The position numbers and the translations under genes were made by a program. Shown piece after piece: positions 1 through 64,000 of a stretch of 64,000 bases of DNA. Position 1 is the first letter of the stretch; each line of letters opens with the position of its first letter. The DNA is from Naegleria gruberi (Eukaryota). The notes beneath the pieces were generated by a model that was not told where the DNA came from, searched no databases, and was given only the letters and a program-made list of their open reading frames with translations. The stretch lies in assembly GCA_000004985.1 (NCBI GenBank), contig GG738849.1; one strand, written 5' to 3'.

Positions 1-135
1 AAATCACCTCTCTTTCAAAACATTAATACTAGAATTTTGTAACATTTTGAAAACAAGTCAACCAATCAAGAATTAAATCATTTTCCATTGAATCCTTGCA
101 TAAGTATTAATTTCTAGAGTGAAATCACTACATAA

Positions 136-3100
136 TTAATTGTTGTTTATTGGTTGGTCGCCAATATCATAACTTTGTTTCACAGCCTCCACAACAAGCT
201 CCAATTTCTTATTCTTTTTCTCTAAACTTTGATTCTTCCTCTTGTACTTGTCTTTCTCCATTTCAAGTTCTCGTAATTTTTGATCATAAGATTCTAATTC
301 TCTTTTCAGTGTCATATTTTCTTGTTTTTCTTTTTCCTTGTCAAATTGGGTTTCCACTAACGAATTTTGGAGTCTTTCCTTTTCTTTTCTAATATCGTCC
401 AGTTTTTTCTTTGTTTCTTGATAGACAGTTGAGGCATCTGAGGAAACAACTATCAGTTGTGAGGCTCTTTCAATATTGTCTGTTAACTTTTCTGTGAGGT
501 GCTTCATTTGATTTTCGTAGGATTCCTTTGCCTTGATTGTTGATTCCTTGACGTCCTTGTAATATTTGGCCTCTAAGGTTTCAACTTCTACCTTAATGTC
601 TTCCAAACTACCAACAACTTCGGCATACTTTTCATTGCATATCGAGAGCAACTTGTCATGTTCTATTTGAAGTTTTGCAGCTGCTTTTTCAAGCTTTCTC
701 TTTGCCTCTTCGGTTACTTCATTTTGAGCTTGAAGATTTTGAATATCTTGAGAGAGATCATCGATTTGATTCTTTTGAATTTCGAAATTCTTCTTGAAAG
801 TTATAAGGTTTTGAGAGAGGTGGAATACAGACTTTTCAAATATTTCTGGTTGAGTTGACCAAATACCATTAATAATGTCTGAAGGCATAGCAAAGTTTTC
901 TTCGATAATTCTAACTATTCTTCTCAAATCCTCCATTTTTCTTGCCAACGCACTCTTCTCTGTTAAATCAACACTGTGTCTTTGAGAAACAATGTTCAAC
1001 TCTTCTTGGAGAGCAAAAACTTTGGAATTGACATCATTGTCCTTTTTCATTAATTGAGATGAAAGCTCTTGGATGTCTCTCTCGTATTGTCTTTGCCTCT
1101 TGTAGTTTTCATTTTCTTTCAATACACTAGTTTCGTGAACCTTTTGAAGAACTTGATCTGAGAACCCTTGTAGTGTTTGCTTCCAAGCAGAAAGATTTTG
1201 ATTTGCTTGAAGTTTAACAGTGTCAAGCTCCCTTCTCAAGTTTGAAACCTCAGCTCTTAGCTTGAACTCAACAAGACCATCCTTTTGCTTCTTTTTCTTA
1301 ATGACATCTTCCAATCCCTTCACTTGAATTACTTGTTTTTCTTTTAATTCTTGTGTTGTTCTATTTGTGTGGGATTTAAACTCTTCAATACTCTTTCCAA
1401 GTTCACTGCACAGAGAATCAATACCTTCAATCTTTGATGAAGAAAGCTTGAATTTTCTAAACTCTGTGGAAGGAAGAGAAAGTAAAATATTTTCGAGATG
1501 GTAGTTGATTGTGTCTGACATGATCTTGTGCTCGCGCTTATACTTTTCCAAGTCTTGAGAGGCCAATTGATACTCGTGAGCAACTTCTTCCAGCTTGTGT
1601 GTCTCTGATATTAAGGCCTCTTTGAGCTTGTTAGACTCTGCCTTCTTTTGTTGTACAGCAGTTTCTAGGTTATCCGAATGCTTCTTCATGTCCTCTAGTT
1701 GAGAGTTGATGTTTCTTACCTCGTCAGCCATCTTGGAACAGTAAATCTCCATCTCTTTTCTATCATGATCCTGCTTATCGATATAATCTCTTAATGTATC
1801 GATATTTCTATTGGATTCTTCAATATAAGATCCTAGCTGTTGATTCTTCTTTTCAACATTCTTTACTTCATCCCTAGTATTTCTTAGCTCCTCATCCTTG
1901 GAAACAATTTCCTTCTTCAATTTCTTACATTGCTTCTGTTCTTCGTACAATCTCTCTTCCAATTGTTTGACAGCTTGATTAATATTGGAAAGAGTATTGT
2001 TAAACTCTTTTTGTTTCTTTTGTTCCAATTCCTTAAGCTTGAACTCTGACTCGTAATCGTACTTTCTTTCCAATTCTCTCTTTTCATTCATAAACCTAGA
2101 TTCTAAATCTACTATCGACTTATCATGCTCCGATCTTGGCATATAATCCTTTTGGAAGACTTTAAGCTTGCTCTCATAAAGTTCCAACATTTTATCCACT
2201 TGATCAGGTTGAAGAGTTTTCTTTGGAATGTTATTCTCAAAATCCAAATAGATAAACTTACCATTCCATTCATTAATTGTTGTTGATAAAGTTGATCAAA
2301 CTGAGACTTTTGAACAAGAGAATCCTTTTGATAAAGTTCTCTTTCAAGAGAAAGAATCTTACTCTCAAAGCTTTCCTTAATTCTCTTTTCACTTTCTGAG
2401 AGTCTCTCATTGAGTCTCTTTGAAAATTCTGTTTGAAGTTCGTTGTGAGCCTTTCGTTCTCTCTCAAGACACTCGTCTGAATCTGTCTTTAGGCGTTTGA
2501 GATCCGATTCTAATTTTTCTCTCTTTCTTTCAGTTTCATCCAGTCTCTCTTTATATTTCAATATTTTAGCTTGAACTCTCATTACTACCATGTTGGCCTC
2601 CTTCGCTTGATCAGTCTTTTCTTTCAGTAATGATTCAGTTTCCATCAACTTCTTTTTCAGCATTTTGCTCGTCAATCTGCTTGCCTTTGTTTCCTCGGAG
2701 TAACTTTCTTTATATTTTTCTGTTTTTTCTTCAAGCTTTACAATCACTTCATCCTTATCCTCAGCCAGTGACTCAAGTTCTTCAACTCTTCTCCTGAGCT
2801 CATTCAATTCTAGTTCCCTCGAATGCAGCTGCTCGCTTAGGGTTTTGTTCTCTTCCTTTTCTCTGTTTTTTGTTATCAAAAATTCCAATCATGCAATACT
2901 TACAATGAGAGTGCCTTCTTTCTCTTTTTCAGATCATTCTCTTTGTTTGATAGTTCTTTTTCTAAATTTACAACTTTATCGTACAAGTCATTTACCTTAG
3001 CTCCTTCTGTTTTGCTTTGATCGGAAACCATATCCTTCACTTTTAATTTGAGTTGACCTACTTTTTTTTCGCTTTCTGTGCGAATAATTGTTTCTTGTTT

Positions 3101-4559
3101 TAAAGCTACTTGACACCTAGTGAACTCTTCTGTTGTTGTTTTGAGTTCTGTCTCCATTTTAGACATTTCTTCGATTAATCTTTGTATCACCGTTTCTTGC
3201 TCTGTGTCATCGTGATGAATATTATTAAAATAATATTATTTTCTTCTTACATACCGGACCTTAGTGCTTCACCTAGAATTTCAAGAATTCTATCTTTTAC
3301 GTGAGGAGATGTTGTTATATCCTTGTCCATTTGTAAAATTACTTTATCATTTTGAAGATCTCTTAATATCCTAGTTAACCCATCAGCCAGCAACATGACT
3401 CTCTCTTCGTACTGTCTTCGTATGTTAGCAACCGATGGTATCATTGATACATCACCAGATACAACTGGTGATTGTTTATTTCCCTCATCGACACTGTTTC
3501 TTATGAAATGAACTCGCATGTTAGGGTCCTTGTCTTTTCTCCTGTTAGACATTTTTTTTGTTGATTTGTTTTTGAGCATTAGGCGGGAAATTGAAAATTG
3601 TAACTTTTTGGCGCGAAAAAATTTTCTAAAGCTAAAAGCAAAAAGCTCAATAGCATTTCTTGATGAGAGAATTCTTAAAATTTATTCTTCTACCCAAGAA
3701 TTTTCTCTTCTAACTGCTTCCTCTTCCTCAGGAGTGAAATCTGTTCACAAATATTTAGTAAATATCTTTGATGAATTATATTTGAAATAGTCAACTTACC
3801 ATTTTTAATATTAAAAGTGTCTCTAATTTGCTCAGGACTCTTTCCTCTAATCATATTTGCAACTTGAGCACAGAGTAAATCCAAAATTTTCTTTGAAAAT
3901 GTTGCATTTGCTGCAATTATAAGAGCAAACAAGTGAACCTGATCTAAATTTTCAAAATATTCAGCCACAAAATTGGGAAGAAATTCACAAAATTCCCTGG
4001 TGTTTGGTTTTTGAATTTCAAAATCACCACCCAAGGACATCAATTCAAAACCAGTAAATAGAAGAGAAAATAATTGAGCTTCACTTTGAGAAGCTAAACC
4101 AAAAACGACATCAACTTGTGGCAATACCAATTGTTCAAACCCTTCCTTTTGCGCATTGTAATTTTCCAAAGCACTTGGAAATTCGTTTATAGCTCCTTTG
4201 GAAGCATAGAATCTCAACAAAGTGCCAGTAACCTTACGAATTGGTTCAATAGTAGTGAATTTAGTTTTGGAAAAATCACCCTGGTGATCATCACCACTAG
4301 CAGTGATGATCTTGAGATCAGCAAAATTATCACCACTGGCTTGACAATTGATCAAACCTCTCATCAGAGAATTTTGAAAATTGATCACGGAACGCAAAAC
4401 ATCATTCACTTCATTTCCTTCAATGAATTCTACATTTGTATTATTATCAATAGAAAGATTAATTTGAACAAGATCGTGCTGGGACAATGACAATATTGAT
4501 TTTTGAATGGCCGAGCGAATAGATGGCAATTTGTGGAAGAACAGATCGTTTTGATTCAT
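136..4559 (-). CDS. large coiled-coil protein of about 1,500 aa: an N-terminal globular region of about 290 aa, then a continuous heptad-rich K/E/L/Q rod; multi-exon; function unknown
   Basis: Minus-strand ORFs 136..2247, 2112..2888, 2900..3190, 3247..3579 and 3690..4559 join in frame through short introns with GTAAGT/GTATGT donors and AG acceptors at about 2221..2261 (41 nt), 2863..2903 (41 nt) and 3202..3254 (53 nt). A 152-nt intron at about 3542..3693 (weaker GTAGAA donor) is inferred and would attach the N-terminal domain. If that last intron is wrong, 3690..4559 is a separate 289-aa gene. Heptad-like coiled-coil composition is seen across about 1,100 residues. Confidence 0.6.
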
Positions 4560-4842
4560 TTTTTTTATGTTGTAATGGAAACTAGTTTCATATTTCTTCT
4601 AACTTGAAATTTCACCTCCCATCCCAACACAATAATTACCTTTGATCCAGTTGATATTAAGGGAGAAGGCTTTCCAATAAAAATTTGAAAATACTAAACA
4701 TTGTGAAGAAGAACAAATAACTCAAAGCAAGAACAAAAAATTGTGCACAAAATGGCGCCAAAAGGTAAAACCGCACGTTATCTATTTAAAGAGCAAGCAA
4801 ATAGAAAAAAAATAATTGAGAAACTTTATCATTGAGATGCCT

Positions 4843-5754
4843 CCACGAAGAAGAATTGCAACAAAGAGGAGGTTTTTGGAGCACACTACTCCACAAAGCC
4901 TAGACATTAATAGTGATAATGATGAGAATGAGGAATCACAAATAATCGGATCTAGTAGTAGTGGTAATAATAATAATACAATACGGGAAAACTCTTATGA
5001 TCATTTTGCAACATTGAATAATAATAACATTATTGGATCTTCATCTCTACAGCCTGTTAGGAAACATCGACGAATAAGTAATTCAACACCAAGCCTATCT
5101 GCTCCTGTTGCTGCTTCATCTTCTTCAAGTATACCTCATCGAACACCTGCAATACCCTCTCCGTTTATTTTACCACCAACAACCATACAAAACAATAATT
5201 CGAATAATGATGAAAATGTAATAGTAATAGAGGATGATGCGGACGAATTTCGACGACATGGTAGAAACCAAGACGATGCCATTGTGTTAAATAGTGATGA
5301 CGAACAGAATGAAGTGCAGATAGTTGGGACGAATCATATTAATAGTGATTCAGATGATGACGATGACGACACTGATATTTCTGAGGAGCAAGACGATGGA
5401 GATGATGCCACAATCTTTAGACATTTTAACTTGGGAAGAAATCCATTCCTTTTACTTCCCCAATTTCCTTCGAGGTTTAGTGGATTTTTGATGAATGCTT
5501 TACAAAGAATGCACAATAGAAATACAACTCCAGAACCTCCAAGAAATAAGGCAGATATTAAGAAGGTTAAATATAATCCTACAGATGGTTCAGAACCTGT
5601 GGAATGTACAATATGTCTTGAAAAATTGAAAAAAAATGTAATGGTTTACAAAACTGGGTGTGACCACATGTTTCATATTAAGTGTCTAGACGGATGGTTA
5701 AAATCTGCCGTGAGACCTTCATGCCCTAATTGTAGAGCAGATTTACACAAGTGA
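4843..5754 (+). CDS. RING-H2 finger protein (putative E3 ubiquitin ligase) with a long N/S/D-rich disordered N-terminal region
   Basis: The C-terminal sequence CTICLEKLKKNVMVYKTGCDHMFHIKCLDGWLKSAVRPSCPNCR fits the RING-H2 pattern C-x2-C-x(n)-C-x-H-x2-H-x2-C-x(n)-C-x2-C. The first in-frame ATG is at 4843; the ORF track starts at 4816 on a TTG. Confidence 0.7.
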   Translation, partial: PRRRIATKRRFLEHTTPQSLDINSDNDENEESQIIGSSSSGNNNNTIRENSYDHFATLNNNNIIGSSSLQPVRKHRRISNSTPSLSAPVAASSSSSIPHRTPAIPSPFILPPTTIQNNNSNNDENVIVIEDDADEFRRHGRNQDDAIVLNSDDEQNEVQIVGTNHINSDSDDDDDDTDISEEQDDGDDATIFRHFNLGRNPFLLLPQFPSRFSGFLMNALQRMHNRNTTPEPPRNKADIKKVKYNPTDGSEPVECTICLEKLKKNVMVYKTGCDHMFHIKCLDGWLKSAVRPSCPNCRADLHK

Positions 5755-6295
5755 TTTTAGGTATTATTGAGATTTTGAATCAACCTTTTCTAACATGGAA
5801 CTAACAACTAATCAATTAATAATAAACCTTGGAACTCTTGATTTTCCAAACAACTAATAGTGAAATATTGTGTTTTATGCTATTGTAAAGCAAGTAATGG
5901 ACAACTGATTGGATTTAGAATGGGAAGAGCACCATTTTTCACATAGAATTTTCACAACCTTTACCTATTATGGTGCTCCAGAAGGAAATTGGCTGAATGA
6001 ATCTGCTGGTGTTTGGTATAATGGTGATAAACCTGTGCGAAACTCAAGAAATAGTGTATTATTCTTGAGGTAGTCCATTAATTTTTCAAGAACTATTCCA
6101 AAGATCCATATTTTTATATTTTTGAATAACAAAATTAACAAAGATATATGACTTCCTTTATTTACTATTTCCACTCAATATTGGAACATACCCACAACAA
6201 TTATGATCTATCTCTCTAAACAAACATGTAAACATCCATTTTTATCAATTTCATCATCTAATGAAATTTATATTTAAAAAAATTACAATTAAAAA

Positions 6296-7324
6296 ATGGG
6301 TCAAAATAAATCACTTCCACTCACACTGAAAAATCATGCAAACAAATATGCAAAGGAGGAATTTGCTAAAATGAGGAATTTGGAGCAACAATTGGTAAAA
6401 TCAACAGATTTCACGACCGCATTGAACAATCCTTCAAAGAATAGATATTCTAATATTTTGGCAAGTAGGTTTTATTACATTCCGATAGAGTGTGTGATGA
6501 TTGATGATCAAAGATGAGGATACCAGAGTAAAATTGACAAGTGATAATGAATTTTATATTAATGCAAATTATATTGGTGTGGATGATAAAGTTTTGTATA
6601 TTGCTGGACAAGGACCACTTGCTAATACAATTTACGATTTTTGGAGAATGATAATAGAGGAGGATGTAAAGGTGATTTTAATGTTGGCAAATGTGATTGA
6701 AAAAAATTCTGTAAGTAGAGCCATCACGTTTGGCAGCAGCTTATCTAGATCACAATATATGTAATTTAGAAAAAATGTGAACAATACTGGCCTAATTTGG
6801 GAGACAAGGGAGGAGCAACACCAGATGACAGCAATCCACGAGAACAAAGAGATATTATCGTATCTAATGTTAATGAGGATTTAATTAAGAATGAAATATA
6901 TGATAGAACCATCAAGGTTGGATTTTCTGGAGCAGAGGAAAAAATTGTCCATATTGTTCATTTTACTACATGGCCTGATTTTGGAGTTCCTAATTTGAGT
7001 ACATTCTCAGAAGTGGTCTATTTAGTCAATAATTTAAATACAACTAAATCAAAGATTTACGTGCATTGCTCAGCTGGTGTTGGAAGAACTGGAACATTTT
7101 GTTTAGTTGACTCAATTCTCAAAGATTACCAAAATGGTGTGGATATTGATGCAGAAAAAATTATGGAAAGAGCTGTTTCTTTAAAGGTTTGTTTAGTATT
7201 TCAACAATTAATTTTAACATTAAAATTGCAGAAACAAAGATTTGGCATGATCCAAACACAAGAACAATACCATTTTGCCTATTCTTCCATTGCACACATT
7301 ATTGAGCAAAATGTAAATAAATAA
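6296..7324 (+). CDS. classical (non-receptor type) protein tyrosine phosphatase; 4 exons
   Basis: PTP signature motifs are present: KNRYSNIL, YINANYI, DFWRMI, KCEQYWP, WPDFGVP, the catalytic loop VHCSAGVGRTGTF, and QRFGMIQTQEQYHF. Three introns restore the frame at about 6465..6513 (49 nt, GTAGGT donor), 6711..6769 (59 nt, GTAAGT) and 7187..7231 (45 nt, GTTTGT). The exact first junction is the least certain. Confidence 0.8.
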
Positions 7325-7330
7325 TTTGTA

Positions 7331-9970
7331 TTAAATTGTTTGATAATCAGGACCAAACCAATTAAAGTAAATGCAAAATGCAAGCCAAACTAAATGGATG
7401 AAGGTTGAAACAGCATACATTACAACCCAAAGCCAAACTCTTCTGCTCTTACCCTTTGGATGAGTCATTTGAACGACAAACAAAGCCAAAAGAGCAAGAA
7501 CAATAGCAAAATCAAATACCACTGCCAGTTGACATTCAAGAAGGAAAAATTGAATGCCAAATTGCTCTTGTGGGAATAATTTGGTCTGATTGAATAATGA
7601 ATAATTCATTATAATTCCAATAAGTGCCAATGAATTATTCAATGTAGTACACGACATTAATAAGATAGCAATAGTATCAACAATGGATTTGATCTTGATA
7701 AATTTGTGTATCTTACTTGATTTGACAGTAGTTGTTGGTTCAGATCCATTCATTGCCTCTTCATCATCTCCATAAGAGTACAATAATTGTCTACCTTCTT
7801 CATCCACACCAACAATGTTGGTATCAGAGTCTTGAATAGTGATTGATCCAGTCGAAGAAGAAAGTGGACCAATTGGTCTTTGAAGTGAGGCAACTCGATT
7901 AATTAAAATTGATGCCTTTCTCTTGGAATACATTGCATTATGCTCTCTCCATGTATGGATACAGAACGACAAGTGCAACAATGAGAATGAAAAGCAAATG
8001 AGAAATGAAAATCCAAGAGTAAGCAATAATGCGTAAAAGTTAACTGGTGTGGCTCGTTCAAAAGGTACAGAAGCAAGAGTAATGTACGATGCTGATTCAT
8101 CTCCCTCATTGAACTCGAAAGAAATATCAGAAAATCCATCGACAATTAATACCTCGTCATCATATTTGATACCAGCAATAAATAGAGGATCATTTTCAAG
8201 AGTTCTTCCTGGCATTTCCAAAGCCACAAGCTGAATTCCCCTCTCTCCTGTGGAAATATAGAGGTGATTGTCTTCGACAGAAACACAAATCTTCTTTTGG
8301 AATTCCTTCCTGAATTTAAGCCATGTAGTATGTTCATATTCGTGCATTACATAGCAACCACTGTACTTGGTAATGTAATTGTACTCTTCAGAAAATTTTG
8401 GAAGTGAACTAATTTTCATTGTGAATGCACAAATTCCAAGATCATTATCCACATAGGTAGTATTCAAAGGAGATTTTCTCATACTGCAAGGAACTCTATC
8501 GACATATCTATCAACAAATAAATCAAATCCCAAATCCCACCTGATATCTTTTCCTCTTCCCAAAATTGCAATACCAAGACCTTGTTCATGGAAAACAGCC
8601 AACCTAGAGAAAAATGGATGCATGAAAGAACCGTGTGCTGTAATGTACTTTACATCCGATTTCTTTTCAATATTCCATCCATAACCAGTGGTGATGGAAC
8701 AGTTTGGATGAGAGCTGAAATGTTCACTGTACATTAGTTCAGCACTTTCCTTTGAGAATATTCTTTTTCTCTCAACATGTGGATCGAGTTCTGATGGAAT
8801 TATTTCTCCATAATTCAAATGAGTAAGAGCCCACTTGGCCATATCTCTTGGAGTAGAGTACATTCCCACAGAAGAAGAAAATGCTGGAGTATACCAGCAA
8901 TAGTCATCGTAGATTCTGCCATAAATTTCTTCCTTGTCATTTGTTTCAGAAAGGAATGGCAGTACAAGGTTTTCTGAATCAAAAATATTCTTCTTGTACC
9001 TATCAAAAGTGCTGGACATATTCAAAGGTTTGAAAATATGATTTTCCAAATTGTGTTTCATTGATTGTCCTGTCACTCGTTCAATAATTAAAGCTAACAT
9101 GGTATATCCTATATGTGAAAATGATGAAACAAAATCATATCTTCTAATACGAGGAACGTCCATTATTTCCAGATACTTTTTCAAAAAGTGTTCTGGCTCG
9201 TTTTTTTCAGATGAATCATCAACTCGAGAGCATGATCCAACAACTCGGCTATCAAACCCAGTAGTGTGGGTAAGCAGTGATCCTAAAGTAACATTATCAC
9301 TACTAATCTTTACAGGTAGGTCAAGTGTAGAAGAATAATCTCCGATAATATCCTTTTTGATTTTCAAAGGATCTGGTAAATATACATTAGCTTGAGTAGT
9401 TGACAAATTTTCCAGAATTCCCATTTCATAAAGCTGCACACTTGTGGCAGCAGTAAAAGTTGCTGACACTTCTGATATTGGGAAAATATCATCAAGAGGA
9501 TCTTTCATATTTCTTTTTGCACCAACAATTGTTGGCTCTCGAGTTCCGTAAGCTTTCTTAAATATAACCTTTCCCAACTTATCAATAACTACCACAACAC
9601 CATAATCAAGAGTTTCATTATTTCGTAAATAAATTGTATCGAATATTTCCTCAATAGAATTATCATAGTGATGATGATGAATTGGTTTCCTTTTCGACGT
9701 AATAACACTCTTCAAGTATCCAAATTTATCAATCATTCTCGTATAGCTATCTTCATTAAACTCCGACCAAATACCACTCGGCAATAAACACAAAATTACA
9801 GTCATGATGAATATACACCCAATCAATAGAGACCTCCGCCGCGATGTTGATGATTTTATCCTAGACTGATTTTTGAAACACGGATTGCTCATCGTGCCAA
9901 TGCTTCTCCTTGAATTATTATTTAATAACATTGGTGATGATGAAAATGCCGTTACGGGAGAGAATTTCAT
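7331..9970 (-). CDS. membrane protein with a beta-lactamase/transpeptidase-like (PF00144-type, LACTB-like) ectodomain and a C-terminal multi-pass hydrophobic region; catalytic motif apparently degenerate
   Basis: Single 879-codon ORF. It has an N-terminal signal-anchor (LLIGCIFIMTVILCLLP) and a serine-beta-lactamase-like region (KAYGTREP...ISEVSATFTAATSVQLYEMG...HTTGF). Where class C enzymes read S-V-S-K-T-F-T, this protein reads E-V-S-A-T-F-T, so the SxxK Ser and Lys appear substituted. The C-terminal 150 aa are very hydrophobic, suggesting 4-5 TM helices. Confidence 0.55.
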   Translation of the reverse strand: MKFSPVTAFSSSPMLLNNNSRRSIGTMSNPCFKNQSRIKSSTSRRRSLLIGCIFIMTVILCLLPSGIWSEFNEDSYTRMIDKFGYLKSVITSKRKPIHHHHYDNSIEEIFDTIYLRNNETLDYGVVVVIDKLGKVIFKKAYGTREPTIVGAKRNMKDPLDDIFPISEVSATFTAATSVQLYEMGILENLSTTQANVYLPDPLKIKKDIIGDYSSTLDLPVKISSDNVTLGSLLTHTTGFDSRVVGSCSRVDDSSEKNEPEHFLKKYLEIMDVPRIRRYDFVSSFSHIGYTMLALIIERVTGQSMKHNLENHIFKPLNMSSTFDRYKKNIFDSENLVLPFLSETNDKEEIYGRIYDDYCWYTPAFSSSVGMYSTPRDMAKWALTHLNYGEIIPSELDPHVERKRIFSKESAELMYSEHFSSHPNCSITTGYGWNIEKKSDVKYITAHGSFMHPFFSRLAVFHEQGLGIAILGRGKDIRWDLGFDLFVDRYVDRVPCSMRKSPLNTTYVDNDLGICAFTMKISSLPKFSEEYNYITKYSGCYVMHEYEHTTWLKFRKEFQKKICVSVEDNHLYISTGERGIQLVALEMPGRTLENDPLFIAGIKYDDEVLIVDGFSDISFEFNEGDESASYITLASVPFERATPVNFYALLLTLGFSFLICFSFSLLHLSFCIHTWREHNAMYSKRKASILINRVASLQRPIGPLSSSTGSITIQDSDTNIVGVDEEGRQLLYSYGDDEEAMNGSEPTTTVKSSKIHKFIKIKSIVDTIAILLMSCTTLNNSLALIGIIMNYSLFNQTKLFPQEQFGIQFFLLECQLAVVFDFAIVLALLALFVVQMTHPKGKSRRVWLWVVMYAVSTFIHLVWLAFCIYFNWFGPDYQTI

Positions 9971-10241
9971 TTTTTTTAAAGTTTTTTAACGTTGCGTCGC
10001 TTTAAAGCCAAATCAAGAGCAGAAATATGAAGACGCAAGTTTTAATTTGGAAAGTTGTAAAATGTGTTAAGGATAGTAAGGGCTATGAAATAATCGATGT
10101 ACACTGGTGCAATGGTATTGGCAGGTAATGGAATTAGTATGAATATAGTGAATAAATTGTAAATACCTCTTTTTAGTGAGATATTTATTGTTACAAATTT
10201 TGGGTAATATTAAATTTAATTTGAGTGTGAGAAAAAATAAA

Positions 10242-12035
10242 TTAAAAGGTTGGGATATTGGAGAGGAAGAGAGATGGATCTTCTTTCTTGATCCAATTTT
10301 TGATTTGTTCACAAATTGCAATCATGTCAGATTTGGAAGCTAACAATGAAAATGTAGCATAAATTTCCAAATTACCAGTCCACAGTCCAATAACAGATTC
10401 ATATTTGGTGCTTTCCACGTAGGTTCTTACTTGAGATCCAATATTTTTGTTTGGAATGGATTCGAGTTTCTCTCTTGTTGATTTGTACAATCTGAGAATT
10501 CTCTTTCTTTCCTTCTTGGTATGATAAGGTGGTAAGAATTTAGTGGAACAAGTTTGGCAAATTGAAATAGTGGTTGATTTGATTCTACAATTGAAATGTC
10601 TGAGGAAAGTTTGAGTCATTAAAAAGTCATCTGCTGTTGGGGATGAAGCTGTTTGTCTGACATTTGTGAAAATCTCGTTAACTGGTGGATAAGGTGATTT
10701 GGAAGCATTGACAACAGATGGGAAGCACTCGGATTGAATAAGGTCATGTAAAGTTTGAGTTTGAGATTGTTGACAGTCAAAGAAAGACTCTGTACTCATA
10801 CAAATCATTACATAGCACCAATTTTCTGTGAAATAAATTATATAAGCATAGACATAGGATGTCTCTGAGAGTCCAGGTAAGCAAATAGGAGTCCAAGTCT
10901 CGCTGCTCTTCATTGAAGAGTGTGCAGATCCAACAAAATTCATCAGTAAGAGTAAATCTTTGGTTTTCATATTGTACTTCTTGTTTCTAATCATGTGAAC
11001 AAGGGTATTATCGCAAATCATTAAGGAGAACATGAGCTTATTTTGAACTCTATTCTTCATCATGATATCACCTATTTGATTTCTAGTATTCTTTGGCAAC
11101 CTCAGAACATGTGTTGAATCAAACGAAAAATCAATAGAATTACTCATTCTATTAATTAGAGAATAAATAATCTTATCAGTTCCTCCCAATAAATTTCTCA
11201 AATCAAAATTAGATCTCTTTTGTAATATATCTTGGATATTCTTCGATGTAAGTATAAATACAAGTTGTTCGTAAATAGTTTCCAATTGTTTGGCAATTTC
11301 AATATTAGTTTCTGATGTTCTACATGCAGAAACGAAGTAGAGTGCTCCTTTAAGAACATAGACAAACCTCAAATCTCCACAATTAACGGTTCTTACAGTA
11401 CCTCCTTCTTTTGAGACAATAGTTACAATACCAAGGAAAAAACTAAGAATGGTATTCAATTGATTTTCATCACCATATCTTGCAAAAATTGGTTTACCAG
11501 CTTCGCTCAAAATGAAAATGTGTTTTTGATGTAGTTGCCATTTCAATTGAGTTTGATCTTCATCAATATGTTTTAAATATTTTGGCATTTCCTCAGGAAC
11601 AATATTCAATGAGTTTGAGGAGTCATTTGATTTGTTAATAATTATTGATGAAACAGCATAATCACTATTTGTTTGTTCCTCAAATTCTGTTTTAAAGGTA
11701 TCCTTATGTTCAACTACAACTACATTCTCGAACAATGTTGATGATTGTTCTGCAGTACAAACATTTTCATTTGAAACATCAGACAAGGTTTCTGATTGTG
11801 AAGCTCCAGTTTCCAAATCCTTATCTTCCAAATGAGCTTCCTTTATGATGGCTTCGGAGCCTTCTGTTGAAATTTGATCCTCTTCATTATAAATAATTTG
11901 TGAATAGGCTGCTGTCTCCTCATCATCAGAGGTATCGAATTTATCAACAACACTTGTTGGAAAATTACTTGATGAAGGATTAACCAAATTGATGGGACTG
12001 TCCACTTGTGTATTTAAACTTCCTTGTCGAGTCAC
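10242..12035 (-). CDS. MON1: MON1/SAND family protein (vacuolar fusion / Rab7 GEF subunit) with an N-terminal low-complexity extension
   Basis: 597-codon ORF containing the diagnostic MON1 block HIFILSEAGKPIFARYGDENQLNTILSFFLGIV plus further longin-like regions. The track ORF starts on GTG. The reading frame stays open upstream to about 12,170 without an in-frame ATG, and an ATG-initiated stretch (MSLRESSSSSIDS...) sits in another frame, so the true 5' end is unresolved. Confidence 0.8.
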   Translation of the reverse strand: MTRQGSLNTQVDSPINLVNPSSSNFPTSVVDKFDTSDDEETAAYSQIIYNEEDQISTEGSEAIIKEAHLEDKDLETGASQSETLSDVSNENVCTAEQSSTLFENVVVVEHKDTFKTEFEEQTNSDYAVSSIIINKSNDSSNSLNIVPEEMPKYLKHIDEDQTQLKWQLHQKHIFILSEAGKPIFARYGDENQLNTILSFFLGIVTIVSKEGGTVRTVNCGDLRFVYVLKGALYFVSACRTSETNIEIAKQLETIYEQLVFILTSKNIQDILQKRSNFDLRNLLGGTDKIIYSLINRMSNSIDFSFDSTHVLRLPKNTRNQIGDIMMKNRVQNKLMFSLMICDNTLVHMIRNKKYNMKTKDLLLLMNFVGSAHSSMKSSETWTPICLPGLSETSYVYAYIIYFTENWCYVMICMSTESFFDCQQSQTQTLHDLIQSECFPSVVNASKSPYPPVNEIFTNVRQTASSPTADDFLMTQTFLRHFNCRIKSTTISICQTCSTKFLPPYHTKKERKRILRLYKSTREKLESIPNKNIGSQVRTYVESTKYESVIGLWTGNLEIYATFSLLASKSDMIAICEQIKNWIKKEDPSLFLSNIPTF

Positions 12036-12371
12036 AACAGAAAAAGCATAATTATCATCATCGTTTCCTTCATCAATAATTTTAGTTGGTGTAAGAATAT
12101 TATCGGAATTTCCTTCTTGTGTAATCCTACTAGAAATTATTAACAGAGTCGATGCTGCTTGATGATGACTCTCTTAAAGACATTTTTTAAAAAGATTTTT
12201 CTTTTGAAAATCAAAACTTGGTTTTGGACAATTAGAAAATGATTTTGAATTTAATTGATTTTCCAAATCCAATAATATTATTTAAATATTCTCCTAAAAG
12301 AGGTTAAATAAACCAAAGTTGTTTTTTCTTTTAATTTTTTAATGTTTTTCAAAATAAATGTAATAAATTGT

Positions 12372-13214
12372 TTAAACGTATCCGATAACTGATTTACCAC
12401 GGTATGTCTTAGCCTTGTCGTTAATTGGTAAGTATACTCTTACAAGTACTGGTGATTGACCATCCTTCAAATCAACATAAACACAGTAATATCCTGGTTT
12501 TCTGATTGGATGATAGGAACCTTCACTATTCTTTTGTTCACCTGGGAAGCTGATATCTTCTTCCTTGATGGCGATATGATAAACACACCAAACATAATTG
12601 GCAACATCACGTTTTGTGATTGCCCAATAGTAAGACATGTCTGCTCCTTCAGTCTTTCTCCACATCTTGACTACGCAACGTTGTAAAATATATCTCTTAT
12701 TGAAGGCGTCTCTCTTTGCTGCTAATTCCTCTGGGTTTGATAATAAATCCTTGTAAAGTTCTCTGTTTTCTGGTGTATTCAAGACAGCTTTTGGCGGATT
12801 ACTTGCCAAAAATCTCCAGGCCTTGGCTGCTTGCATTTTCACTACTTCACCAGCAAATGAGAGTTTGTTGTCTCTAATGATAAGAAGTTCACGAATAGCT
12901 GGTTTGAGGCCACTCTTTGTTGTATCTTTAATTTCTTTAGCTGGATTCTTCCACTTTTCCTCTGGTCCTTCAAGGAAGGTTTCAAAAGTTTCCTTGCCGG
13001 ATGGAAGCTTTCTTCTGACTTTTTGCTTTTTTCTTTCTCTTATTTGTTGTTGTGTCAGAGAAGAACATAAAATTTGAATTTGTGAAGTGTGAGTAGATGG
13101 AATTAATGATGATGGAACTGATGATAAGACCGATGAAGTCATTGAAGTATTAGCGCAAAACCTCTTCATCATGAGGGATGAGGCAACATTCAACGATAAA
13201 CCCTTTCTCAACAT
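12372..13214 (-). CDS. hypothetical protein of 280 aa; the S/R/L-rich N-terminus looks like a mitochondrial presequence, followed by a conserved-looking globular C-terminal domain
   Basis: Single long ORF with good coding composition. I do not recognise the family; weak guesses of a mitochondrial ribosomal or assembly protein are not supportable. Confidence 0.45.
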   Translation of the reverse strand: MLRKGLSLNVASSLMMKRFCANTSMTSSVLSSVPSSLIPSTHTSQIQILCSSLTQQQIRERKKQKVRRKLPSGKETFETFLEGPEEKWKNPAKEIKDTTKSGLKPAIRELLIIRDNKLSFAGEVVKMQAAKAWRFLASNPPKAVLNTPENRELYKDLLSNPEELAAKRDAFNKRYILQRCVVKMWRKTEGADMSYYWAITKRDVANYVWCVYHIAIKEEDISFPGEQKNSEGSYHPIRKPGYYCVYVDLKDGQSPVLVRVYLPINDKAKTYRGKSVIGYV

Positions 13215-13532
13215 TTTTTTTCTGCAATAATATTTTTAATAATTATTTTTTTTAAATTTAAAAAACTTGAATAAATTGCTTGGTAGATTTTGCTCAATTG
13301 AGAGAAAGCAACAAATTACAAGACTTTTGAAACTTTTTGTTATCAAGTTTACATACGATGAGTATTAAGAAATTGAGAATTTGTAAATTTGTAAAAAATG
13401 AATCAAACAAGTGCTTTAAATTCATCCAACAAGGCTTTGAAAAATCCTTAATAATTTCCTAGCCTAACTAGAGAACGAACTCATCGAAACATAATATGAT
13501 TACTTCCTTATAATACAATCATGAATATAGAT

Positions 13533-14461
13533 TTAATTACGAACAATGTGGAAATTCTTGTCAGTTGGTTCTTCGGAATTTCTTGGTTGGAGAGTATTTT
13601 CAGTAGTACTGTGGGAGGTGGCAACATCTTCATCATCTTCTTCTTCGAGAGTTTGATGTTTTGGTGCAGTAGTTGGTGCCTTATTATCAGTGGAAGATCC
13701 GGAGAAACCAATGAAGAGGAAAACAAAGAACAAGACAATTCCTGTAATGATGAAAACTCCCAAAGTTGACAAATTGAAAATCAACATTGAATTGTATGGA
13801 GTGAATGGTTTGAGTTCAACAGGCTGTTATTCAAAACAATTCCGAAATTTAAATTCCACACACATGTTATTATCAAATTAATTTCATAATTACGATTAAT
13901 CAATTTTCAAAGATTCGTGTCACACCCAAAAATCTGTTGTGAATATCAAAAAACTTACACACAATGCAGAGTAGAATGAGTAAACATTCTTGATGAGGAA
14001 TGAAGCAGATACAAAACCGATCAAAATTCTCAAAACAACCAAGCATTGAGAAACCAATCCTGGATGGTATCCTTCACGTAATTTAATTTCCAATAAGAGG
14101 CACAATGGAGAGATGGTAGACAATACAAAGCAACACAATTCACAGATACCAAAGACAAGTGTGAAAGTTTGAAGACTACATTCTGATCAGTATGGAAGTA
14201 TAGAATCTCTTACTTACCTTTGGAGTGGACATTGCTATAGTAATAAGCAATAGATTAAATACATTAATTAGAAGATTACCATACCAATTCGAGATCTCTA
14301 TTATAATCAGGTAATGTGTAAATTACAATTGCAAAGACACCACCAGCAAGAGAAAGAAGAGCAAGAACAAGTTGTGTGACAACAGCAATGCCGACGAGGG
14401 ACTTCTTCTTCTTGTGTTTCTCATCAGATGGATGATTTTCTGTTGGATAGTGTGTTGGCAT
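13533..14461 (-). CDS. small four-transmembrane protein of about 233 aa (tetraspan / MS4A-like topology) assembled from 4 exons including a candidate 17-nt micro-exon
   Basis: Minus ORFs 14276..14461, 13920..14138 and 13533..13787 connect in frame through introns at about 14235..14284 (50 nt, GTATGG donor), a 17-nt exon at 14218..14234, 14176..14217 (42 nt, GTAAGT) and 13824..13958 (135 nt, GTAAGT). All phases close exactly. Four hydrophobic segments of 20-25 aa are predicted. The micro-exon is inference. Confidence 0.45.
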
Positions 14462-14649
14462 TTTTTAATGTTTTGTTGATTACTGACACTGATTATAATC
14501 TCATAAAAACATCTTCACCACTTGAGAGATATTACACAAACTTCGTAACGATTCCAAACCAAAATAATAATCATTACCATCCTTTTCCAATATAAAACTC
14601 TTCGTTGTGAACAGTTATTAGTAATTGATTACTGTACAGAAATATAAAT

Positions 14650-15828
14650 TTATTGTTGATTAGTGAATGGTAAGAGCTTTTCTTTCAATAGACGATCAAA
14701 TCCCTTTTCCTTATATTCAGCAAGTGTAACATGAATTGCATTTTCACTTTTTTCTGAATCCTTAATTCTCTTACAGGCACCAAAGAAATTTGAATCCTTT
14801 CCAAGTTTGTTATATTCCACACTAATATTTGGTAAATGCTTTTCAAGTTCCAATTGTAATCTTTCCTTGAAATTGGTCAAGAGTGAAGCACCTCCACTCA
14901 GATACAAGGTTGGTTTGGAAGCTCTATCTTTCATTTCCTTTTCAATGAATTGTACAATGGATTCCACAAGATTTCCACTACTGAATAATACCTCAGCAGC
15001 TTGAGTATAAATTTCCGAATTTGGAGTGGCACTTTCATCAGATCGATTGATTTGGAAGAAGACACTTGGCAAATTGTTCCTTCAATTCAGTTAATTTGAG
15101 CATTGGCTCATCACTTTGAAGATGTTCTCTAATATACTTTGAAACATCCATTCCTCCAATTGGAATAGTATTTACAATGGATCCACCACTACTGAGTGAT
15201 GAAATTTGAGTCAAACCATGACCATGTTCAAGAATGAAACTACTCTCCAATTGATCCTGATTCAATTTATCTTTCATGATGTAGGCAACATTTTCCATTG
15301 AGGAGAGGAATGAAACTCTCTTAATTTGATGTCTATCAAATACTTGAGTACACAACATTTTCAAAGAGTCAATAGTTTGTACTTGTGGACTCATTACAAT
15401 ATTCAAACTCTTTTCCTTGAGAGTTTGTGCAGAGAATGGATCTCCATTTAAATTATACAATGAACGGAAGGCATGATTTAAAAAGTGTTCAAACATGAGC
15501 AGGGTATCATTGGCCAATTTGACTTGTCCACGAGAAACCAATGGACACACAGTTCGTAATCTGAAATTTCCAGTCAATTCCTTCTCTTTTAATACCATTG
15601 TACCACAAGCAATTTTTGATACACCAGCAAAACCTTGTTTCTCATAGGAACCTGAATGGTGTTGAATGAATTATATATAATAGTAAACAAATATAGTCAA
15701 CAATTATAGTCAACTAGGTACTTACCTGATATTGAGTGAAATTCGTTAGGAATTTCATCAGCACAAATTCCGTACTTGGTTGTGAAACTGCCCAAGTCTA
15801 GGATAAATTCATCGATGAGAGATGTCAT
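14650..15828 (-). CDS. divergent actin-related protein (ARP family; subclass not assignable)
   Basis: Actin-fold blocks are present: N-terminal IDLGSFTTKYG (phosphate-1-like), SFILEHGHGLTQISSL...IPIGGMDVSKYI, and C-terminal LYLSGGASLLTNFKERLQLELEKHLP. Exons lie at about 15726..15828 and 15066..15651 (intron 15652..15725, 74 nt, GTAAGT) and 14650..15031. The last junction needs either a 34-nt intron (15032..15065, GTGTCT donor) or a 1-nt frameshift. Confidence 0.7.
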
Positions 15829-16026
15829 TCGGGTAGTGTTGAAGGATTTTTTTTTGATTTTGTCTTTTTAAAAAAGTAAATTTGAGTGGCAACATCAATC
15901 AACAGTCAAATTGACTAATTTAAATAACTTTTAACTATTTGATTTGTTGTAACTGGAATGAATTATCATTGTAATGGTTTATTTTTTAAATTTACAATGA
16001 AATGTCTTGTATACGAAACAATCTTG

Positions 16027-16779
16027 TTAACAAAATTGTTTAATTTTACCTAGAGCAGTTACTAACTGCACACTTTGATGAAGTGAACACGATTTACATT
16101 CTAAATTCAATATATAATTATTGTTTTGGTCTTGCTTTACAAGTATTCGAAAGTGTTCACAATGAATTTGCTTATTATTCTTTCTATTGTAACAAGAAGG
16201 ACAATCCAAACAACCACCCAATCCCAAAAATTCTCTGAGCTTTACATTTCTATTGGTAATATTCAATCTTCTATTCAATAATCCAATGTACAAATTGTGG
16301 AATGTGAGTGGAATATCTGGAATAGTTTCGGTTTCGTATTTGGATTCAGATGAACATTCTGAATGGGATGCAAATCCAAATATATTGAGTGGATCATTGG
16401 ATGAAAAAACCCTGTCAATTCTCTTTGACAATGTCATACTTCCATAGTTCAATAGTGGAAGGTGGTCTTGTTCCTCCTCTCCAGAGATTATTCCAGAAAA
16501 TGTGCGTTGTAAACTGGATTTTAAGAGAGGTATCGAATAGAGAATGCCACAAATCAATTTGTCAACTAGTGCTAGGGATTTATATTGAGTTTTTGTGTCG
16601 ATGAAACTCAAAATTACGACCCAAATTTCATTGAGATGAATTTTGGAAAATTCTGTTTCTTCTACTTTGGTATTTTCTGTTTCATTGCTTGTTTGGCGTT
16701 TCTTCTTGTGTTGCTTTCGGATTGGTTGTGGTGGTGTTTGAAGTGTTTCTTCTTCTAATAATAGGCGAAATGATGACAT
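16027..16779 (-). CDS. hypothetical protein of 250 aa; possible F-box-like N-terminal segment and Cys-rich C-terminus
   Basis: Single ORF. Has an N-terminal basic/TE-rich stretch, then IHLNEIWVVILSFIDTKTQYKSLALVDKLICGIL (F-box-like by eye only), and a C-terminal CxxC...CxxC pattern. No confident family. Confidence 0.45.
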   Translation of the reverse strand: MSSFRLLLEEETLQTPPQPIRKQHKKKRQTSNETENTKVEETEFSKIHLNEIWVVILSFIDTKTQYKSLALVDKLICGILYSIPLLKSSLQRTFSGIISGEEEQDHLPLLNYGSMTLSKRIDRVFSSNDPLNIFGFASHSECSSESKYETETIPDIPLTFHNLYIGLLNRRLNITNRNVKLREFLGLGGCLDCPSCYNRKNNKQIHCEHFRILVKQDQNNNYILNLECKSCSLHQSVQLVTALGKIKQFC

Positions 16780-16998
16780 TTTGTTTGTGTTGTTGTGGAA
16801 AATGGTAGAGTTTGAGAGAAAACTATTTATATAATAATTAAAAGAGGTGACATGAAATTCTGCTGGTTACAAGTTTTGAAGAAACAATACCAGTCTAATA
16901 ATATTGTTATTATGTGACAATGGAGTTTTTCTAGACAAGTAGGAGATCAAAATATTGATTAAAAGTAAAATCACATAATATTAACATTGGTTTTTAAA

Positions 16999-18009
16999 TT
17001 AATTTGAAATAGAGCTAATATAGAAGTGGTGCTCTTTCAGTTCGGGATGTTGTTGCAATTTTATTGCAAATGGCTTGCATATTTCAAGCAAAGTATTGAA
17101 CACCCAACGGGTGATCGATTGTCTAACTCTTACATCATCAACATGTAAAATCCCATTTGAGGCATGTTCAATTTTTGATTCGTCATCTCCATTAAATTTA
17201 ATGAATGAATCAATAATATTTTCAAAATCAGTACCTTCCAAATCAAGCATTTCATCTTTTAAAACAGATGCAATTCTAATACAATTTTGATGAGTTGAAA
17301 TATATCCCCAAAATGATTTTGAAATCAGAGATGACAGCCAACATTTTTCATCAATTGATTCTTTTTCTCCACAATATAGTTAGCACCAGAGGTTAATTTG
17401 AAAATTTGATTTCTTATTTCAGAACTAACTTTCTTATTACTTTCAATTTCATATTCATTAAAAAACAATTCAACTTCATGCTCATTGAAATAATCACCAA
17501 ATATTGGATTTGAAACATTGAATGGCGAATGGTCAATTGGTTGACCAAAGTATTCACCAACAAAATTTGTAATTGCTAAACAAGAATGAAGAAAATAATA
17601 AAGTTTTGTTTTGTTTCATTGAAGAAAGTGCAGCTAGAAATCTTGTTCTTTCTTCTGTGGGAATTTCTGCAATGGAATCAAATTCATCGAGAAGTAATAC
17701 TACTTTCTCATCTTTGAATTCTGGAATGCAAGAACTCTTTTCGAATAAGGATGTTAATTCATTCGATTCATATTGCGTTCCCAAGAATCGGTTGATATAA
17801 ATTAGAAATGCTGTATCAAAACTTGAAGATTGTATTGACAAGTATGTGCTCACCAGTCCTCTCATATCAATAGATACAGGATAATAGCCTCTTTCTTTCA
17901 AAGAAGGCATCAATGAATTAGAAACTATTGATGTTTTACCAGATTGACTAGGAGCAATTAAAATAGAAAATTCTCCCTGTTCTAATCTTGTTTGAATTGT
18001 TTTTTTCAT
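16999..18009 (-). CDS. P-loop NTPase (AAA-like ATPase domain) protein
   Basis: Walker A motif ILIAPSQSGKTS and Walker B VVLLLDEFD are present. Two minus ORFs (17554..18009 and 16999..17250) and an intervening open frame of about 75 codons (NFVGEYFGQPIDHSPF...) lie in three different frames. I could not place canonical GT..AG introns at the 17540-17560 junction, so the exact model is unresolved. Confidence 0.5.
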
Positions 18010-18554
18010 ATTTTCTTGTTCAATATAAATATAATAATTAACTTCAACACGGCCATTAACACATAATCCTTTCTTCCTTAATGATTTTTTGAAGGTTGTG
18101 ATGATTTAACCTCGTCGCATTTATGTTTTTCTGCACTCGTCTTTCTTTCTAGTGTTGCAGTTGGTTTTTTATTGTTTGCTGTAACAATCTTGTTGGTTTG
18201 TGGATCCATTCTTACCTTAATTTACCTTACGGTTCTATTATCTTAGTATTGGTGTATTTTTTCTTGTTGGGAATTTGTAAAATTAAGAGCTAATAAAATA
18301 TTTGCTGTGTTGAAAAAATACTTATCGGTTTCATAATCTGTCTTCACCATTGGATAGCTGGTTTTGTGGCGATCATAATGATGGTTTTGTATTGAAATAT
18401 GCTTAATATCTTCCAAACAACTTCTTCAGAAAAGTATTCTCAAGTAATCTAACAAAAAATGAATAACAGAAATGTGAGGAGAAATCAATCATCACAAAGA
18501 AGAGTAAATCAGAGAGAAAAACCTCTCGGAAAAACCACTAAACACATTCTAGAA

Positions 18555-19116
18555 ATGACAAATAATAGGTAAATAAAGGATTTACTATATATTGGATAAT
18601 TATAATTTAAAGTGATGAGGGTGGAAGAGAAGTTTTGAATTCAGTGTTTGCACTTTTAAAACATCGGAAACAATGGATGGATAGAAAATTTAGAACAGAT
18701 CCCACTAATCAATTAATGTCCTTGATTGCCAAATTAAACGACGAAGATGTATGTAAACCTATTGAAAATATTTAATATTGAAAAATTGGAAAATTTACAA
18801 ACATCAGATGAAACTGGACGGTCCAAATGAATCATTCTATGCATTTCTCTTTGAACAAGTGTGTTTACAAAATTTGGATAAATTGGAATTTTCTGTTGGA
18901 ACAAATGAGAATAGGAGCATGTTCATGCCAAACTTTTTGGATTCTGATATATTTGGTTTTAAAACAATTACTGTTAAAATTCCAAAAACTGCAACAGCAA
19001 TTCTGAAATGGTTGGGTTTTGGTGTAGTTTTATCAATTATTTATTCATTGCTATTGTATTGGAGGGTGAGTGTGAGGAGACGAAATTATCAATCATATAG
19101 AATGATATCCAAGTAA
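18555..19116 (+). CDS. small tail-anchored membrane protein of about 150 aa; 3 exons
   Basis: ATG at 18555. Introns at about 18569..18612 (44 nt, GTAAAT donor) and 18749..18807 (59 nt, GTATGT) join in frame to ORF 18778..19116, which ends in a single C-terminal TM segment (WLGFGVVLSIIYSLLLYW). A GTGAGT at about 19066 could alternatively terminate the last exon early. Identity unknown. Confidence 0.4.
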
Positions 19117-19129
19117 TTATGACCTTAGA

Positions 19130-20515
19130 TTAGTCTTGTAACTTTTCCACGACTGAGAAAATATTATCGAGGACATATTTATGCAGTGTGTCAAGAGTTT
19201 CGTCCAATCTTCTGTGATTAATCTCTACCTTATGAATGTATGGAACATTTTTCGTCACATTTTCATAATATTCTTGCATTACTTGGAAATTATGAGAAAG
19301 GGTTTGCAATTTCTCATCAAAATTTGTACCCAATGTATGAGTACGACTATCATAAATATCATGTTCTCTCTTTGAAAGCCATTGTTCAAAAAACAGTTCG
19401 TGTTCATCCTTATTGGAAATGGAAATGAAAAATGGAATAATAATTCCCTCTGCCTTGTTTTCCTCTGTTGAAGTCTTGGTAATGTACTTGTCGAATAAAT
19501 CCTTATAAATTTCAGGATCTATGTGACTACCTTCAATAATTAGAGCTTTACCATCACCAAAACATTTCTCAATATCTCCTTGGAGGGCCTTCTTCATAAA
19601 TATACATTGCTCTCTATATTGTTTTAGAAATGTTTCACTATCCTCATATTTTGAAAACCAGACAGGAACTTGCTTTTCATAGCCACTATTATTCTTAGTT
19701 GTGTGAAGATTGAAAGAATTAATCAAATCTAAAACTACATCTGTTTGTACAACATTAGGTGAGTTTAGTCTCTCACCTAATTGAGTGGCTAAAGTTGATT
19801 TACCAACACAACCAGTTCCAAAAACCAAAATTAACAAGGGAATACGTTTGTGGTGAAATTTAGACATTAATTTGTATCTTGTAATTGTTTGATCTCCATA
19901 TCCATAATTTCTCATAATATTAAACAAGTGTTTTTCCAATTCTTCTTGAGAAATATTCAATAAATTTAAATCTACAAGTGTCTTTTTAAGTTCCAATGCA
20001 ATTTTAATAGAATCCTTATACTTGACTTGAATAACCGTTAATATTCTGCTGACAATAAAACGAGAGAGAATGTAATAGTGATTTTCCAATCCAACTCTAA
20101 CTTTAACAAAGTCATATTTTGATGAGGCTCTCTTCACATACGATGTATTTCCCTCTTCATCAGTATTTGATGAGGAATTATTCAAGTGATGAATAGCATC
20201 CGAGGCTGCTGAAACCGTTAAATGTTGATGATCCGATGTAGATGATGTGGTGGTGTTGGTGGTTGGAGATTTTTGCCTTGTTTTATGAGGAGTATCAGAT
20301 GAAGATATATTGGCTGCGTGATCAACACCATGAGCCTCATGAGATTCAATGTGTCCTAATAACATTTTTTCAAAGTTTGTAAAAGTTCTAATGTTCAATT
20401 TTGGATTTTTCACTGGATATGAAACTAACAGTATTGGGTTGAAAAGATAAAGATTTGTATTATTTGATAAATTATTAGCAATTAAATTATAATTAATATT
20501 ATTACTAGCATTCAA
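19130..20515 (-). CDS. P-loop NTPase/kinase-like protein (2-phosphoglycerate-kinase/AAA_33-like N-terminal fold) with a long C-terminal extension
   Basis: 461-codon ORF. Walker A motif LILVFGTGCVGKSTLATQLGERL sits after a low-complexity N-terminus. Family placement is by motif resemblance only. Confidence 0.55.
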   Translation of the reverse strand: MNASNNINYNLIANNLSNNTNLYLFNPILLVSYPVKNPKLNIRTFTNFEKMLLGHIESHEAHGVDHAANISSSDTPHKTRQKSPTTNTTTSSTSDHQHLTVSAASDAIHHLNNSSSNTDEEGNTSYVKRASSKYDFVKVRVGLENHYYILSRFIVSRILTVIQVKYKDSIKIALELKKTLVDLNLLNISQEELEKHLFNIMRNYGYGDQTITRYKLMSKFHHKRIPLLILVFGTGCVGKSTLATQLGERLNSPNVVQTDVVLDLINSFNLHTTKNNSGYEKQVPVWFSKYEDSETFLKQYREQCIFMKKALQGDIEKCFGDGKALIIEGSHIDPEIYKDLFDKYITKTSTEENKAEGIIIPFFISISNKDEHELFFEQWLSKREHDIYDSRTHTLGTNFDEKLQTLSHNFQVMQEYYENVTKNVPYIHKVEINHRRLDETLDTLHKYVLDNIFSVVEKLQD

Positions 20516-20574
20516 ATGATGATGTATTATTAATAATTAAAATTAAAATTAAAATTGATTAAGATTAAAAAAAA
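20516..20574. promoter_or_regulatory. 59-bp divergent intergenic spacer between the start codons of two head-to-head genes, containing a tandem (AATTAAA)x3 tract
   Basis: The minus-strand gene starts at 20515 and the plus-strand CDK5RAP3 ATG is at 20575. The intervening sequence is gatgatgtattattaataattaaaattaaaattaaaattgattaagattaaaaaaaa. Any shared promoter must be this short or lie within the coding regions. Confidence 0.3.
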
Positions 20575-22449
20575 ATGTTTAGTTTTGAAGAGGAAACAAC
20601 AACAACAACATCGGTACCAGTTGCAAATGCTACTATTGTTGATGATGATGATCAAAAACAAGAAGGAAATGAAGAAGAATTTACTATACAGGGTGATCAA
20701 CAAGTAAAACAACAACAACAACCAATTAAACAACAATATGTTCCGGTTGAGACTATTGATATTAATTATGAAAAGGTTAAAGATTGGCTTGTAAATAGAA
20801 ACTTTTTACCTTCCGATTATGTAAAACAATTAAAACAAATTAGAGGTTATATTAAACATGCTTTTAAAGAATTGAAGGATAAACATGAAGAAGTGAAAAG
20901 CAAGGAATCAGAAAAACCAGTTACAGAATTATTAGAGAAAATTAATCAACTTTCTCAAGAATCACAAGATGAATTGGCAGTGATTGATTACTTTATAACG
21001 AAGGAAATTGTTCAAGTTTTGGAGAAGGCTGATTCATCGGAAGGAAGTGGTTATTTGTTTGGTCTTGTTGGTGGATCTAAGAGACTTAAATTGTGGAAAC
21101 ATGTTTTACAAAGTTATGAAGCAAACAATCTCCATTTGGCCGAGATTTCAGGATATATTATCCAGAATGTAAAATATGAAATTCCTTCCATGTCAAGCTC
21201 ACTTTTATCATTAAGAAATCAATTGGAAAGTATTGACAGAAAGGAAGACGATTGGAAGAGATCCCTTGAAATAGCCAAGAGAGAATTTACCGAGTCTTGT
21301 GAAAAACTTTCTATTAATAGGGAAAAAATTGAAAGCATGATTCAATTTGCTTCGAGTGGTTCTAGTGTTGGTGTTGATATTGAGGATGAAATTAAGAGTG
21401 CTGTATCAGATCTTCCACAATTTTATGAAAATATTGTAGTGTCATGTAAGGATGCCAAGTTCAAGAAGGCAGTTGATTATTATGAAGATTTTACATCATT
21501 TTTCAATAAGAACAAGGTTAGGGAAGATTTAACTTGTCTCAAGTTTGTCCTTTCCAATTTGGAAAAGTCGACACTTTCCATGTATGATTGGAAATTGTTC
21601 AACAATCAATCATTACCTTCTGTGGATGAAGAAAAAGTACAATCCTACATTCAAAAATTAAAAGATGAAGAAAGCAAGAAGGCCAACAAATCAAATGAAC
21701 CACAAATTGACTTTGGTGATTTTGAATTTTCAACTGAGGGCAATGTAGAAATTAATTGGGATACTGGTGTGGAAGAGAATAAGGAAATTGAAATCAAATT
21801 TGATGATGTTGCTCAAGAGAAAGAACTCGAGATTGATTTTGGAGATTTTAGTACTGATGATGTGGGTGGTTTTTCAATGGATTCTGTCGATATTTCCAGC
21901 AATACCAATGACGAAGACAGTATCAAATTGGTTGCAGAGTTGAGAATGAAATCCTTCCTTGATGATGAAGATGTCAGAGCTCTCTTCTCCAACAATCTCT
22001 TCCAATTATATGCCTTTGTACAACAACGAGTTATTGAGGTAACAAAGAATTCATCACTCGATAGTGAAATTTTCAGTTCTGCTCCAAACTCTATCAAATC
22101 CATCACCAAAGAAGAAATTCAAAACCTTATGCATGCAACTGGTAATGTAGTCACTACTCTCAATAACCATCGTTTCAAACAACTCATTCTCATCAAGACC
22201 TCGAAGAAGTTTGTGGAACGTCTCGTTCAATCCCTCACACAAAAGCTTGAAATTATGAGCAAGACAAAGACCAACTTGGAAGGTGTAGACTCCCAACGTT
22301 CCTCTCTCAATAATTCCATCAAGAACCAACAACCAACTGTTCTGAAAATCAAAAAGCAAACCAAAGACTATCAAGACTTTATTCAAAAGAATCTTTCTGA
22401 AAAGCTTGGAAAGAGAGTTGTTATTTTCGGTGAAATAAACAAGATTTAA
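20575..22449 (+). CDS. CDK5RAP3: CDK5 regulatory subunit-associated protein 3 homolog (CDK5RAP3/C53/LZAP, UFMylation pathway)
   Basis: Single 624-codon ORF. Blocks match CDK5RAP3: IDINYEKVKDWLVNRNF, LHLAEISGYIIQNVKYEIPSMSSSLLSLRNQLESI (compare human LVRNVNYEIPSLKKQI), and IDFGDFEFSTEGNVEINWDTG (compare IDWGDFGVE...IDWGIF). Confidence 0.85.
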   Translation: MFSFEEETTTTTSVPVANATIVDDDDQKQEGNEEEFTIQGDQQVKQQQQPIKQQYVPVETIDINYEKVKDWLVNRNFLPSDYVKQLKQIRGYIKHAFKELKDKHEEVKSKESEKPVTELLEKINQLSQESQDELAVIDYFITKEIVQVLEKADSSEGSGYLFGLVGGSKRLKLWKHVLQSYEANNLHLAEISGYIIQNVKYEIPSMSSSLLSLRNQLESIDRKEDDWKRSLEIAKREFTESCEKLSINREKIESMIQFASSGSSVGVDIEDEIKSAVSDLPQFYENIVVSCKDAKFKKAVDYYEDFTSFFNKNKVREDLTCLKFVLSNLEKSTLSMYDWKLFNNQSLPSVDEEKVQSYIQKLKDEESKKANKSNEPQIDFGDFEFSTEGNVEINWDTGVEENKEIEIKFDDVAQEKELEIDFGDFSTDDVGGFSMDSVDISSNTNDEDSIKLVAELRMKSFLDDEDVRALFSNNLFQLYAFVQQRVIEVTKNSSLDSEIFSSAPNSIKSITKEEIQNLMHATGNVVTTLNNHRFKQLILIKTSKKFVERLVQSLTQKLEIMSKTKTNLEGVDSQRSSLNNSIKNQQPTVLKIKKQTKDYQDFIQKNLSEKLGKRVVIFGEINKI

Positions 22450-22584
22450 TTTATTAAAATATATGCAATAATTGATTAGCCATTCCTATTAAGAGAATGC
22501 AAACTGGAACTTTCAGCAACTTACAAATTTTTTTAAAAAGGAAAATGAAAGTGATATTATGAAAAAAGAATATTGGAGATGAGT

Positions 22585-22690
22585 GCCGGGAATTGAATGG
22601 CTACCGGGAATGAAATTTCCTAATTTAGGAACCCGGGTCGCCAGAGTGACAGTCTGGAATGCTACCACTATACCACACCCGATTACATTC
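22585..22690 (-). pseudogene. tRNA-Asp(GUC)-like element with disrupted T-arm and acceptor stem: an intact-looking 5' half followed by a 30-nt palindromic insertion and duplicated B-box-like segments
   Basis: The minus strand reads TCGGGTG-TG-GTATAGTGGTAGCAT-T-CCAGA-CTGTCAC-TCTGG-CGAC-CCGGG-TTC, giving an acceptor 5' arm, D-arm and an anticodon loop with GTC as in eukaryotic tRNA-Asp. The T-loop is then interrupted by CTAAATTAGGAAATTTCATT (an inverted repeat TTCCTAA/TTAGGAA). This is followed by TTCATTCCCGG, then TAGCCA, then TTCAATTCCCGG. The 3' acceptor strand (CACTCAT) does not pair with the 5' strand. Confidence 0.45.
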
Positions 22691-22805
22691 ATATAGAAAT
22701 GATTCCTTAATTCGCCTTAGTATAATGTGCAATAATTAAATCATTTCGATCTATTAGATGAAGAGAGGAATGATCAAGAATCAAACATAATAAAACTAGT
22801 TATTA

Positions 22806-23768
22806 TTATTGGAATGGATTGTAGGTCATTTCATTAATTTTCCAAAATCTAAGAATGCCCTTATCTGAAATGGATTGAATAACTTGATTACTTGGAGTGT
22901 GAAGTACAAATTTACCTTCCAATTCCTTATTTTCATTGAAGGGGAAGAGGGAATGGAGAACTTGCCAAACCCCACTCGATTGTCTAATTCCAAAGCTTGA
23001 CATATACTTTCCAATAATTTCTTCAACTTGCACTCTTGAATAGTTTTGAGATTTTATCAAATCCAACAAGGAATCAGCCTGTGGCAATGGGAATTCTCTC
23101 TTATCAACCTGATAAATGAAATAATCTCCATTTACAACCATGAAACCCTTTGCAAACCTATTGACCACATTATTCTCAACTTCTCTTTCCAATTCCAGTG
23201 AAATATAAGAAGGATTAACATTTGATACGAATGCAGGTTGCCAAATCTCTCTATAATCATCACCATTAATTCCCTCTTCAACCATGAGAGGTTTTCTTGA
23301 CTCTGTATCCACATGTCCAATATCATAACTGCCTGTAAATGGTTGGAAGTCAATTTTACGATCCCATTGACATATCCATGCACTCTGATTGGCATGTGCA
23401 AAGCCAGCAAATGATTTCTGATTGGCCAATTGAAGCAACTCATCCCAAGAATATTGAGACAATGATGATTTTTGGTTTAAATAATTAGGTCTAGTAATTG
23501 GTATTCTAATATCACAATACATTGAATTGGTTTGAATATTGAATACAATGGTTGTGTTATCCACAATGTGACCGATTGGCTCTTCAATCCACAACCTTTT
23601 CCAAACATTTACCATTTGCTGGGGAACTGTGAATGTTGGAGAGCCGAATGTCATCGTTATCATGCATGCAAGGATGATGAAGATGATACTGCGCAATGAT
23701 ATTGGCAAGGTGATTTTATTGTTTGACATTTTTTTTGTGTAGTTTCCTCTTGTAAAAGGAGTAATCAC
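22806..23768 (-). CDS. hypothetical secreted or type-II membrane protein of 320 aa with an N-terminal signal-anchor
   Basis: Single ORF. Hydrophobic segment IIFIILACMITMTFG near the N-terminus. Several N-x-S/T sites. No recognisable family. Confidence 0.5.
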   Translation of the reverse strand: MITPFTRGNYTKKMSNNKITLPISLRSIIFIILACMITMTFGSPTFTVPQQMVNVWKRLWIEEPIGHIVDNTTIVFNIQTNSMYCDIRIPITRPNYLNQKSSLSQYSWDELLQLANQKSFAGFAHANQSAWICQWDRKIDFQPFTGSYDIGHVDTESRKPLMVEEGINGDDYREIWQPAFVSNVNPSYISLELEREVENNVVNRFAKGFMVVNGDYFIYQVDKREFPLPQADSLLDLIKSQNYSRVQVEEIIGKYMSSFGIRQSSGVWQVLHSLFPFNENKELEGKFVLHTPSNQVIQSISDKGILRFWKINEMTYNPFQ

Positions 23769-23910
23769 GGAGTAAGAAGATTCTCCTCATTCCCGCCAAA
23801 ATCATCTACCTTTATTTTGGATTCTTTTGGTTAAAGGTTATGAAATAGGATTAGATTTCGTTTGTATTATTCCAATATTCCACAACAAAAAATGTCTAAA
23901 AATCTATTTA

Positions 23911-26900
23911 TTAAACAAAACAACAACAGAATAATCTGCAAGCATCTTGATGCTCTGGAGAGTTCTTCACTCTGCCCAAACACCCTCCAAGAATATCCCA
24001 ACTCTTATATCCATCTGTATAGTCATGTTCACTGGCAAAGAATGGATTAATTTCCAAAGATTTAACTTGATCAACATATTGCCAAACAACAACCTTGTAT
24101 AAAACTCTGAGATATCTATTTTGATCTCTAGAGGACTTGTCTTCCTTGCCATCATCAAGAACAGCTCCAACCTTGTTGACACGCTTAGTGTAAACCATAA
24201 AGTTGGCAACCCAAGAGAATTTGACAGGAACGAAAGGAAGTAGGCACCATCTAGACGATTTAGTGCTCCATCTTTCAAATTTGAAGAATGGGAAGACGAG
24301 GAATTTCAAAAGTTTGTGACCTTCCTTAAGAGATTTGGAATATCTGATGAAACTGACTTGACGAACAAACAGCCAGAACAAACTCCACTTCTTTTCCTTA
24401 ACTCTTGTATCGCTTGCATAGAAATAGAGGAAGAGTATAAAACTAGTGATTTTAGAGTCCTTATTATCAGACGCGCCACCTGCAAGAATATGTCCATCAC
24501 CAAAAACTTGTCTTCCAAAATGGAACATAGAAACAAACTTGTGGAATAACCAGAGAAGTGACAAGTAGAATGTTGATGTGCCTCCTTCCTTAGAAGAATG
24601 GAAAAGTATGAGTGGGAAAATATAGAAAAGTCTGCTAAAATCTTCACGGCATCTTGAGAGTTTGAATCTTAATGTGGACAATAATGGATGGAATAACCAA
24701 GCAAATGAGTGAGTCAAAGTTGTCTTGGATGATGCAAATTCCTTTGTGAAGGAGTATAACATGAAAATATAAAAGCACAAATCTTGAGTAGATTTGGTCT
24801 TATTTCCCACATTCGAGATGAATGTTACAATATTCCAATATCTCACGAGTGCTAGCTTGTAATAGAACAAGAAGAAAATAGACCAATCTATTCTTTTGGT
24901 TAAATTTGAGCTGTGATCCTTTGTTTGATGAATGAAAAGTGGGAAAATGTAGAACATTGTATCACAATAGGTTCTGGTTCTATCTTTACCAAAATAAATG
25001 ATAGCCAAATTTTTGTGGAAGAAATAGAAGATTGAAATGTCAAACTTCTTTCCAGCTTCTCCTGAAGAATCATTGGTATATCTCACAAGTGGGAATGAAT
25101 AAAATCCAGAATCTGTATGACCGTTAGCAAATAACTTCCAATAGTGGGCCATGGCAATTCTCTTGTAGAATAACCATAACATGAATAAGTGAGTTTTTGT
25201 CTCGAGTGTGACGGATTCCCTTTCTCTTTCAAGGAAGAATATTGGGAACAGATAGGTAAGAATCTTCTTCCTATTTCCCTCAACAACACATCTCCAAAAG
25301 AAAACTGAAACATATTTTTCTACCAGGAATAGAACTGAGAGGAATTTGAACGCTCTAGTAGTCGTCTTAACTGCTCTATAGAAAACCAATGGATAGGCAA
25401 ACCAACCTTGTTCGTTCTCATACTTCCAAACACAGAAAAAGGTAACATATTTGTAAAAGAGCCAGAACAATGAGAATTCTCTCCTTTCAATATTTCCAGT
25501 CATGTGCTTGTAAAAGTATAAACTCATTACGAATTGTCTGTGATTCTTGTTAGAGTAATCATCTGTATTAGTACTCATGGAAACAGAAGGTTGTGTACAA
25601 AGTACGTTATTGTGGAAGAGAGCAAGCCACTTGGTGAACATCCAAACCAAACAGAAAGTCTTTCTCAAACTTGTTCCACTCACGTTGGTATACTTGAGAA
25701 TGACGAGGAAAATGTAGAACCCTTGCTTTCTGTTACTAGTTGTGGTTAAACTCCATGCACGTATCAAGGACAGGTTCTTTGTGAAAAACCAAAATCCGTA
25801 GTGAACATCTTCTTGGACAGTCTTGCTTGGTTGGGTGAGATCGTACTTGATATCTCTATAGTAAAGTGGTGATATGTGAAGTCTCTGCTCTCCAATTTTT
25901 CTTTGATCAATTGGTTTGTAAGTGGAGTATTCATACTCAACAATCCAGTTAATAATAGAGACTCCCCATGTTTTTGGAGCTGGCAACCATAACCATTTCC
26001 AAACTTTGTTTGAATCATTGCATGAATAATAATAAATTGGGAATAGGAAGGAGCTAGTATCACTCTTAGTAATTTGGTTGCTTTCTTTAGAAGTGTTGAC
26101 AACCTTATCCATGGTGAAAAGAGCTGCAGTCTTGTGTAATATCCAAAGCAAAGAAAAGCTTCTTTCAAATACTTCCTCCAAAGTTGTTGTCTTAGTTTGC
26201 TTATCAAAGTAAAATAGAGGCAAAACATAACAGCACAAATAATTGTAGGCATCAGTGGAATATTGTTGGTTCCAATATATAAAGCTCCAACCTTGTCTGA
26301 AAATCCATAGGAATGAGAGAGTAAAATCATTACCTACAACCTCACCATGACCTGTCCACCAATTTTTGACAGTACTGAAGAATAATAGGAACACATACAT
26401 GCTAGATCTATGAGAGTTTGGAGTTATTAATCTGGTATATCTAAATAAGGCAACCTTTTCACTGATAAAATAGATTAGCGAGAATGACAAATATTGACCA
26501 TTACGTAAGGCATTAACAACTTGGTTATTTCTATCAATCTTGATATAAAAAAGAGGAAGTATGTACATTGACTTGATCATCTCTCTATAATCTAAAATAA
26601 TCCTGCCCAATGATAAATCTTTCAAGAGCCAGAATAATGCCACAGTTATTAGTGGAGCATATTGCTTGGTTTCTGAGCTGGTTAAATCAGGAGTTTCCAA
26701 AGCTCTTTTTTCAAAATAAAAGAAGGGGAAGGCAAACAACCTCCAACGCCTCATCATAGAAGTACCCTCAGCTGATCCAACATACTTGCTATCATATTGT
26801 ATCAAACTGTATCTAGTTCTTGGAATATAGAAAAGCTTGAAGTAATAATTTTTGTCCTGGGAATCGATTGATAAATCGAAAATAAAATGCAAGTGGGCCG

Positions 26901-28821
26901 ATTTCTTGCGTCTATCGTTTCTAATGAAAAAGAATGGGAAAATAAAAGTGTACTTCCAATATCTATTGTAAACATAGAAAGGGAATATAGTACTCATGGT
27001 AACTTTTCCATCTTCAACACTATGATAGAAATATGGTGGAAGGAAAAAGAAGGATCCCATTCTGATACTTTCATTCTTTGAAACAAATGAGTAGTAACAG
27101 ACAAAGAGCCAAATGGTTACTTCGTCATAAATCTTTCTATGACCAAAGAGTCCACCAACAAATAACCTAGTATGTGATAAAACCTCATCTGTTTGCTTGT
27201 AACTTGTATAGGTAATGTACAAAAAGAAAGGATACGTTACCAATTTGTGAGATTGCTTTTTGTGTAATTTAGAATATATGATAAGTATGGAGAGATAGTT
27301 CTTCTCCTCTGATCTTCTAGCATAAAGAAGGACAAAAAGTAAGAATGTTTTCTCCTTTCCTATATCTGAATAATAGAAAATTGGGAAGAGCCACACTCTC
27401 ATCTTTTCAATACTCTTCTGATTTCTGTAATAGAATAAATAAAATAGATTCACCATAATATCCTCTCTGCCATCAATATTCTCCTTAAAGAAATAGAAGA
27501 GTAAAGGTATGAGGAATATTTTAGTAGTATCATCTGTTGTCTTTCCATCTCTGATACCAATATCCTTTCGTACCCAATAAAATGGGAGGAAGACATTATT
27601 GTAATCTGTTGAGGTGGTACCTTCGGTTTCATATTTTGACTTATGGAACCAGAATAAAAGTAAGGTGGTGAAAAAGGTTTTTGAGGTTTTGGATGTAGAA
27701 TAATTGTAAATAGTTTTTTTGAAGTAAGTAAAAAGCAAAGGAATAAATAAATGCCAATCATGATCGTGATATTTAGAATAATAGAAGAATGGGAAGAGGT
27801 AGATCCTTCGTTTCATAAGTTGTTTTTCATATTTTGCATGCATGAAAAATGGTGTGATGAAAGTATAAACCTTCTCTGAATTTTTAAAGTAGAAAAAGAG
27901 TAGGAATATCCAAAAGATGTGATGTCCTTTGCTTTCTCCCTTATCTAGAGAAATTTTGATGTGTAATAATCCCCAAATACCAAAGGTAAACTTGGCAGGT
28001 TCAGATGGACTACAATTTTTGGAAGATACGTGTTTCCAATAAAAGAAAAGAACAAATCCTCTGGACCCTCCTTTTTTCAAAAATCTAATCCAACAAATTG
28101 GAAGGAATCTAAGTGAATGTTTTTCTGGCGATCTTTCATATTTCAAAAAAGGCCATGGCATGTGAAGTGTAAAATTACCTTCACCTTTTCTAACTCTGAA
28201 TAGAGGATATAAGATTGACCATTCCTGATATTTTCCTGGTCTTAACTGAGTTCCGAAGAAGGGCCACATTTGTCTGATTCTAAACTTGCCATTTTCAAAT
28301 AAGAAATAGAATGGCAATACTATATTCAAATGTGTTTCTTTTGTTTTGTACTTCCAAAAGAATGGAAATAGTGTCTGGAATGACATGTTATTGTCATCTG
28401 TTCTTTTCGATTCATTAGAGAAATACATAAAAGGGAGAATGGCCATGAACTTGGTTTCTTGAGCTGCATGAAAAGTTTTACGTAAAAAGTACAAGAGACC
28501 TGCCAATATCATGGTTGTTTGTGAAGTCTTACTCTTTCTATGAAAAGTAAGGAATGGAAGAAGAAATAATGTTACAGCATCAATAGAAACCTTATACAAG
28601 ATACTATAAAACAAGAACATGATAGTGAGTGCATTTGTACTGCTATCACTTTCATACTTGAATAGGAATGGACGAATACTAAACTTTTTCCTCGTTCCAT
28701 ACCTTTCATATCTAATGAGAGGCCACATAATATCAGTCTCCGATCTATCCACATTTGAGGTGTGGGAAACAAAGGGCCAAGCTTTGATTTTAAAATCTCT
28801 GTGTCTGCTGGCCATTTTCAA
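23911..28821 (-). CDS. giant aromatic-rich repeat protein (1,636 aa), uncharacterised; dozens of degenerate FP(F/L)(F/Y)(Y/F) and (S/M)L(F/L)WLF(Y/H)K repeats
   Basis: A 4,911-nt uninterrupted ORF in AT-rich DNA cannot be chance. The protein is dominated by F/Y/W/L/K. Motif instances include LFPFFYY, LFPIFYYSD, IFPFYVYNRY, FIFPFFFIRND, FAFPFFYFEK, VLPLFYFDK, LFPIYYYS, LFPIFFLERE, IFPLFIHQ, IFPLILFHSS, VFPFFKFERW, and FSLFWLFYKY, FMLWLFYKR, LSLLWLFHKF, WSLFWLFVRQ. Only short hydrophobic runs of 9-13 aa are present. Confidence 0.6.
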   Translation of the reverse strand: MKMASRHRDFKIKAWPFVSHTSNVDRSETDIMWPLIRYERYGTRKKFSIRPFLFKYESDSSTNALTIMFLFYSILYKVSIDAVTLFLLPFLTFHRKSKTSQTTMILAGLLYFLRKTFHAAQETKFMAILPFMYFSNESKRTDDNNMSFQTLFPFFWKYKTKETHLNIVLPFYFLFENGKFRIRQMWPFFGTQLRPGKYQEWSILYPLFRVRKGEGNFTLHMPWPFLKYERSPEKHSLRFLPICWIRFLKKGGSRGFVLFFYWKHVSSKNCSPSEPAKFTFGIWGLLHIKISLDKGESKGHHIFWIFLLFFYFKNSEKVYTFITPFFMHAKYEKQLMKRRIYLFPFFYYSKYHDHDWHLFIPLLFTYFKKTIYNYSTSKTSKTFFTTLLLFWFHKSKYETEGTTSTDYNNVFLPFYWVRKDIGIRDGKTTDDTTKIFLIPLLFYFFKENIDGREDIMVNLFYLFYYRNQKSIEKMRVWLFPIFYYSDIGKEKTFLLFVLLYARRSEEKNYLSILIIYSKLHKKQSHKLVTYPFFLYITYTSYKQTDEVLSHTRLFVGGLFGHRKIYDEVTIWLFVCYYSFVSKNESIRMGSFFFLPPYFYHSVEDGKVTMSTIFPFYVYNRYWKYTFIFPFFFIRNDRRKKSAHLHFIFDLSIDSQDKNYYFKLFYIPRTRYSLIQYDSKYVGSAEGTSMMRRWRLFAFPFFYFEKRALETPDLTSSETKQYAPLITVALFWLLKDLSLGRIILDYREMIKSMYILPLFYIKIDRNNQVVNALRNGQYLSFSLIYFISEKVALFRYTRLITPNSHRSSMYVFLLFFSTVKNWWTGHGEVVGNDFTLSFLWIFRQGWSFIYWNQQYSTDAYNYLCCYVLPLFYFDKQTKTTTLEEVFERSFSLLWILHKTAALFTMDKVVNTSKESNQITKSDTSSFLFPIYYYSCNDSNKVWKWLWLPAPKTWGVSIINWIVEYEYSTYKPIDQRKIGEQRLHISPLYYRDIKYDLTQPSKTVQEDVHYGFWFFTKNLSLIRAWSLTTTSNRKQGFYIFLVILKYTNVSGTSLRKTFCLVWMFTKWLALFHNNVLCTQPSVSMSTNTDDYSNKNHRQFVMSLYFYKHMTGNIERREFSLFWLFYKYVTFFCVWKYENEQGWFAYPLVFYRAVKTTTRAFKFLSVLFLVEKYVSVFFWRCVVEGNRKKILTYLFPIFFLERERESVTLETKTHLFMLWLFYKRIAMAHYWKLFANGHTDSGFYSFPLVRYTNDSSGEAGKKFDISIFYFFHKNLAIIYFGKDRTRTYCDTMFYIFPLFIHQTKDHSSNLTKRIDWSIFFLFYYKLALVRYWNIVTFISNVGNKTKSTQDLCFYIFMLYSFTKEFASSKTTLTHSFAWLFHPLLSTLRFKLSRCREDFSRLFYIFPLILFHSSKEGGTSTFYLSLLWLFHKFVSMFHFGRQVFGDGHILAGGASDNKDSKITSFILFLYFYASDTRVKEKKWSLFWLFVRQVSFIRYSKSLKEGHKLLKFLVFPFFKFERWSTKSSRWCLLPFVPVKFSWVANFMVYTKRVNKVGAVLDDGKEDKSSRDQNRYLRVLYKVVVWQYVDQVKSLEINPFFASEHDYTDGYKSWDILGGCLGRVKNSPEHQDACRLFCCCFV

Positions 28822-29143
28822 AGATCAACAATAATAGCAACCTAGCACAATATCAATTATTAGAATAGTAATTTATGATAACGTTGATGATGGTGATGAC
28901 TATATAAACTTTGGTGTGTTGATATTTAATGAAACACCTATTCCGGGTGATGGTGTTATCGGGTGATGATCTTTGCTATTTTTTTGTTGTTGAAAGTCCA
29001 ACACAAGTTCTTATTTGAGGCGAGCATTTTTCTGCAGTGAACTTGGAAGTAACTTGAATGATGTATTGCTCACCAACAGCTTTTTCAAGAATAAAATAAG
29101 AAATTGACAAGATATGGGAAGAGAATTGGAAAGAACATGTAGT

Positions 29144-30817
29144 TTATTGAAGCTCGTCAAAGGAGGCTAATAAAGTCCAAATGACTTCACTATTTGCCCA
29201 TAAACCTTGTCTCTTTAAATAATCTGAAACAAGGAGACGTTGCTCGTTGGTGTTTGGATCATGCTTCACTTTGGATTTTTCAATGTAATTGGAGAAGGAG
29301 GCATGTGTCTGAGTCCACAATTCTTCAATCTTGTGGGAAATTTCAGTGTTATCAGAATTAAGATAAAGATGTCTATTTTTGAGGATAAAGTAGAAGAGGG
29401 CATTATCATTGATAAAGCTGATATACATTTGATGAGAGTTTGGAGAAATCTTTCGTTTCTGGTTTTCAACCATTTTGATTTGAATTGTTGATTTGTCTTG
29501 AATAGATCCATATGATTCATTGAACAGGAAACCAGATTCTTCATCATAATAGTCATGGTGCATTTCAATAAGTAATTGAGGAATGAGGTGATTATGTTTC
29601 TTAGAGGAAATAAGGGCCATTACAAGCCAACAATCTTGCCAAAGGAATTTCTTGGTGTGAGGAGTTAACTTATCATCAAAATAAGTAATCCTTTCAGAGG
29701 TTTCTACTTTGAACTTTTTCAAAATTACCTCCAAAACTTGTTCAACAACTTGTTCTAATCTTTGTGTTAATGCTTGGTCAACTGAGTTATTGGAAAGTGT
29801 TTTTTTGAGAGCCAAATAAAGAAGTGAATGATCCACCAATCTGTAGTGTTGTAAATTCACTTGTTGCCCTTTTGGCAAACTCTTTGTGGCCCACATTTGC
29901 TTTTCAGAATCATAAAAATCATCAATTATTTTCTTGCAAAACTTGTTCAAATCCAAATCCTCTGGTTTATACTCTTGTCCTATTGTTGCAAAGAATAAAA
30001 GTCCCATGGTGTTACTAATGAGTTTCTTTTCTTCCTTATTGGTTTTCCAAAATTCTCTTCGTTCCTCCATAATTGACTCAGTTGAACTTTGCCAAATACC
30101 AGATGCTTGTCTCTGATAGAATAATCCATGACTAGCATCAAAATTCAACTTGTAAACTGCTTGTGAGAGTTTGGATAACTTTTCCTTTACATTATTTTCC
30201 TTACAAAACTCGTTAAATTCTGCATTCTTCAATAGATAGAACATATTCAATCCCATCACAAAATTATGCCAACATCCCTCACTATACAATCCACTCTCTG
30301 CATGATACATATTTTCAATGAGATGATAAGGAATGTGTTTATGTTCCTGTTCTGTATTCCAAACTCCTCTAAATAATTGTTCAACCATCTTGTTTGATGT
30401 ATTCGAATATTCCGATGATAATGATGCCATTCTATTATTCGTATGATGATAAAATCTCCTATTATTATTACTCTCTTCAAGTCCCTTCAAATGATCCAAC
30501 AAAAGGCTCCTTCTAGAATGGATGTTTTTTTTCTTTTTGTAATTAGTAAACAACAAGCAAGAAGAGGATGTTGCACAAGCTGCCGATTGGGTGATGATGG
30601 TACCTTCAGATAATGATTGAATTGAGGAAAATTGCAAATGTGCTTTCTCACAAATATCCGATCTTGTTGATGATTTTTTAATATTAATATCGGAATTAAC
30701 TGCACAATAATTATGTATTGATTTGCATATTGTCAATGATGATAGAATTGAATGTTCAATTCCGTTGGTTGAAATGAACAAGTTGTTATGTAATAGTCTA
30801 TTACCAAGCTTGAACAT
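29144..30817 (-). CDS. hypothetical protein of 557 aa
   Basis: Single ORF with good coding composition. The N-terminal 140 aa are S/N-rich, followed by a conserved-looking alpha-helical domain (GCWHNFVMGLNMFYLL..., WLVMALISSKKHN...). I cannot assign a family. Confidence 0.5.
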   Translation of the reverse strand: MFKLGNRLLHNNLFISTNGIEHSILSSLTICKSIHNYCAVNSDINIKKSSTRSDICEKAHLQFSSIQSLSEGTIITQSAACATSSSCLLFTNYKKKKNIHSRRSLLLDHLKGLEESNNNRRFYHHTNNRMASLSSEYSNTSNKMVEQLFRGVWNTEQEHKHIPYHLIENMYHAESGLYSEGCWHNFVMGLNMFYLLKNAEFNEFCKENNVKEKLSKLSQAVYKLNFDASHGLFYQRQASGIWQSSTESIMEERREFWKTNKEEKKLISNTMGLLFFATIGQEYKPEDLDLNKFCKKIIDDFYDSEKQMWATKSLPKGQQVNLQHYRLVDHSLLYLALKKTLSNNSVDQALTQRLEQVVEQVLEVILKKFKVETSERITYFDDKLTPHTKKFLWQDCWLVMALISSKKHNHLIPQLLIEMHHDYYDEESGFLFNESYGSIQDKSTIQIKMVENQKRKISPNSHQMYISFINDNALFYFILKNRHLYLNSDNTEISHKIEELWTQTHASFSNYIEKSKVKHDPNTNEQRLLVSDYLKRQGLWANSEVIWTLLASFDELQ

Positions 30818-31749
30818 TTTTTGTTTTCGAATTTTTACAATAACAATCTATATTTGGTTTAAATTGTATTGTAATTGAATCAAACAAAAAGATGTGCAAT
30901 TTTTTCAGATTTGGAAAGATGTGGACAAAAGATAGTCTGTATTTGAATCTTGAACATTGAGAATAAAAATCACAATTATTTCAATTTCATTATCTGTTAT
31001 CTCTTTCAATAATTCATTCTGAATACTTGAAATCATTTGAATGAATTTATTTGATTCATTCCCTTCCTAGTATTCATACAACAATGGATAATAGTAATGA
31101 ATCAAACTAATTCATTCATATTTTCAGTGAAATACATTTGTATTGGTTGTTGAATTGAGTGAATTTTCAACCTCAACAAATCCAAAGTGTTACTCACACC
31201 AAAATGAGTGAACAAAACCCTCAAATGGTTTTATCAGAAACTCCAAGTCATCTCCAACTCCTTTCATTCGTTAAAGGCAAGCATTATCATCTTATCCTTG
31301 GATTTATAAACAAATGAGGAAGCAAACCTTCTTTTTGTCACTTTCCCCCACTCGTCTAAATATGTCACTATAAACTCAATTGATTTTTTATTACGCCTCC
31401 CAACAGTTTGGGAATCGCTTACTGTGAAAGTTGAATGGATATCATCTTGATTGTGTGTTGCCTATTGACAGAAGTACTGATTGCAAATAAGATTGTATTC
31501 TCAATGGTTTGTAACAGAGAGTATTGTCAATTTATACAATATTATACAATCGTTCTAATATCTCAGACTTTCAATTCAATTGCCAACTTCATGGATACTA
31601 ATTGATATTGTTGCAAATTGAAAGATTGCCGAATAACACTTTTTTTACGTTAAAGAATTGTTGTCTAATTTTCAAACATAGAAATTTTCTTTATGGAAAT
31701 TATCTTTCGTATCTAGATATTATTTGGCATTATGTGATCGTTTACCACA

Positions 31750-32250
31750 TTTAACAAAGAGGAGGAATAAATACACTCCCTCTTATCGTATTATCAGAAA
31801 GGTTCCAGATTCTCAGATTCGAAACCAGCGAACATCCAAACGCAGACTGGGGTGTTGCCTACTCTGGCAACTCTCAGTAACCTTATTAGCTCTTTTCTCA
31901 TCACCATTATTTGTAACTGCACTTGAGGATAACACACAAAATGAACACCTTTAGAAGAGAGAAGAATAGTTTGAAACATTCCACTGCAACTGCCGACTCA
32001 TCCATGAAGAGCATCTTTTGGTCGGTTACTCTATTCAGTGAAGCATTGCACAATGTCATCTCAATTCGTGTATTCGTGTGTTTAGTGTTTGTGGAGGAGG
32101 TGGTTGTGTAGAGTAAATTGCTATTGTCATCAGTGGTGCAATCAGAGCAGCTCTTCTTAATCAGTCCAATCAAGGAAAACGGTTGGAGACCAACAATTGC
32201 TTGTTGTCCATGGGTCGATTCAAAAATCATATTGTTCTTAGTTTCAGGTT
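31750..32250. other. GC-elevated segment of about 500 bp without a significant ORF, inside a 1.8-kb gene-free interval; candidate non-coding RNA or unannotated 5' exons
   Basis: The composition differs from the flanking AT-rich spacer (for example cgaaaccagcgaacatccaaacgcagactggggtgttgcctactctggcaactctcag). The only ORFs are 60-107 codons, overlapping on both strands. No snRNA, SRP or 5S signature was recognised. Confidence 0.2.
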
Positions 32251-32591
32251 TTTCAGTTATTCAACTTTGATATTTGTTTCACAGAGTTTTTCTGCTAGAA
32301 TGTTGTGAAGACTTTTTTTTTATGAAATGTTGATTTTTAAAACACAAAATGTTCAGTTTGAAATGGGTTGAACGAGTGTATCTTCGTATGCAAACAAAAC
32401 GAATGTTCGTAGGTAACAGAGCTAATTTGGTGGTCCATTAGGGTATTCAGAATAATCGATAATGAAAAACTGCTGTTTTCAAGAATCATGACACAATAGT
32501 CATATGAGTAAGGCTGCAAAAGTCGTTTGGAATATGAAATGGAGTTATTATCTCATCTCTACCAATAGACATTTTACAAATAAGGAGCTTG

Positions 32592-32885
32592 TTAAAAACA
32601 ATTATTTAGGAATATCACTTCCCATGTAAAGACTGTTTGGGAATAGTGGATGATTGTTTTTCCACCAGTGAGGAAAACAAGGCCTCTCGGCGCTTTGTGA
32701 AGGCGACTATAGATCCTCTTCGTGATCAAAGGATTTAATAATCCACGAGATACAGAATTGGTCACATCCCTGTATAGAGAAATTTTTTTACAACCATTGC
32801 AATAATAACTACGGTTTTTATCCTCTCCTCCACAACACATGATCGGTGCTAGAGGCAGATCTTTCATTTGATTGAAGGTTTTCAA
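32592..32885 (-). CDS. small Cys-containing basic protein (97 aa), possibly an organellar ribosomal-protein-like ORF
   Basis: Isolated 97-codon ORF containing MCCGGEDKNRSYYCNGCKK and basic patches. Composition is coding-like, but no family is recognised and it could be spurious. Confidence 0.25.
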   Translation of the reverse strand: MKTFNQMKDLPLAPIMCCGGEDKNRSYYCNGCKKISLYRDVTNSVSRGLLNPLITKRIYSRLHKAPRGLVFLTGGKTIIHYSQTVFTWEVIFLNNCF

Positions 32886-33033
32886 ATCTTAATTTGCTTA
32901 TTACAAGTTGTTGAATAGGAAGGAGGAATTGGTGCAACAAGTGAACACTAAAATTTAAAGCCTTGCTTACTTGATAGCTTTGAGATTTTGGCGCTTAAAA
33001 AAAAATAGCTTTAGACACTGTACTTTGAGTAAA

Positions 33034-36000
33034 ATGATCGAGGAAGACATTTTTGAGGAAATTTCCTTGGTCAATTTGTTGAATGATATTGAGAAGACAA
33101 GGCCTTTGAAGAGGAGTGATCGAATTGGTGCAAATGGACAACAATTAGTAGCTACCACATCTAGATCAAGTTTGCTTATGGAGAAGGAGATAATTCCCCC
33201 TGATATTGTGCCTTCAATGAAGAAGATTCCTGCCGAAAAGCCCTCAAAGGTTGTGAATCCTCTCAAAATCCAAAAGCCTAAAAAGACAAAAATTGTATCT
33301 GGCAGGCAGCAAAACCATCACCAAAAGAACTCTCTTCAACAACAAGGAAAGAAGAATCAAGGCTTGAAAGAAAAAAATGTTAATCTGAAACGAAACTCTT
33401 CAAATGATGATAACAACGGTTGGAAAGGTCAATACGAGAACAATAATAATCATGATGAAAGCTCTCCCACCATTATGGAAGAACAAAATCTTGAAGGAAG
33501 GTTATCTGTATCATTGGTTCATCATCGTTTCAAAAACGTTTTCGGATTTGGTCACTTTAACAAGCTACAGTCAGCCTGTTTTCACAAAATTTATGATTCC
33601 GATGATAATGTTGTAATTTCAGCTCCAACAGGATCAGGAAAGAGTTGTTGTTTGGAATTGGGAATGATTAGAGTATTGGAAAAGTATTATGGAAAAAAGC
33701 AAGAACAAGGAAAACACAAGATTATTTACATTGCGCCAGTGAAGGCTTTGGTGCAAGAGAAGTACAATGAATGGAAGCAAAAGTTTTCCTCTCTCGGGAT
33801 TAATGTTGGAGAGTTGACTGGTGACACTCATCAAGTGACAGCAGAGACTTTGGAACCATTTGATATTATATTAACAACACCAGAGGTATGTTTTCATTGT
33901 GACGATTTATTTCCTTAATTTCTTAGAAATATGATTCTTTGAGTAGAAAATGGAGAGATGACAGTTGTTTGAAATTTGTGAAGTCTACAGAGTTGATTCT
34001 TATTGATGAAGTTCACTTGTTGAATGAGGTGAGTATTTTGAAATACCTTATTGTCATAATATTTTCTATTAGGAAAGAGGAGCTGTTTTAGAGGCAATAG
34101 TATCCCGTATCAAGAGCATTTCCTCAATTCAAAATCATAGCTCACGAATTATTGCTCTATCAGCTACAATTCCAAACATTGAGGATGTAGCCACTTGGTT
34201 GGATGTCTCACAATCAAATGTATTGGTATTTGGTGATGAGTATAGACCATCCAAACTTGAATTAAGGTCCATTGGATTTACAAATGATAAGAAGAATTAC
34301 TTTGCCTTTGAGAAAATGTTAGATAAGAAATTATTTGATATTATCAAATCTGAGAGTCACGAGAAACCGACTCTTGTTTTTTGTAGTAGCAGAAATTCCA
34401 CAATGAAGAGTGCTCAACAAATTGTCAACGATTCAAATTCTTGCAAAACCAATTACTTTATCACATCCAATGAACAGAAAGAGAGACTCACTGCAAAGTC
34501 CAAAAATGTTGAAGATCAACAACTCAGAGAAATGATTGTATTTGGAGTTGCCTTTCACTCAGCACAGCTTTCCTCTAACGACCGTAATATTGTAGAGTCA
34601 TTGTTTTCAAATAGGGAGTTGAGTGTAATTTGTACCACCTCCACCCTTAGTCAAGGTCTCAACACCCCAGCATATTTGGTCATTATCAAGGGAACCAAAA
34701 TCTATCAATCTGGAACCGGATATAAGGAATATCCCAGTATGAATGTTCTTCAAATGATTGGTAGAGCAGGAAGAGCTGGTTTTGAGGAGGCTGGTCTTGC
34801 TTTGATTTTAACTGAATCTAATATGGCCGAAACCTATCAGAACCTTGCAAATAACAATTATGTCATTGAGTCTACTCTTCACAAATACATATTCGAACAT
34901 TTAAATGCTGAAATATGCCTACAAAGTGTAAGAGATCTAACCGAATCTACCTATTGGCTTAAATCAACATTTCTCTATGCGAGGTAAGTAATTTCAATTT
35001 TGAGTACATTCCAACTTTTTGATAAGATTGCAGAAAAACCCAGAATATTACGGGCTCACAACTTCAGAAGACCTTGAGAAGAAAGTGGAAGAAATTCTCG
35101 AGAAGAGAATCACAGAGCTTGGTGATAATCAAATAATTAACATTGATGGAACCCTAATCAAACCAACTCCTCTTGGTCAAGTAATGTCAAGACTGTACAT
35201 TCAATACAAAACCATGTTGCTCTTACTGAGCTCTATTGGAAGTAAGATGAATGAAAAGAAAATTCTCCAACTTGCTTGCACTGCTGAGGAATTTGCAGAA
35301 TATGCCATTCGGCAAGGTGAAAAAGGAGTACTCATATCATTGAATCAAAATGAAAAGATCAAATATCCATTGAAGAAAAAGATAGAAATGGCAAGAGAGA
35401 AGGTTTTTGTCCTTGTTCAGAGCGTTCTTGGATCAATTACAATAGAGTCTGTCAGTTTGAGACAACAATCTGTCACCCTTAGATCACCTCTTTCGAGAAT
35501 ATTATCTTGCCTCTTTGAAATTGCAAAGAATTTGGGCTTTGGTGTGACCTGCAGAAATGCATTCAAAATGGCCAGAAAAGTGCAAGTTGGATCTTGGAAT
35601 TCAGGATCTACTCTTCCAACCATTCACTCCAGCCAGTACAAGAATGGTATTTCAGTTCAAATAGATATTGGATCTGTTCATAATGCACTTAATAAGTTTT
35701 CCTTGGTAACTATTGAAACTAAGGAGGGTAAAATTCTGGCCCACAGAAAGGTGTGTGAAAGTGGGAAGACATTTTTCAAGATTGACCCAAAGTCACTCCA
35801 CGGCGATTTCTGTTGTTTTATTTGTAACAGTTATGGTGATGAAAGTCAAACTCAAATTACTATTACTGAAAAACCAACCAATTTTAAACGAAAGTACGAA
35901 GATAATAAGGAAAATGAAATTCCCATCTCCAATCCTCCTAAAAAGAAGAATGCATTTACCAACAATCTTAATGAACTAAAACCCAATGTTGTCAATAAGA

Positions 36001-36320
36001 ATGATTCCAGGACAAAGAATGCTGACAAGAAGATAGAAAAGAAGCAAAGCAATCTGGAATTCACTCCACCAAAGAGAAAACCCCAACAACAACGTAGAGA
36101 AATGTCACCTGAAAAATTCGTGTCACCTATACTTGAGAAGGATCCAGAACAATTCTTTGCTCCTCCAAAATCTTTCCAAAAACCAATGTTGAATGATATT
36201 GATATTACCTTAACACCAATCAAGAAGAATTTTGGAGTTAAAAACAATTTGATCGAATCCATTATGAGATATCAACAAAATTCTGGTGATTACATAAGAT
36301 TTGGAAATATGTTTGAATAA
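33034..36320 (+). CDS. HFM1: Ski2-like DExH-box helicase with a single helicase cassette plus Sec63 domain (HFM1/Mer3-like meiotic crossover helicase; Brr2/ASCC3 family); 4 exons
   Basis: Motifs: FGFGHFNKLQSACF, VISAPTGSGKS (I), YIAPVKALVQEK, LTGDT, ILTTPE, then after a 41-nt intron KWRDDS...LILIDEVHLLNE (II), then after a 44-nt intron RGAVLEAIVSRIK...LSATIPN (III), and VAFHSAQL, MIGRAGRAGF (VI), followed by a Sec63-type region. Exons lie at about 33034..33885, 33927..34028, 34073..34983 and 35027..36320. Introns are 41, 44 and 43 nt, and all phases close. The choice of Mer3/HFM1 over other Brr2-family members rests on the single-cassette architecture. Confidence 0.7.
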
Positions 36321-36321
36321 T

Positions 36322-36855
36322 TTAAAACTTTTTACTCTTTCTCGATGAACCAACTCCTTGTTGTTGATTATAGTTTTGGACTAAATTACGTACAGATACA
36401 GCAAAATTCAGAGAATCAATTTTCTCTCCAAATGTATAAAAAGGATTACAAATACAATCAATATATAAAGAATGAAGTTGTTGGAATAATGATTTGATTT
36501 CCGAATCTCTGTCCGATTGTTGATATTCGTCTCCTGCAATTATTAATAATAATTTAACATCACTGTTCGTTATATATCCATAAACTTTGTAAATTTCAGT
36601 TGGGAAAAGAAGACCCAAATACATGTCATTTTGACTAACATTTGTTGTTGTTTTACGATTGCTGATCTTTTCTTCAACAATATCCAAAGCTGTGTGAGCA
36701 ATGTAGTGATACTTGAGAGGTTCTTCAGCCTCTGCTGTTTTATAAACTTTAAGAAATAGTGGATTATTCTATTATTATTATTAATTATTAATTATTTAAA
36801 TAGATAAATATTAATTTCATAATTTTCCAACGTTGATGATTGTTAATATTATCAA
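36322..36855 (-). CDS. TRAPPC2L: TRAPP complex subunit 2-like (TRAPPC2L/Tca17, sedlin family)
   Basis: The minus-strand exon reads NNPLFLKVYKTAEAEEPLKYHYIAHTALDIVEEKIS...YLGLLFPTEIYKVYGYITNSDVKLLLII...LHSLYIDCICNPFY, matching human TRAPPC2L ([33 protein letters not shown]...[24 protein letters not shown]...NPFY). A 5' exon fragment (IILTIIN) lies upstream of an intron at about 36769..36831 (63 nt, weak GTTGGA donor). No in-frame ATG was found, so the start is unresolved. Confidence 0.7.
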
Positions 36856-37036
36856 TGATGATGGTGTAAAATTCCGCACAAGTTGTGAATCACATTAAAT
36901 ATATTGATCAACATTTAAGTTTGATCACACTCATAAAATCATAATTTCTTCCACATACCTTCTTGCCAATGATTGACAAACAACAAATACAAGACATTTT
37001 ATAATTTATTAAAAATAATATTAATATCGTTGGAAA

Positions 37037-37513
37037 ATGCTCAAAAATCTAATTGTTCGTTCTTCATCATCAAAGCCATCATCAATACTCTGTAAATATC
37101 ATCTCTCCAACTCTTTCCTCCAAATCAATAATAGCAAATCAATTCAAATGAGAAAAATACATAAATACACTGATGAAGAATTGAAGGTAGAATTGGCCAA
37201 AATACCATCATGGGAACTTCATCAAGAGACTAATAGAAATGTGATCCGAAAGAATTTCGTTTTTAAAGATTTTAAACAAGCTTGGGCTTTTATGAATAAA
37301 GTAGCCGAGAAGGCTGATCAGGTAAGTAATAATATCCTAACAAGAATGAATTCTAATTCTTCTTCATAATAGGCCGATCATCACCCAGAGTGGTTCAATG
37401 TTTATAACAAAGTCAATATTGTCCTTTCTACTCACGATTGTGGAGGCTTATCACAACGAGATGTTGATCTTGCCTTGTTTATTGATTCTGTAGCCACCAA
37501 CTCTAAACAATAA
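37037..37513 (+). CDS. PCBD: pterin-4-alpha-carbinolamine dehydratase (PCD/DCoH); 2 exons
   Basis: Exon 1 is 37037..37321 and exon 2 is 37373..37513, separated by a 51-nt intron (GTAAGT...TAG). Exon 2 encodes [38 protein letters not shown], the conserved PCD core (E/D-HHP-EW-x-N-VY-N). The N-terminus is S-rich and presequence-like. Confidence 0.85.
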
Positions 37514-37654
37514 ATTCCTTCCTCCAATTCCTCTTATACTTGTCTCACCTTGTTATTGTGTTCTCGTCTTTATCAAACATCACCTCTCTTGCATCACAAC
37601 CAAAACAATTTAATAAATAAATTTTCATCACCATTAGAATTAAAAAATCAAAAA

Positions 37655-40600
37655 ATGAAGTTGGAAGCACTGCTGAGTGTGGATTTACCATCAGACAAAC
37701 AAATCAGCAAACTCAGATCGGTTAGTTTCCATCCAACACAAAACAAAATTGCTATTGGATTTAGAAAGGAAATTTATGGTATGTAATTTGTGGATGTGAG
37801 GATGAAGAATGTGATTTCAATATTAATTGTCTATGTTGTTGTTGAAAAAAGAGTATGATCTTGGAACAGGGTCTAGGACTGCTCACTTTAAAACAGAGAG
37901 TGAGGTAACACATATTGCTCACTCTAATACTCATCCGGCAATTGTTTCTGCATTACAAAATGGATGTTTTAGTGTTCTTGATCTAAATACAAATACACTG
38001 ACTGCTTTCCATATTCCTGTCCGAAGAGAGGAAGCAAGAAGTGCATCATTCTTTGCCCTGTCCAATAAGAGACCAATGATTTTCTATGCAAGAACTCCTT
38101 CAAAATTATCACGTGAAAGAACCAATATTGTTTTTGGTATTGAAATGTTTTCCGATTCAAAACATAGAGTTGAGTATAGTCATAAGAAACAAATCACAGC
38201 AATTACTACACATCCTTGTAAATCTTTGATGGCATCAGCAAGTCAAGATGGTGTTATTAAAGTATGGGAGACTGAACAACATAATTTATTATTTCAAATT
38301 GATGGTAAGTTTTTATTATTGATGATTTTAGGATTGAATTTGTGATAATATAGAATTTGAAGCAAACAAAAAGGAAAGAGAAGCTGTTACTAGCTTGTGT
38401 TTTTATAATAGTGGAAGAATAGTGATTATGACATTTTAATTTCTGGAACAAGAGAAGGATCAATCAAAGTATGGTATTTACCAAGTACAACATCACCTCA
38501 ACAACCACGTGTTGTTGGTTATGTCACTACTGATGAATGGATCACATCAATTTTAATCCATCCAAATTTACCATGTCTTTTCTATTTGAACGCTAAAGGA
38601 TGTTTAAATTCTATTGACATTGGATCAATTATTTATTCAACAACTGGTGGACCAAAGATGAAGACATTATTGACAGAATTTGAAATGTTAGATCCATACT
38701 ATGTTGCTTTGCACAGAACAAAGGATACCAAAAAGAGATTAATTCCTATCATTAATGCTACAATCCATCCAAAGACTGGTAATATTGCATTTTACGTAAG
38801 TTTCTTTTTTAAACATTTGTTGTTTATTATTATATTCATAACAAATCAAATAGGGCAAAAATTTCCAAATTTCTGAACTAAATGCAAGAGTCATCAAAGG
38901 AACTATTGTTGCTGATAGATTCCCAATATTTTCTGCTTTTGATTTTGGAAATCCTGGAAGCATGTTACCACATCCTTCTGTTATTAATTCCAATCTCGAA
39001 ATGTTATTGTCCTCTAAAAAACAACAAACCTCTAACGAACTTGTTGCCAATGTGGACTCTTTGGATTATCAAATACCCTTCAATACTATTCCTTATGTTG
39101 ACAGTAGATCTAGACCTCCTCACAATACAGTTTTGTCTTTTGATTTGAAGAAGGAAGTTGCTCAAGTACTTGTTGGATCTTTGAGAGCTACACAAGATTT
39201 GTATCCCTTTTATAGATGCACCAAATCTAATTTCAGTCCTAATAGAAAATCAGTATTGATGTTCTATGAAAAATTACTCAACTCTTCAAATACTTATGAG
39301 AGTGATAACTCTAAATTTTTCTTCTCCAAAGTAGATGATATTTACTCGGGAGGCAAGGATAAAGTCGTATTGCAACTTCAAAAGGGTATTGATGGAGGAT
39401 TTTTGGGAGATTCTAACAAGGATTATGTTGTCCTTTCAGAAGGAGGTGATGTTCTCAAGGTTTACACAAACAATGAGCTTCAAAGTGATATCAAATTGAA
39501 CCGTAAAGTCAAGTCATTATCAACTTGTCCATTCGATAGATCAATTATTTACTGTACAGCCAATAACGAATTAAGTTTAGCCACCTCTATTGAAGACAAG
39601 ACAGAAAACAGACTCCAAATTGACAATAACAAAATTTTCCACCTCAGAGGAAACGAAACACTTATTGATATTCAATGGCAAAGAGAACCATTGTGTAATG
39701 AGGCCTGTTTAGTTGGTGTAATTACTTCTAGAAGAGTTATCATCCTTTCCAAAAATATGGATATGCTTTCATCTGTTGAAGCTTCCAGCCAAATTTCATT
39801 CCAATTCCAATCTATTCTCTGGGTAGGAACAGTACTCCTCTACAATTCTAAAAACTTTATTCACTGTCTTCATCCATATGGATCTACCAATAATTCTAGT
39901 GCCTACATTGGTACATTGGATCATTCTGAATCAGTGTTGTGCGCCACTTTATGTGACAGAGTTTACTTTGTCTCACACAAAGATAGAACCCCAACAATTT
40001 CCTATCGTTATTTGAACATTGTAGAACCTTTGCTTTTGGGTATTTTATCAATTCCAAAAGAAAAGCTTTCTGATGAACAAAGAGGCGATCTTTTAAGAAA
40101 GGTTACCGAAAGATTTGATTGTAGAAATGTTTCTGAAAAAACCTTGTACTTTTTGGAGAGACAAGGTTTCCCTCACTTAGCATCCGAGCTTGTTACAAAC
40201 AGTTTGTTTAACTTTTCATGGGAGTTGAGATTAAGATTGGCTAAGAGTTCAATGAACTTTTCTTATGCCTTGAAGGTTTTGGTTTCTCAATATGAAGAAG
40301 AGTCTCATGATCGTACTGGATTTATTTCTAAGAATTCAAAGTTCTACACACATTTTGTAGATCTTGCCAAATCTTCTTTAGAATATGGTCAATTTTCTGT
40401 TGCTCTCAAATGTTTTGATATGATCAATGATGTTTGGGGATTATTTAATTTATTCACAACTACAAATAATGCCAATGGCTTGAAGCTATTAGCACTTAGA
40501 TGTAGAGATTCACCTGATTTTTATTCAATTTATACAGCTTGTGCTCTATTGATTGGACCTGAAGTGATTGAAGATTTCATAAGAAGTTATGATATCACCA

Positions 40601-42054
40601 TTAATTCTATGGATGTAAATGTTGATGATTGGCCATTTAAGGTTACAGATGTTAAGGAATACGAAGTTAGTACTGAAATTAAGGGAAGAATGCTCGTTGG
40701 TGAAAGAAAGGTTACTGATCAACTCAACTCTGGTAGAGATGCAAGTCTTACTACTCCACCATCTCTGGGAGGTATGCCATCTTCTGAAGAGGAAATTTCC
40801 AAGATGGACATGACTGATTTCCTTAAATGGTTGGGTTATGGAACCATGTCAGTTGGAAAGGAAAATCTTGAAGAGGTTGGTTTCAAGGATGACTTTGGTG
40901 GTCAAGGAGGATCAGCATCAATTGAAGAAGATGAGCCAGCAGGTAAATCAACAAGTAAATTGCCACCACTACCACACAAGTTGCAAGCTCCACCTTCCTT
41001 GGATGTACCAAACGGTTCAACTACATCAGCTACAGAAGCATCAGAGAAGGATGATGATGAAACTAGTGAAATGACATCCACAAAAGATCAAAAATCAAAG
41101 AGAAAGGGTGACAGTGATTCTGATGATAGCGATTCTGATGATGAGGAAGAAGATAAAAGGACCAAGGCATTCCAAGGTCTTAAGATTAAGGAAGAAGTTA
41201 TCTACAAGGATGCTTCAGCCACCGATATTAGAGATTCCATGTCAGGACTTGGTGGATTGGGAGGAGCCAGTAGTAGTCGTAATAGAAGAAGAAGAGGTGT
41301 CACTACAATCAACAACAAGCAAGAGTCAGCCAATGATTCTACCCAAGAATCACCAACACCTTCTACACCATCCAGTCAAAGCAATGAAGACGACGGACCT
41401 AAGCTTGTTAATATTAATCCAACTCAATGCTTGAAGGATGGTATGACAGCTATGGAAAAAGGTGACTTTAAGGAAGCAAGAAATCAAATTGTTTCTGCTA
41501 TTTCAGCTCTAGTTAAGGATAGTACTCAAATCCTTAAGAAGAATAGTATTATTCTTTGTGTAAATTACAAATTATTGATTCACTTGTTAGCCAGAATAAG
41601 AACAGTAGAAAATCAAGCCGATGCCAAAGAACTCGCCAGATTGGCAACATTTATTTGTCAAATCAATGTAATTAATAAGCATAAGATTGTCTGTTACAAT
41701 ATGGGTATCAAGAGAAATATGAATGCTGCCAACTATGGTATCACTAGCTCGATTATCAAGCAATTTATTCCACTCACCGAAAGTATTCCAAAAGTGAAGG
41801 AAGAACTTCAAAAGAGATATCAAGAATGTTCTGAAAAGGGATTCTCTAATGCTGATGCACAATTGGCACAACTTTTCTCAGAGGCAACAGAAGAAAAACC
41901 ATTGAAATTCTGTTGGAAGACTTATCAAGTTATTTCATCACGACACTTGAAGTGTTCATATTGCTCAAGTTTAGGATGTATTTCTGATACTTGTGCAGAA
42001 GATAGTGTTTGTTCATATTGTACATATGGTAATATGGAGCTTGTAGAAGAATAA
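37655..42054 (+). CDS. large protein of about 1,400 aa: N-terminal WD40 beta-propeller(s), then alpha-solenoid, then an acidic/Ser-rich linker and a C-terminal Cys-rich zinc-binding motif (protocoatomer-like; GATOR2/HOPS-CORVET-type architecture)
   Basis: Exons lie at about 37655..37778, 37852..38304, 38354.., ..38795 and 38854..42054. Introns are 37779..37851 (73 nt), 38305..38353 (49 nt) and 38796..38853 (58 nt). One more junction near 38410-38455 is unresolved. WD-repeat endings occur (ASASQDGVIKVWE, DYDILISGTREGSIKVW). A 1,030-codon terminal exon ends ...CSYCSSLGCISDTCAEDSVCSYCTYG. I cannot name the ortholog. Confidence 0.6.
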
Positions 42055-42072
42055 TTTATAAATTATAACGTT

Positions 42073-43911
42073 TTATACATTGCTATCTCTTATCAAACTC
42101 ATTTTCTTCAATAGTTCACACTCAAACCAATACCTTGTTCTAAGGTAGAACATGTATCGGATATCTAACCATTTCCAATCACAATATCTGTGAATGATTA
42201 CTACATTGTCAGAATATCTTTGATCATTTTTTGCATACTTTTTAAATTGAGAGTATGACAAATTAACAAATGGTGAAAGATTGTGCTCAAGATCCATGGC
42301 ATGTTGGAACATTTCATCCACTCGATCAATTTCCATAGTTTCTTCCAATCTTTCTCTAATTTCATCCTCAGAGGTTGCAGGTGGTCTGTTGATAGTTTTG
42401 GATTCGAAAAAATTGGCTATCCATCCAATAGTTCTAATTGACATTTCCACCTCAAAATCTCTTTTTGGTATAATTAATGCATTTCTCTGACTGTTCAATA
42501 AATATTCAGCACGAGCTTGGTCGCTCACAATAATTTCATTAAATGCCACTCTTACTCTTGCAAAGCAATATCCAATAATTATGCAAATGAAAACCAATGC
42601 AAAAATAGTTAGCTCAGAATAAAATCCATTATTATATTCAATGGATGGAATAAATGCTTTCAAAACTGCTAGCATGGATGTTATGGACAAAATAAATAAA
42701 GAACTGAATATCATTATACAGGCAACAATATTCATAGCCGTCTTGTACCACGAGACAAAAAGTATGCTCACCGACAATACTATCAAGACAAGGAAAAAGT
42801 CCACAAACATTGCAATGACAATCATAATAGGGTGAGTAAACATGCTATGAACAAAGCATGAAACAAAACATGAAAAGTATAAAATCATATCCAATCTCGA
42901 GTTACTCTTTGCACACATGTTTCCCAGATCAAATCTCCACTCGTAACAATGTATCAGATAAACATATGAAACAATCATGAATGGAAAGACCAATAATAAG
43001 CTTGGAATTAATATAAATACATTTAGAGATTGGATTGAATTGAAAAATCCAAGACTCACTGGAATAACCATTGCAGGTAATAATTCCACTAAATTAAATA
43101 ATAACCAAAAAGCCACAACTCTCTTCCTTTCATTTCTTTGTTTGAATATAATCATCTGAGGATGATCTTGAATATTTTCATAAGAATCCACTTCTCTGGT
43201 TCCTTTCAAAAATTGATATGATTTCCAAGATTTGTAAAAGCAAAAACCAGTCAAAATTAACAGTGTCAGAGTAACAAATGTTGCAAATAGGAATGGTACT
43301 AAAAGTGTTCCCACAAAATCCGAGTCATCATCCCACAAATAAGAAATCTTTAAATTTCCAATCACTGACAGGTATTTGAAATATTTTACATTTGATCGAT
43401 GCCATGGCAGATGAAAATCCGTGAACAATGTAATCCACTGAGCCAGTAATATAAAATGGCACACCAATGACACCATTCCCTTATTTGAATGTTTGAAAAT
43501 CTTGCCAAATAATCGTTCTTTCAAAGAAGACACGTTTCGTTTCGAGTGTGTTGATGGAGTTGGCATCTTTTCCAAATCATCATCATTTCCAAAATACAAA
43601 TACAATTCATAAAAGAAGTAATACAATCCCTTTTCTCTATCCTTCAAAGATAATTGTGGATATAATTTCTCATAACAAACATCATGATCAGACAATACAC
43701 TTGCCGATGATACAATATTAGGAATTATTCTCGTGGTTGTTGTTGTTGTTGTAGATATTTGTTGTTGTTGCTGCTGATGATTATCTCCTCCTCCATTGGA
43801 TACGATCAAACGAGTAGCCATCTGTTGTTGCTGTTGTGTGTTACTATTGCTATTCATCATCTGGGTCGCAGATAAATATTGTTGCTCCTCCTGTGGATGA
43901 TTCGTAGACAT
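42073..43911 (-). CDS. multi-pass membrane protein (612 aa) with poly-Q/poly-T N-terminal tail
   Basis: Single ORF. The N-terminus reads MSTNHPQEEQQ...QQQQQMATRLIVSNGGGDNHQQQQQQISTTTTTTT. At least 8 hydrophobic segments of about 20 aa follow. Family not recognised. Confidence 0.55.
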   Translation of the reverse strand: MSTNHPQEEQQYLSATQMMNSNSNTQQQQQMATRLIVSNGGGDNHQQQQQQISTTTTTTTRIIPNIVSSASVLSDHDVCYEKLYPQLSLKDREKGLYYFFYELYLYFGNDDDLEKMPTPSTHSKRNVSSLKERLFGKIFKHSNKGMVSLVCHFILLAQWITLFTDFHLPWHRSNVKYFKYLSVIGNLKISYLWDDDSDFVGTLLVPFLFATFVTLTLLILTGFCFYKSWKSYQFLKGTREVDSYENIQDHPQMIIFKQRNERKRVVAFWLLFNLVELLPAMVIPVSLGFFNSIQSLNVFILIPSLLLVFPFMIVSYVYLIHCYEWRFDLGNMCAKSNSRLDMILYFSCFVSCFVHSMFTHPIMIVIAMFVDFFLVLIVLSVSILFVSWYKTAMNIVACIMIFSSLFILSITSMLAVLKAFIPSIEYNNGFYSELTIFALVFICIIIGYCFARVRVAFNEIIVSDQARAEYLLNSQRNALIIPKRDFEVEMSIRTIGWIANFFESKTINRPPATSEDEIRERLEETMEIDRVDEMFQHAMDLEHNLSPFVNLSYSQFKKYAKNDQRYSDNVVIIHRYCDWKWLDIRYMFYLRTRYWFECELLKKMSLIRDSNV

Positions 43912-44075
43912 TTTTTCTTGGAGAGTTTTTGGAAAGGCGCCACATTACAATTCAATAAACAAATAAATTGGTTGTGAATATTGGAATATTGATAAATGTA
44001 GGCAAGAAAGACTGTAATGAAGGGAACATTTGAGGTAATAATCAGCAATAGAGTCATGACGATGAGAGAGTGAAT

Positions 44076-45878
44076 TTATTGTTGATCGACTTGGTCATAG
44101 AGAAGAGAGTGAATGAGGGAAGGAATGGAAGTTTTTGATTCTTGAGCTTGGAGGGAAAGGAGATTGGCCAGCTCTGGATCTTTTTGGAGGTGAGTGAACA
44201 TGCTGGTGGCTCTAATGTTTTCCAATTGAATGTTGTAATAGATGTGGATGTATTCAGTGTTGAAAGAGGAGAGGATGAGGACCAGTTCATTATTGTGTCG
44301 GGGAGTGAGCGAAAATTTTCCACAATAACAATTGGCTAGTTGGTTTTTGAAATTGTAGGTCACGATATTCTTCTCGTGGTCGAGAATGTAAATGATACCA
44401 TCCCATGATGTTATCAGTAATTGAGAATTTTGAGAGGATGTAATGAAATTGTGCGCACTGAGGGAGAGAATTTCATGTTCAATATTGACAAAATAGTCGT
44501 AATATTGATGATAGTTTTGCTTAGTGATGGTATAGTTGGGTGCGTGAACGATGGTGCCTTTCGTGGAGAGGATCTCTTCTGTAATGTTGAATTGTTTGAA
44601 TGGATCGATTACTATGACTTCTCCGCTCAATCCTGAGAGGGCTACACATTGATTTTCTCCAAATTTCACATTACCAACCACTGTGAGAGGTTCATTCTTG
44701 AAATTAATATGTTTTGGTTCAATAATTATTACAGTATCTATTGATGAAATAATTCCAAAACCTCCTGATACAAATCCTAATATTATCGAATCATTGTGAA
44801 TGGAAATACTATTAACTTGATTATCCTTCGTGTAAATTTCCTTCAAAAAAACAAAATCGACTCCATTTTGCTTTTCCATAAATTTGTAAACAAAGAGGTT
44901 TCTATTATTTCCTCCAAAAATGATTTCCTCAACTCCATCCTTATCAATATCAAAACTAATTGCACAATTAATATTACATGGAATCCTCGAAGTTAAAAAT
45001 GGAAGAATTGCCTCACTTCTATTTCTTGAATTAATGTGAACTGTTGGTTGATGGAATTGTGCAGTCGGTGGAGATGGACTTCTTGAAGGTGGCACAAAAT
45101 TGCCCTGTTCAGTTGGTGTTATAGGTGTAGTATCAAGTGATGTCTTACTCGAATATGAAGAAGGTATATGCAATGGTGTTGGTATATCTTGTCCAGTTCC
45201 CAATGATGACAACATATCATGAAAAGGATTCGATTGACTATCAGCAGTCATGGAACTATCATAACTATTCACACTGATATTATCATTTTCCATAGTGTAG
45301 GGATGATTCGTATTAAAGGTAGTTTGACTTTCCACACTTTGTGCATCATCAAAACAATTACTAAGAGTTGTCGATGGACGTTCTGTGAATTTGAAAAAGT
45401 GTACTTCTCCCTCAGCACAAATAACAATTAAAATTGGCATTGCCTCCCAACATCCACACGATGAAGCAGGTAATTTTCCATAAATTATTGCTGAAATCTA
45501 AATTCATTCCGAAATTAATCATATTCAACAATTAATCCAAAATAAATAAATTATTCATAATCATAATAAATTAAAGTCAATATTCATAATAATAATAATT
45601 ATAAATAATAAATTATATTACCAATATATATCCAAATCAATTCAAATAAAACCCACCGTTCCTAAATTAACACAAACATATTTCGGATACTTGTATTGAA
45701 TAAATTGATAAATACACAATGTTCCGTTAATATTTCCAATCACCAATTCTCTCAAACCATCTCCATCAACGTCTTCCAAGAGAATGGCATTCTGAGCAAG
45801 GCTTGTTTTTTGATCAAAGTACAAATCATGCGAATCGACAAAGGAAACTTGTCTCAGCGTCGGATGTTGTTGAATCAT
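44076..45878 (-). CDS. ITFG2: ITFG2 ortholog (integrin-alpha FG-GAP repeat-containing protein 2, KICSTOR subunit family); 2 exons
   Basis: Exon 1 (45657..45878) encodes MIQQHPTLRQVSFVDSHDLYFDQKTSLAQNAILLEDVDGDGLRELVIGNINGTLCIYQF, matching the human ITFG2 N-terminus (YVQRVALEF...[29 protein letters not shown]). A 159-nt intron at about 45498..45656 has a GTGGGT donor. Exon 2 (44076..45497) carries AEGEVHFFKF (human AEGWFHLFDL), a second DIDKDGVEEIIFGG FG-GAP block, WDGIIYILDHEKNIVTYNF (human WDGQTYIIDHNRTVVRFQV) and EYIHIYYNIQLENIRAT (human QKIYVYWEVQLERMEST). Confidence 0.75.
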
Positions 45879-46247
45879 TTTTTTTTAATTCCAATTTTTT
45901 TAATATTAAATATTTTTGTAACATTGTATAAAAGTATTTAAATATTTAATATTTTAAATAGTGCAAGATAGAAGGAATTCAAAATGATGAAAAAGTGGTG
46001 ATTTCAAATAAACTTTTGAAAATTCAATTTCATCTTGCTGCCTTCTTGGATGATCTAATTTTGGCGCCATATTCGGAATTTGAAAAGAACTTCATCTTCA
46101 ACAAAAAAAATATTCAAAAAAAAAGTTCAAGAACGAAACTCTCTCTCGGAATTTAAAATTTGAGAGTTTTTTTGATCATCAAACTAGACAATCGGGCACA
46201 CATAAAGGAATCTTTTTTGAATTCAAAGAGCTTATGGAAGAGGACTC

Positions 46248-48818
46248 ATGAGTATTAATTTAACAAGCAACAGGATGACTTTTTATGATAATCATCATGG
46301 TGTGCAAAATGAGAGTGTCGTGAATGGTAGTGGTGGTAGTGTTGGTGGACCTCATGAAGTGGAGGCTTTGAAACAACAATTGGAAAAGGAAAAACAAATG
46401 AATAAGAAATTAATGTCGAATATCAAGAAAATTAAAAAGAAAATGATTGATGTTTCGGCTTTAATTGAATTGCATGATGGATTGAAAAAGAGAATAGAGG
46501 AACAAAATGGTGAGCTTCAAAAATTCTATCAACAAAATCAAATACTTTTGACTGAAAATGCTAATTTGAAGAAGAATGCTCCACCACCACCAAAACAATC
46601 AAATGATTCATCTGAGCAGTTGGCTCAATTACAAAAATTACGATTTGAAAAAATAGAGTTGGAAAATAAGGTGAAAACCCTTAAAGAAAAAATTGAAAGA
46701 GTGAATTCTGAAAAGGACACGATGAAAAAACAATTTGAAACTGAGGAAAAGAAATGGAAGAAACAAGAGGCTACTCAGCAACAAGTGGAAGAACTAAGAT
46801 CCAAGTTTGCATTAGCTCAGAAAGAATTAACCGAATTGAGAAGTAAGAAGGGATTCATGTCATATGCTGATTTTGCAATTGTCAAACCAACTGTTTCTGA
46901 AGAAAAGGAAAAGAAGATATGCAAATCTGTGGCTGTTAATACAGAGGCATCATTGTTGGAAAGGTACATTGCTCAAAAGTATCCTAGTAGAGCTGTCTCT
47001 ACACCAATTAGCAAACCAAAAGAAGTTGTCATTCCTGCTAGTAGCCAAAATGACGATGATGATGAATTTGAACCACTTGGATCTATGGATACATCGATTG
47101 ATATAATTACTCCTCCTCAATTGCCATCAAAGCCATTGTTACTACCTAAACCAACTCTACCTTTACAACCAGTTACCGTTACCACCACAACTACAACCCT
47201 TAAGAGAAAGAATGAAGAAAAGGAGAAGGAGAAACAACTCGAGAGGAAATTGAAAAAGATGAAAAAGCCAACTTCTGAAGAATTTGAAGAAGTTTTGCCA
47301 TCTTCCAAACCTGTTTCTACACCCTCAATAATTCAAATGCCATCCCCATCTCACATTTCAATAGTTGAAAAGAGAATTAATAAGGATGCAGTGGAAAAAT
47401 CAAGGGAAGAAATGCCACCACCTAAAACAGTTCCAACTACAGTGGCTAGTTCAAATAATGAACTGTCAACACCACAATTACCACCAATATTCTTTGAAAA
47501 ATTGGAGAATCAAACTGTGGAGATTTATATCGAGAATATCTTTATCAACTTTATTTGTAAATTTGAGCCATTCTTTAGTGAGACCAAGCATCAATCATCT
47601 CTACTAGGAGATGTCAATAGAGCTTGTAAAAAAATTTGGACAAATTACCCTAAGCAAACGAATGAAATAGCCAATGGTATTTTAACAATTATTGCCAAGT
47701 TGATCGCAAGTAAGGCATCATGTGAAAAGTGGGGATTATGTATAATTTTATTAGATCACATGGATATTTATAGTTTTTCCAACCAACTATTGGAAACCAT
47801 TTTTGCTAATTTGTATATTACAATCACTTCATTTATTACCGGTATTGAGAGTAGTGACCAATCATTCAAAAAGTTGATGGCTCTTTTGGCTGGTATTAGT
47901 ACAATTAGTAATGCTAAATTTGCCAGACCTGACTTTTGCATGTTTTCCAGGGTAAAGGAGATATTTTACTACATATTACAATATAGCTTACAAAATACGA
48001 GAAACCAATTTGGAATGATTAAGTATTCTAATTTCCAACTTTTACTTGCCATGCTAACTTCAAACAGGAGGTTAATTACAAATGGATTTGACACCTACTC
48101 TCCTCTAGATTTGGCAATTTATTTTACATTCTGTAGTATGCAAAGCAAACTTAGTTCGAGTCAAAACTTATTAGATGCCGAGAATACCAAGGCTATTGGA
48201 GATATTGAAAAACTCAAGGATCTTTACAAGTTAAAGGATCAAACAAATCTCACACCACCTTCCCTCTCGCAGACCATTATTGAGAGTATTCATACAGGTA
48301 CAGATGAAAAATCCATAGCACAAGCATCGAATGCATTGGGCTTGCTCACTTGTTTAGTAGATGATTGGAACTTTACATTTAATACTGTGATTTTGAATGG
48401 ATTATGGTCTCTCGTACTCAAATATCTGAATGATGGAAATTCTAAACTGATAGCAGTCTTGTCCATCATTTCAAAGCTCGCCATTTACAGATCACAACAA
48501 ATACCACTGGAAAACAAATCCAACCAAAATGAATGGGATAGTTTGGAAATTTATCATGATGGCCTTGGAGATTTATTGGAAAAGTTCAACTCCATTCTCT
48601 TACTGGAAAATGTTTTCTCAATGGAAGCGTCGAAACTTGTTGCAGATACTATGATTGAAATTGTTGTTAACAAATTAGCCCTTTCCAAATTACTTCCTTA
48701 TCAAGAAAAGCAAGAATATTTCATTCAAACACTCAAAGTCCATCTAGACACGGCAAAAGATTGGATTCAAAAACATATGGTAGAATCAGACCTATTCAAA
48801 ATAATTAATGTTGTTTAA
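46248..48818 (+). CDS. hypothetical protein of 856 aa: N-terminal coiled-coil (about 200 aa), then a P/S/T-rich linker and a C-terminal alpha-helical (ARM/HEAT-like) domain
   Basis: Single ORF with strongly coding-like composition. The architecture resembles checkpoint or scaffold proteins, but no motif permits a call. Confidence 0.5.
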   Translation: MSINLTSNRMTFYDNHHGVQNESVVNGSGGSVGGPHEVEALKQQLEKEKQMNKKLMSNIKKIKKKMIDVSALIELHDGLKKRIEEQNGELQKFYQQNQILLTENANLKKNAPPPPKQSNDSSEQLAQLQKLRFEKIELENKVKTLKEKIERVNSEKDTMKKQFETEEKKWKKQEATQQQVEELRSKFALAQKELTELRSKKGFMSYADFAIVKPTVSEEKEKKICKSVAVNTEASLLERYIAQKYPSRAVSTPISKPKEVVIPASSQNDDDDEFEPLGSMDTSIDIITPPQLPSKPLLLPKPTLPLQPVTVTTTTTTLKRKNEEKEKEKQLERKLKKMKKPTSEEFEEVLPSSKPVSTPSIIQMPSPSHISIVEKRINKDAVEKSREEMPPPKTVPTTVASSNNELSTPQLPPIFFEKLENQTVEIYIENIFINFICKFEPFFSETKHQSSLLGDVNRACKKIWTNYPKQTNEIANGILTIIAKLIASKASCEKWGLCIILLDHMDIYSFSNQLLETIFANLYITITSFITGIESSDQSFKKLMALLAGISTISNAKFARPDFCMFSRVKEIFYYILQYSLQNTRNQFGMIKYSNFQLLLAMLTSNRRLITNGFDTYSPLDLAIYFTFCSMQSKLSSSQNLLDAENTKAIGDIEKLKDLYKLKDQTNLTPPSLSQTIIESIHTGTDEKSIAQASNALGLLTCLVDDWNFTFNTVILNGLWSLVLKYLNDGNSKLIAVLSIISKLAIYRSQQIPLENKSNQNEWDSLEIYHDGLGDLLEKFNSILLLENVFSMEASKLVADTMIEIVVNKLALSKLLPYQEKQEYFIQTLKVHLDTAKDWIQKHMVESDLFKIINVV

Positions 48819-48824
48819 TTGAGA

Positions 48825-50534
48825 TTAATTGAGGACTGGTACTTTTTCCTGTTGTTTATCTTCTACTTCAGTTAAAGATTCAATTTCTGTAAGTAACAGT
48901 GATAAATAAACATCAATCTTTTTGCATCCAACACTATCACCCTTCTTTTTCAACTCTTGTTGTTGCTTTTCATATTGTAATATCTTTTGTTGCAGTTTTG
49001 GTACCACCTCTAAAGGTTTGAATTTGTTCATCTTTTTCTTGAGATTGAGCATTTTAAGTTTCAATGTACAAAACTCCTTAATTTCTTCATTGTTGGAGTT
49101 GTCTCGTTCATATTCCAAAATGGAAAAGCTGTCTGTTGGTAGATCATCCGTAGTTGGGAAGGATGAAATTGGTTCTTCTGGCTTGTTGCTTTCCGATGTT
49201 TTGGAGCCTTCCTTTTGAGGTGTTGTAGGTTGTTTTTCAGTGGATGTTGGCTCCAAATTTCCCATTTCTAATCTTTCCAATTCTTTACTCAGCTCTTCTT
49301 CATTAAATTCCAAACCTTGAGCCTTGTTCATTTCTTCCATTCCAGAATCGATTATATTTTTGATTTCCTTATAGTCAGAGAGTGCCTCTGCAATATTTTC
49401 AAGAGACTCGTCTTGAATGGTATTCAGTTCTGTATTGAATTGTTTTAAAGTTCCTGCTCCTACTGAAAGACTCTTAATAACTTCAATATCAGTAGTGGCA
49501 TTTTCAATACTGCTCAATAATTCAAAAACATTATGAAGAGCTGCATTTCTCTTCTCTAAAATATTGCTAACAAGCTTTTTCTTCTTTAAAATCCATTTGG
49601 CTTCATCCCTCTTACCCTTGGTAATGTATTCTTTTGCTTGGTGGATGAGACTTTCCATCTTTAATTCCAAACTTTTGACTTCCTTTTTGAGTAAACTCAT
49701 ACTTTCTTTCAAGTGAATAATACCAGCAGCTTTCTGTGAAGACATTTCTCCTTGCTTTAAAAATGTCTTTTTGATTGCTGCTTCCTCAAAGCAGACAACA
49801 CCCTTTTTGGAATTTGAAATTTCAATCACATAGGCTGCCTCTTCACAATGCATATATCTCAATAGCAAATCCAATTGACTGAAATCATAATTCGGAAAGT
49901 GAATTTCTCTCAATTCACTTGGACAAAAGTACAAGTCAACATTTGTTACATGATTTTTCACTGCATTTCTAATAAAATTATAAGTTATTTCCTTGAGAGG
50001 TTTCATGACAATATATTGATTATCTTCATGGATCTTGGTATTATTTACAGCAACATCTGATCCAGTATTGGTCAAGGAACTTTGTCTTCCAAAGAACCAT
50101 GTTGTGGCCACATCCACCAACCAACTAGTTATTCCCTGATTATTACTAATATCATACACTTTTTTAAATTCATTAATTGAAATCAAATCTCCATCATGAA
50201 TCATTTGTTGCTGTATAAATTCAATCATTCTATCAAGTTTATAAAATTCAAAACTTACAATGATAGTTTGCCATCCCAATGTAGTTTCCACAATACCTTC
50301 ATCACTCTTCTTACGTCTACTCATGAAAGTTTTCATTTGGCCAATCGTAACAATCAAGATTGAATTTTTATAAAATTCCGAAATGATCGATAAGAGAACA
50401 TTCCTCCAAAACTTTAATCTAGTATCCCAATCATTGATATTAATTTGTCTAGACTTTTTAAAATTGCTCATGTAAAAGAGCATTGATTTATCGTCCTTCC
50501 ATTCTGGAAATTTTCTCTCAACAAATTCATTCAA
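48825..50534 (-). CDS. CHMP7: CHMP7 (ESCRT-III-like protein with N-terminal winged-helix region and C-terminal Snf7 domain)
   Basis: The N-terminus FPEWKDDKSMLFYMSNFKKSRQININDWDTRLKFWRNVLLSII aligns with human CHMP7 [43 protein letters not shown]. The C-terminal Snf7-like coiled region reads KAAGIIHLKESMSLLKKEVKSLELKMESLIHQAKEYITKGKRDEAKWILKKKKL...IEVIKSLSVGAGTLKQF. Confidence 0.85.
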   Translation of the reverse strand: MNEFVERKFPEWKDDKSMLFYMSNFKKSRQININDWDTRLKFWRNVLLSIISEFYKNSILIVTIGQMKTFMSRRKKSDEGIVETTLGWQTIIVSFEFYKLDRMIEFIQQQMIHDGDLISINEFKKVYDISNNQGITSWLVDVATTWFFGRQSSLTNTGSDVAVNNTKIHEDNQYIVMKPLKEITYNFIRNAVKNHVTNVDLYFCPSELREIHFPNYDFSQLDLLLRYMHCEEAAYVIEISNSKKGVVCFEEAAIKKTFLKQGEMSSQKAAGIIHLKESMSLLKKEVKSLELKMESLIHQAKEYITKGKRDEAKWILKKKKLVSNILEKRNAALHNVFELLSSIENATTDIEVIKSLSVGAGTLKQFNTELNTIQDESLENIAEALSDYKEIKNIIDSGMEEMNKAQGLEFNEEELSKELERLEMGNLEPTSTEKQPTTPQKEGSKTSESNKPEEPISSFPTTDDLPTDSFSILEYERDNSNNEEIKEFCTLKLKMLNLKKKMNKFKPLEVVPKLQQKILQYEKQQQELKKKGDSVGCKKIDVYLSLLLTEIESLTEVEDKQQEKVPVLN

Positions 50535-51249
50535 TCGTTTTTCTAATTAATTATAAATTTATATTATTAATTATTAATATTATCAAGAATAATTGTAAAG
50601 TATTAATCAGAGGAGGTTATGAAGAAGATTAAATTGATCACAGATCGGAAGAGTTTCATTATATTAATAAATTGATCGGTTAAAACAAACCTTCATCGGA
50701 GAGGTGATCAATAATTGCATTGCTACCATTATTATTATTAGTTGTTGTTGTTATTGGTAATTTTCCTTCATCTTCTTCGTCCACTACTATTGGATGATCT
50801 TTTGAATTGCCTTGATTACTTTGCTGTGGCATCATTTTTTTTTTAAATACTTTAATTATTTAACAATTATTTAACCATTTTACAAAAACAACAAATAACT
50901 CTCATTTCTTCAAAAGTGATTTAGAGAGAAAAATACAATCCGATTACTTCCACGTCCTCTCTGATTTATCCTATAGAATCCTCATCATGATGAACATTGT
51001 CAAAATACTGTTCAATTTTGCTTGTTCATCGTGTTTCCATTATTGTGGTAATACCATGGTATGAGAGATAATAAAAACCATTGCCTTAACACTCCATGGT
51101 GGAGATACGGTTTTTTCATCTCCCTTAGAAAAGGAAATTCAAGGAAAATTGACTCTTTGCAAGTAAAACTTATTCACTCTTTTTGCTTTGAGAATAAAGT
51201 TGAACATTGAATCGACAGTTTATAATTCCTTCAATAAGAATGAGTTTAA

Positions 51250-52161
51250 TTAATGGCTTGATTTAAATTCATGGTCTTCATTGAGGAGTTCATTGAAGGA
51301 AATGGAAACTCGTTTGATTTTTCTTCCACATGATGCATTCTCTGACATTTTGGAAGGTTTTGAAATGGTTTGTTTAGAGTATTGAGGAGGAGGATGTGGA
51401 GAGTGCTCCTGAGCTGATTTTGCTTGTAGAGCTAGAGAGCTTGGAGCATGGTGTTGATGAGGAGGATTCATGGTTGATGGAGCATGAGGGCGTTCATAGG
51501 ACACTACTCTCTCATACGATACTGTACATGCTGGTTTTGGTGGAGTATTTACAGGGAGGTGATGGTAATTTTGAGGTGCTTGATATTTGATTGTATTCGG
51601 AATAAGCATGGGATGGTGATTGTGTGGAATTTGCAAATTGGTTTGGTGCTGGTAAATTATTGGTATAGCAAGAGTTGCAGTAGCTTGTTCGTAATGAACT
51701 GTATTCACAGGAGAATGGAGAATAACATGAGTATGTTGGGAAGGAATTGTTTGAGGAGGTGGAACTGTCCTCCTACTCACAATGGATTGATTTAGAAGAG
51801 ATTGAGCCACCTTCGTCGTGGAACTATTCAATTCAGGTGATTTCCTTGATTGACTCGAAGAGTTTGATTGAGCCAACCGTTGTTGAATAATTGATAATTG
51901 AATCTGTTTCAAATCATCTAACTTTTTCAATGGCTCCAGAATTTCAGTTCTTCGAGTCATTACAAGTTTTTGATTTGGTGGTGATTTTCTCCCACCAGAG
52001 AATGAAGCATTATTAGAGGAGAAGGAGTGGTGTTTCAGCGAATTTTGTTGAGAGAATGATAAAACATTGTCTGAAGAGTTGTGGGTGGTATTGGCAGAAG
52101 AAGGTTTCTCAAAGTGCACAATGCTGAATTTCATCTCTTTTTTTTGAAATGAAAAGAGCAC
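51250..52161 (-). CDS. low-complexity P/H/S/Q-rich hypothetical protein (303 aa)
   Basis: Single ORF with compositional bias (PPPQTIPSQHTHVILHSPVNT..., HHPMLIPNTIKYQAPQNYHHLPVNTPPKP). No domain recognised. Confidence 0.4.
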   Translation of the reverse strand: MLFSFQKKEMKFSIVHFEKPSSANTTHNSSDNVLSFSQQNSLKHHSFSSNNASFSGGRKSPPNQKLVMTRRTEILEPLKKLDDLKQIQLSIIQQRLAQSNSSSQSRKSPELNSSTTKVAQSLLNQSIVSRRTVPPPQTIPSQHTHVILHSPVNTVHYEQATATLAIPIIYQHQTNLQIPHNHHPMLIPNTIKYQAPQNYHHLPVNTPPKPACTVSYERVVSYERPHAPSTMNPPHQHHAPSSLALQAKSAQEHSPHPPPQYSKQTISKPSKMSENASCGRKIKRVSISFNELLNEDHEFKSSH

Positions 52162-52457
52162 AGAAAATAGTAAACAGGGTGCTTTATTCTTCTCTCGCTG
52201 TTACGGCTTGTACAGGAATGTTACGATCGTTATCATCTCCAAACAGGAGGCTTGTAATGCAAGTTGTTCCGTTGGAACAATATCTTCCTTAATAGGCGTT
52301 TCTTCATTTGTCCTTTAAATATTCCATGGCCAATTCAGTGTAATGCAAGGTCTGTGTGTTTTAATGAGAATTTACAAGAGTTAGGGTGATAAAACTAATC
52401 ACCACTTGATTTCTCAAATGTGAGCTTTCTCAATTGTGGATCCTTATTGGATGGTCT

Positions 52458-53057
52458 CTATTCCGATTCTGGTTCCTCTTTTACTGTTTGTGATGACGGT
52501 GACTTTATAGTTTCTGTGGACAAGGCACAACTAGTGGAAGGAACTGCATTGGATTGCTCCCAAGTTGTTAATGGTTCACTTGTGGCAGGGGTGTAAATTT
52601 CAAGGGATGGTGTTTCACCACAAGAAATTTCCTCTTGCTCCTCTTCCTTAACTCCATCATGGTTAGCGAATTGATTTGGTTGGGGTGTATTGTTTGGAAT
52701 ATTGAGATGGGTTGTGGTGGATTGGTGTGTTGCACCACCATCCGACGAAGCAGTTGGCAAATAACCTTCACAATTAAGTGTCTCTTGAATTACCATGGCA
52801 AATAGAATTTGTAATATTTCGCCCATCTTTCCCTTAATTGGATTCTTTGATAAATCAATATCTGGAAAATCATTAGTCAATTCTTCCAAAACTTGTTTCG
52901 AAGGCAATTTACTATAAGGATGATATCTCACTTGATGAGAATGCTCTTGACAATCTGATTTGTTTTCTTTCATTCTTTCCGATGCAATGATAATAATAAT
53001 TATAAAATTTGATTCGATCAATAAACGTTGTGTCACAACTGGGCAGTTACTGTTCAA
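52458..53057 (-). CDS. hypothetical protein of about 175-199 aa with a conserved-looking N-terminal helical block and an acidic C-terminus
   Basis: ORF with a likely start at MKENKSDCQEHSHQVRYHPYSKLPSKQVLEEL...KGKMGEILQILFAMVIQETL. Unassigned. Confidence 0.4.
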   Translation of the reverse strand: MNSNCPVVTQRLLIESNFIIIIIIASERMKENKSDCQEHSHQVRYHPYSKLPSKQVLEELTNDFPDIDLSKNPIKGKMGEILQILFAMVIQETLNCEGYLPTASSDGGATHQSTTTHLNIPNNTPQPNQFANHDGVKEEEQEEISCGETPSLEIYTPATSEPLTTWEQSNAVPSTSCALSTETIKSPSSQTVKEEPESE

Positions 53058-53749
53058 AGTAAAATTGTAGTAGAATCTTGTTTGTTTTTTTAGATTTGGT
53101 TTTTCTCTCAGAACGCAATCATCTCTCCAACTATTTATTCAAACCAGCACTCTCAGGAGTAGCACAAAATCAGCACATCGTACAGCAGATCATGATGCGT
53201 CCTGTTGCCAATTATTCGTTGATTGCATCCCGATATTACCAATGTGCAGAATTCATATAAACGTGATGGTATTATCCTCGAAAAAACCAAAAGAATTTTG
53301 CTTGACTGAAGATCGAGATGCAACAGCTTCAGTTTTGGCGAGATTCGAAAAACGAGAATCTATGCATTTTTTTGGGTTTTTACTTTGTTAGAAATTTGGC
53401 GCCAATTGATTGGTTGTTTGTGGCTACTATTTGGACAAGGAGAATAGTTGGTGGTTCTTTCAACAGTCAAAATGTCAAAAAATGTGTTTGTGTCCAAAAT
53501 AGAGAATTACTAAATGTTGTTCATTTGGATTTATTGAACTTGGTTGAGTTGCATTACAATGATTATTGAGTATTATTGGGAATTAATATTGTTGAGCAAG
53601 AGTTTATTTATATGATTAGTTTGGATTATTGATGCATTTATTCGAATCAAACATTCCAACAGCATACAACACGGATTTCCATTGCATGACAAGTTTTCAA
53701 TACAATATCAAATAAAACACTCAACGTTTACAATTTCATAATTGCAATT

Positions 53750-55129
53750 TTATTTTCTCTCTAATAGAGATGCAATACTAGGTAGGAAACGAATCGAATT
53801 CTCTCCCTCACTTTCATCCTCCGACAAATGTTGCGCATCGTAACCTCTAGTTCTGAAACTCTTTTCTGTATTGGCCATTATTGAAAACCCTGCCCTCTGC
53901 TCTAAACCAAATGGTTGGTCATTGCCACTATTTGGAAACAGATAACAATTTGAAGAAGGACCACTATTTCCATAATTGAATGGTTGGTGTTTTGATTGGT
54001 TTGGATTCAGGTCGTCATGCATTACACAAATATCGCCAGTCAATGACATGGATGGTAGTGAGTGTTTTGGTGAGGGAAATGATGGTGATTGTGAAACTGT
54101 AGTTGAGGGAGTTTGGATGGATTTTCTATTGTAATGTTGGTGCTCTGAATCTTGGTGTTGACTGGATGGATTGCAACAACAGGACTGCTGTTTGGTTAGA
54201 TTGGTAAGAGATTCTTCATTGATTCGCTCATGATCTCTTTTACCAGTGACTAGATACAGAATTGAGGAGGAAATATCCTCGAAAAAGGAAGAAGATAATC
54301 CACTACTGCAATTGCTTCCATTGTTTAAATGTGGAGAAATTAACGAATCGTGATTATTTTGTGTGTTTGAATCTGTGTTACCCATTGTGGTTATTGAAAG
54401 TAAGAGTGGAATCTGATTGGTTTGATTTCGGTTTGTGAGTTGTTGTGGAATCTTGAACGAATTGGTCGACGAATTGGATAGAACTGGAGAGGAAGTGAAT
54501 GGAGATGGAGTGGACAATGGTTGTTGTTCACTTGTAACCATCATTCGATTAGGATTCATTATTGAATGTTGATTATTTAGAGTTGGAGAATTGCCACTTA
54601 ATGGTAGTTGTTCCCTGTTTTGATTTGAATGAGGAGGTGGTAATGAATCAGTCGAATGCTTTCGTTTCTTCTTCTTACTTTCGAATGAGTTATGAGTCAA
54701 TGGTGAGTGTGAAGAATAATCACTCTGTAAAAGTAAGTTGGAAATATCACACGAGCCATCGAATGGATTTTCTCTCTTCTTATTTGTTTTCTTATTCGAT
54801 TCAAAGACTAAAAGTGAGCAGTGTGGAATTTGTTGTTGCTTGTTTTCCACAACAACCAACTGCTTTTGATTGCAATTAGATCTTGTTTGTTTCTTCTTCA
54901 TGCTGTTATCTGGCATTGGTTTAATTGTATTTCTTTTTTGTTGAAGATTAAAGCAAAGTTGCTTTGAGTGGTACAATTTCAACCAAATAACTTGGCGTAC
55001 ATAACAATTCTGGTGTGCACGATATTGGTTATGTTTCCTTTCAACGATCAATTGGACATTCGTACTGTATGGTTTTATATTACGATACGATAGTTCATTC
55101 ACTTTATGGATTATACACGTATTGTCCAA
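53750..55129 (-). CDS. low-complexity S/N/Q/T-rich hypothetical nuclear-type protein (459 aa)
   Basis: Single ORF. Contains a basic patch (SKKKKRKHS) and homopolymeric/low-complexity tracts. No domain recognised. Confidence 0.4.
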   Translation of the reverse strand: MDNTCIIHKVNELSYRNIKPYSTNVQLIVERKHNQYRAHQNCYVRQVIWLKLYHSKQLCFNLQQKRNTIKPMPDNSMKKKQTRSNCNQKQLVVVENKQQQIPHCSLLVFESNKKTNKKRENPFDGSCDISNLLLQSDYSSHSPLTHNSFESKKKKRKHSTDSLPPPHSNQNREQLPLSGNSPTLNNQHSIMNPNRMMVTSEQQPLSTPSPFTSSPVLSNSSTNSFKIPQQLTNRNQTNQIPLLLSITTMGNTDSNTQNNHDSLISPHLNNGSNCSSGLSSSFFEDISSSILYLVTGKRDHERINEESLTNLTKQQSCCCNPSSQHQDSEHQHYNRKSIQTPSTTVSQSPSFPSPKHSLPSMSLTGDICVMHDDLNPNQSKHQPFNYGNSGPSSNCYLFPNSGNDQPFGLEQRAGFSIMANTEKSFRTRGYDAQHLSEDESEGENSIRFLPSIASLLERK

Positions 55130-56024
55130 AGTCTATGGCAAGATTGTACGATCGTTATGGCGAAAGGATTTCTTTGCCAAAATGTGTTTGGTTCTTGTTT
55201 TTTGATATTGTGGCTCTTTTAGGGATTGGACACAATAGAAATTATTCATCCAACAATGATCCCTTAGTATTATTGTGAGAGAGGATTCTTTGTCTACTCG
55301 TTTACCATTGCAATTTATGTTATTTTTCCAAAGTGACATTTAAACTATTTCATACTTGTCTGAGGTTAGTACGAAGTATTGCTCTTTGACTATTCAAAAG
55401 ATCACAATTTGGGTAAGCTAACAGATAATGGGTTAAATAGATCATTGTTCACATCTGAAAGGTTGAGTGTTCGACTTGAATCAATCCAGATTTATTTTAA
55501 AGTGTCCAGAAAAGTGTATTACCAAATCAAATTGTATCCACCTCCTCTCTCTCATAGTATCTTCTTATACAATAGTATTAAATCAAAGATGAATTCTCTA
55601 TTGATCGACCGTAGTTGACTACAGTTCTCAATCATTATCGATTGTATAAAAAATTGAGATTGTTGATAAGCCTTCCCGCACAGCAACATCAACAACAACC
55701 CTTCTAAATGTTACCCCATTCATGCAACAACAATGCAGCCTAAGCTGCCCACAAATAATAGATAGAGAACAAAATTGCAATACAGCAAGCATTTGGTCCC
55801 CACCAAGTAAGGTCCAAATATGTTGATAAGGTTGCTGGTTATTTTTTTTTGGAGGTCCTTAATGAGGTAATTTATAGCAAATATTCCTAGTGTGTTTGCC
55901 TCTATATTTATGTATTACTTCCGTTAAAGCAAATGATGCTCTTCTTCTTAATATCAAATCAAACTCTAAATCATCATCATTCGGTAAATAAATTAAAAAT
56001 TGAAAAAGATGATGAATAAAAAAA

Positions 56025-56991
56025 ATGAAAAGAGAAGGAGAAACAGCAATGGCCGATGATGGAGAGTTAGATTATTCTGAACTTGTTGATGAGATTGGAA
56101 TTTCCTCCGATTATGATGAAAATTATAAATCATTGAAGGATTTTTGGGATGTTGCAGAGAAGGATTTTTATCAAAAATCAACAGATTATTGGAAGGAAAA
56201 GGTTACGAATGATATGAATGGAATGTTGGGAGGTTTTACTCATGTTCACGATAGGGATATTAAAGAGAGTTCGCTTTTATTGAGTAAAGTTTTGGAGGAT
56301 GTTACACCAGGTAGAGAAGGAGAAAAGTCTTTCATGTATTGTTTAGAATGCGGAAGGTATGTTTTATTTGTATTTGATTAGAAAAATAATTGTTAATGAT
56401 GATGACGATATTATTATTACTTTGGATGTAACAAAATAATATTGTTAATTAATATTTAATAATGTTAAAATAGTGGAAATGGACGTGTTACTAAAAATTT
56501 ACTGTCTAAACATTTCGATTATATTGATTGTGAGGATGTTAATGAGGAATTTTTGATTAAAGCCAAGGAAGAATGCAACAAGATCAAGGAGACTTATGCT
56601 TGTGCATTGCATGAATTGTCAAGGGTCATTCCAGAAGAATGTAAAGGAAAATATCATGTAGGTTTATTCATTTTGAAAATTTATTGACATTGTACAGTGT
56701 ATTTGGGTTCAATGGTGTGCCTGTTTCTTGACTGATAGAGATTTTGTCAAATTTTTGGAATATTGTTATGAATTACTAGTTGATGGAGGAGTTTTGTGCT
56801 TCAAGGAGAATATTTCAGGAAAGGGTTTTGTTGTTGATTCAGATGATGGCTCAATAACTCGTAGTAATAATCACTATTTGTTTTTATTTTCACAAGTTCA
56901 ATCCAAATTTGAAGTTATTGAAAATACCAAACAGAAAAATTGGGAAAAGGGTTTATTTGCTCTCAGAATGTACTGTTTAAAGAAGAAGTAA
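56025..56991 (+). CDS. NTMT1: N-terminal Xaa-Pro-Lys protein alpha-N-methyltransferase (NTMT1/METTL11A family); 3 exons
   Basis: Exons lie at 56025..56356, 56474..56657 and 56698..56991. Introns are 117 nt (GTATGT...TAG) and 40 nt (GTAGGT...CAG). The encoded FYQKSTDYWKEKVTNDMNGMLGGFTHV, CLECG-SGNGRVTKNLL and CIWVQWCACFLTDRDFVKFLEYCYELLVDGGVLCFKENI align block by block with human NTMT1 ([82 protein letters not shown]). Confidence 0.85.
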
Positions 56992-56992
56992 A

Positions 56993-59159
56993 CTAAACCA
57001 AATGGACCAATAAAACATCACCATGCTCAAATTGTAATTGAGGTGTTGTGTATGGGTCAATTGGTGTCAATACTCCATTTCTCTTCAACTTGATCTGCGT
57101 TATGGATTTTAACATGTTATTATTCCACAACTTTTTCTCATTGACCATCTTTTCACTCAATTGTTCACACAAGAATGAGAATGTGCAACATTTGTGAATT
57201 GAAAACTTGGAAGTCATGAGTGAATTTTCATAATGTGAATAATCTGCCACTGTTAAAATCTTCGTCTCATCAAAGAAAATGACAAACATGGCAGCTTGAG
57301 CAGTTCCATTTGGTGAAAATTGAGGAGTCACTACTGGATATTGTTGATGTGAATTGGATGATGGTAAGGAGAAGAGTTGAGAAAGGAATGGAGCTGAGGA
57401 TGGAGACGTGTTATAGAATTGAGCAGCAGCTGCACTTGTTGATAAATTGGATGTCATGATATTTGGAGTTGTGGTGTTATTATTACTAGTAATATTACTA
57501 GTAATATTGGAATTGGAATTATTGGATTGATCTAGAATACAAAATGGCTGAACCATTTCATTGTTACTATTCGAAGCAGATGCTAACTGTACATTTGGAA
57601 TGCCCATCAATGGATGGTGATCTTGTTGTTGATTGTGTCCATTACTGGTTGTGGCTTTCATTCTCTTCATGGCCAATTCATTAATATCCAAAGAATTTAA
57701 CATTTTGGTGGTTGTGTCTTGTCCTAAAACCATATCCACAAATGATTTGGAAGGAGAGGATGCTGTAGAACTCACTGTTGCTGTATTTAAATTATTCGTA
57801 TTGTTATTATTAAATTGATTGTAAAGTATCATGTTGGAATATTGAGGAGTTGAAGAATTGTGGATATTATTATTATTTGGAATGGTATTGGCCATTTCAT
57901 TCAGTAATGATTGAAGAGAGTAAGCAGTTGTTGGTTGGTGTGGAATTTGTGGAAGAAGGGTTTCGACTTGATTATTCGATTTCACATAATTATTATCCGT
58001 GGGAATGCTTTCCAATAAATTCAAGAATTCATCATCTTGATTTGAAAGTGCATTCCAGGGAGTCAACAAATCATTTTGTGAATTCTGTAATTGATCAACT
58101 GGATTATTTTGGTCAACTGTGGTAGTTGTGTTTGTGGTCGTCACCAACGAAGTCAATGAACGTTTTCTCTTCTTTGATGATGAAACCTCTTGATCAGAAG
58201 AGGAACAGTTAGATGATCTTTTCAGAGAATTATTAGATGAAGTTTCCTCTTCATCAATTCGAAGGGTTTCGTCCTCCTCTTTCGAAGAAGATGCAGATGA
58301 TGAAGAAGCAAGGGATAATTTCCTTGAATTTCGTTTTCTCTTTGGTTTTACCTCTGAATTTTCCGTTTGATTATTTTCATTATCACCACCACATCCATTT
58401 GAATGGTGACTATTACCATTTTGATTCTTATTAAATCGATACTATATATACATGTGTTGGTAGATGATAATGATTATCCAAGTAGTGGCCACCACATACA
58501 CATCATGGTAATCAACATGTGTGTTGTTGATGATAAAGACATTGAGGGTTCAACACAGCATGTTGTGTGTCGAAACGCAAATGCAGCATGGAAGATAGCA
58601 CACATTGTAGGCCATGATTGAGAATGATTTTTCGCGCGCAAATGGAAAGAAGGACAATTTACAATTCCGAATCCAATATTGTTATTAATGGTAATGAGGC
58701 AATCGTTCAGCACACACATTCACAATATAACAACAACAGCAGCAGGAGGCAAAATGTTGTTGATGATAATGTTTCATCAATATATTCATTAAAATCTATC
58801 GAGAGAGAATATTCTTACTTACCTGCTTGTTATAACAAGAGTTGCAACAGACGCCAATTGGCACCTCAAAGTTGAAGGCTGCTACATACTGCATTCATAC
58901 ACATGTGATGATGATGATGATGAATATTAATGATGAAGATGATGATGAAGAAGATTGTGTGAAAATGGAAAGAAGAAGGGTTTAGGATAATTCAAAGGTA
59001 GGTGAAAATACTTACAGCATCTCTGTTGCTTGCATTGATATTATACTTTTTAGAGTAGTGGAGGTTGTATCGCTTACAACATACACAAAGATTGCTTCCA
59101 TCCTCGTTGGGAATATTCTTGTGTTTGGTCTTGTCGCCAATGATTGCCATAGAGTCCAT
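56993..59159 (-). CDS. N/S/T/Q-rich nuclear-type protein with a basic NLS-like patch; the model is extended upstream to two short Cys-rich 5' exons (putative zinc-binding N-terminus); 3 exons
   Basis: The track ORF 56993..58156 starts on TTG. The frame stays open upstream to 58441 (YRFNKNQNGNSHHSNGCGGDNENNQTENSEVKPKRKRNSRKLSLASSSS...), where a TAG and an ATATATAG acceptor occur. Candidate 5' exons lie at 58823..58888 (YVAAFNFEVPIGVCCNSCYNKQ, GTAAGT donor) and 59016..59159 (ATG-initiated MDSMAIIGDKTKHKNIPNEDGSNLCVCCKRYNLHYSKKYNINASNRDA, GTAAGT donor). Both close in phase 0. The intervening introns are 127 nt and about 375 nt; the latter is long for this genome. Confidence 0.45.
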
Positions 59160-59409
59160 TAGTTTGTTTAGAATAAAGTTATTCTATGTTGAAGAGAGAG
59201 GGTTGGTGGTAGATGAACAAAGATTAATTGTGTGTCTTTGTGTAAAGTTGTTGTATATTGATCTGGAATGATCGCAAAGAGTAACGACTTGGTTGACCAG
59301 CAACAAATTAGACGAAATGCTGGTTGTGTCAATAAATATTTGCGTGATGCAAAGATTCTCGGTAGAAGTAGGTTAAATAGAATTTGATTGGTTTTTTTTT
59401 GAGCAAATT

Positions 59410-60252
59410 GTTTCGAATAGTTTGGGGAAATAAACCTGTTGCGAAACACAAAATTGGTATTTGGCACTAGTGGAGCGAGGAGTGTGGTTTTGGTTGGGTA
59501 TAACCTTTCTTACAAACCAAACACTTATTCTTTTTTTTTGATGTTGGCTTGGAAGAAATCAGACGAAAGCCTTGTGAAATATGTTTCGAATAGAGGGATG
59601 CATAGACTCCTTGTGTGGCCTTTCAAAAATTCCCATTCAGGTATGTCAATACTTTTGGAAGATAGCAGAAGAAGTCACCACCATGAATGGTGAACAATAC
59701 ACAAACTAAATTTTGCACAACAATTATTCGAAACAAGCAAAGAAACATAACCTTGTGATTTCTACCACACCTTCCAGCCAACATTAACTGTGCGTGGTGA
59801 AAAGATTTCTTCATCTTCTACCTCCACTTTTAGAATCCAGCCCTCCGACTATTGACATAAATTTTTATCGGAAAACCCACCGATTGTTTTTGGGAATGAT
59901 TTTTCAGGGGATTTTCAAATGATTCCGAAAACAGGTTTTTTGTTTGAGTTGAACAAAGTTTTCTTCAGCAGCAGAATTTGAGTTTACAAATGAATATGAG
60001 ATATGGAATTTTGCAATTTTACAAGTTTATGAGGTGTAGTATGGATGGTGGAAAGTGTGTTGTGAAAATTGCTGTATTTACAGTTGTAAATGGGTAGAGT
60101 TTCGAATTGAAAATTGGTTTCGTTTTGGTGTTTGTAATAATGGGTCTTTCTGTGAGGAGTTGCAACAGGAGAATAGAATTATGCGGTGCCAATCACGATT
60201 TGTCTCTCGATTATTTAGAATGTAGTTGCAATTCATTCACAGTTTCGAATTG
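59410..60252. repeat. cluster of five copies of an 11-mer GTTTCGAAT(A/T)G motif (palindromic TTCGAA core) in a gene-poor region
   Basis: Copies at about 59410..59420 (gtttcgaatag), 59583..59593 (gtttcgaatag), 59724..59733 (reverse orientation, tattcgaaac), 60099..60109 and 60242..60252. The last two sit in an identical 15-mer agtttcgaattgaaa. One more reverse copy (attcgaaac) lies at about 31817..31825 in the other desert. Confidence 0.4.
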
Positions 60253-61224
60253 AAAGCATGCAACAGATAACACAATTTGTAGACAATACCATTTAAGAAA
60301 CAAATGATTATTCCTCTTGAAACCTTCTCTGAAATTTTCAACTAACGCGTAAAAACATTTCCCCAAAGTTTGTGAACGTCATATGCCAAGGTCACATCAC
60401 AATTTTCCTTCACTACCATTTTGGTATTTTTGCAACTATCAATTTTCTTTGGATGATCGAATCCCTGCCATACACAGCAAATTGGAGAAAATTCATTTTC
60501 GCTGGAATAACTTGTGCAAATTTAGTATCAGATAGAGTTAGTTAACCTTGAGTCAATTAGGGCACTTTCTAATAAAATTAGAGGAAACCTATATTATAGT
60601 AGATGAGGAGAATAAAACATTTACTTTTGGGTGAATTGATATTAAAAACTATCAACTGGCTTGTTAAGGGGTTTATCCACTACTCATCACTCGAGAGAGA
60701 TTTTGAATTTAGTGTACACGAACCATATGTTTGTTATGAACAAGGAAATGATTTTCATTTATCACAGCACTGTAGTTTTACTGTAGTGGAGAGAGTTGTT
60801 GGGTGAGGTTGGTATTAGAGTTGTTGGGTTTTTGGTTGATAGGATTGGTTGACCAATCTGTATTGTGTTGGAAATTGTGAAAAAAAATGATGAGAATGAA
60901 GGGGAAGAAATGAATCGAGTTTGAAGAAGGACATGTTGGCTTGCTAATCGGAAGAGTTTAGGTAAGATGTCTTGATGAGAATTTATTAGAAAGTTCAACC
61001 TAATGATGATTACCATTTTTATTGGATATTTCCATCATTAATTTTCATAATGAAAATTTAAATGATTCGATCATCGGATTTTGGAACATGTACTCGGTTC
61101 TTGTGTATTAAAAAGTACAGCTCAAATATTTCTCATAGCTCTAGATTCGTATTGAATTTTTGAATCTCACAAATATGAGGAAGGACAATTATTCGAAAGA
61201 AAACTATTCAGAAATAAGAAACTT

Positions 61225-61878
61225 TCAAACTTGTTGCTCATCTTCCACAACAATTTCAACACATGTGTATGATTCATCCACATTTGACTTATCCTTCGCC
61301 TTGAAATCTCTCATTTCTGAAATCATTTCATTAATGGATCGATTGACTGGAGCTCCAGTTTCTAATTCTTGACTTATTGGACCACTTTCGACACTAACAG
61401 CAGCTCTTGGAGATTCCTTTTTCTGAGACGAAACACTCATCCTTCTAAACATAGTTTGAACTTGATAAAGTGGCGAATAAATTGCTAATAGAAAGCAAAC
61501 TAAACAAACATATCCAATATTATAAAACCCATGAAAAATCACCGTGCAGTAGGGCCACAACAATGAAAATGGAATGAACACAAACCCACAAAACTGAATA
61601 ATCATTGAAATTGTAATTCCATATTGTAAAAGAGTTGCATTTCGAAGTGCCTTCTTTTTCATTTGTAAACTCGATTCCAAACTCTTATCAGTTGCATTCT
61701 GATTGTTGAGAGTTTTTCTGAGGGAGTCTACTCGATCTCTGGCGATTTTGAGATTTTTCCTTAATAATCGTCCGGAATAGTTTAGGATAATGGAAAAGAT
61801 GGTTATGGAAATGAGGAAAAGGAGTGAGGCGAAGACCATGAGGCCTATTAAGAGATTGGATAGAAGGGATTCGTCCAC
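61225..61878 (-). CDS. small multi-pass membrane protein (217 aa)
   Basis: Single ORF with about 4 hydrophobic segments (LLIGLMVFASLLFLISITIFSII, ITISMIIQFCGFVFIPFSLLW, YVCLVCFLLAIYSPLY). The C-terminal tail is hydrophilic. Confidence 0.5.
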   Translation of the reverse strand: MDESLLSNLLIGLMVFASLLFLISITIFSIILNYSGRLLRKNLKIARDRVDSLRKTLNNQNATDKSLESSLQMKKKALRNATLLQYGITISMIIQFCGFVFIPFSLLWPYCTVIFHGFYNIGYVCLVCFLLAIYSPLYQVQTMFRRMSVSSQKKESPRAAVSVESGPISQELETGAPVNRSINEMISEMRDFKAKDKSNVDESYTCVEIVVEDEQQV

Positions 61879-62084
61879 TAGTTTGAAAGCTGAGGCGAAA
61901 CCGAATAAGAGACATAAACTAGCTGAAAGAAATACAAAGAGGGAAATGGCTATAAGAAATATAATGACCGTGATTCTAATTCTTTTGAAAGTCTTTTTTG
62001 TAACATTTCCTGTTGATTCGGAAGTTTTAAAACTGTTTCGAATAAATTGTTTATTGTAAAATTACAATTCATTGACTGAAAAAC

Positions 62085-62550
62085 TTACAAAACCATTGAA
62101 ATATGCGCCATTATCAGAATAGACAGTAAAACTCCCAAATTATTACAAACTCTACCAATTCCCTTCATTATCGAAGAAGAAACCAACACGGCATTCGAAT
62201 CACTTATCAAATACAATAATTCATTTGCCTCCCTCACCCACATGTTCAAATTTACAATCGCCAATAAGACAATCAATAATCCGAATAGTATATGTTGATT
62301 CCTCGCCAAATATTTATATTGAATTGCATAATTTATCACAACAATTAAGAAGAGGAAAGCAAACACCAATACGAACGGTGCACTCATTCCGAGGGTGATT
62401 TGTCTGAAGAGTGAGAATTGTCCAATATTACTAGCAGCACCTGCTGATGAAGTTACATTACTGTTGGTTGTGTTGCTAAGTAAAGATGTCGTTATGTGTT
62501 GCAGGAGAAGCAAGTTTCGCGTTGTTGATAAGAGATGAAGTTGTTGTTCC
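62085..62550 (-). CDS. small multi-pass membrane protein (about 155 aa), a possible paralog of the 61225..61878 gene
   Basis: The track ORF 62085..62810 runs 5' into the tRNA-Thr gene, so it is trimmed to the first ATG (MEQQLHLLSTTRN..., start at about 62550). Hydrophobic segments FVLVFAFLFLIVVINYAIQY and ILFGLLIVLLAIVNLNMW echo the IILNYSGR / FLISITIF pattern of the neighbouring protein. Confidence 0.45.
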
Positions 62551-62723
62551 ATTGTTTTACAGATAAAAGCGAAATGAGTTATCTCAACCAAAAAGCAGAA
62601 CTTTCTATCATGGGTGAGTTTCATATGAATGTTGTTAGCATCGTATCTCTCCCGAAATGATATTATACGAATGAGTAGAATGGGTGGCAAGATTTCGAAT
62701 CTGTGGCTTAACAGCCAAAAGAT

Positions 62724-62797
62724 TGCCTCCCTTGGGAATCGAACCCAAGACCTCTGTCTTACTAGGACAGCGCTACTGCCAACTGAGCTAGGAAGGC
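62724..62797 (-). tRNA. tRNA-Thr (anticodon AGU)
   Basis: The minus strand reads GCCTTCC-TA-GCTCAGTTGGCAGTAGC-G-CTGTC-CTAGTAA-GACAG-AGGTC-TTGGG-TTCGATT-CCCAA-GGGAGGC-A, 74 nt. It has a 7-bp acceptor stem with one U-G pair, an anticodon loop CTAGTAA with AGT at positions 34-36, a T-arm GGTTCGATTCC (B box) and the A-box-like TAGCTCAGTTGG. Confidence 0.85.
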
Positions 62798-62890
62798 TTA
62801 CGGTAAGCATATAAAACGCCTTAATATCAATCTAATAAGAGCTATTGTTCTAATAATAGTCTGTGGTTTACAGATAACACAAAAGAAAAA

Positions 62891-63919
62891 ATGTCTTCAT
62901 TTGTTCCATCAACCAAGTTGGCAAGAGAAAGAGCTTTGGATAAATCAACATTGCCTCCGAAGAAAATTAAGATTTATTATGATGAGGATGCATTCGTTCC
63001 ATTAGGAAAACAAAAGAAAGGATCATGGTTAGTTGAACATAAGGAAGTCGGGCAAACCTTTCCATCCTATGAAAGAGGTTCATTCAATAGGATCAAGTAG
63101 GTAGAATATTGATAATCTCAATTTATTAACTTTAATCTATTTTGAATCAATTATTATGAAATATTTCTATTGATTCATTTAAATCATTTAATTTCAATAT
63201 TCAATTATTCCTGCAGAGGATCAAAACAAAATGTAATTTATATTTGCTGTTTGGAGGAATTTCCAGAAGATCAACCTACCAGATATCCATCCATGACCAT
63301 TCTAGTTGAATTTCTTAAGAAATTCTATTGGGGAGTTGAAGTTAAGCTATTCAAAGATCCAACAGGTTACAAAACATTTCCAACCCGACTTAATGACGGA
63401 GTTGAACAATACAAAGCCCCTGACATTCTCAAATATCTCAAAAAGGTCATTCCCAAGGATGCTTACTGTATCATTGCAGTAACAATGGTAGATCTGTATC
63501 CAAGGGATGAGTGGAATTTTGTCTTTGGTTTTGCCTCTTTAGAGGAGAGAGTAGGAGTTTTTTCATTTGCAAGATATCATCCGGATTTCTATGGTGAGGA
63601 CCATTCACAATCTCCCTCAGACATTGAGAGAAATATATTGAGGAGGAGTTGCAAAGTGGCTTCTCATGAGATTGGACACATGTTTGGCTTTAAGCACTGC
63701 ATCTATTACAAGTGCGCAATGAATGGCTCAAATCACATGGAAGAGAGTGATGAACGTCCATTAGAGTTGTGTCCAGTAGAATTGAGGAAATTGCAACACT
63801 GTATTGGTTTTGATGAGAAGGAAAGATATCAGCAATTGTTAACTTTCTTCAAAAACCATCCTCAAATGTTCTCTTCAGAAATTCAATGGTTCACGGAGCG
63901 ATTGGAGTACATTAACTAA
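62891..63919 (+). CDS. AMZ: archaemetzincin (AMZ1/AMZ2-type zinc metalloprotease); 2 exons
   Basis: Exon 1 is 62891..63096 and exon 2 is 63217..63919, separated by a 120-nt intron (GTAGGT...TGCAG). Exon 2 contains HEIGHMFGFKHCIYYKCAMNGSNHMEESDERPLELCPVELRKL, the archaemetzincin signature HExxHxxGxxHCxxxxCxMx(n)CPxC. Confidence 0.8.
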
Positions 63920-64000
63920 CCATTTTGAAACCTTACAAGCACTCCTATTTTATTTTGAATAGGAGTTCAAATTCCGTTAACGGAGTAAAAAAAAAGTCCA

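Follow-up and report, generated by a model that had tools for sequence, protein, structure and literature searches.

The window analysed here, a 64,000-nt stretch with ~33% G+C and dense, mostly intron-free open reading frames (ORFs), is nuclear DNA of Naegleria gruberi, since the CDK5RAP3-family protein encoded at 20575–22449 (+; Pfam E = 5e-125) matches an N. gruberi protein from end to end with 100% identity. The stop codon of this gene at 22449 marks the left border of a 356-bp interval that separates two convergent genes and harbors a tRNA-like element. On the right, the interval is bordered by orf320 (22806–23768, −), an ORF of 320 aa that has no Pfam match and whose N-terminus is hydrophobic and signal-peptide-like; no recombinase gene was found among the ORFs neighboring the element. 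ARAGORN called a single tRNA across the 64-kb window, namely a canonical tRNA-Thr(AGU) at 62724–62797 (−; Rfam 53.9 bits), which is followed at a distance of 3 nt by a T4 run and overlapped by a mechanically defined ORF (62085–62810, −) that is probably a spurious extension. Elsewhere in the window, a C/D-box snoRNA-like match at 33399–33460 (+; Rfam snoR25, 31.4 bits against a gathering score of 50, E = 0.35–0.56), featuring a 5′ AUGAUGA C box and a terminal stem, falls within the ORF at 32971–33918 (+) and could be either a chance hit or an unannotated snoRNA.

A tRNA-Asp(GUC) body with an interrupted T-loop

The element is a tRNA-Asp(GUC) derivative located on the minus strand at 22581–22682 (Table 1). 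Read 5′ to 3′ from 22682, its tRNA part is composed of TCGGGTG-TG-GTAT-AGTGGTA-GCAT-T-CCAGA-CTGTCAC-TCTGG-CGAC-CCGGG-TTC. The strand then continues with CTAAATTAGGAAAT, followed by TTCATT-CCCGG-TAGCCA and, finally, TTCAATT-CCCGG-CACTC-ATC ... TTTTTT. The original prediction had recognized a tRNA-Asp in the 5′ portion, and the acceptor strand TCGGGTG, the D-arm, the loop CTGTCAC and the CCGGG strand all bear this out; the strand needed correcting, however, as the gene-like reading is the reverse complement of window positions 22581–22682, and the previously given end at 22585 cuts off the acceptor strand CACTC.

Table 1 Features of the tRNA-Asp-derived element and their positions in the window
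Feature	Position	Strand	Basis
tRNA-Asp(GUC) positions 1–56	22629–22682	−	Read directly; Rfam tRNA alignments; 51/54 identical to intact metagenomic genes
5′ acceptor strand TCGGGTG and D-arm GTATAGTGGTAGCAT	within 22629–22682	−	
A-box-like element TGGTATAGTGG, tRNA positions 8–19	22665–22675	−	Read directly
Anticodon GTC	22648–22650	−	Loop CTGTCAC, perfect 5-bp anticodon stem
Variable loop CGAC, T-stem 5′ strand CCGGG, T54-T55-C56	within 22629–22682	−	
T-loop/insert junction CCCGGGTTCCTAAATTAGGAAAT			
34-nt T-loop insertion CTAAATTAGGAAATTTCATTCCCGGTAGCCATTC	22595–22628	−	In-silico removal and Rfam alignment
Perfect palindrome TTCCTAA-A-TTAGGAA	22617–22631	−	Starts with T54-T55-C56
Proximal (extra) copy of the tRNA 3′ end, TTCATT-CCCGG-TAGCCA	22598–22614	−	18-nt-period repeat family D1
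Distal (authentic) 3′ end: T-loop TTCAATT, then CCCGG, CACTC, A71	22580–22597	−	
Distal copy, T-stem 3′ strand CCCGG	22586–22590	−	
Distal copy, acceptor 3′ strand CACTC	22581–22585	−	
T6 run, Pol III terminator-like	22562–22567	−	Separated from distal position 73 by a 10-nt spacer

Judging from the general Pol III type 2 promoter, TGGTATAGTGG may act as an internal promoter A box; in intact environmental tRNA-Asp genes, the same site reads TGGTATAGGGG or TGGTATATGGG. The T6 run is a candidate Pol III terminator, and T-runs are likewise found just downstream of the intact environmental tRNA-Asp genes and of the window’s tRNA-Thr.

Directly after T54-T55-C56, the T-loop is interrupted by 34 nt that consist of ~16 nt of filler and a diverged 17-nt copy of the gene’s own 3′ end. 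Originally put at about 30 nt, the interruption measures 16–17 nt up to the proximal copy of the 3′ end and 34 nt up to the distal one. Having TTC at both ends, the 34-nt insertion can be slid by up to 3 nt, with 22598–22631 as the equivalent placement. The filler completes a 15-nt palindrome (7-nt arms, 1-nt spacer), the first three bases of which are T54-T55-C56; the inverted repeat is perfect, as had been noted, yet its form is TTCCTAA-A-TTAGGAA instead of TTCCTAA-ATT-TTAGGAA. Palindromes of this size are common in the AT-rich N. gruberi DNA of the window: 54 perfect ones with arms of at least 7 nt were counted over the 64 kb (0.84 per kb), the one described here being the only representative of its class within 22400–22900.

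The two further B-box-like copies reported downstream, TTCATTCCCGG and TTCAATTCCCGG, are present, but rather than isolated B boxes they are tandem duplicates that include the acceptor 3′ strand. Proximal and distal copies (TTCATTCCCGGTAGCCA / TTCAATTCCCGGCACTCA) form a tandem repeat with an 18-nt period and agree at 72% of positions without gaps, 5 out of 18 being different. The string ATTCCCGG occurs just twice in the 64 kb, both times in the element, which also contains four of the five CCCGG sites of the window.

Homology to intact tRNA-Asp genes

As cut-offs for a tRNA, we used the gathering score of the Rfam model RF00005 (29 bits) and the ARAGORN default. When the proximal CCCGG closed the T-stem, the element scored 25.2 bits (E = 0.0054 in a 501-nt search), with three non-standard acceptor pairs in the alignment. 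A local alignment of 22581–22680 that used the distal CCCGG and CACTC instead reached 28.3 bits and comprised exclusively standard pairs at 3–7:66–70, while accommodating 38 nt where the T-loop of the model has 4. Both scores thus fall below 29, the second by just 0.7. ARAGORN, which the original prediction had named as a check, found no tRNA in the locus as encoded, be it at default, in the intron modes or at the default pseudogene setting; lowering the thresholds to 60–70% yielded only a truncated 68-nt call. The free minimum-energy fold of the 105-nt precursor contained no cloverleaf (z = −1.6), and cloverleaf-constrained folding was uninformative, the intact environmental tRNA likewise lacking a cloverleaf in its minimum-energy fold.

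Intact relatives were retrieved from metagenomes with a pattern covering the anticodon arm and the T-stem 5′ strand (CAGACTGTCACTCTG-N5-CCGGGTTC). This pattern stops at GGGTTC, exactly where the insertion begins, and is therefore blind to what follows; it matched eight contigs, all eight with uninterrupted 7-nt T-loops. Four of them (L004, L005, L006, L010) carry an identical, ARAGORN-confirmed 71-nt tRNA-Asp(GTC), TCGGGCATGGTATAGGGGTAGCATTCCAGACTGTCACTCTGGCGACCCGGGTTCGATTCCCGGTGCTCGAG, a fifth (L009) has this sequence truncated by the end of the contig, and a sixth (L008) encodes a variant tRNA-Asp with compensated acceptor changes. The remaining two contigs are of prokaryote type. Poly-N and poly-Q/H tracts in ORFs, together with a G+C content of 35–50%, suggest the contigs bearing intact tRNA-Asp genes to stem from various amoeboid protists. 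On L004, L005, L006, L009 and L010, the same 71-nt tRNA-Asp is embedded in very different flanks and G+C contexts (35–50%), and AA directly precedes position 1 in every copy. The exact 71-nt sequence, this suggests, may be common to several distinct eukaryotes.

Compared with the intact metagenomic genes, 51 of the first 54 nt of the element are identical; the three differences affect positions 6 and 7 and one D-loop base, leaving one difference across positions 8–56. With the 34 nt taken out, identity amounts to 62/71. The anticodon GUC with C38, the G10-U25 pair and the 5-bp anticodon stem are all present and identical to those of the intact environmental genes. A D-stem oddity, A12/C23, is shared by the intact genes as well and hence no sign of decay. 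By both the Rfam E-value of 0.0054 and the 62/71 identity, the resemblance is more than chance, indicating that the element is tRNA-derived. A mitochondrial or NUMT origin was rejected, as the body matches nuclear-type tRNA-Asp genes.

The distal copy as the ancestral 3′ end

The two copies of the 3′ end differ in how they match the tRNA body. Distal CACTC pairs perfectly with G3–G7 of the 5′ acceptor strand; the proximal acceptor-like sequence TAGCCAT makes four of seven pairs. It had been stated that the 3′ acceptor strand no longer pairs, which is correct for 1:72 and 2:71, both broken, but not for CACTC. Relative to the environmental genes, positions 6–7 have changed from CA to TG and distal positions 66–67 from TG to CA, meaning that pairs 6:67 and 7:66 were altered on both sides and still pair (C-G/A-T to T-A/G-C). 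The distal T-loop, TTCAATT, is canonical. Upon in-silico deletion of the 34 nt (22595–22628), ARAGORN at default settings called a 71-nt tRNA-Asp(GTC), while joining the tRNA body to the proximal copy instead produced no default call.

Taken together, the CACTC pairing, the double-sided changes at 6:67 and 7:66, the canonical T-loop and the T6 run after a 10-nt spacer show that the distal copy is the true 3′ end of the ancestral gene. This gene spanned 22682 to ~22578 (−) and ended in the distal T-arm and acceptor strand, followed by the putative T6 terminator.

Lesions cluster in the 3′ third

Even the de-inserted product is defective, with T/T at 1:72, C/A at 2:71 and C at position 73: positions 71–73 read ATC, as opposed to GAG in the intact relatives. 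The best acceptor stem available comprises five pairs (3–7:66–70), whereas the intact homologues all have seven pairs plus G73, a major identity element for AspRS in yeast. As encoded, the T-loop would measure 41 nt with the distal and 23 nt with the proximal CCCGG, against a canonical length of 7 nt.

The internal promoter may be affected, too. Taking the B-box motif to be GTTCRAnYC (PMC3159450, PMC5391098), none of the three B-box-like motifs of the element (GTTCCTAAA, TTTCATTCC, ATTCAATTC) fits this consensus, two copies lacking G53 and the third lacking R57/A58. In Dictyostelium discoideum, a single C56G change in the B-box motif abolishes TFIIIC-dependent targeting (PMC5391098, PMC3159450). 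Of the promoter parts, the A box and the T6 run are present and a B box matching GTTCRAnYC is absent. With A box, anticodon arm, G10-U25 and T6 intact, the locus could nevertheless be transcribed.

All of these lesions lie in the 3′ third, the 5′ two-thirds being almost untouched. Had an old pseudogene decayed neutrally and uniformly, such clustered damage would not be expected. An intact 5′ part next to a scrambled 3′ part would imply either recent damage, a single complex event, or a 5′ part kept by gene conversion or selection; of these, we are inclined towards a lesion that is recent or arose in one complex step, or towards gene conversion having preserved the 5′ part. The 5′ portion of the element may still retain a residual role.

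The element in related genomes

Gene order around the locus is shared between N. gruberi and Naegleria lovaniensis (contig PYSW02000004.1, here L001), comprising orf461, CDK5RAP3, a variable segment and orf1636. In N. gruberi, the variable segment holds the tRNA-like element and orf320; in its N. lovaniensis counterpart, an unrelated gene for 344 aa is found on the opposite strand. Window positions 22450–23900, compared with 11888–13913 of L001, hence constitute a small variable island inside conserved gene order. The tRNA-like sequence was absent, even at E ≤ 1, from the syntenic interval of N. lovaniensis, from a second Naegleria-like contig (L002) and from the Willaertia magna contig (L003). 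The relatives compared are distant (62% and 45% protein identity), so this absence shows only that the element is no old, conserved feature. As a side observation, positions 1–325 of L001 encode a piggyBac-type transposase (DDE_Tnp_1_7, with a weak SAP match), ~10 kb from the CDK5RAP3 orthologue.

A probable decayed tRNA-Asp gene

We consider the locus, with a probability of roughly 80%, to be a decayed and most probably non-functional pseudogene of an N. gruberi cytosolic tRNA-Asp(GUC) gene. A decaying tRNA gene was among the options offered by the original prediction, and it is the one that the analysis favors: homology to a functional tRNA family (tRNA-Asp) is clear, several disabling lesions in the 3′ third are incompatible with tRNA structure and identity, and the locus ranks below threshold in both tRNA finders. 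What is seen would almost certainly be ordinary gene decay, not a new type of tRNA or intron.

As for its history, the T-loop-coding DNA may have undergone a single complex event, or a small number of local ones such as replication slippage or error-prone break repair, which duplicated 18 bp (T54 to A71) in tandem and added ~16 nt of filler that, by chance, completed the 15-nt palindrome with T54–C56. Separately, positions 71–73 would have changed from GAG to ATC. A T-loop of 41 (or 23) nt would leave T54–A58 and the D-loop/T-loop elbow unable to form, and a residual Pol III transcript of ~120 nt, reaching to the T6 run, would be expected to be degraded rather than processed or charged as tRNA-Asp.

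The locus resembles eukaryotic nuclear tRNA pseudogenes, which fall below tRNAscan-SE/Infernal thresholds, in its homology to a functional isoacceptor gene, its lineage-specific presence, and lesions that break the cloverleaf and identity elements and may break the internal promoter. It differs from them in that damage is confined to the 3′ third and consists of an 18-nt tandem duplication plus palindromic filler, as opposed to scattered point mutations.

Alternative explanations

Unlikely, though faring best among the alternatives, is membership in a dispersed, tRNA-Asp-derived Pol III repeat family of SINE- or MITE-like nature, with the palindrome and the duplicated tail as family features. 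The number of tDNAs reported for N. gruberi, 924, is unusually high (PMC2888827), and a 13-nt direct repeat (12/13 matches; ATATGCAATAATT at 22461–22473 and ATGTGCAATAATT at 22725–22737, both +, 264-bp spacing) brackets the element as a possible target-site duplication. However, by our own estimate ~0.3 such flanking repeats are expected by chance per 500 bp of DNA with this composition, and 42 nt separate the upstream repeat from the start of the tRNA, which is not how the target-site duplication of a SINE is placed. While a tRNA-related head with an A box is shared with tRNA-derived SINEs, there is neither a tRNA-unrelated body nor an A-rich or simple-repeat tail, and the T6 run after a 10-nt spacer resembles an ordinary tRNA-gene terminator. 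Nor were copies demonstrated: neither the 64-kb window nor the 48 kb examined from three relatives contained a second one, and searches of the window and L001–L003 with the insert, with the B-box tail and with the entire intergenic segment gave low-complexity matches only. The T-loop/insert junction and the tRNA body had no match in prokaryotic-genome and viral collections, which hold no Naegleria. Our literature search for Naegleria tRNA introns, SINEs or tRNA pseudogenes returned nothing beyond the tDNA count, and thus no such SINE. The SINE-like option raised initially is therefore disfavored.

Very unlikely is an element bound by TFIIIC/Pol III that fulfills a non-tRNA role, either as an ETC-like site or insulator between convergent genes or as the source of a 5′ tRNA-fragment-like RNA. 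Such a role would be in line with the strong preservation of the A-box-bearing 5′ two-thirds relative to a messy 3′ third, with the position in the 356-bp interval between convergent genes and with three B-box-like motifs in a row, yet zero of these three fit GTTCRAnYC and the element is not conserved at the N. lovaniensis syntenic site. The original prediction had likened the downstream copies to the external B boxes of dictyostelids, and the two systems do have in common that, in an amoeboid protist, a B-box-like sequence recurs downstream of the internal B box of a tRNA gene. In D. discoideum, 66% of intact tRNA genes have an external B box that matches GTTCRAnYC and is located ~41 bp downstream (PMC3159450), rather than forming an acceptor-bearing duplicate within or abutting the gene. 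Here, by contrast, the copies are off-motif, spaced by 0–18 nt and include acceptor sequence, the gene is broken, and the host is a heterolobosean, unrelated to dictyostelids. The analogy breaks down because the distal copy is the gene’s own T-arm and the proximal one a tandem duplicate, neither of which fits the motif. The intact tRNA-Thr of the window also lacks a convincing external B box: a weak B-box-like sequence, GATTCGAAATC, lies 23 nt downstream (62691–62701) and deviates from GTTCRAnYC.

We give only a slim chance to a functional tRNA-Asp with a non-canonical 34-nt T-loop intron (53/54 to 56/57), removed by tRNA splicing endonuclease and ligase in the manner of Cyanidioschyzon merolae or nucleomorph tRNAs. 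Exact removal of the 34 nt does yield a default ARAGORN tRNA-Asp(GTC), no damage is seen in the 5′ two-thirds, the A box or the terminator, and T-loop introns exist in eukaryotes, as exemplified by the 22-nt hBHBh′ intron at 53/54 of Cyanidioschyzon merolae tRNA-Ile(UAU) (PMC3728597; also PMC9602550). Against this, scanning every pair of cut sites for a bulge-helix-bulge (BHB) motif—two 3-nt bulges, or one in the relaxed form, around a 4-bp helix—revealed neither a full nor a relaxed BHB in the four equivalent, product-preserving registers, in which the central helix had 2, 0, 2 and 2 of 4 pairs. Full BHB motifs arose only at cuts that would destroy the tRNA by deleting the anticodon arm, and splice registers to the proximal copy give defective products. 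A missing BHB is no absolute proof, given that ectopic introns of the Guillardia nucleomorph mostly lack one (PMC3728597). Still, even the ideal spliced product would keep the 1:72 and 2:71 mismatches and C73 in place of G73, the ARAGORN intron modes find nothing, and the insert occurs in zero of the eight homologous metagenomic genes, retrieved by a scan that is blind past GGGTTC. Moreover, half of the putative intron duplicates the 3′ end of the downstream exon, which argues for a DNA rearrangement and not an intron. The locus thus shares with the ectopic BHB introns of C. merolae and Archaea an extra T-loop sequence whose exact removal restores a tRNA-like sequence, but differs from them in lacking BHB geometry, in an insert that duplicates the exon and in a restored product that is defective; the T-loop intron contemplated at the outset is not supported.

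The odds are just as slight that the locus is expressed and its insert handled independently of a BHB, by nucleomorph-type splicing, possibly with Thg1-like 3′–5′ repair of the two terminal pairs, or that it gives rise to a stable tRNA-like RNA or 5′ fragment. BHB-independent processing, or a stable RNA or 5′ fragment, would explain the near-perfect 5′ two-thirds alongside the scrambled 3′ third. Nothing that we found, however, points to a mature tRNA from this locus.

Least probable of all is that the sequence reflects an error of assembly or sequencing, or a peculiarity of one allele, and that the real locus is an intact tRNA-Asp gene: sequencing and cloning errors are well known to arise at palindromes and at short tandem duplications, but an artefact would not yield diverged copies (differing at 5/18 ungapped positions) and separate point differences such as the 71–73 change, which is independent of the insert.

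Two further mechanisms were considered for the rearrangement and rejected. A transposon excision footprint (piggyBac TTAA, Harbinger TWA, hAT hairpin P-nucleotides) was dismissed because the geometry fits none of these cleanly. For an att duplication by an integrase, the geometry is not a clean fit either, and no recombinase is encoded nearby. The attL/attR repeats that integrases leave in bacteria and archaea likewise duplicate a tRNA gene from its T-loop to its 3′ end in direct orientation, but here the two copies abut without an integrated element in the middle, the filler sits upstream of the first copy, and the setting is a eukaryotic nuclear genome.

Implications

Should a mature tRNA be made from this locus after all, it would extend BHB-independent tRNA intron processing, or cytosolic repair of the acceptor end, to Heterolobosea. 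If instead, as we favor, the locus is a tRNA-Asp(GUC) pseudogene, it matters little by itself, being one more among the many tRNA-like loci of N. gruberi and one that standard annotation would miss. It would then illustrate one way in which a tRNA gene can be put out of action, namely by a short tandem duplication with added filler.

What the first reader, a model, noticed from the sequence alone, without database searches (positions are those of the whole stretch)
59160..61224. Roughly 2-kb gene-poor stretch with a recurrent palindromic GTTTCGAAT(T/A)G motif upstream of a putative Cys-rich regulator gene
In a genome where spacers are usually under 500 bp, this 2-kb interval has no convincing ORF. 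It carries five copies of an 11-mer with a TTCGAA core within 850 bp, two of them inside an identical 15-mer. All lie 250-1,100 bp upstream, in transcriptional sense, of the putative ATG at 59159. That gene, if my multi-exon model is right, begins with a Cys-rich motif (CVCC...VCCNSC) followed by a KRKR NLS and poly-N/S/T, which is a transcription-factor-like layout. A sixth copy occurs in the other desert near 31.8 kb. This looks like a cis-regulatory module or a short dispersed repeat family.
Basis: seen in the sequence. Interest (0 to 1): 0.5.

Follow-up and report, generated by a model that had tools for sequence, protein, structure and literature searches.

The report
Clustered GTTTCGAAT motif in Naegleria spacer
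A 2-kb non-coding spacer in the amoeba Naegleria gruberi carries a far-from-chance cluster of one exact 9-base word upstream of a gene for a lineage-specific zinc-binding protein. It is most likely a set of binding sites for one regulatory protein, but nothing here shows that it is bound or that it regulates anything.

Summary
The window is Naegleria gruberi. The interval 59160-61224 has no ORF with family, codon-usage, Rfam or cross-species support. It carries five copies of the exact 9-mer GTTTCGAAT within 843 bp; four match the full 11-mer.

An unbiased scan of all 9-mers ranks this cluster first in the window. Its score is log10 p = -11.1. The best of 150 Markov simulations reached -9.3, and the next-best word in 135 kb of real Naegleria and Willaertia DNA reached -7.75. 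The flanks of the copies are unrelated, so this is a sharp-edged short element, not a decayed repeat.

The downstream gene model is exactly the annotated XP_002681760.1. Its Cys-rich N-terminus is a C4 zinc module found only in heteroloboseans. The predicted fold is closest to insect ZAD dimerisation domains, not to any known DNA-binding domain.

The motif is absent upstream of the orthologues in N. lovaniensis, a second Naegleria species and Willaertia. It is at background frequency elsewhere in the window.

Best reading (about 0.4): a lineage-specific cluster of binding sites for one factor. Rivals are transposon or duplication relics, an unannotated transcript, B-box-like TFIIIC sites and chance. 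The genome-wide test could not be run.

The parts
59160..61224 (.). 2,065-bp non-coding spacer between the stop of the upstream membrane-protein gene (61225) and the ATG of NAEGRDRAFT_56891 (59159). Both genes are on the minus strand.
   Evidence: No ORF has Pfam support, codon-usage support or cross-species support. No Rfam family matches. GC is 0.349.
59410..59420 (+). Motif copy 1, GTTTCGAATAG, 251 bp upstream of the ATG.
59583..59593 (+). Motif copy 2, GTTTCGAATAG.
59724..59734 (-). Motif copy 3, GTTTCGAATAA on the minus strand. The 9-mer is exact; the last base of the 11-mer differs.
60098..60112 (+). Motif copy 4 within the 15-mer AGTTTCGAATTGAAA.
60241..60255 (+). Motif copy 5 within the identical 15-mer AGTTTCGAATTGAAA.
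62035..62045 (+). Motif copy 6, GTTTCGAATAA. It lies in the 56-nt intron of my model of the upstream membrane-protein gene, abutting the 3' splice site (minus strand ...TTATTCGAAACAG|). On its own it is not significant (about 0.1 expected in the 6 kb of flanks).
56993..59159 (-). Gene NAEGRDRAFT_56891 (XP_002681760.1, 552 aa), exons 59159-59016, 58888-58823 and 58441-56993. It has an N-terminal C4 zinc module (ZAD-like fold), two KRKR clusters, low-complexity N/S/T tracts and a conserved C-terminal domain of about 100 aa.
61225..62552 (-). Upstream multi-pass membrane-protein gene (my model: exons 62552-62089 and 62032-61225; 423 aa; no family). Its 3' end bounds the spacer.
   Evidence: The exact model is not in the protein collection. 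It has no counterpart in the N. lovaniensis or Willaertia loci (the other two loci were missing from that run).
62724..62797 (-). tRNA-Thr(AGU). Its own B box reads GGGTTCGATTCCC and serves as the comparator for the B-box hypothesis.

Best explanation
The five exact GTTTCGAAT words at 59.41-60.25 kb are most likely repeated recognition sites for one sequence-specific DNA-binding protein. The factor may be a dimer, given the palindromic TTCGAA core with asymmetric flanks. Together the sites would form a homotypic binding-site cluster, that is, a promoter-proximal cis-regulatory module. The cluster sits in the unusually long 5' intergenic region of NAEGRDRAFT_56891, a heterolobosean-specific protein with an N-terminal C4 zinc module. 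Several sites spaced 142-374 bp apart would raise local occupancy of the factor and give this gene a regulated, rather than constitutive, output.

Shown: the cluster exists and is far beyond chance. Its copies have sharp 9-bp edges and unrelated flanks. The DNA around them is not detectably coding, not a known RNA and not a repeat. The gene downstream is real and conserved.

Inferred: that a protein binds these words, that the target is the downstream gene, and that the effect is transcriptional. The identity of the factor is unknown.
For: The cluster is the top-ranked 9-mer cluster in an unbiased scan of the window. Its score of log10 p = -11.1 was reached by none of 150 Markov simulations, whose minimum was -9.3. 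It is 3.3 log units beyond any other word in 135 kb of real Naegleria and Willaertia DNA.

Six copies are identical at all nine positions, while the flanking columns are at random-level agreement. No 40-nt window in 59160-62100 reaches 27/40 identity in either orientation. This pattern suggests selection on, or recognition of, a short word rather than decay of duplicated DNA.

Only the specific word is enriched. TTCGAA runs at 2.9 per kb in the spacer against 0.32 per kb elsewhere, whereas the degenerate TTYRAA is not enriched (5.8 against 4.7 per kb).

The position, 251-1093 bp upstream of the ATG of a validated gene, suits a promoter or upstream module. No coding, Rfam or transposon-protein signal offers another explanation.

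The orthologue's upstream region in the N. lovaniensis / L004 clade also looks regulatory. It has blocks as conserved as coding sequence (81% and 76% identity) and a local TGACCA cluster in both species.
Against: There is no functional data of any kind. The motif is absent from the 1.2-1.3 kb upstream of the orthologues in N. lovaniensis and the L004 species, and from the Willaertia homologue. There is therefore no phylogenetic footprint, and the N. gruberi spacer does not align with those regions at all.

None of the roughly 25 other genes in the window has the word upstream, so it is not a common promoter element. No known factor with this specificity could be named. The transcription start site is unknown. 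The Markov null ignores real mutational processes that create short local repeats.
Confidence: 0.4

Rival explanations
1. The copies are relics of mobile or duplicated DNA. They could be terminal inverted repeats or footprints of small non-autonomous DNA transposons (MITE-like), or the product of short local duplications. In either case they would have no regulatory role.
For: A 15-nt inverted repeat (59408-59422 and 59722-59736, 14 of 15 complementary) encloses 329 bp and is flanked on both sides by GCAAA, like a TIR pair with a 5-bp target-site duplication. The copies fall into two subtypes: TGTTTCGAATA[G/A] four times and AGTTTCGAATTGAAA twice. The locus sits at a microsynteny breakpoint, and the spacer, membrane-protein gene and tRNA have no counterpart in N. 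lovaniensis.
Against: The TIR similarity is almost entirely the motif itself. A third copy sits inside the putative element. No other pair has matching flanks. Nothing inside the spacer resembles any other part of the window or of the related loci. No transposase remnant is detectable. Scattered duplications of 11-15 nt at 140-370 bp spacing are not a usual mutational product.
Confidence: 0.2
2. The spacer holds one or more unannotated transcripts, such as small or long non-coding RNAs or a tiny multi-exon gene. The word would then be their promoter or an internal element rather than a regulator of the downstream gene.
For: Spacer GC (0.349) equals that of coding DNA (0.347) and exceeds that of the other long-ORF-free gaps (0.26-0.34). 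Five of the six copies are on the strand opposite to both flanking genes. Two 120-nt windows fold better than shuffles (z = -5.0 at 59160-59279 and z = -4.5 at 60000-60119, both minus strand), though with weak energies.
Against: There is no Rfam match, even at E up to 10 apart from noise. There is no common sequence downstream of the copies and no conserved ORF. Mean fold z is only -0.36. The orientation bias of 5 in 6 is not significant.
Confidence: 0.12
3. The cluster is a chance or compositional accident with no biological meaning.
For: The cruder statistic, any 9-mer five or more times in 1 kb, is reached in about 1% of simulated windows. A scan reads many windows, so some outliers are expected. 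The sixth copy at 62035 is unremarkable on its own.
Against: When the rarity of the word is taken into account, none of 150 simulations comes within 1.8 log units of the observed score. No other word in 135 kb of real DNA comes within 3.3 log units. The word contains a CpG in a CpG-depleted genome (observed/expected about 0.5-0.6), and the copies also share extended 11-mers and 15-mers.
Confidence: 0.1
4. The words are B-box-like sites bound by TFIIIC without Pol III. They would be 'extra TFIIIC' or boundary elements of the kind seen in yeasts, and would be related to the tRNA-Thr gene 2.5-3.3 kb away.
For: The motif shares eight of eleven positions with the B box GGTTCGAANCC, including the TTCGAA core. 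A tRNA gene lies nearby, and it has another TTCGAA 25-30 nt past its 3' end. Clusters of B boxes serve as boundaries in fission yeast (established knowledge).
Against: The motif has T where the invariant G53 should be, and A/T then G/A where the CC of positions 61-62 should be. The window's own tRNA B box is canonical (GGGTTCGATTCCC). ARAGORN and Rfam find no tRNA-like gene in the spacer.
Confidence: 0.05
5. The words are CHR-type elements bound by a LIN54/TSO1-like CXC-domain protein of a DREAM/MuvB-like complex. That would make the gene cell-cycle regulated.
For: TTCGAA fits the biochemically defined LIN54 consensus TTYRAA (PMC4974476).
Against: The same paper reports lower affinity when both central positions are G:C, as in TTCGAA. 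TTYRAA as a class is not enriched in the spacer. LIN54 specificity does not explain the conserved flanks G-T...T. CHR elements sit at the transcription start site, usually as a single copy, not spread over 0.85 kb.
Confidence: 0.04

Closest known systems
Homotypic clusters of transcription-factor binding sites (promoter or enhancer modules of animals, plants and yeasts)
   Same: Several copies of one short word lie within about 1 kb of non-coding DNA upstream of a gene. The motif edges are sharp, the flanks are unrelated and both orientations occur.
   Different: No factor, occupancy or expression data exist. The cluster is not conserved in the nearest sequenced relatives. Cis-regulatory elements of Naegleria are essentially undescribed: three full-text searches returned nothing on Naegleria cis-elements.
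CHR element / LIN54 (MuvB-DREAM) site, TTYRAA
   Same: The TTCGAA core satisfies TTYRAA.
   Different: TTCGAA is the weaker variant. The conserved 9-mer flanks are unexplained. There are multiple dispersed copies rather than one site at the transcription start. TTYRAA is not enriched overall.
tRNA B box and extra-TFIIIC (ETC) or boundary B-box clusters
   Same: The TTCGAA core is shared. The copies are clustered in intergenic DNA, and a tRNA gene lies within about 3 kb.
   Different: The invariant B-box positions (G53 and C61-C62) are not matched.
MITE terminal inverted repeats
   Same: One pair of copies forms a 15-nt inverted repeat with identical 5-bp flanks, enclosing 329 bp.
   Different: No family of related elements is visible, and the internal sequence is unique. 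The other copies are unpaired.
ZAD (zinc-finger-associated domain) of insect C2H2 transcription factors, compared with the N-terminal domain of the downstream gene's product
   Different: There is no sequence match to any Pfam family, zf-AD included, when each member is scanned separately at E up to 10. No C2H2 finger array follows. The lineage is heterolobosean, not arthropod. The model is of moderate confidence only (mean pLDDT 77).

Membership tests
Homotypic TF-binding-site cluster (cis-regulatory module) | Several copies of one short motif within about 1 kb of non-coding DNA, beyond chance | tested here: met
   Five exact 9-mers lie in 843 bp. The score is log10 p = -11.1, against a simulated minimum of -9.3.
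Homotypic TF-binding-site cluster (cis-regulatory module) | Motif or cluster retained upstream of orthologous genes | tested here: not met
   No match within one mismatch of the 11-mer lies upstream of the orthologues in L001 or L004/L005, or of the homologue in L003. These species are too distant for their non-coding DNA to align with N. gruberi.
Homotypic TF-binding-site cluster (cis-regulatory module) | Occupancy by a factor and an effect on expression | not testable with these tools
   This needs ATAC, DNase, ChIP, DAP-seq or reporter assays.
Genome-wide promoter motif | Enrichment upstream of many genes | tested here: inconclusive
   Within this window the 9-mer occurs only once outside 59.4-62.05 kb, which is the background level. 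The rest of the N. gruberi genome could not be reached.
Dispersed or tandem repeat family | Copies share sequence beyond the short core | tested here: not met
   Flank columns agree at random level. No 40-nt window reaches 27/40 identity. There are no blastn matches in the window or in L001.
MITE | Terminal inverted repeats plus a target-site duplication | tested here: inconclusive
   One pair (59408-59422 and 59722-59736, 14/15 complementary) has GCAAA on both sides. The inverted repeat is essentially the motif itself.
MITE | Many copies with related internal sequence | tested here: not met
   No related sequence is found in the 64-kb window or the related loci. This could not be tested genome-wide.
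tRNA B box / extra-TFIIIC site | GGTTCGANNCC with invariant G53, C56 and C61 | tested here: not met
   The motif has T at position 53 and A/T at position 61. The window's own tRNA-Thr B box is canonical, GGGTTCGATTCCC.
CHR element (LIN54 site) | TTYRAA hexamer | tested here: met
   TTCGAA fits TTYRAA, but it is the lower-affinity variant according to PMC4974476.
CHR element (LIN54 site) | Located at the transcription start site of a cell-cycle gene | not testable with these tools
   The transcription start site and the expression pattern are unknown. The copies spread over 0.85 kb, which is atypical for a CHR.
Known RNA families (Rfam 15) | Covariance-model match at or above the gathering score | tested here: not met
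   Only the tRNA-Thr passes in the window. Hits in the spacer have E of at least 0.23 and fall far below their thresholds.
ZAD / zf-AD domain (product of the downstream gene) | C4 zinc treble-clef fold with a C-terminal helix | tested here: met
   [not shown]
ZAD / zf-AD domain (product of the downstream gene) | Sequence match to the Pfam family and a following C2H2 finger array | tested here: not met
   There is no Pfam hit for the whole protein or for the separately scanned domain copies. The PDB profile search finds nothing relevant.

The most novel reading that the evidence does not exclude
The orthologous gene may carry a homotypic motif cluster 0.25-1.1 kb upstream in each Naegleria lineage, but built from a different word in each: GTTTCGAAT in N. 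gruberi, and TGACCA-based words in N. lovaniensis and the L004 species. That would be conserved regulatory architecture with complete turnover of the bound motif. In that case GTTTCGAAT would be the first cis-regulatory word defined in Heterolobosea. It might even be read by the ZAD-like zinc protein encoded next to it, which would be autoregulation.
Probability: 0.1. Interest if true: 0.55.

Novelty: new member of a known kind. Interest (0 to 1): 0.3.

Why it matters
Almost nothing is known about how Naegleria controls transcription. Three full-text searches returned nothing on cis-regulatory motifs in the genus. A short word that is this strongly clustered next to a conserved, lineage-specific gene is a concrete, cheap-to-test candidate for a first regulatory element. 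Possible tests are a genome-wide count, ATAC-seq, DAP-seq with nuclear extract, and a reporter. N. gruberi is the laboratory model for the pathogen N. fowleri. If the word proves to be at background frequency genome-wide, this is simply a local curiosity.

Tried and rejected
1. Known RNA gene. Rfam at gathering score over the window and at E up to 10 over 58.8-61.5 kb gave only the tRNA-Thr and noise. A sliding fold z-score scan was unremarkable.

2. Missed protein gene. The ten longest stop-to-stop frames have no Pfam family at E up to 1 apart from noise. The codon-usage scan is within the off-frame range. tblastx against the N. lovaniensis locus found nothing.

3. Extended repeat. The repeat finder, blastn with word size 7 and an ungapped 40-nt diagonal scan all showed nothing beyond the short word.

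4. Orthologous footprint. Loci were fetched from N. lovaniensis (L001), an unnamed Naegleria species (L004, L005) and Willaertia magna (L003). Only exons 1 and 2 align with N. gruberi, and the motif is absent there.

5. Close-relative footprint. The ENA contig L002, about 97% identical, ends at window position 59097, short of the spacer.

6. More N. gruberi DNA. Exact-protein look-ups for three window proteins, including the annotated P0004 and P0134, were 'not on record'. The genome-wide enrichment test could therefore not be done.

7. Metagenome scan for motif pairs, GTTTCGAATWG-N(132-162)-GTTTCGAATWG. It returned 46 loci. None showed similarity to the window, and many are GC-rich or satellite repeats. 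This was a dead end.

8. tRNA-linked external B box. The related loci contain no tRNA genes, so this could not be tested.

9. First structure model from three sequences. It was too poor to use (pLDDT 47). A six-sequence alignment gave pLDDT 77.

10. Cadherin hits in the representative search. They match only the FxFEVP stretch and are spurious.

11. Literature. No paper in the library mentions the gene identifiers or links TTCGAA with Naegleria biology.
Full report
**Organism and local map**

The window is Naegleria gruberi. My two-exon model of the archaemetzincin (peptidase M54) gene at 62891-63919 is 100% identical to an NCBI 'predicted protein [Naegleria gruberi]' on an 850-kb contig. G+C is 34%.

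Both genes flanking the finding are on the minus strand:
- Upstream (my model): a multi-pass membrane-protein gene with exons 62552-62089 and 62032-61225. It has no Pfam family.
- Downstream: the Cys-rich gene, starting at ATG 59159.
- A tRNA-Thr(AGU) lies at 62724-62797, also on the minus strand.

The interval 59160-61224 is therefore 3' flank of one gene plus 5' flank of the next.

**The observation**

GTTTCGAATWG occurs exactly four times, at 59410, 59583, 60099 and 60242, all on the plus strand. Shuffles predict 0.05. All five share the exact 9-mer GTTTCGAAT. They span 843 bp and lie 251-1093 bp upstream of the ATG. The 15-mer AGTTTCGAATTGAAA is present twice.

Some details need correcting:
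- The 9-mer occurs seven times in the 64-kb window. Six of these are at 59.4-62.05 kb.
It lies inside the 56-nt intron of my membrane-protein gene model, directly against the 3' splice site.
- The '31.8 kb' copy shares only the 9-mer.
- Only TTCGAA is palindromic. The word as a whole is asymmetric.

**Is it more than chance?**

I scanned every non-low-complexity 9-mer for local clustering, which corrects for having picked the word after seeing it. GTTTCGAAT is the top cluster in the window.
- The crude statistic, any word five or more times in 1 kb, is reached in 2 of 200 second-order Markov simulations. Those cases involve common AT-rich words.
- When each word is scored against its own expected frequency, the observed cluster scores log10 p = -11.1. 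In 150 simulations the median was -6.5 and the extreme -9.3.
- Across 135 kb of real Naegleria and Willaertia DNA, the next-best word scores -7.75.

The cluster is real. The null model does not include real mutational processes, so 'not chance' is not the same as 'functional'.

**Anatomy of the copies**

Aligned on the word, the six neighbouring copies are identical at all nine positions, and the columns outside agree at random level. There are two small subtypes: TGTTTCGAATA[G/A] four times and AGTTTCGAATTGAAA twice. An ungapped scan of 59160-62100 in both orientations finds no 40-nt window with 27 or more matches; Markov-simulated sequences occasionally reach 27-28. The repeat finder and blastn find nothing else shared within the spacer, the window or the N. 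lovaniensis locus. This is a short, sharp-edged element, not the conserved heart of a decayed repeat.

Only the specific word is enriched. TTCGAA runs at 2.9 per kb in the spacer against 0.32 per kb elsewhere, whereas the degenerate TTYRAA runs at 5.8 against 4.7 per kb.

**Is the spacer really empty?**

- The longest stop-to-stop frame is 113 codons. The ten longest frames have no Pfam match beyond noise.
- Codon-usage scores are within the range of off-frame sequence.
- Rfam finds nothing.
- Fold z-scores average -0.36. Two windows fold better than shuffles but with weak energies.
- There is no tblastx or blastn similarity to the orthologous loci.
- UniProt numbers the Cys-rich gene D2V292 and the M54 gene D2V294. 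If UniProt numbering follows gene order, this suggests one annotated gene between them, which would be the membrane-protein gene. This is an inference, not a check of the record.
- The spacer's G+C (0.349) equals that of coding DNA, and is higher than in the other gaps without long ORFs. I cannot explain this.

**The downstream gene**

My three-exon model (59159-59016, 58888-58823, 58441-56993) is identical to XP_002681760.1 / NAEGRDRAFT_56891, 552 aa.

The N-terminal 75 residues are 84% identical in N. lovaniensis and 74% in Willaertia magna. More distant homologues, including one with two tandem copies of the domain, define an invariant C-x2-C...C-x2-C-Y pattern. No Pfam family matches, and no relevant PDB sequence does.

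From established knowledge, ZADs are zinc-dependent dimerisation modules of insect C2H2 factors, not DNA-binding domains. No C2H2 array follows here. The protein has two KRKR clusters and long N/S/T tracts. 'Regulator' is possible but not shown.

**Comparative evidence**

In N. lovaniensis (L001) and an unnamed Naegleria species (L004, L005), the M54 gene, the Cys-rich gene and the N-terminal methyltransferase gene are adjacent and all in one orientation. In N. gruberi the Cys-rich gene is inverted relative to both neighbours. The membrane-protein gene has no counterpart in L001 or L003, and the four related loci contain no tRNA genes. The spacer therefore sits at a rearrangement breakpoint.

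The 1.2-1.3 kb upstream of the orthologues contains no copy of the word. Only exons 1 and 2 align with N. gruberi. The distance is too great for a footprint, and the only close relative available, an ENA contig about 97% identical, stops short of the spacer.

Within the lovaniensis/L004 pair, two upstream blocks are as conserved as coding sequence (81% and 76% identity). Between the alignable blocks, both species carry a local cluster of TGACCA: four copies in L001 and five in L004. This is the top hexamer cluster in L004, but its score is near noise. It hints that this gene has an elaborate upstream region across the genus. The evidence is weak.

**Explanations**

The best-supported reading is a homotypic cluster of binding sites for one sequence-specific factor, acting on the downstream gene (about 0.4). 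It accounts for the exact word, the sharp edges, the unrelated flanks, both orientations, the position and the lack of any other signal.

The rivals, with my estimates, are:
- *Transposon or duplication relics (0.2).* One pair of copies forms a 15-nt inverted repeat enclosing 329 bp, with GCAAA on both sides. The repeat is essentially the word itself. A third copy lies inside it, and no related element is visible.
- *An unannotated transcript (0.12).*
- *Chance (0.1).*
- *B-box-like TFIIIC sites (0.05).* The invariant G53 and C61-C62 positions are not matched, while the local tRNA has a canonical B box.
- *LIN54-type CHR elements (0.04).* TTCGAA fits TTYRAA but is the weaker variant, and the class is not enriched.

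**What could not be done**

The decisive test is the genome-wide frequency and position of the word in N. gruberi. It was out of reach, because the look-ups that would have fetched more N. gruberi DNA found nothing on record. A metagenome scan for motif pairs returned 46 unrelated loci. No paper in the library describes Naegleria cis-elements or this gene.

**Verdict**

The interpretation as a cis-regulatory module is the most economical but is untested. The 'dispersed repeat' alternative is not supported by the sequence available here. The finding is of modest interest: a concrete candidate regulatory word in an organism whose transcriptional control is uncharted, but currently a single locus without conservation or functional data.

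Noticed in passing
window 56025-63919 compared with L001 7548-13825: Microsynteny breakpoint. In N. lovaniensis and the L004 species, M54, the Cys-rich gene and the N-terminal methyltransferase gene are tandem on one strand. In N. gruberi the Cys-rich gene is inverted relative to both. A membrane-protein gene and a tRNA-Thr lie between it and M54 in N. gruberi but not in the relatives' loci.
   Followed up: partly
[not shown]
   Followed up: partly
L001 9170-9276 and L004 5949-6133: There are four and five copies of TGACCA, about 0.75-0.9 kb upstream of the orthologous ATG. They lie in a stretch that does not align between two conserved blocks. This is the top hexamer cluster in L004, but its score (-6.4) is near the noise level.
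   Followed up: partly
L001 9323-9510 and 9640-9847; L004 6161-6345 and 6465-6673: These upstream non-coding blocks are 81% and 76% identical between the two species, as conserved as the coding sequence. The second block contains GTAAGC...TACTAAC...AG, a possible 5'-UTR intron. Short blocks inside introns 1 and 2 are 88-89% identical.
   Followed up: no
window 62033-62088 (minus strand): The 56-nt intron in my model of the membrane-protein gene ends ...TTATTCGAAACAG|, so the sixth motif copy overlaps its 3' splice-site region.
   Followed up: partly
window 59408-59422 and 59722-59736: A 15-nt inverted repeat (14 of 15 complementary) is flanked on both outer sides by GCAAA and encloses 329 bp. 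This is MITE-like anatomy, but it is built almost entirely from the motif itself.
   Followed up: partly
window 59571, 59608, 59752 (+): CCTTGTG occurs three times within 190 bp around motif copies 2 and 3, and nowhere else in the 64-kb window.
   Followed up: no
window 62690-62724 (minus strand): The tRNA-Thr(AGU) gene has GATTCGAAATC 25-30 nt downstream of its 3' end, after a T run. This recalls the external B boxes of Dictyostelium tRNA genes. It is a single case, and no other tRNA genes were available to compare.
   Followed up: partly
window 56989-56995: The stop codons of the convergent methyltransferase gene (+) and the Cys-rich gene (-) are separated by a single base, so their 3' UTRs must overlap.
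   Followed up: no
window 30848-32958: This is a second stretch of about 2.1 kb without a long ORF. It lies between the start of a minus-strand ORF (ATG at 30817) and a plus-strand ORF beginning at 32971. G+C is 0.337. It holds the isolated GTTTCGAAT copy at 31817-31825 and a GAATGAA cluster of five copies at 31013-31263.
   Followed up: no
window 54542-54759: CATTCGA occurs four times within 220 bp inside a long minus-strand ORF (53750-55129). It probably reflects a repeated peptide motif.
   Followed up: no
L006 12652-14430 (metagenome contig Ga0302250_1000379): An unrelated satellite with a period of about 231 bp carries GTTTCGAATWG in each unit. It was picked up by the motif-pair scan and shows no similarity to the window.
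   Followed up: no
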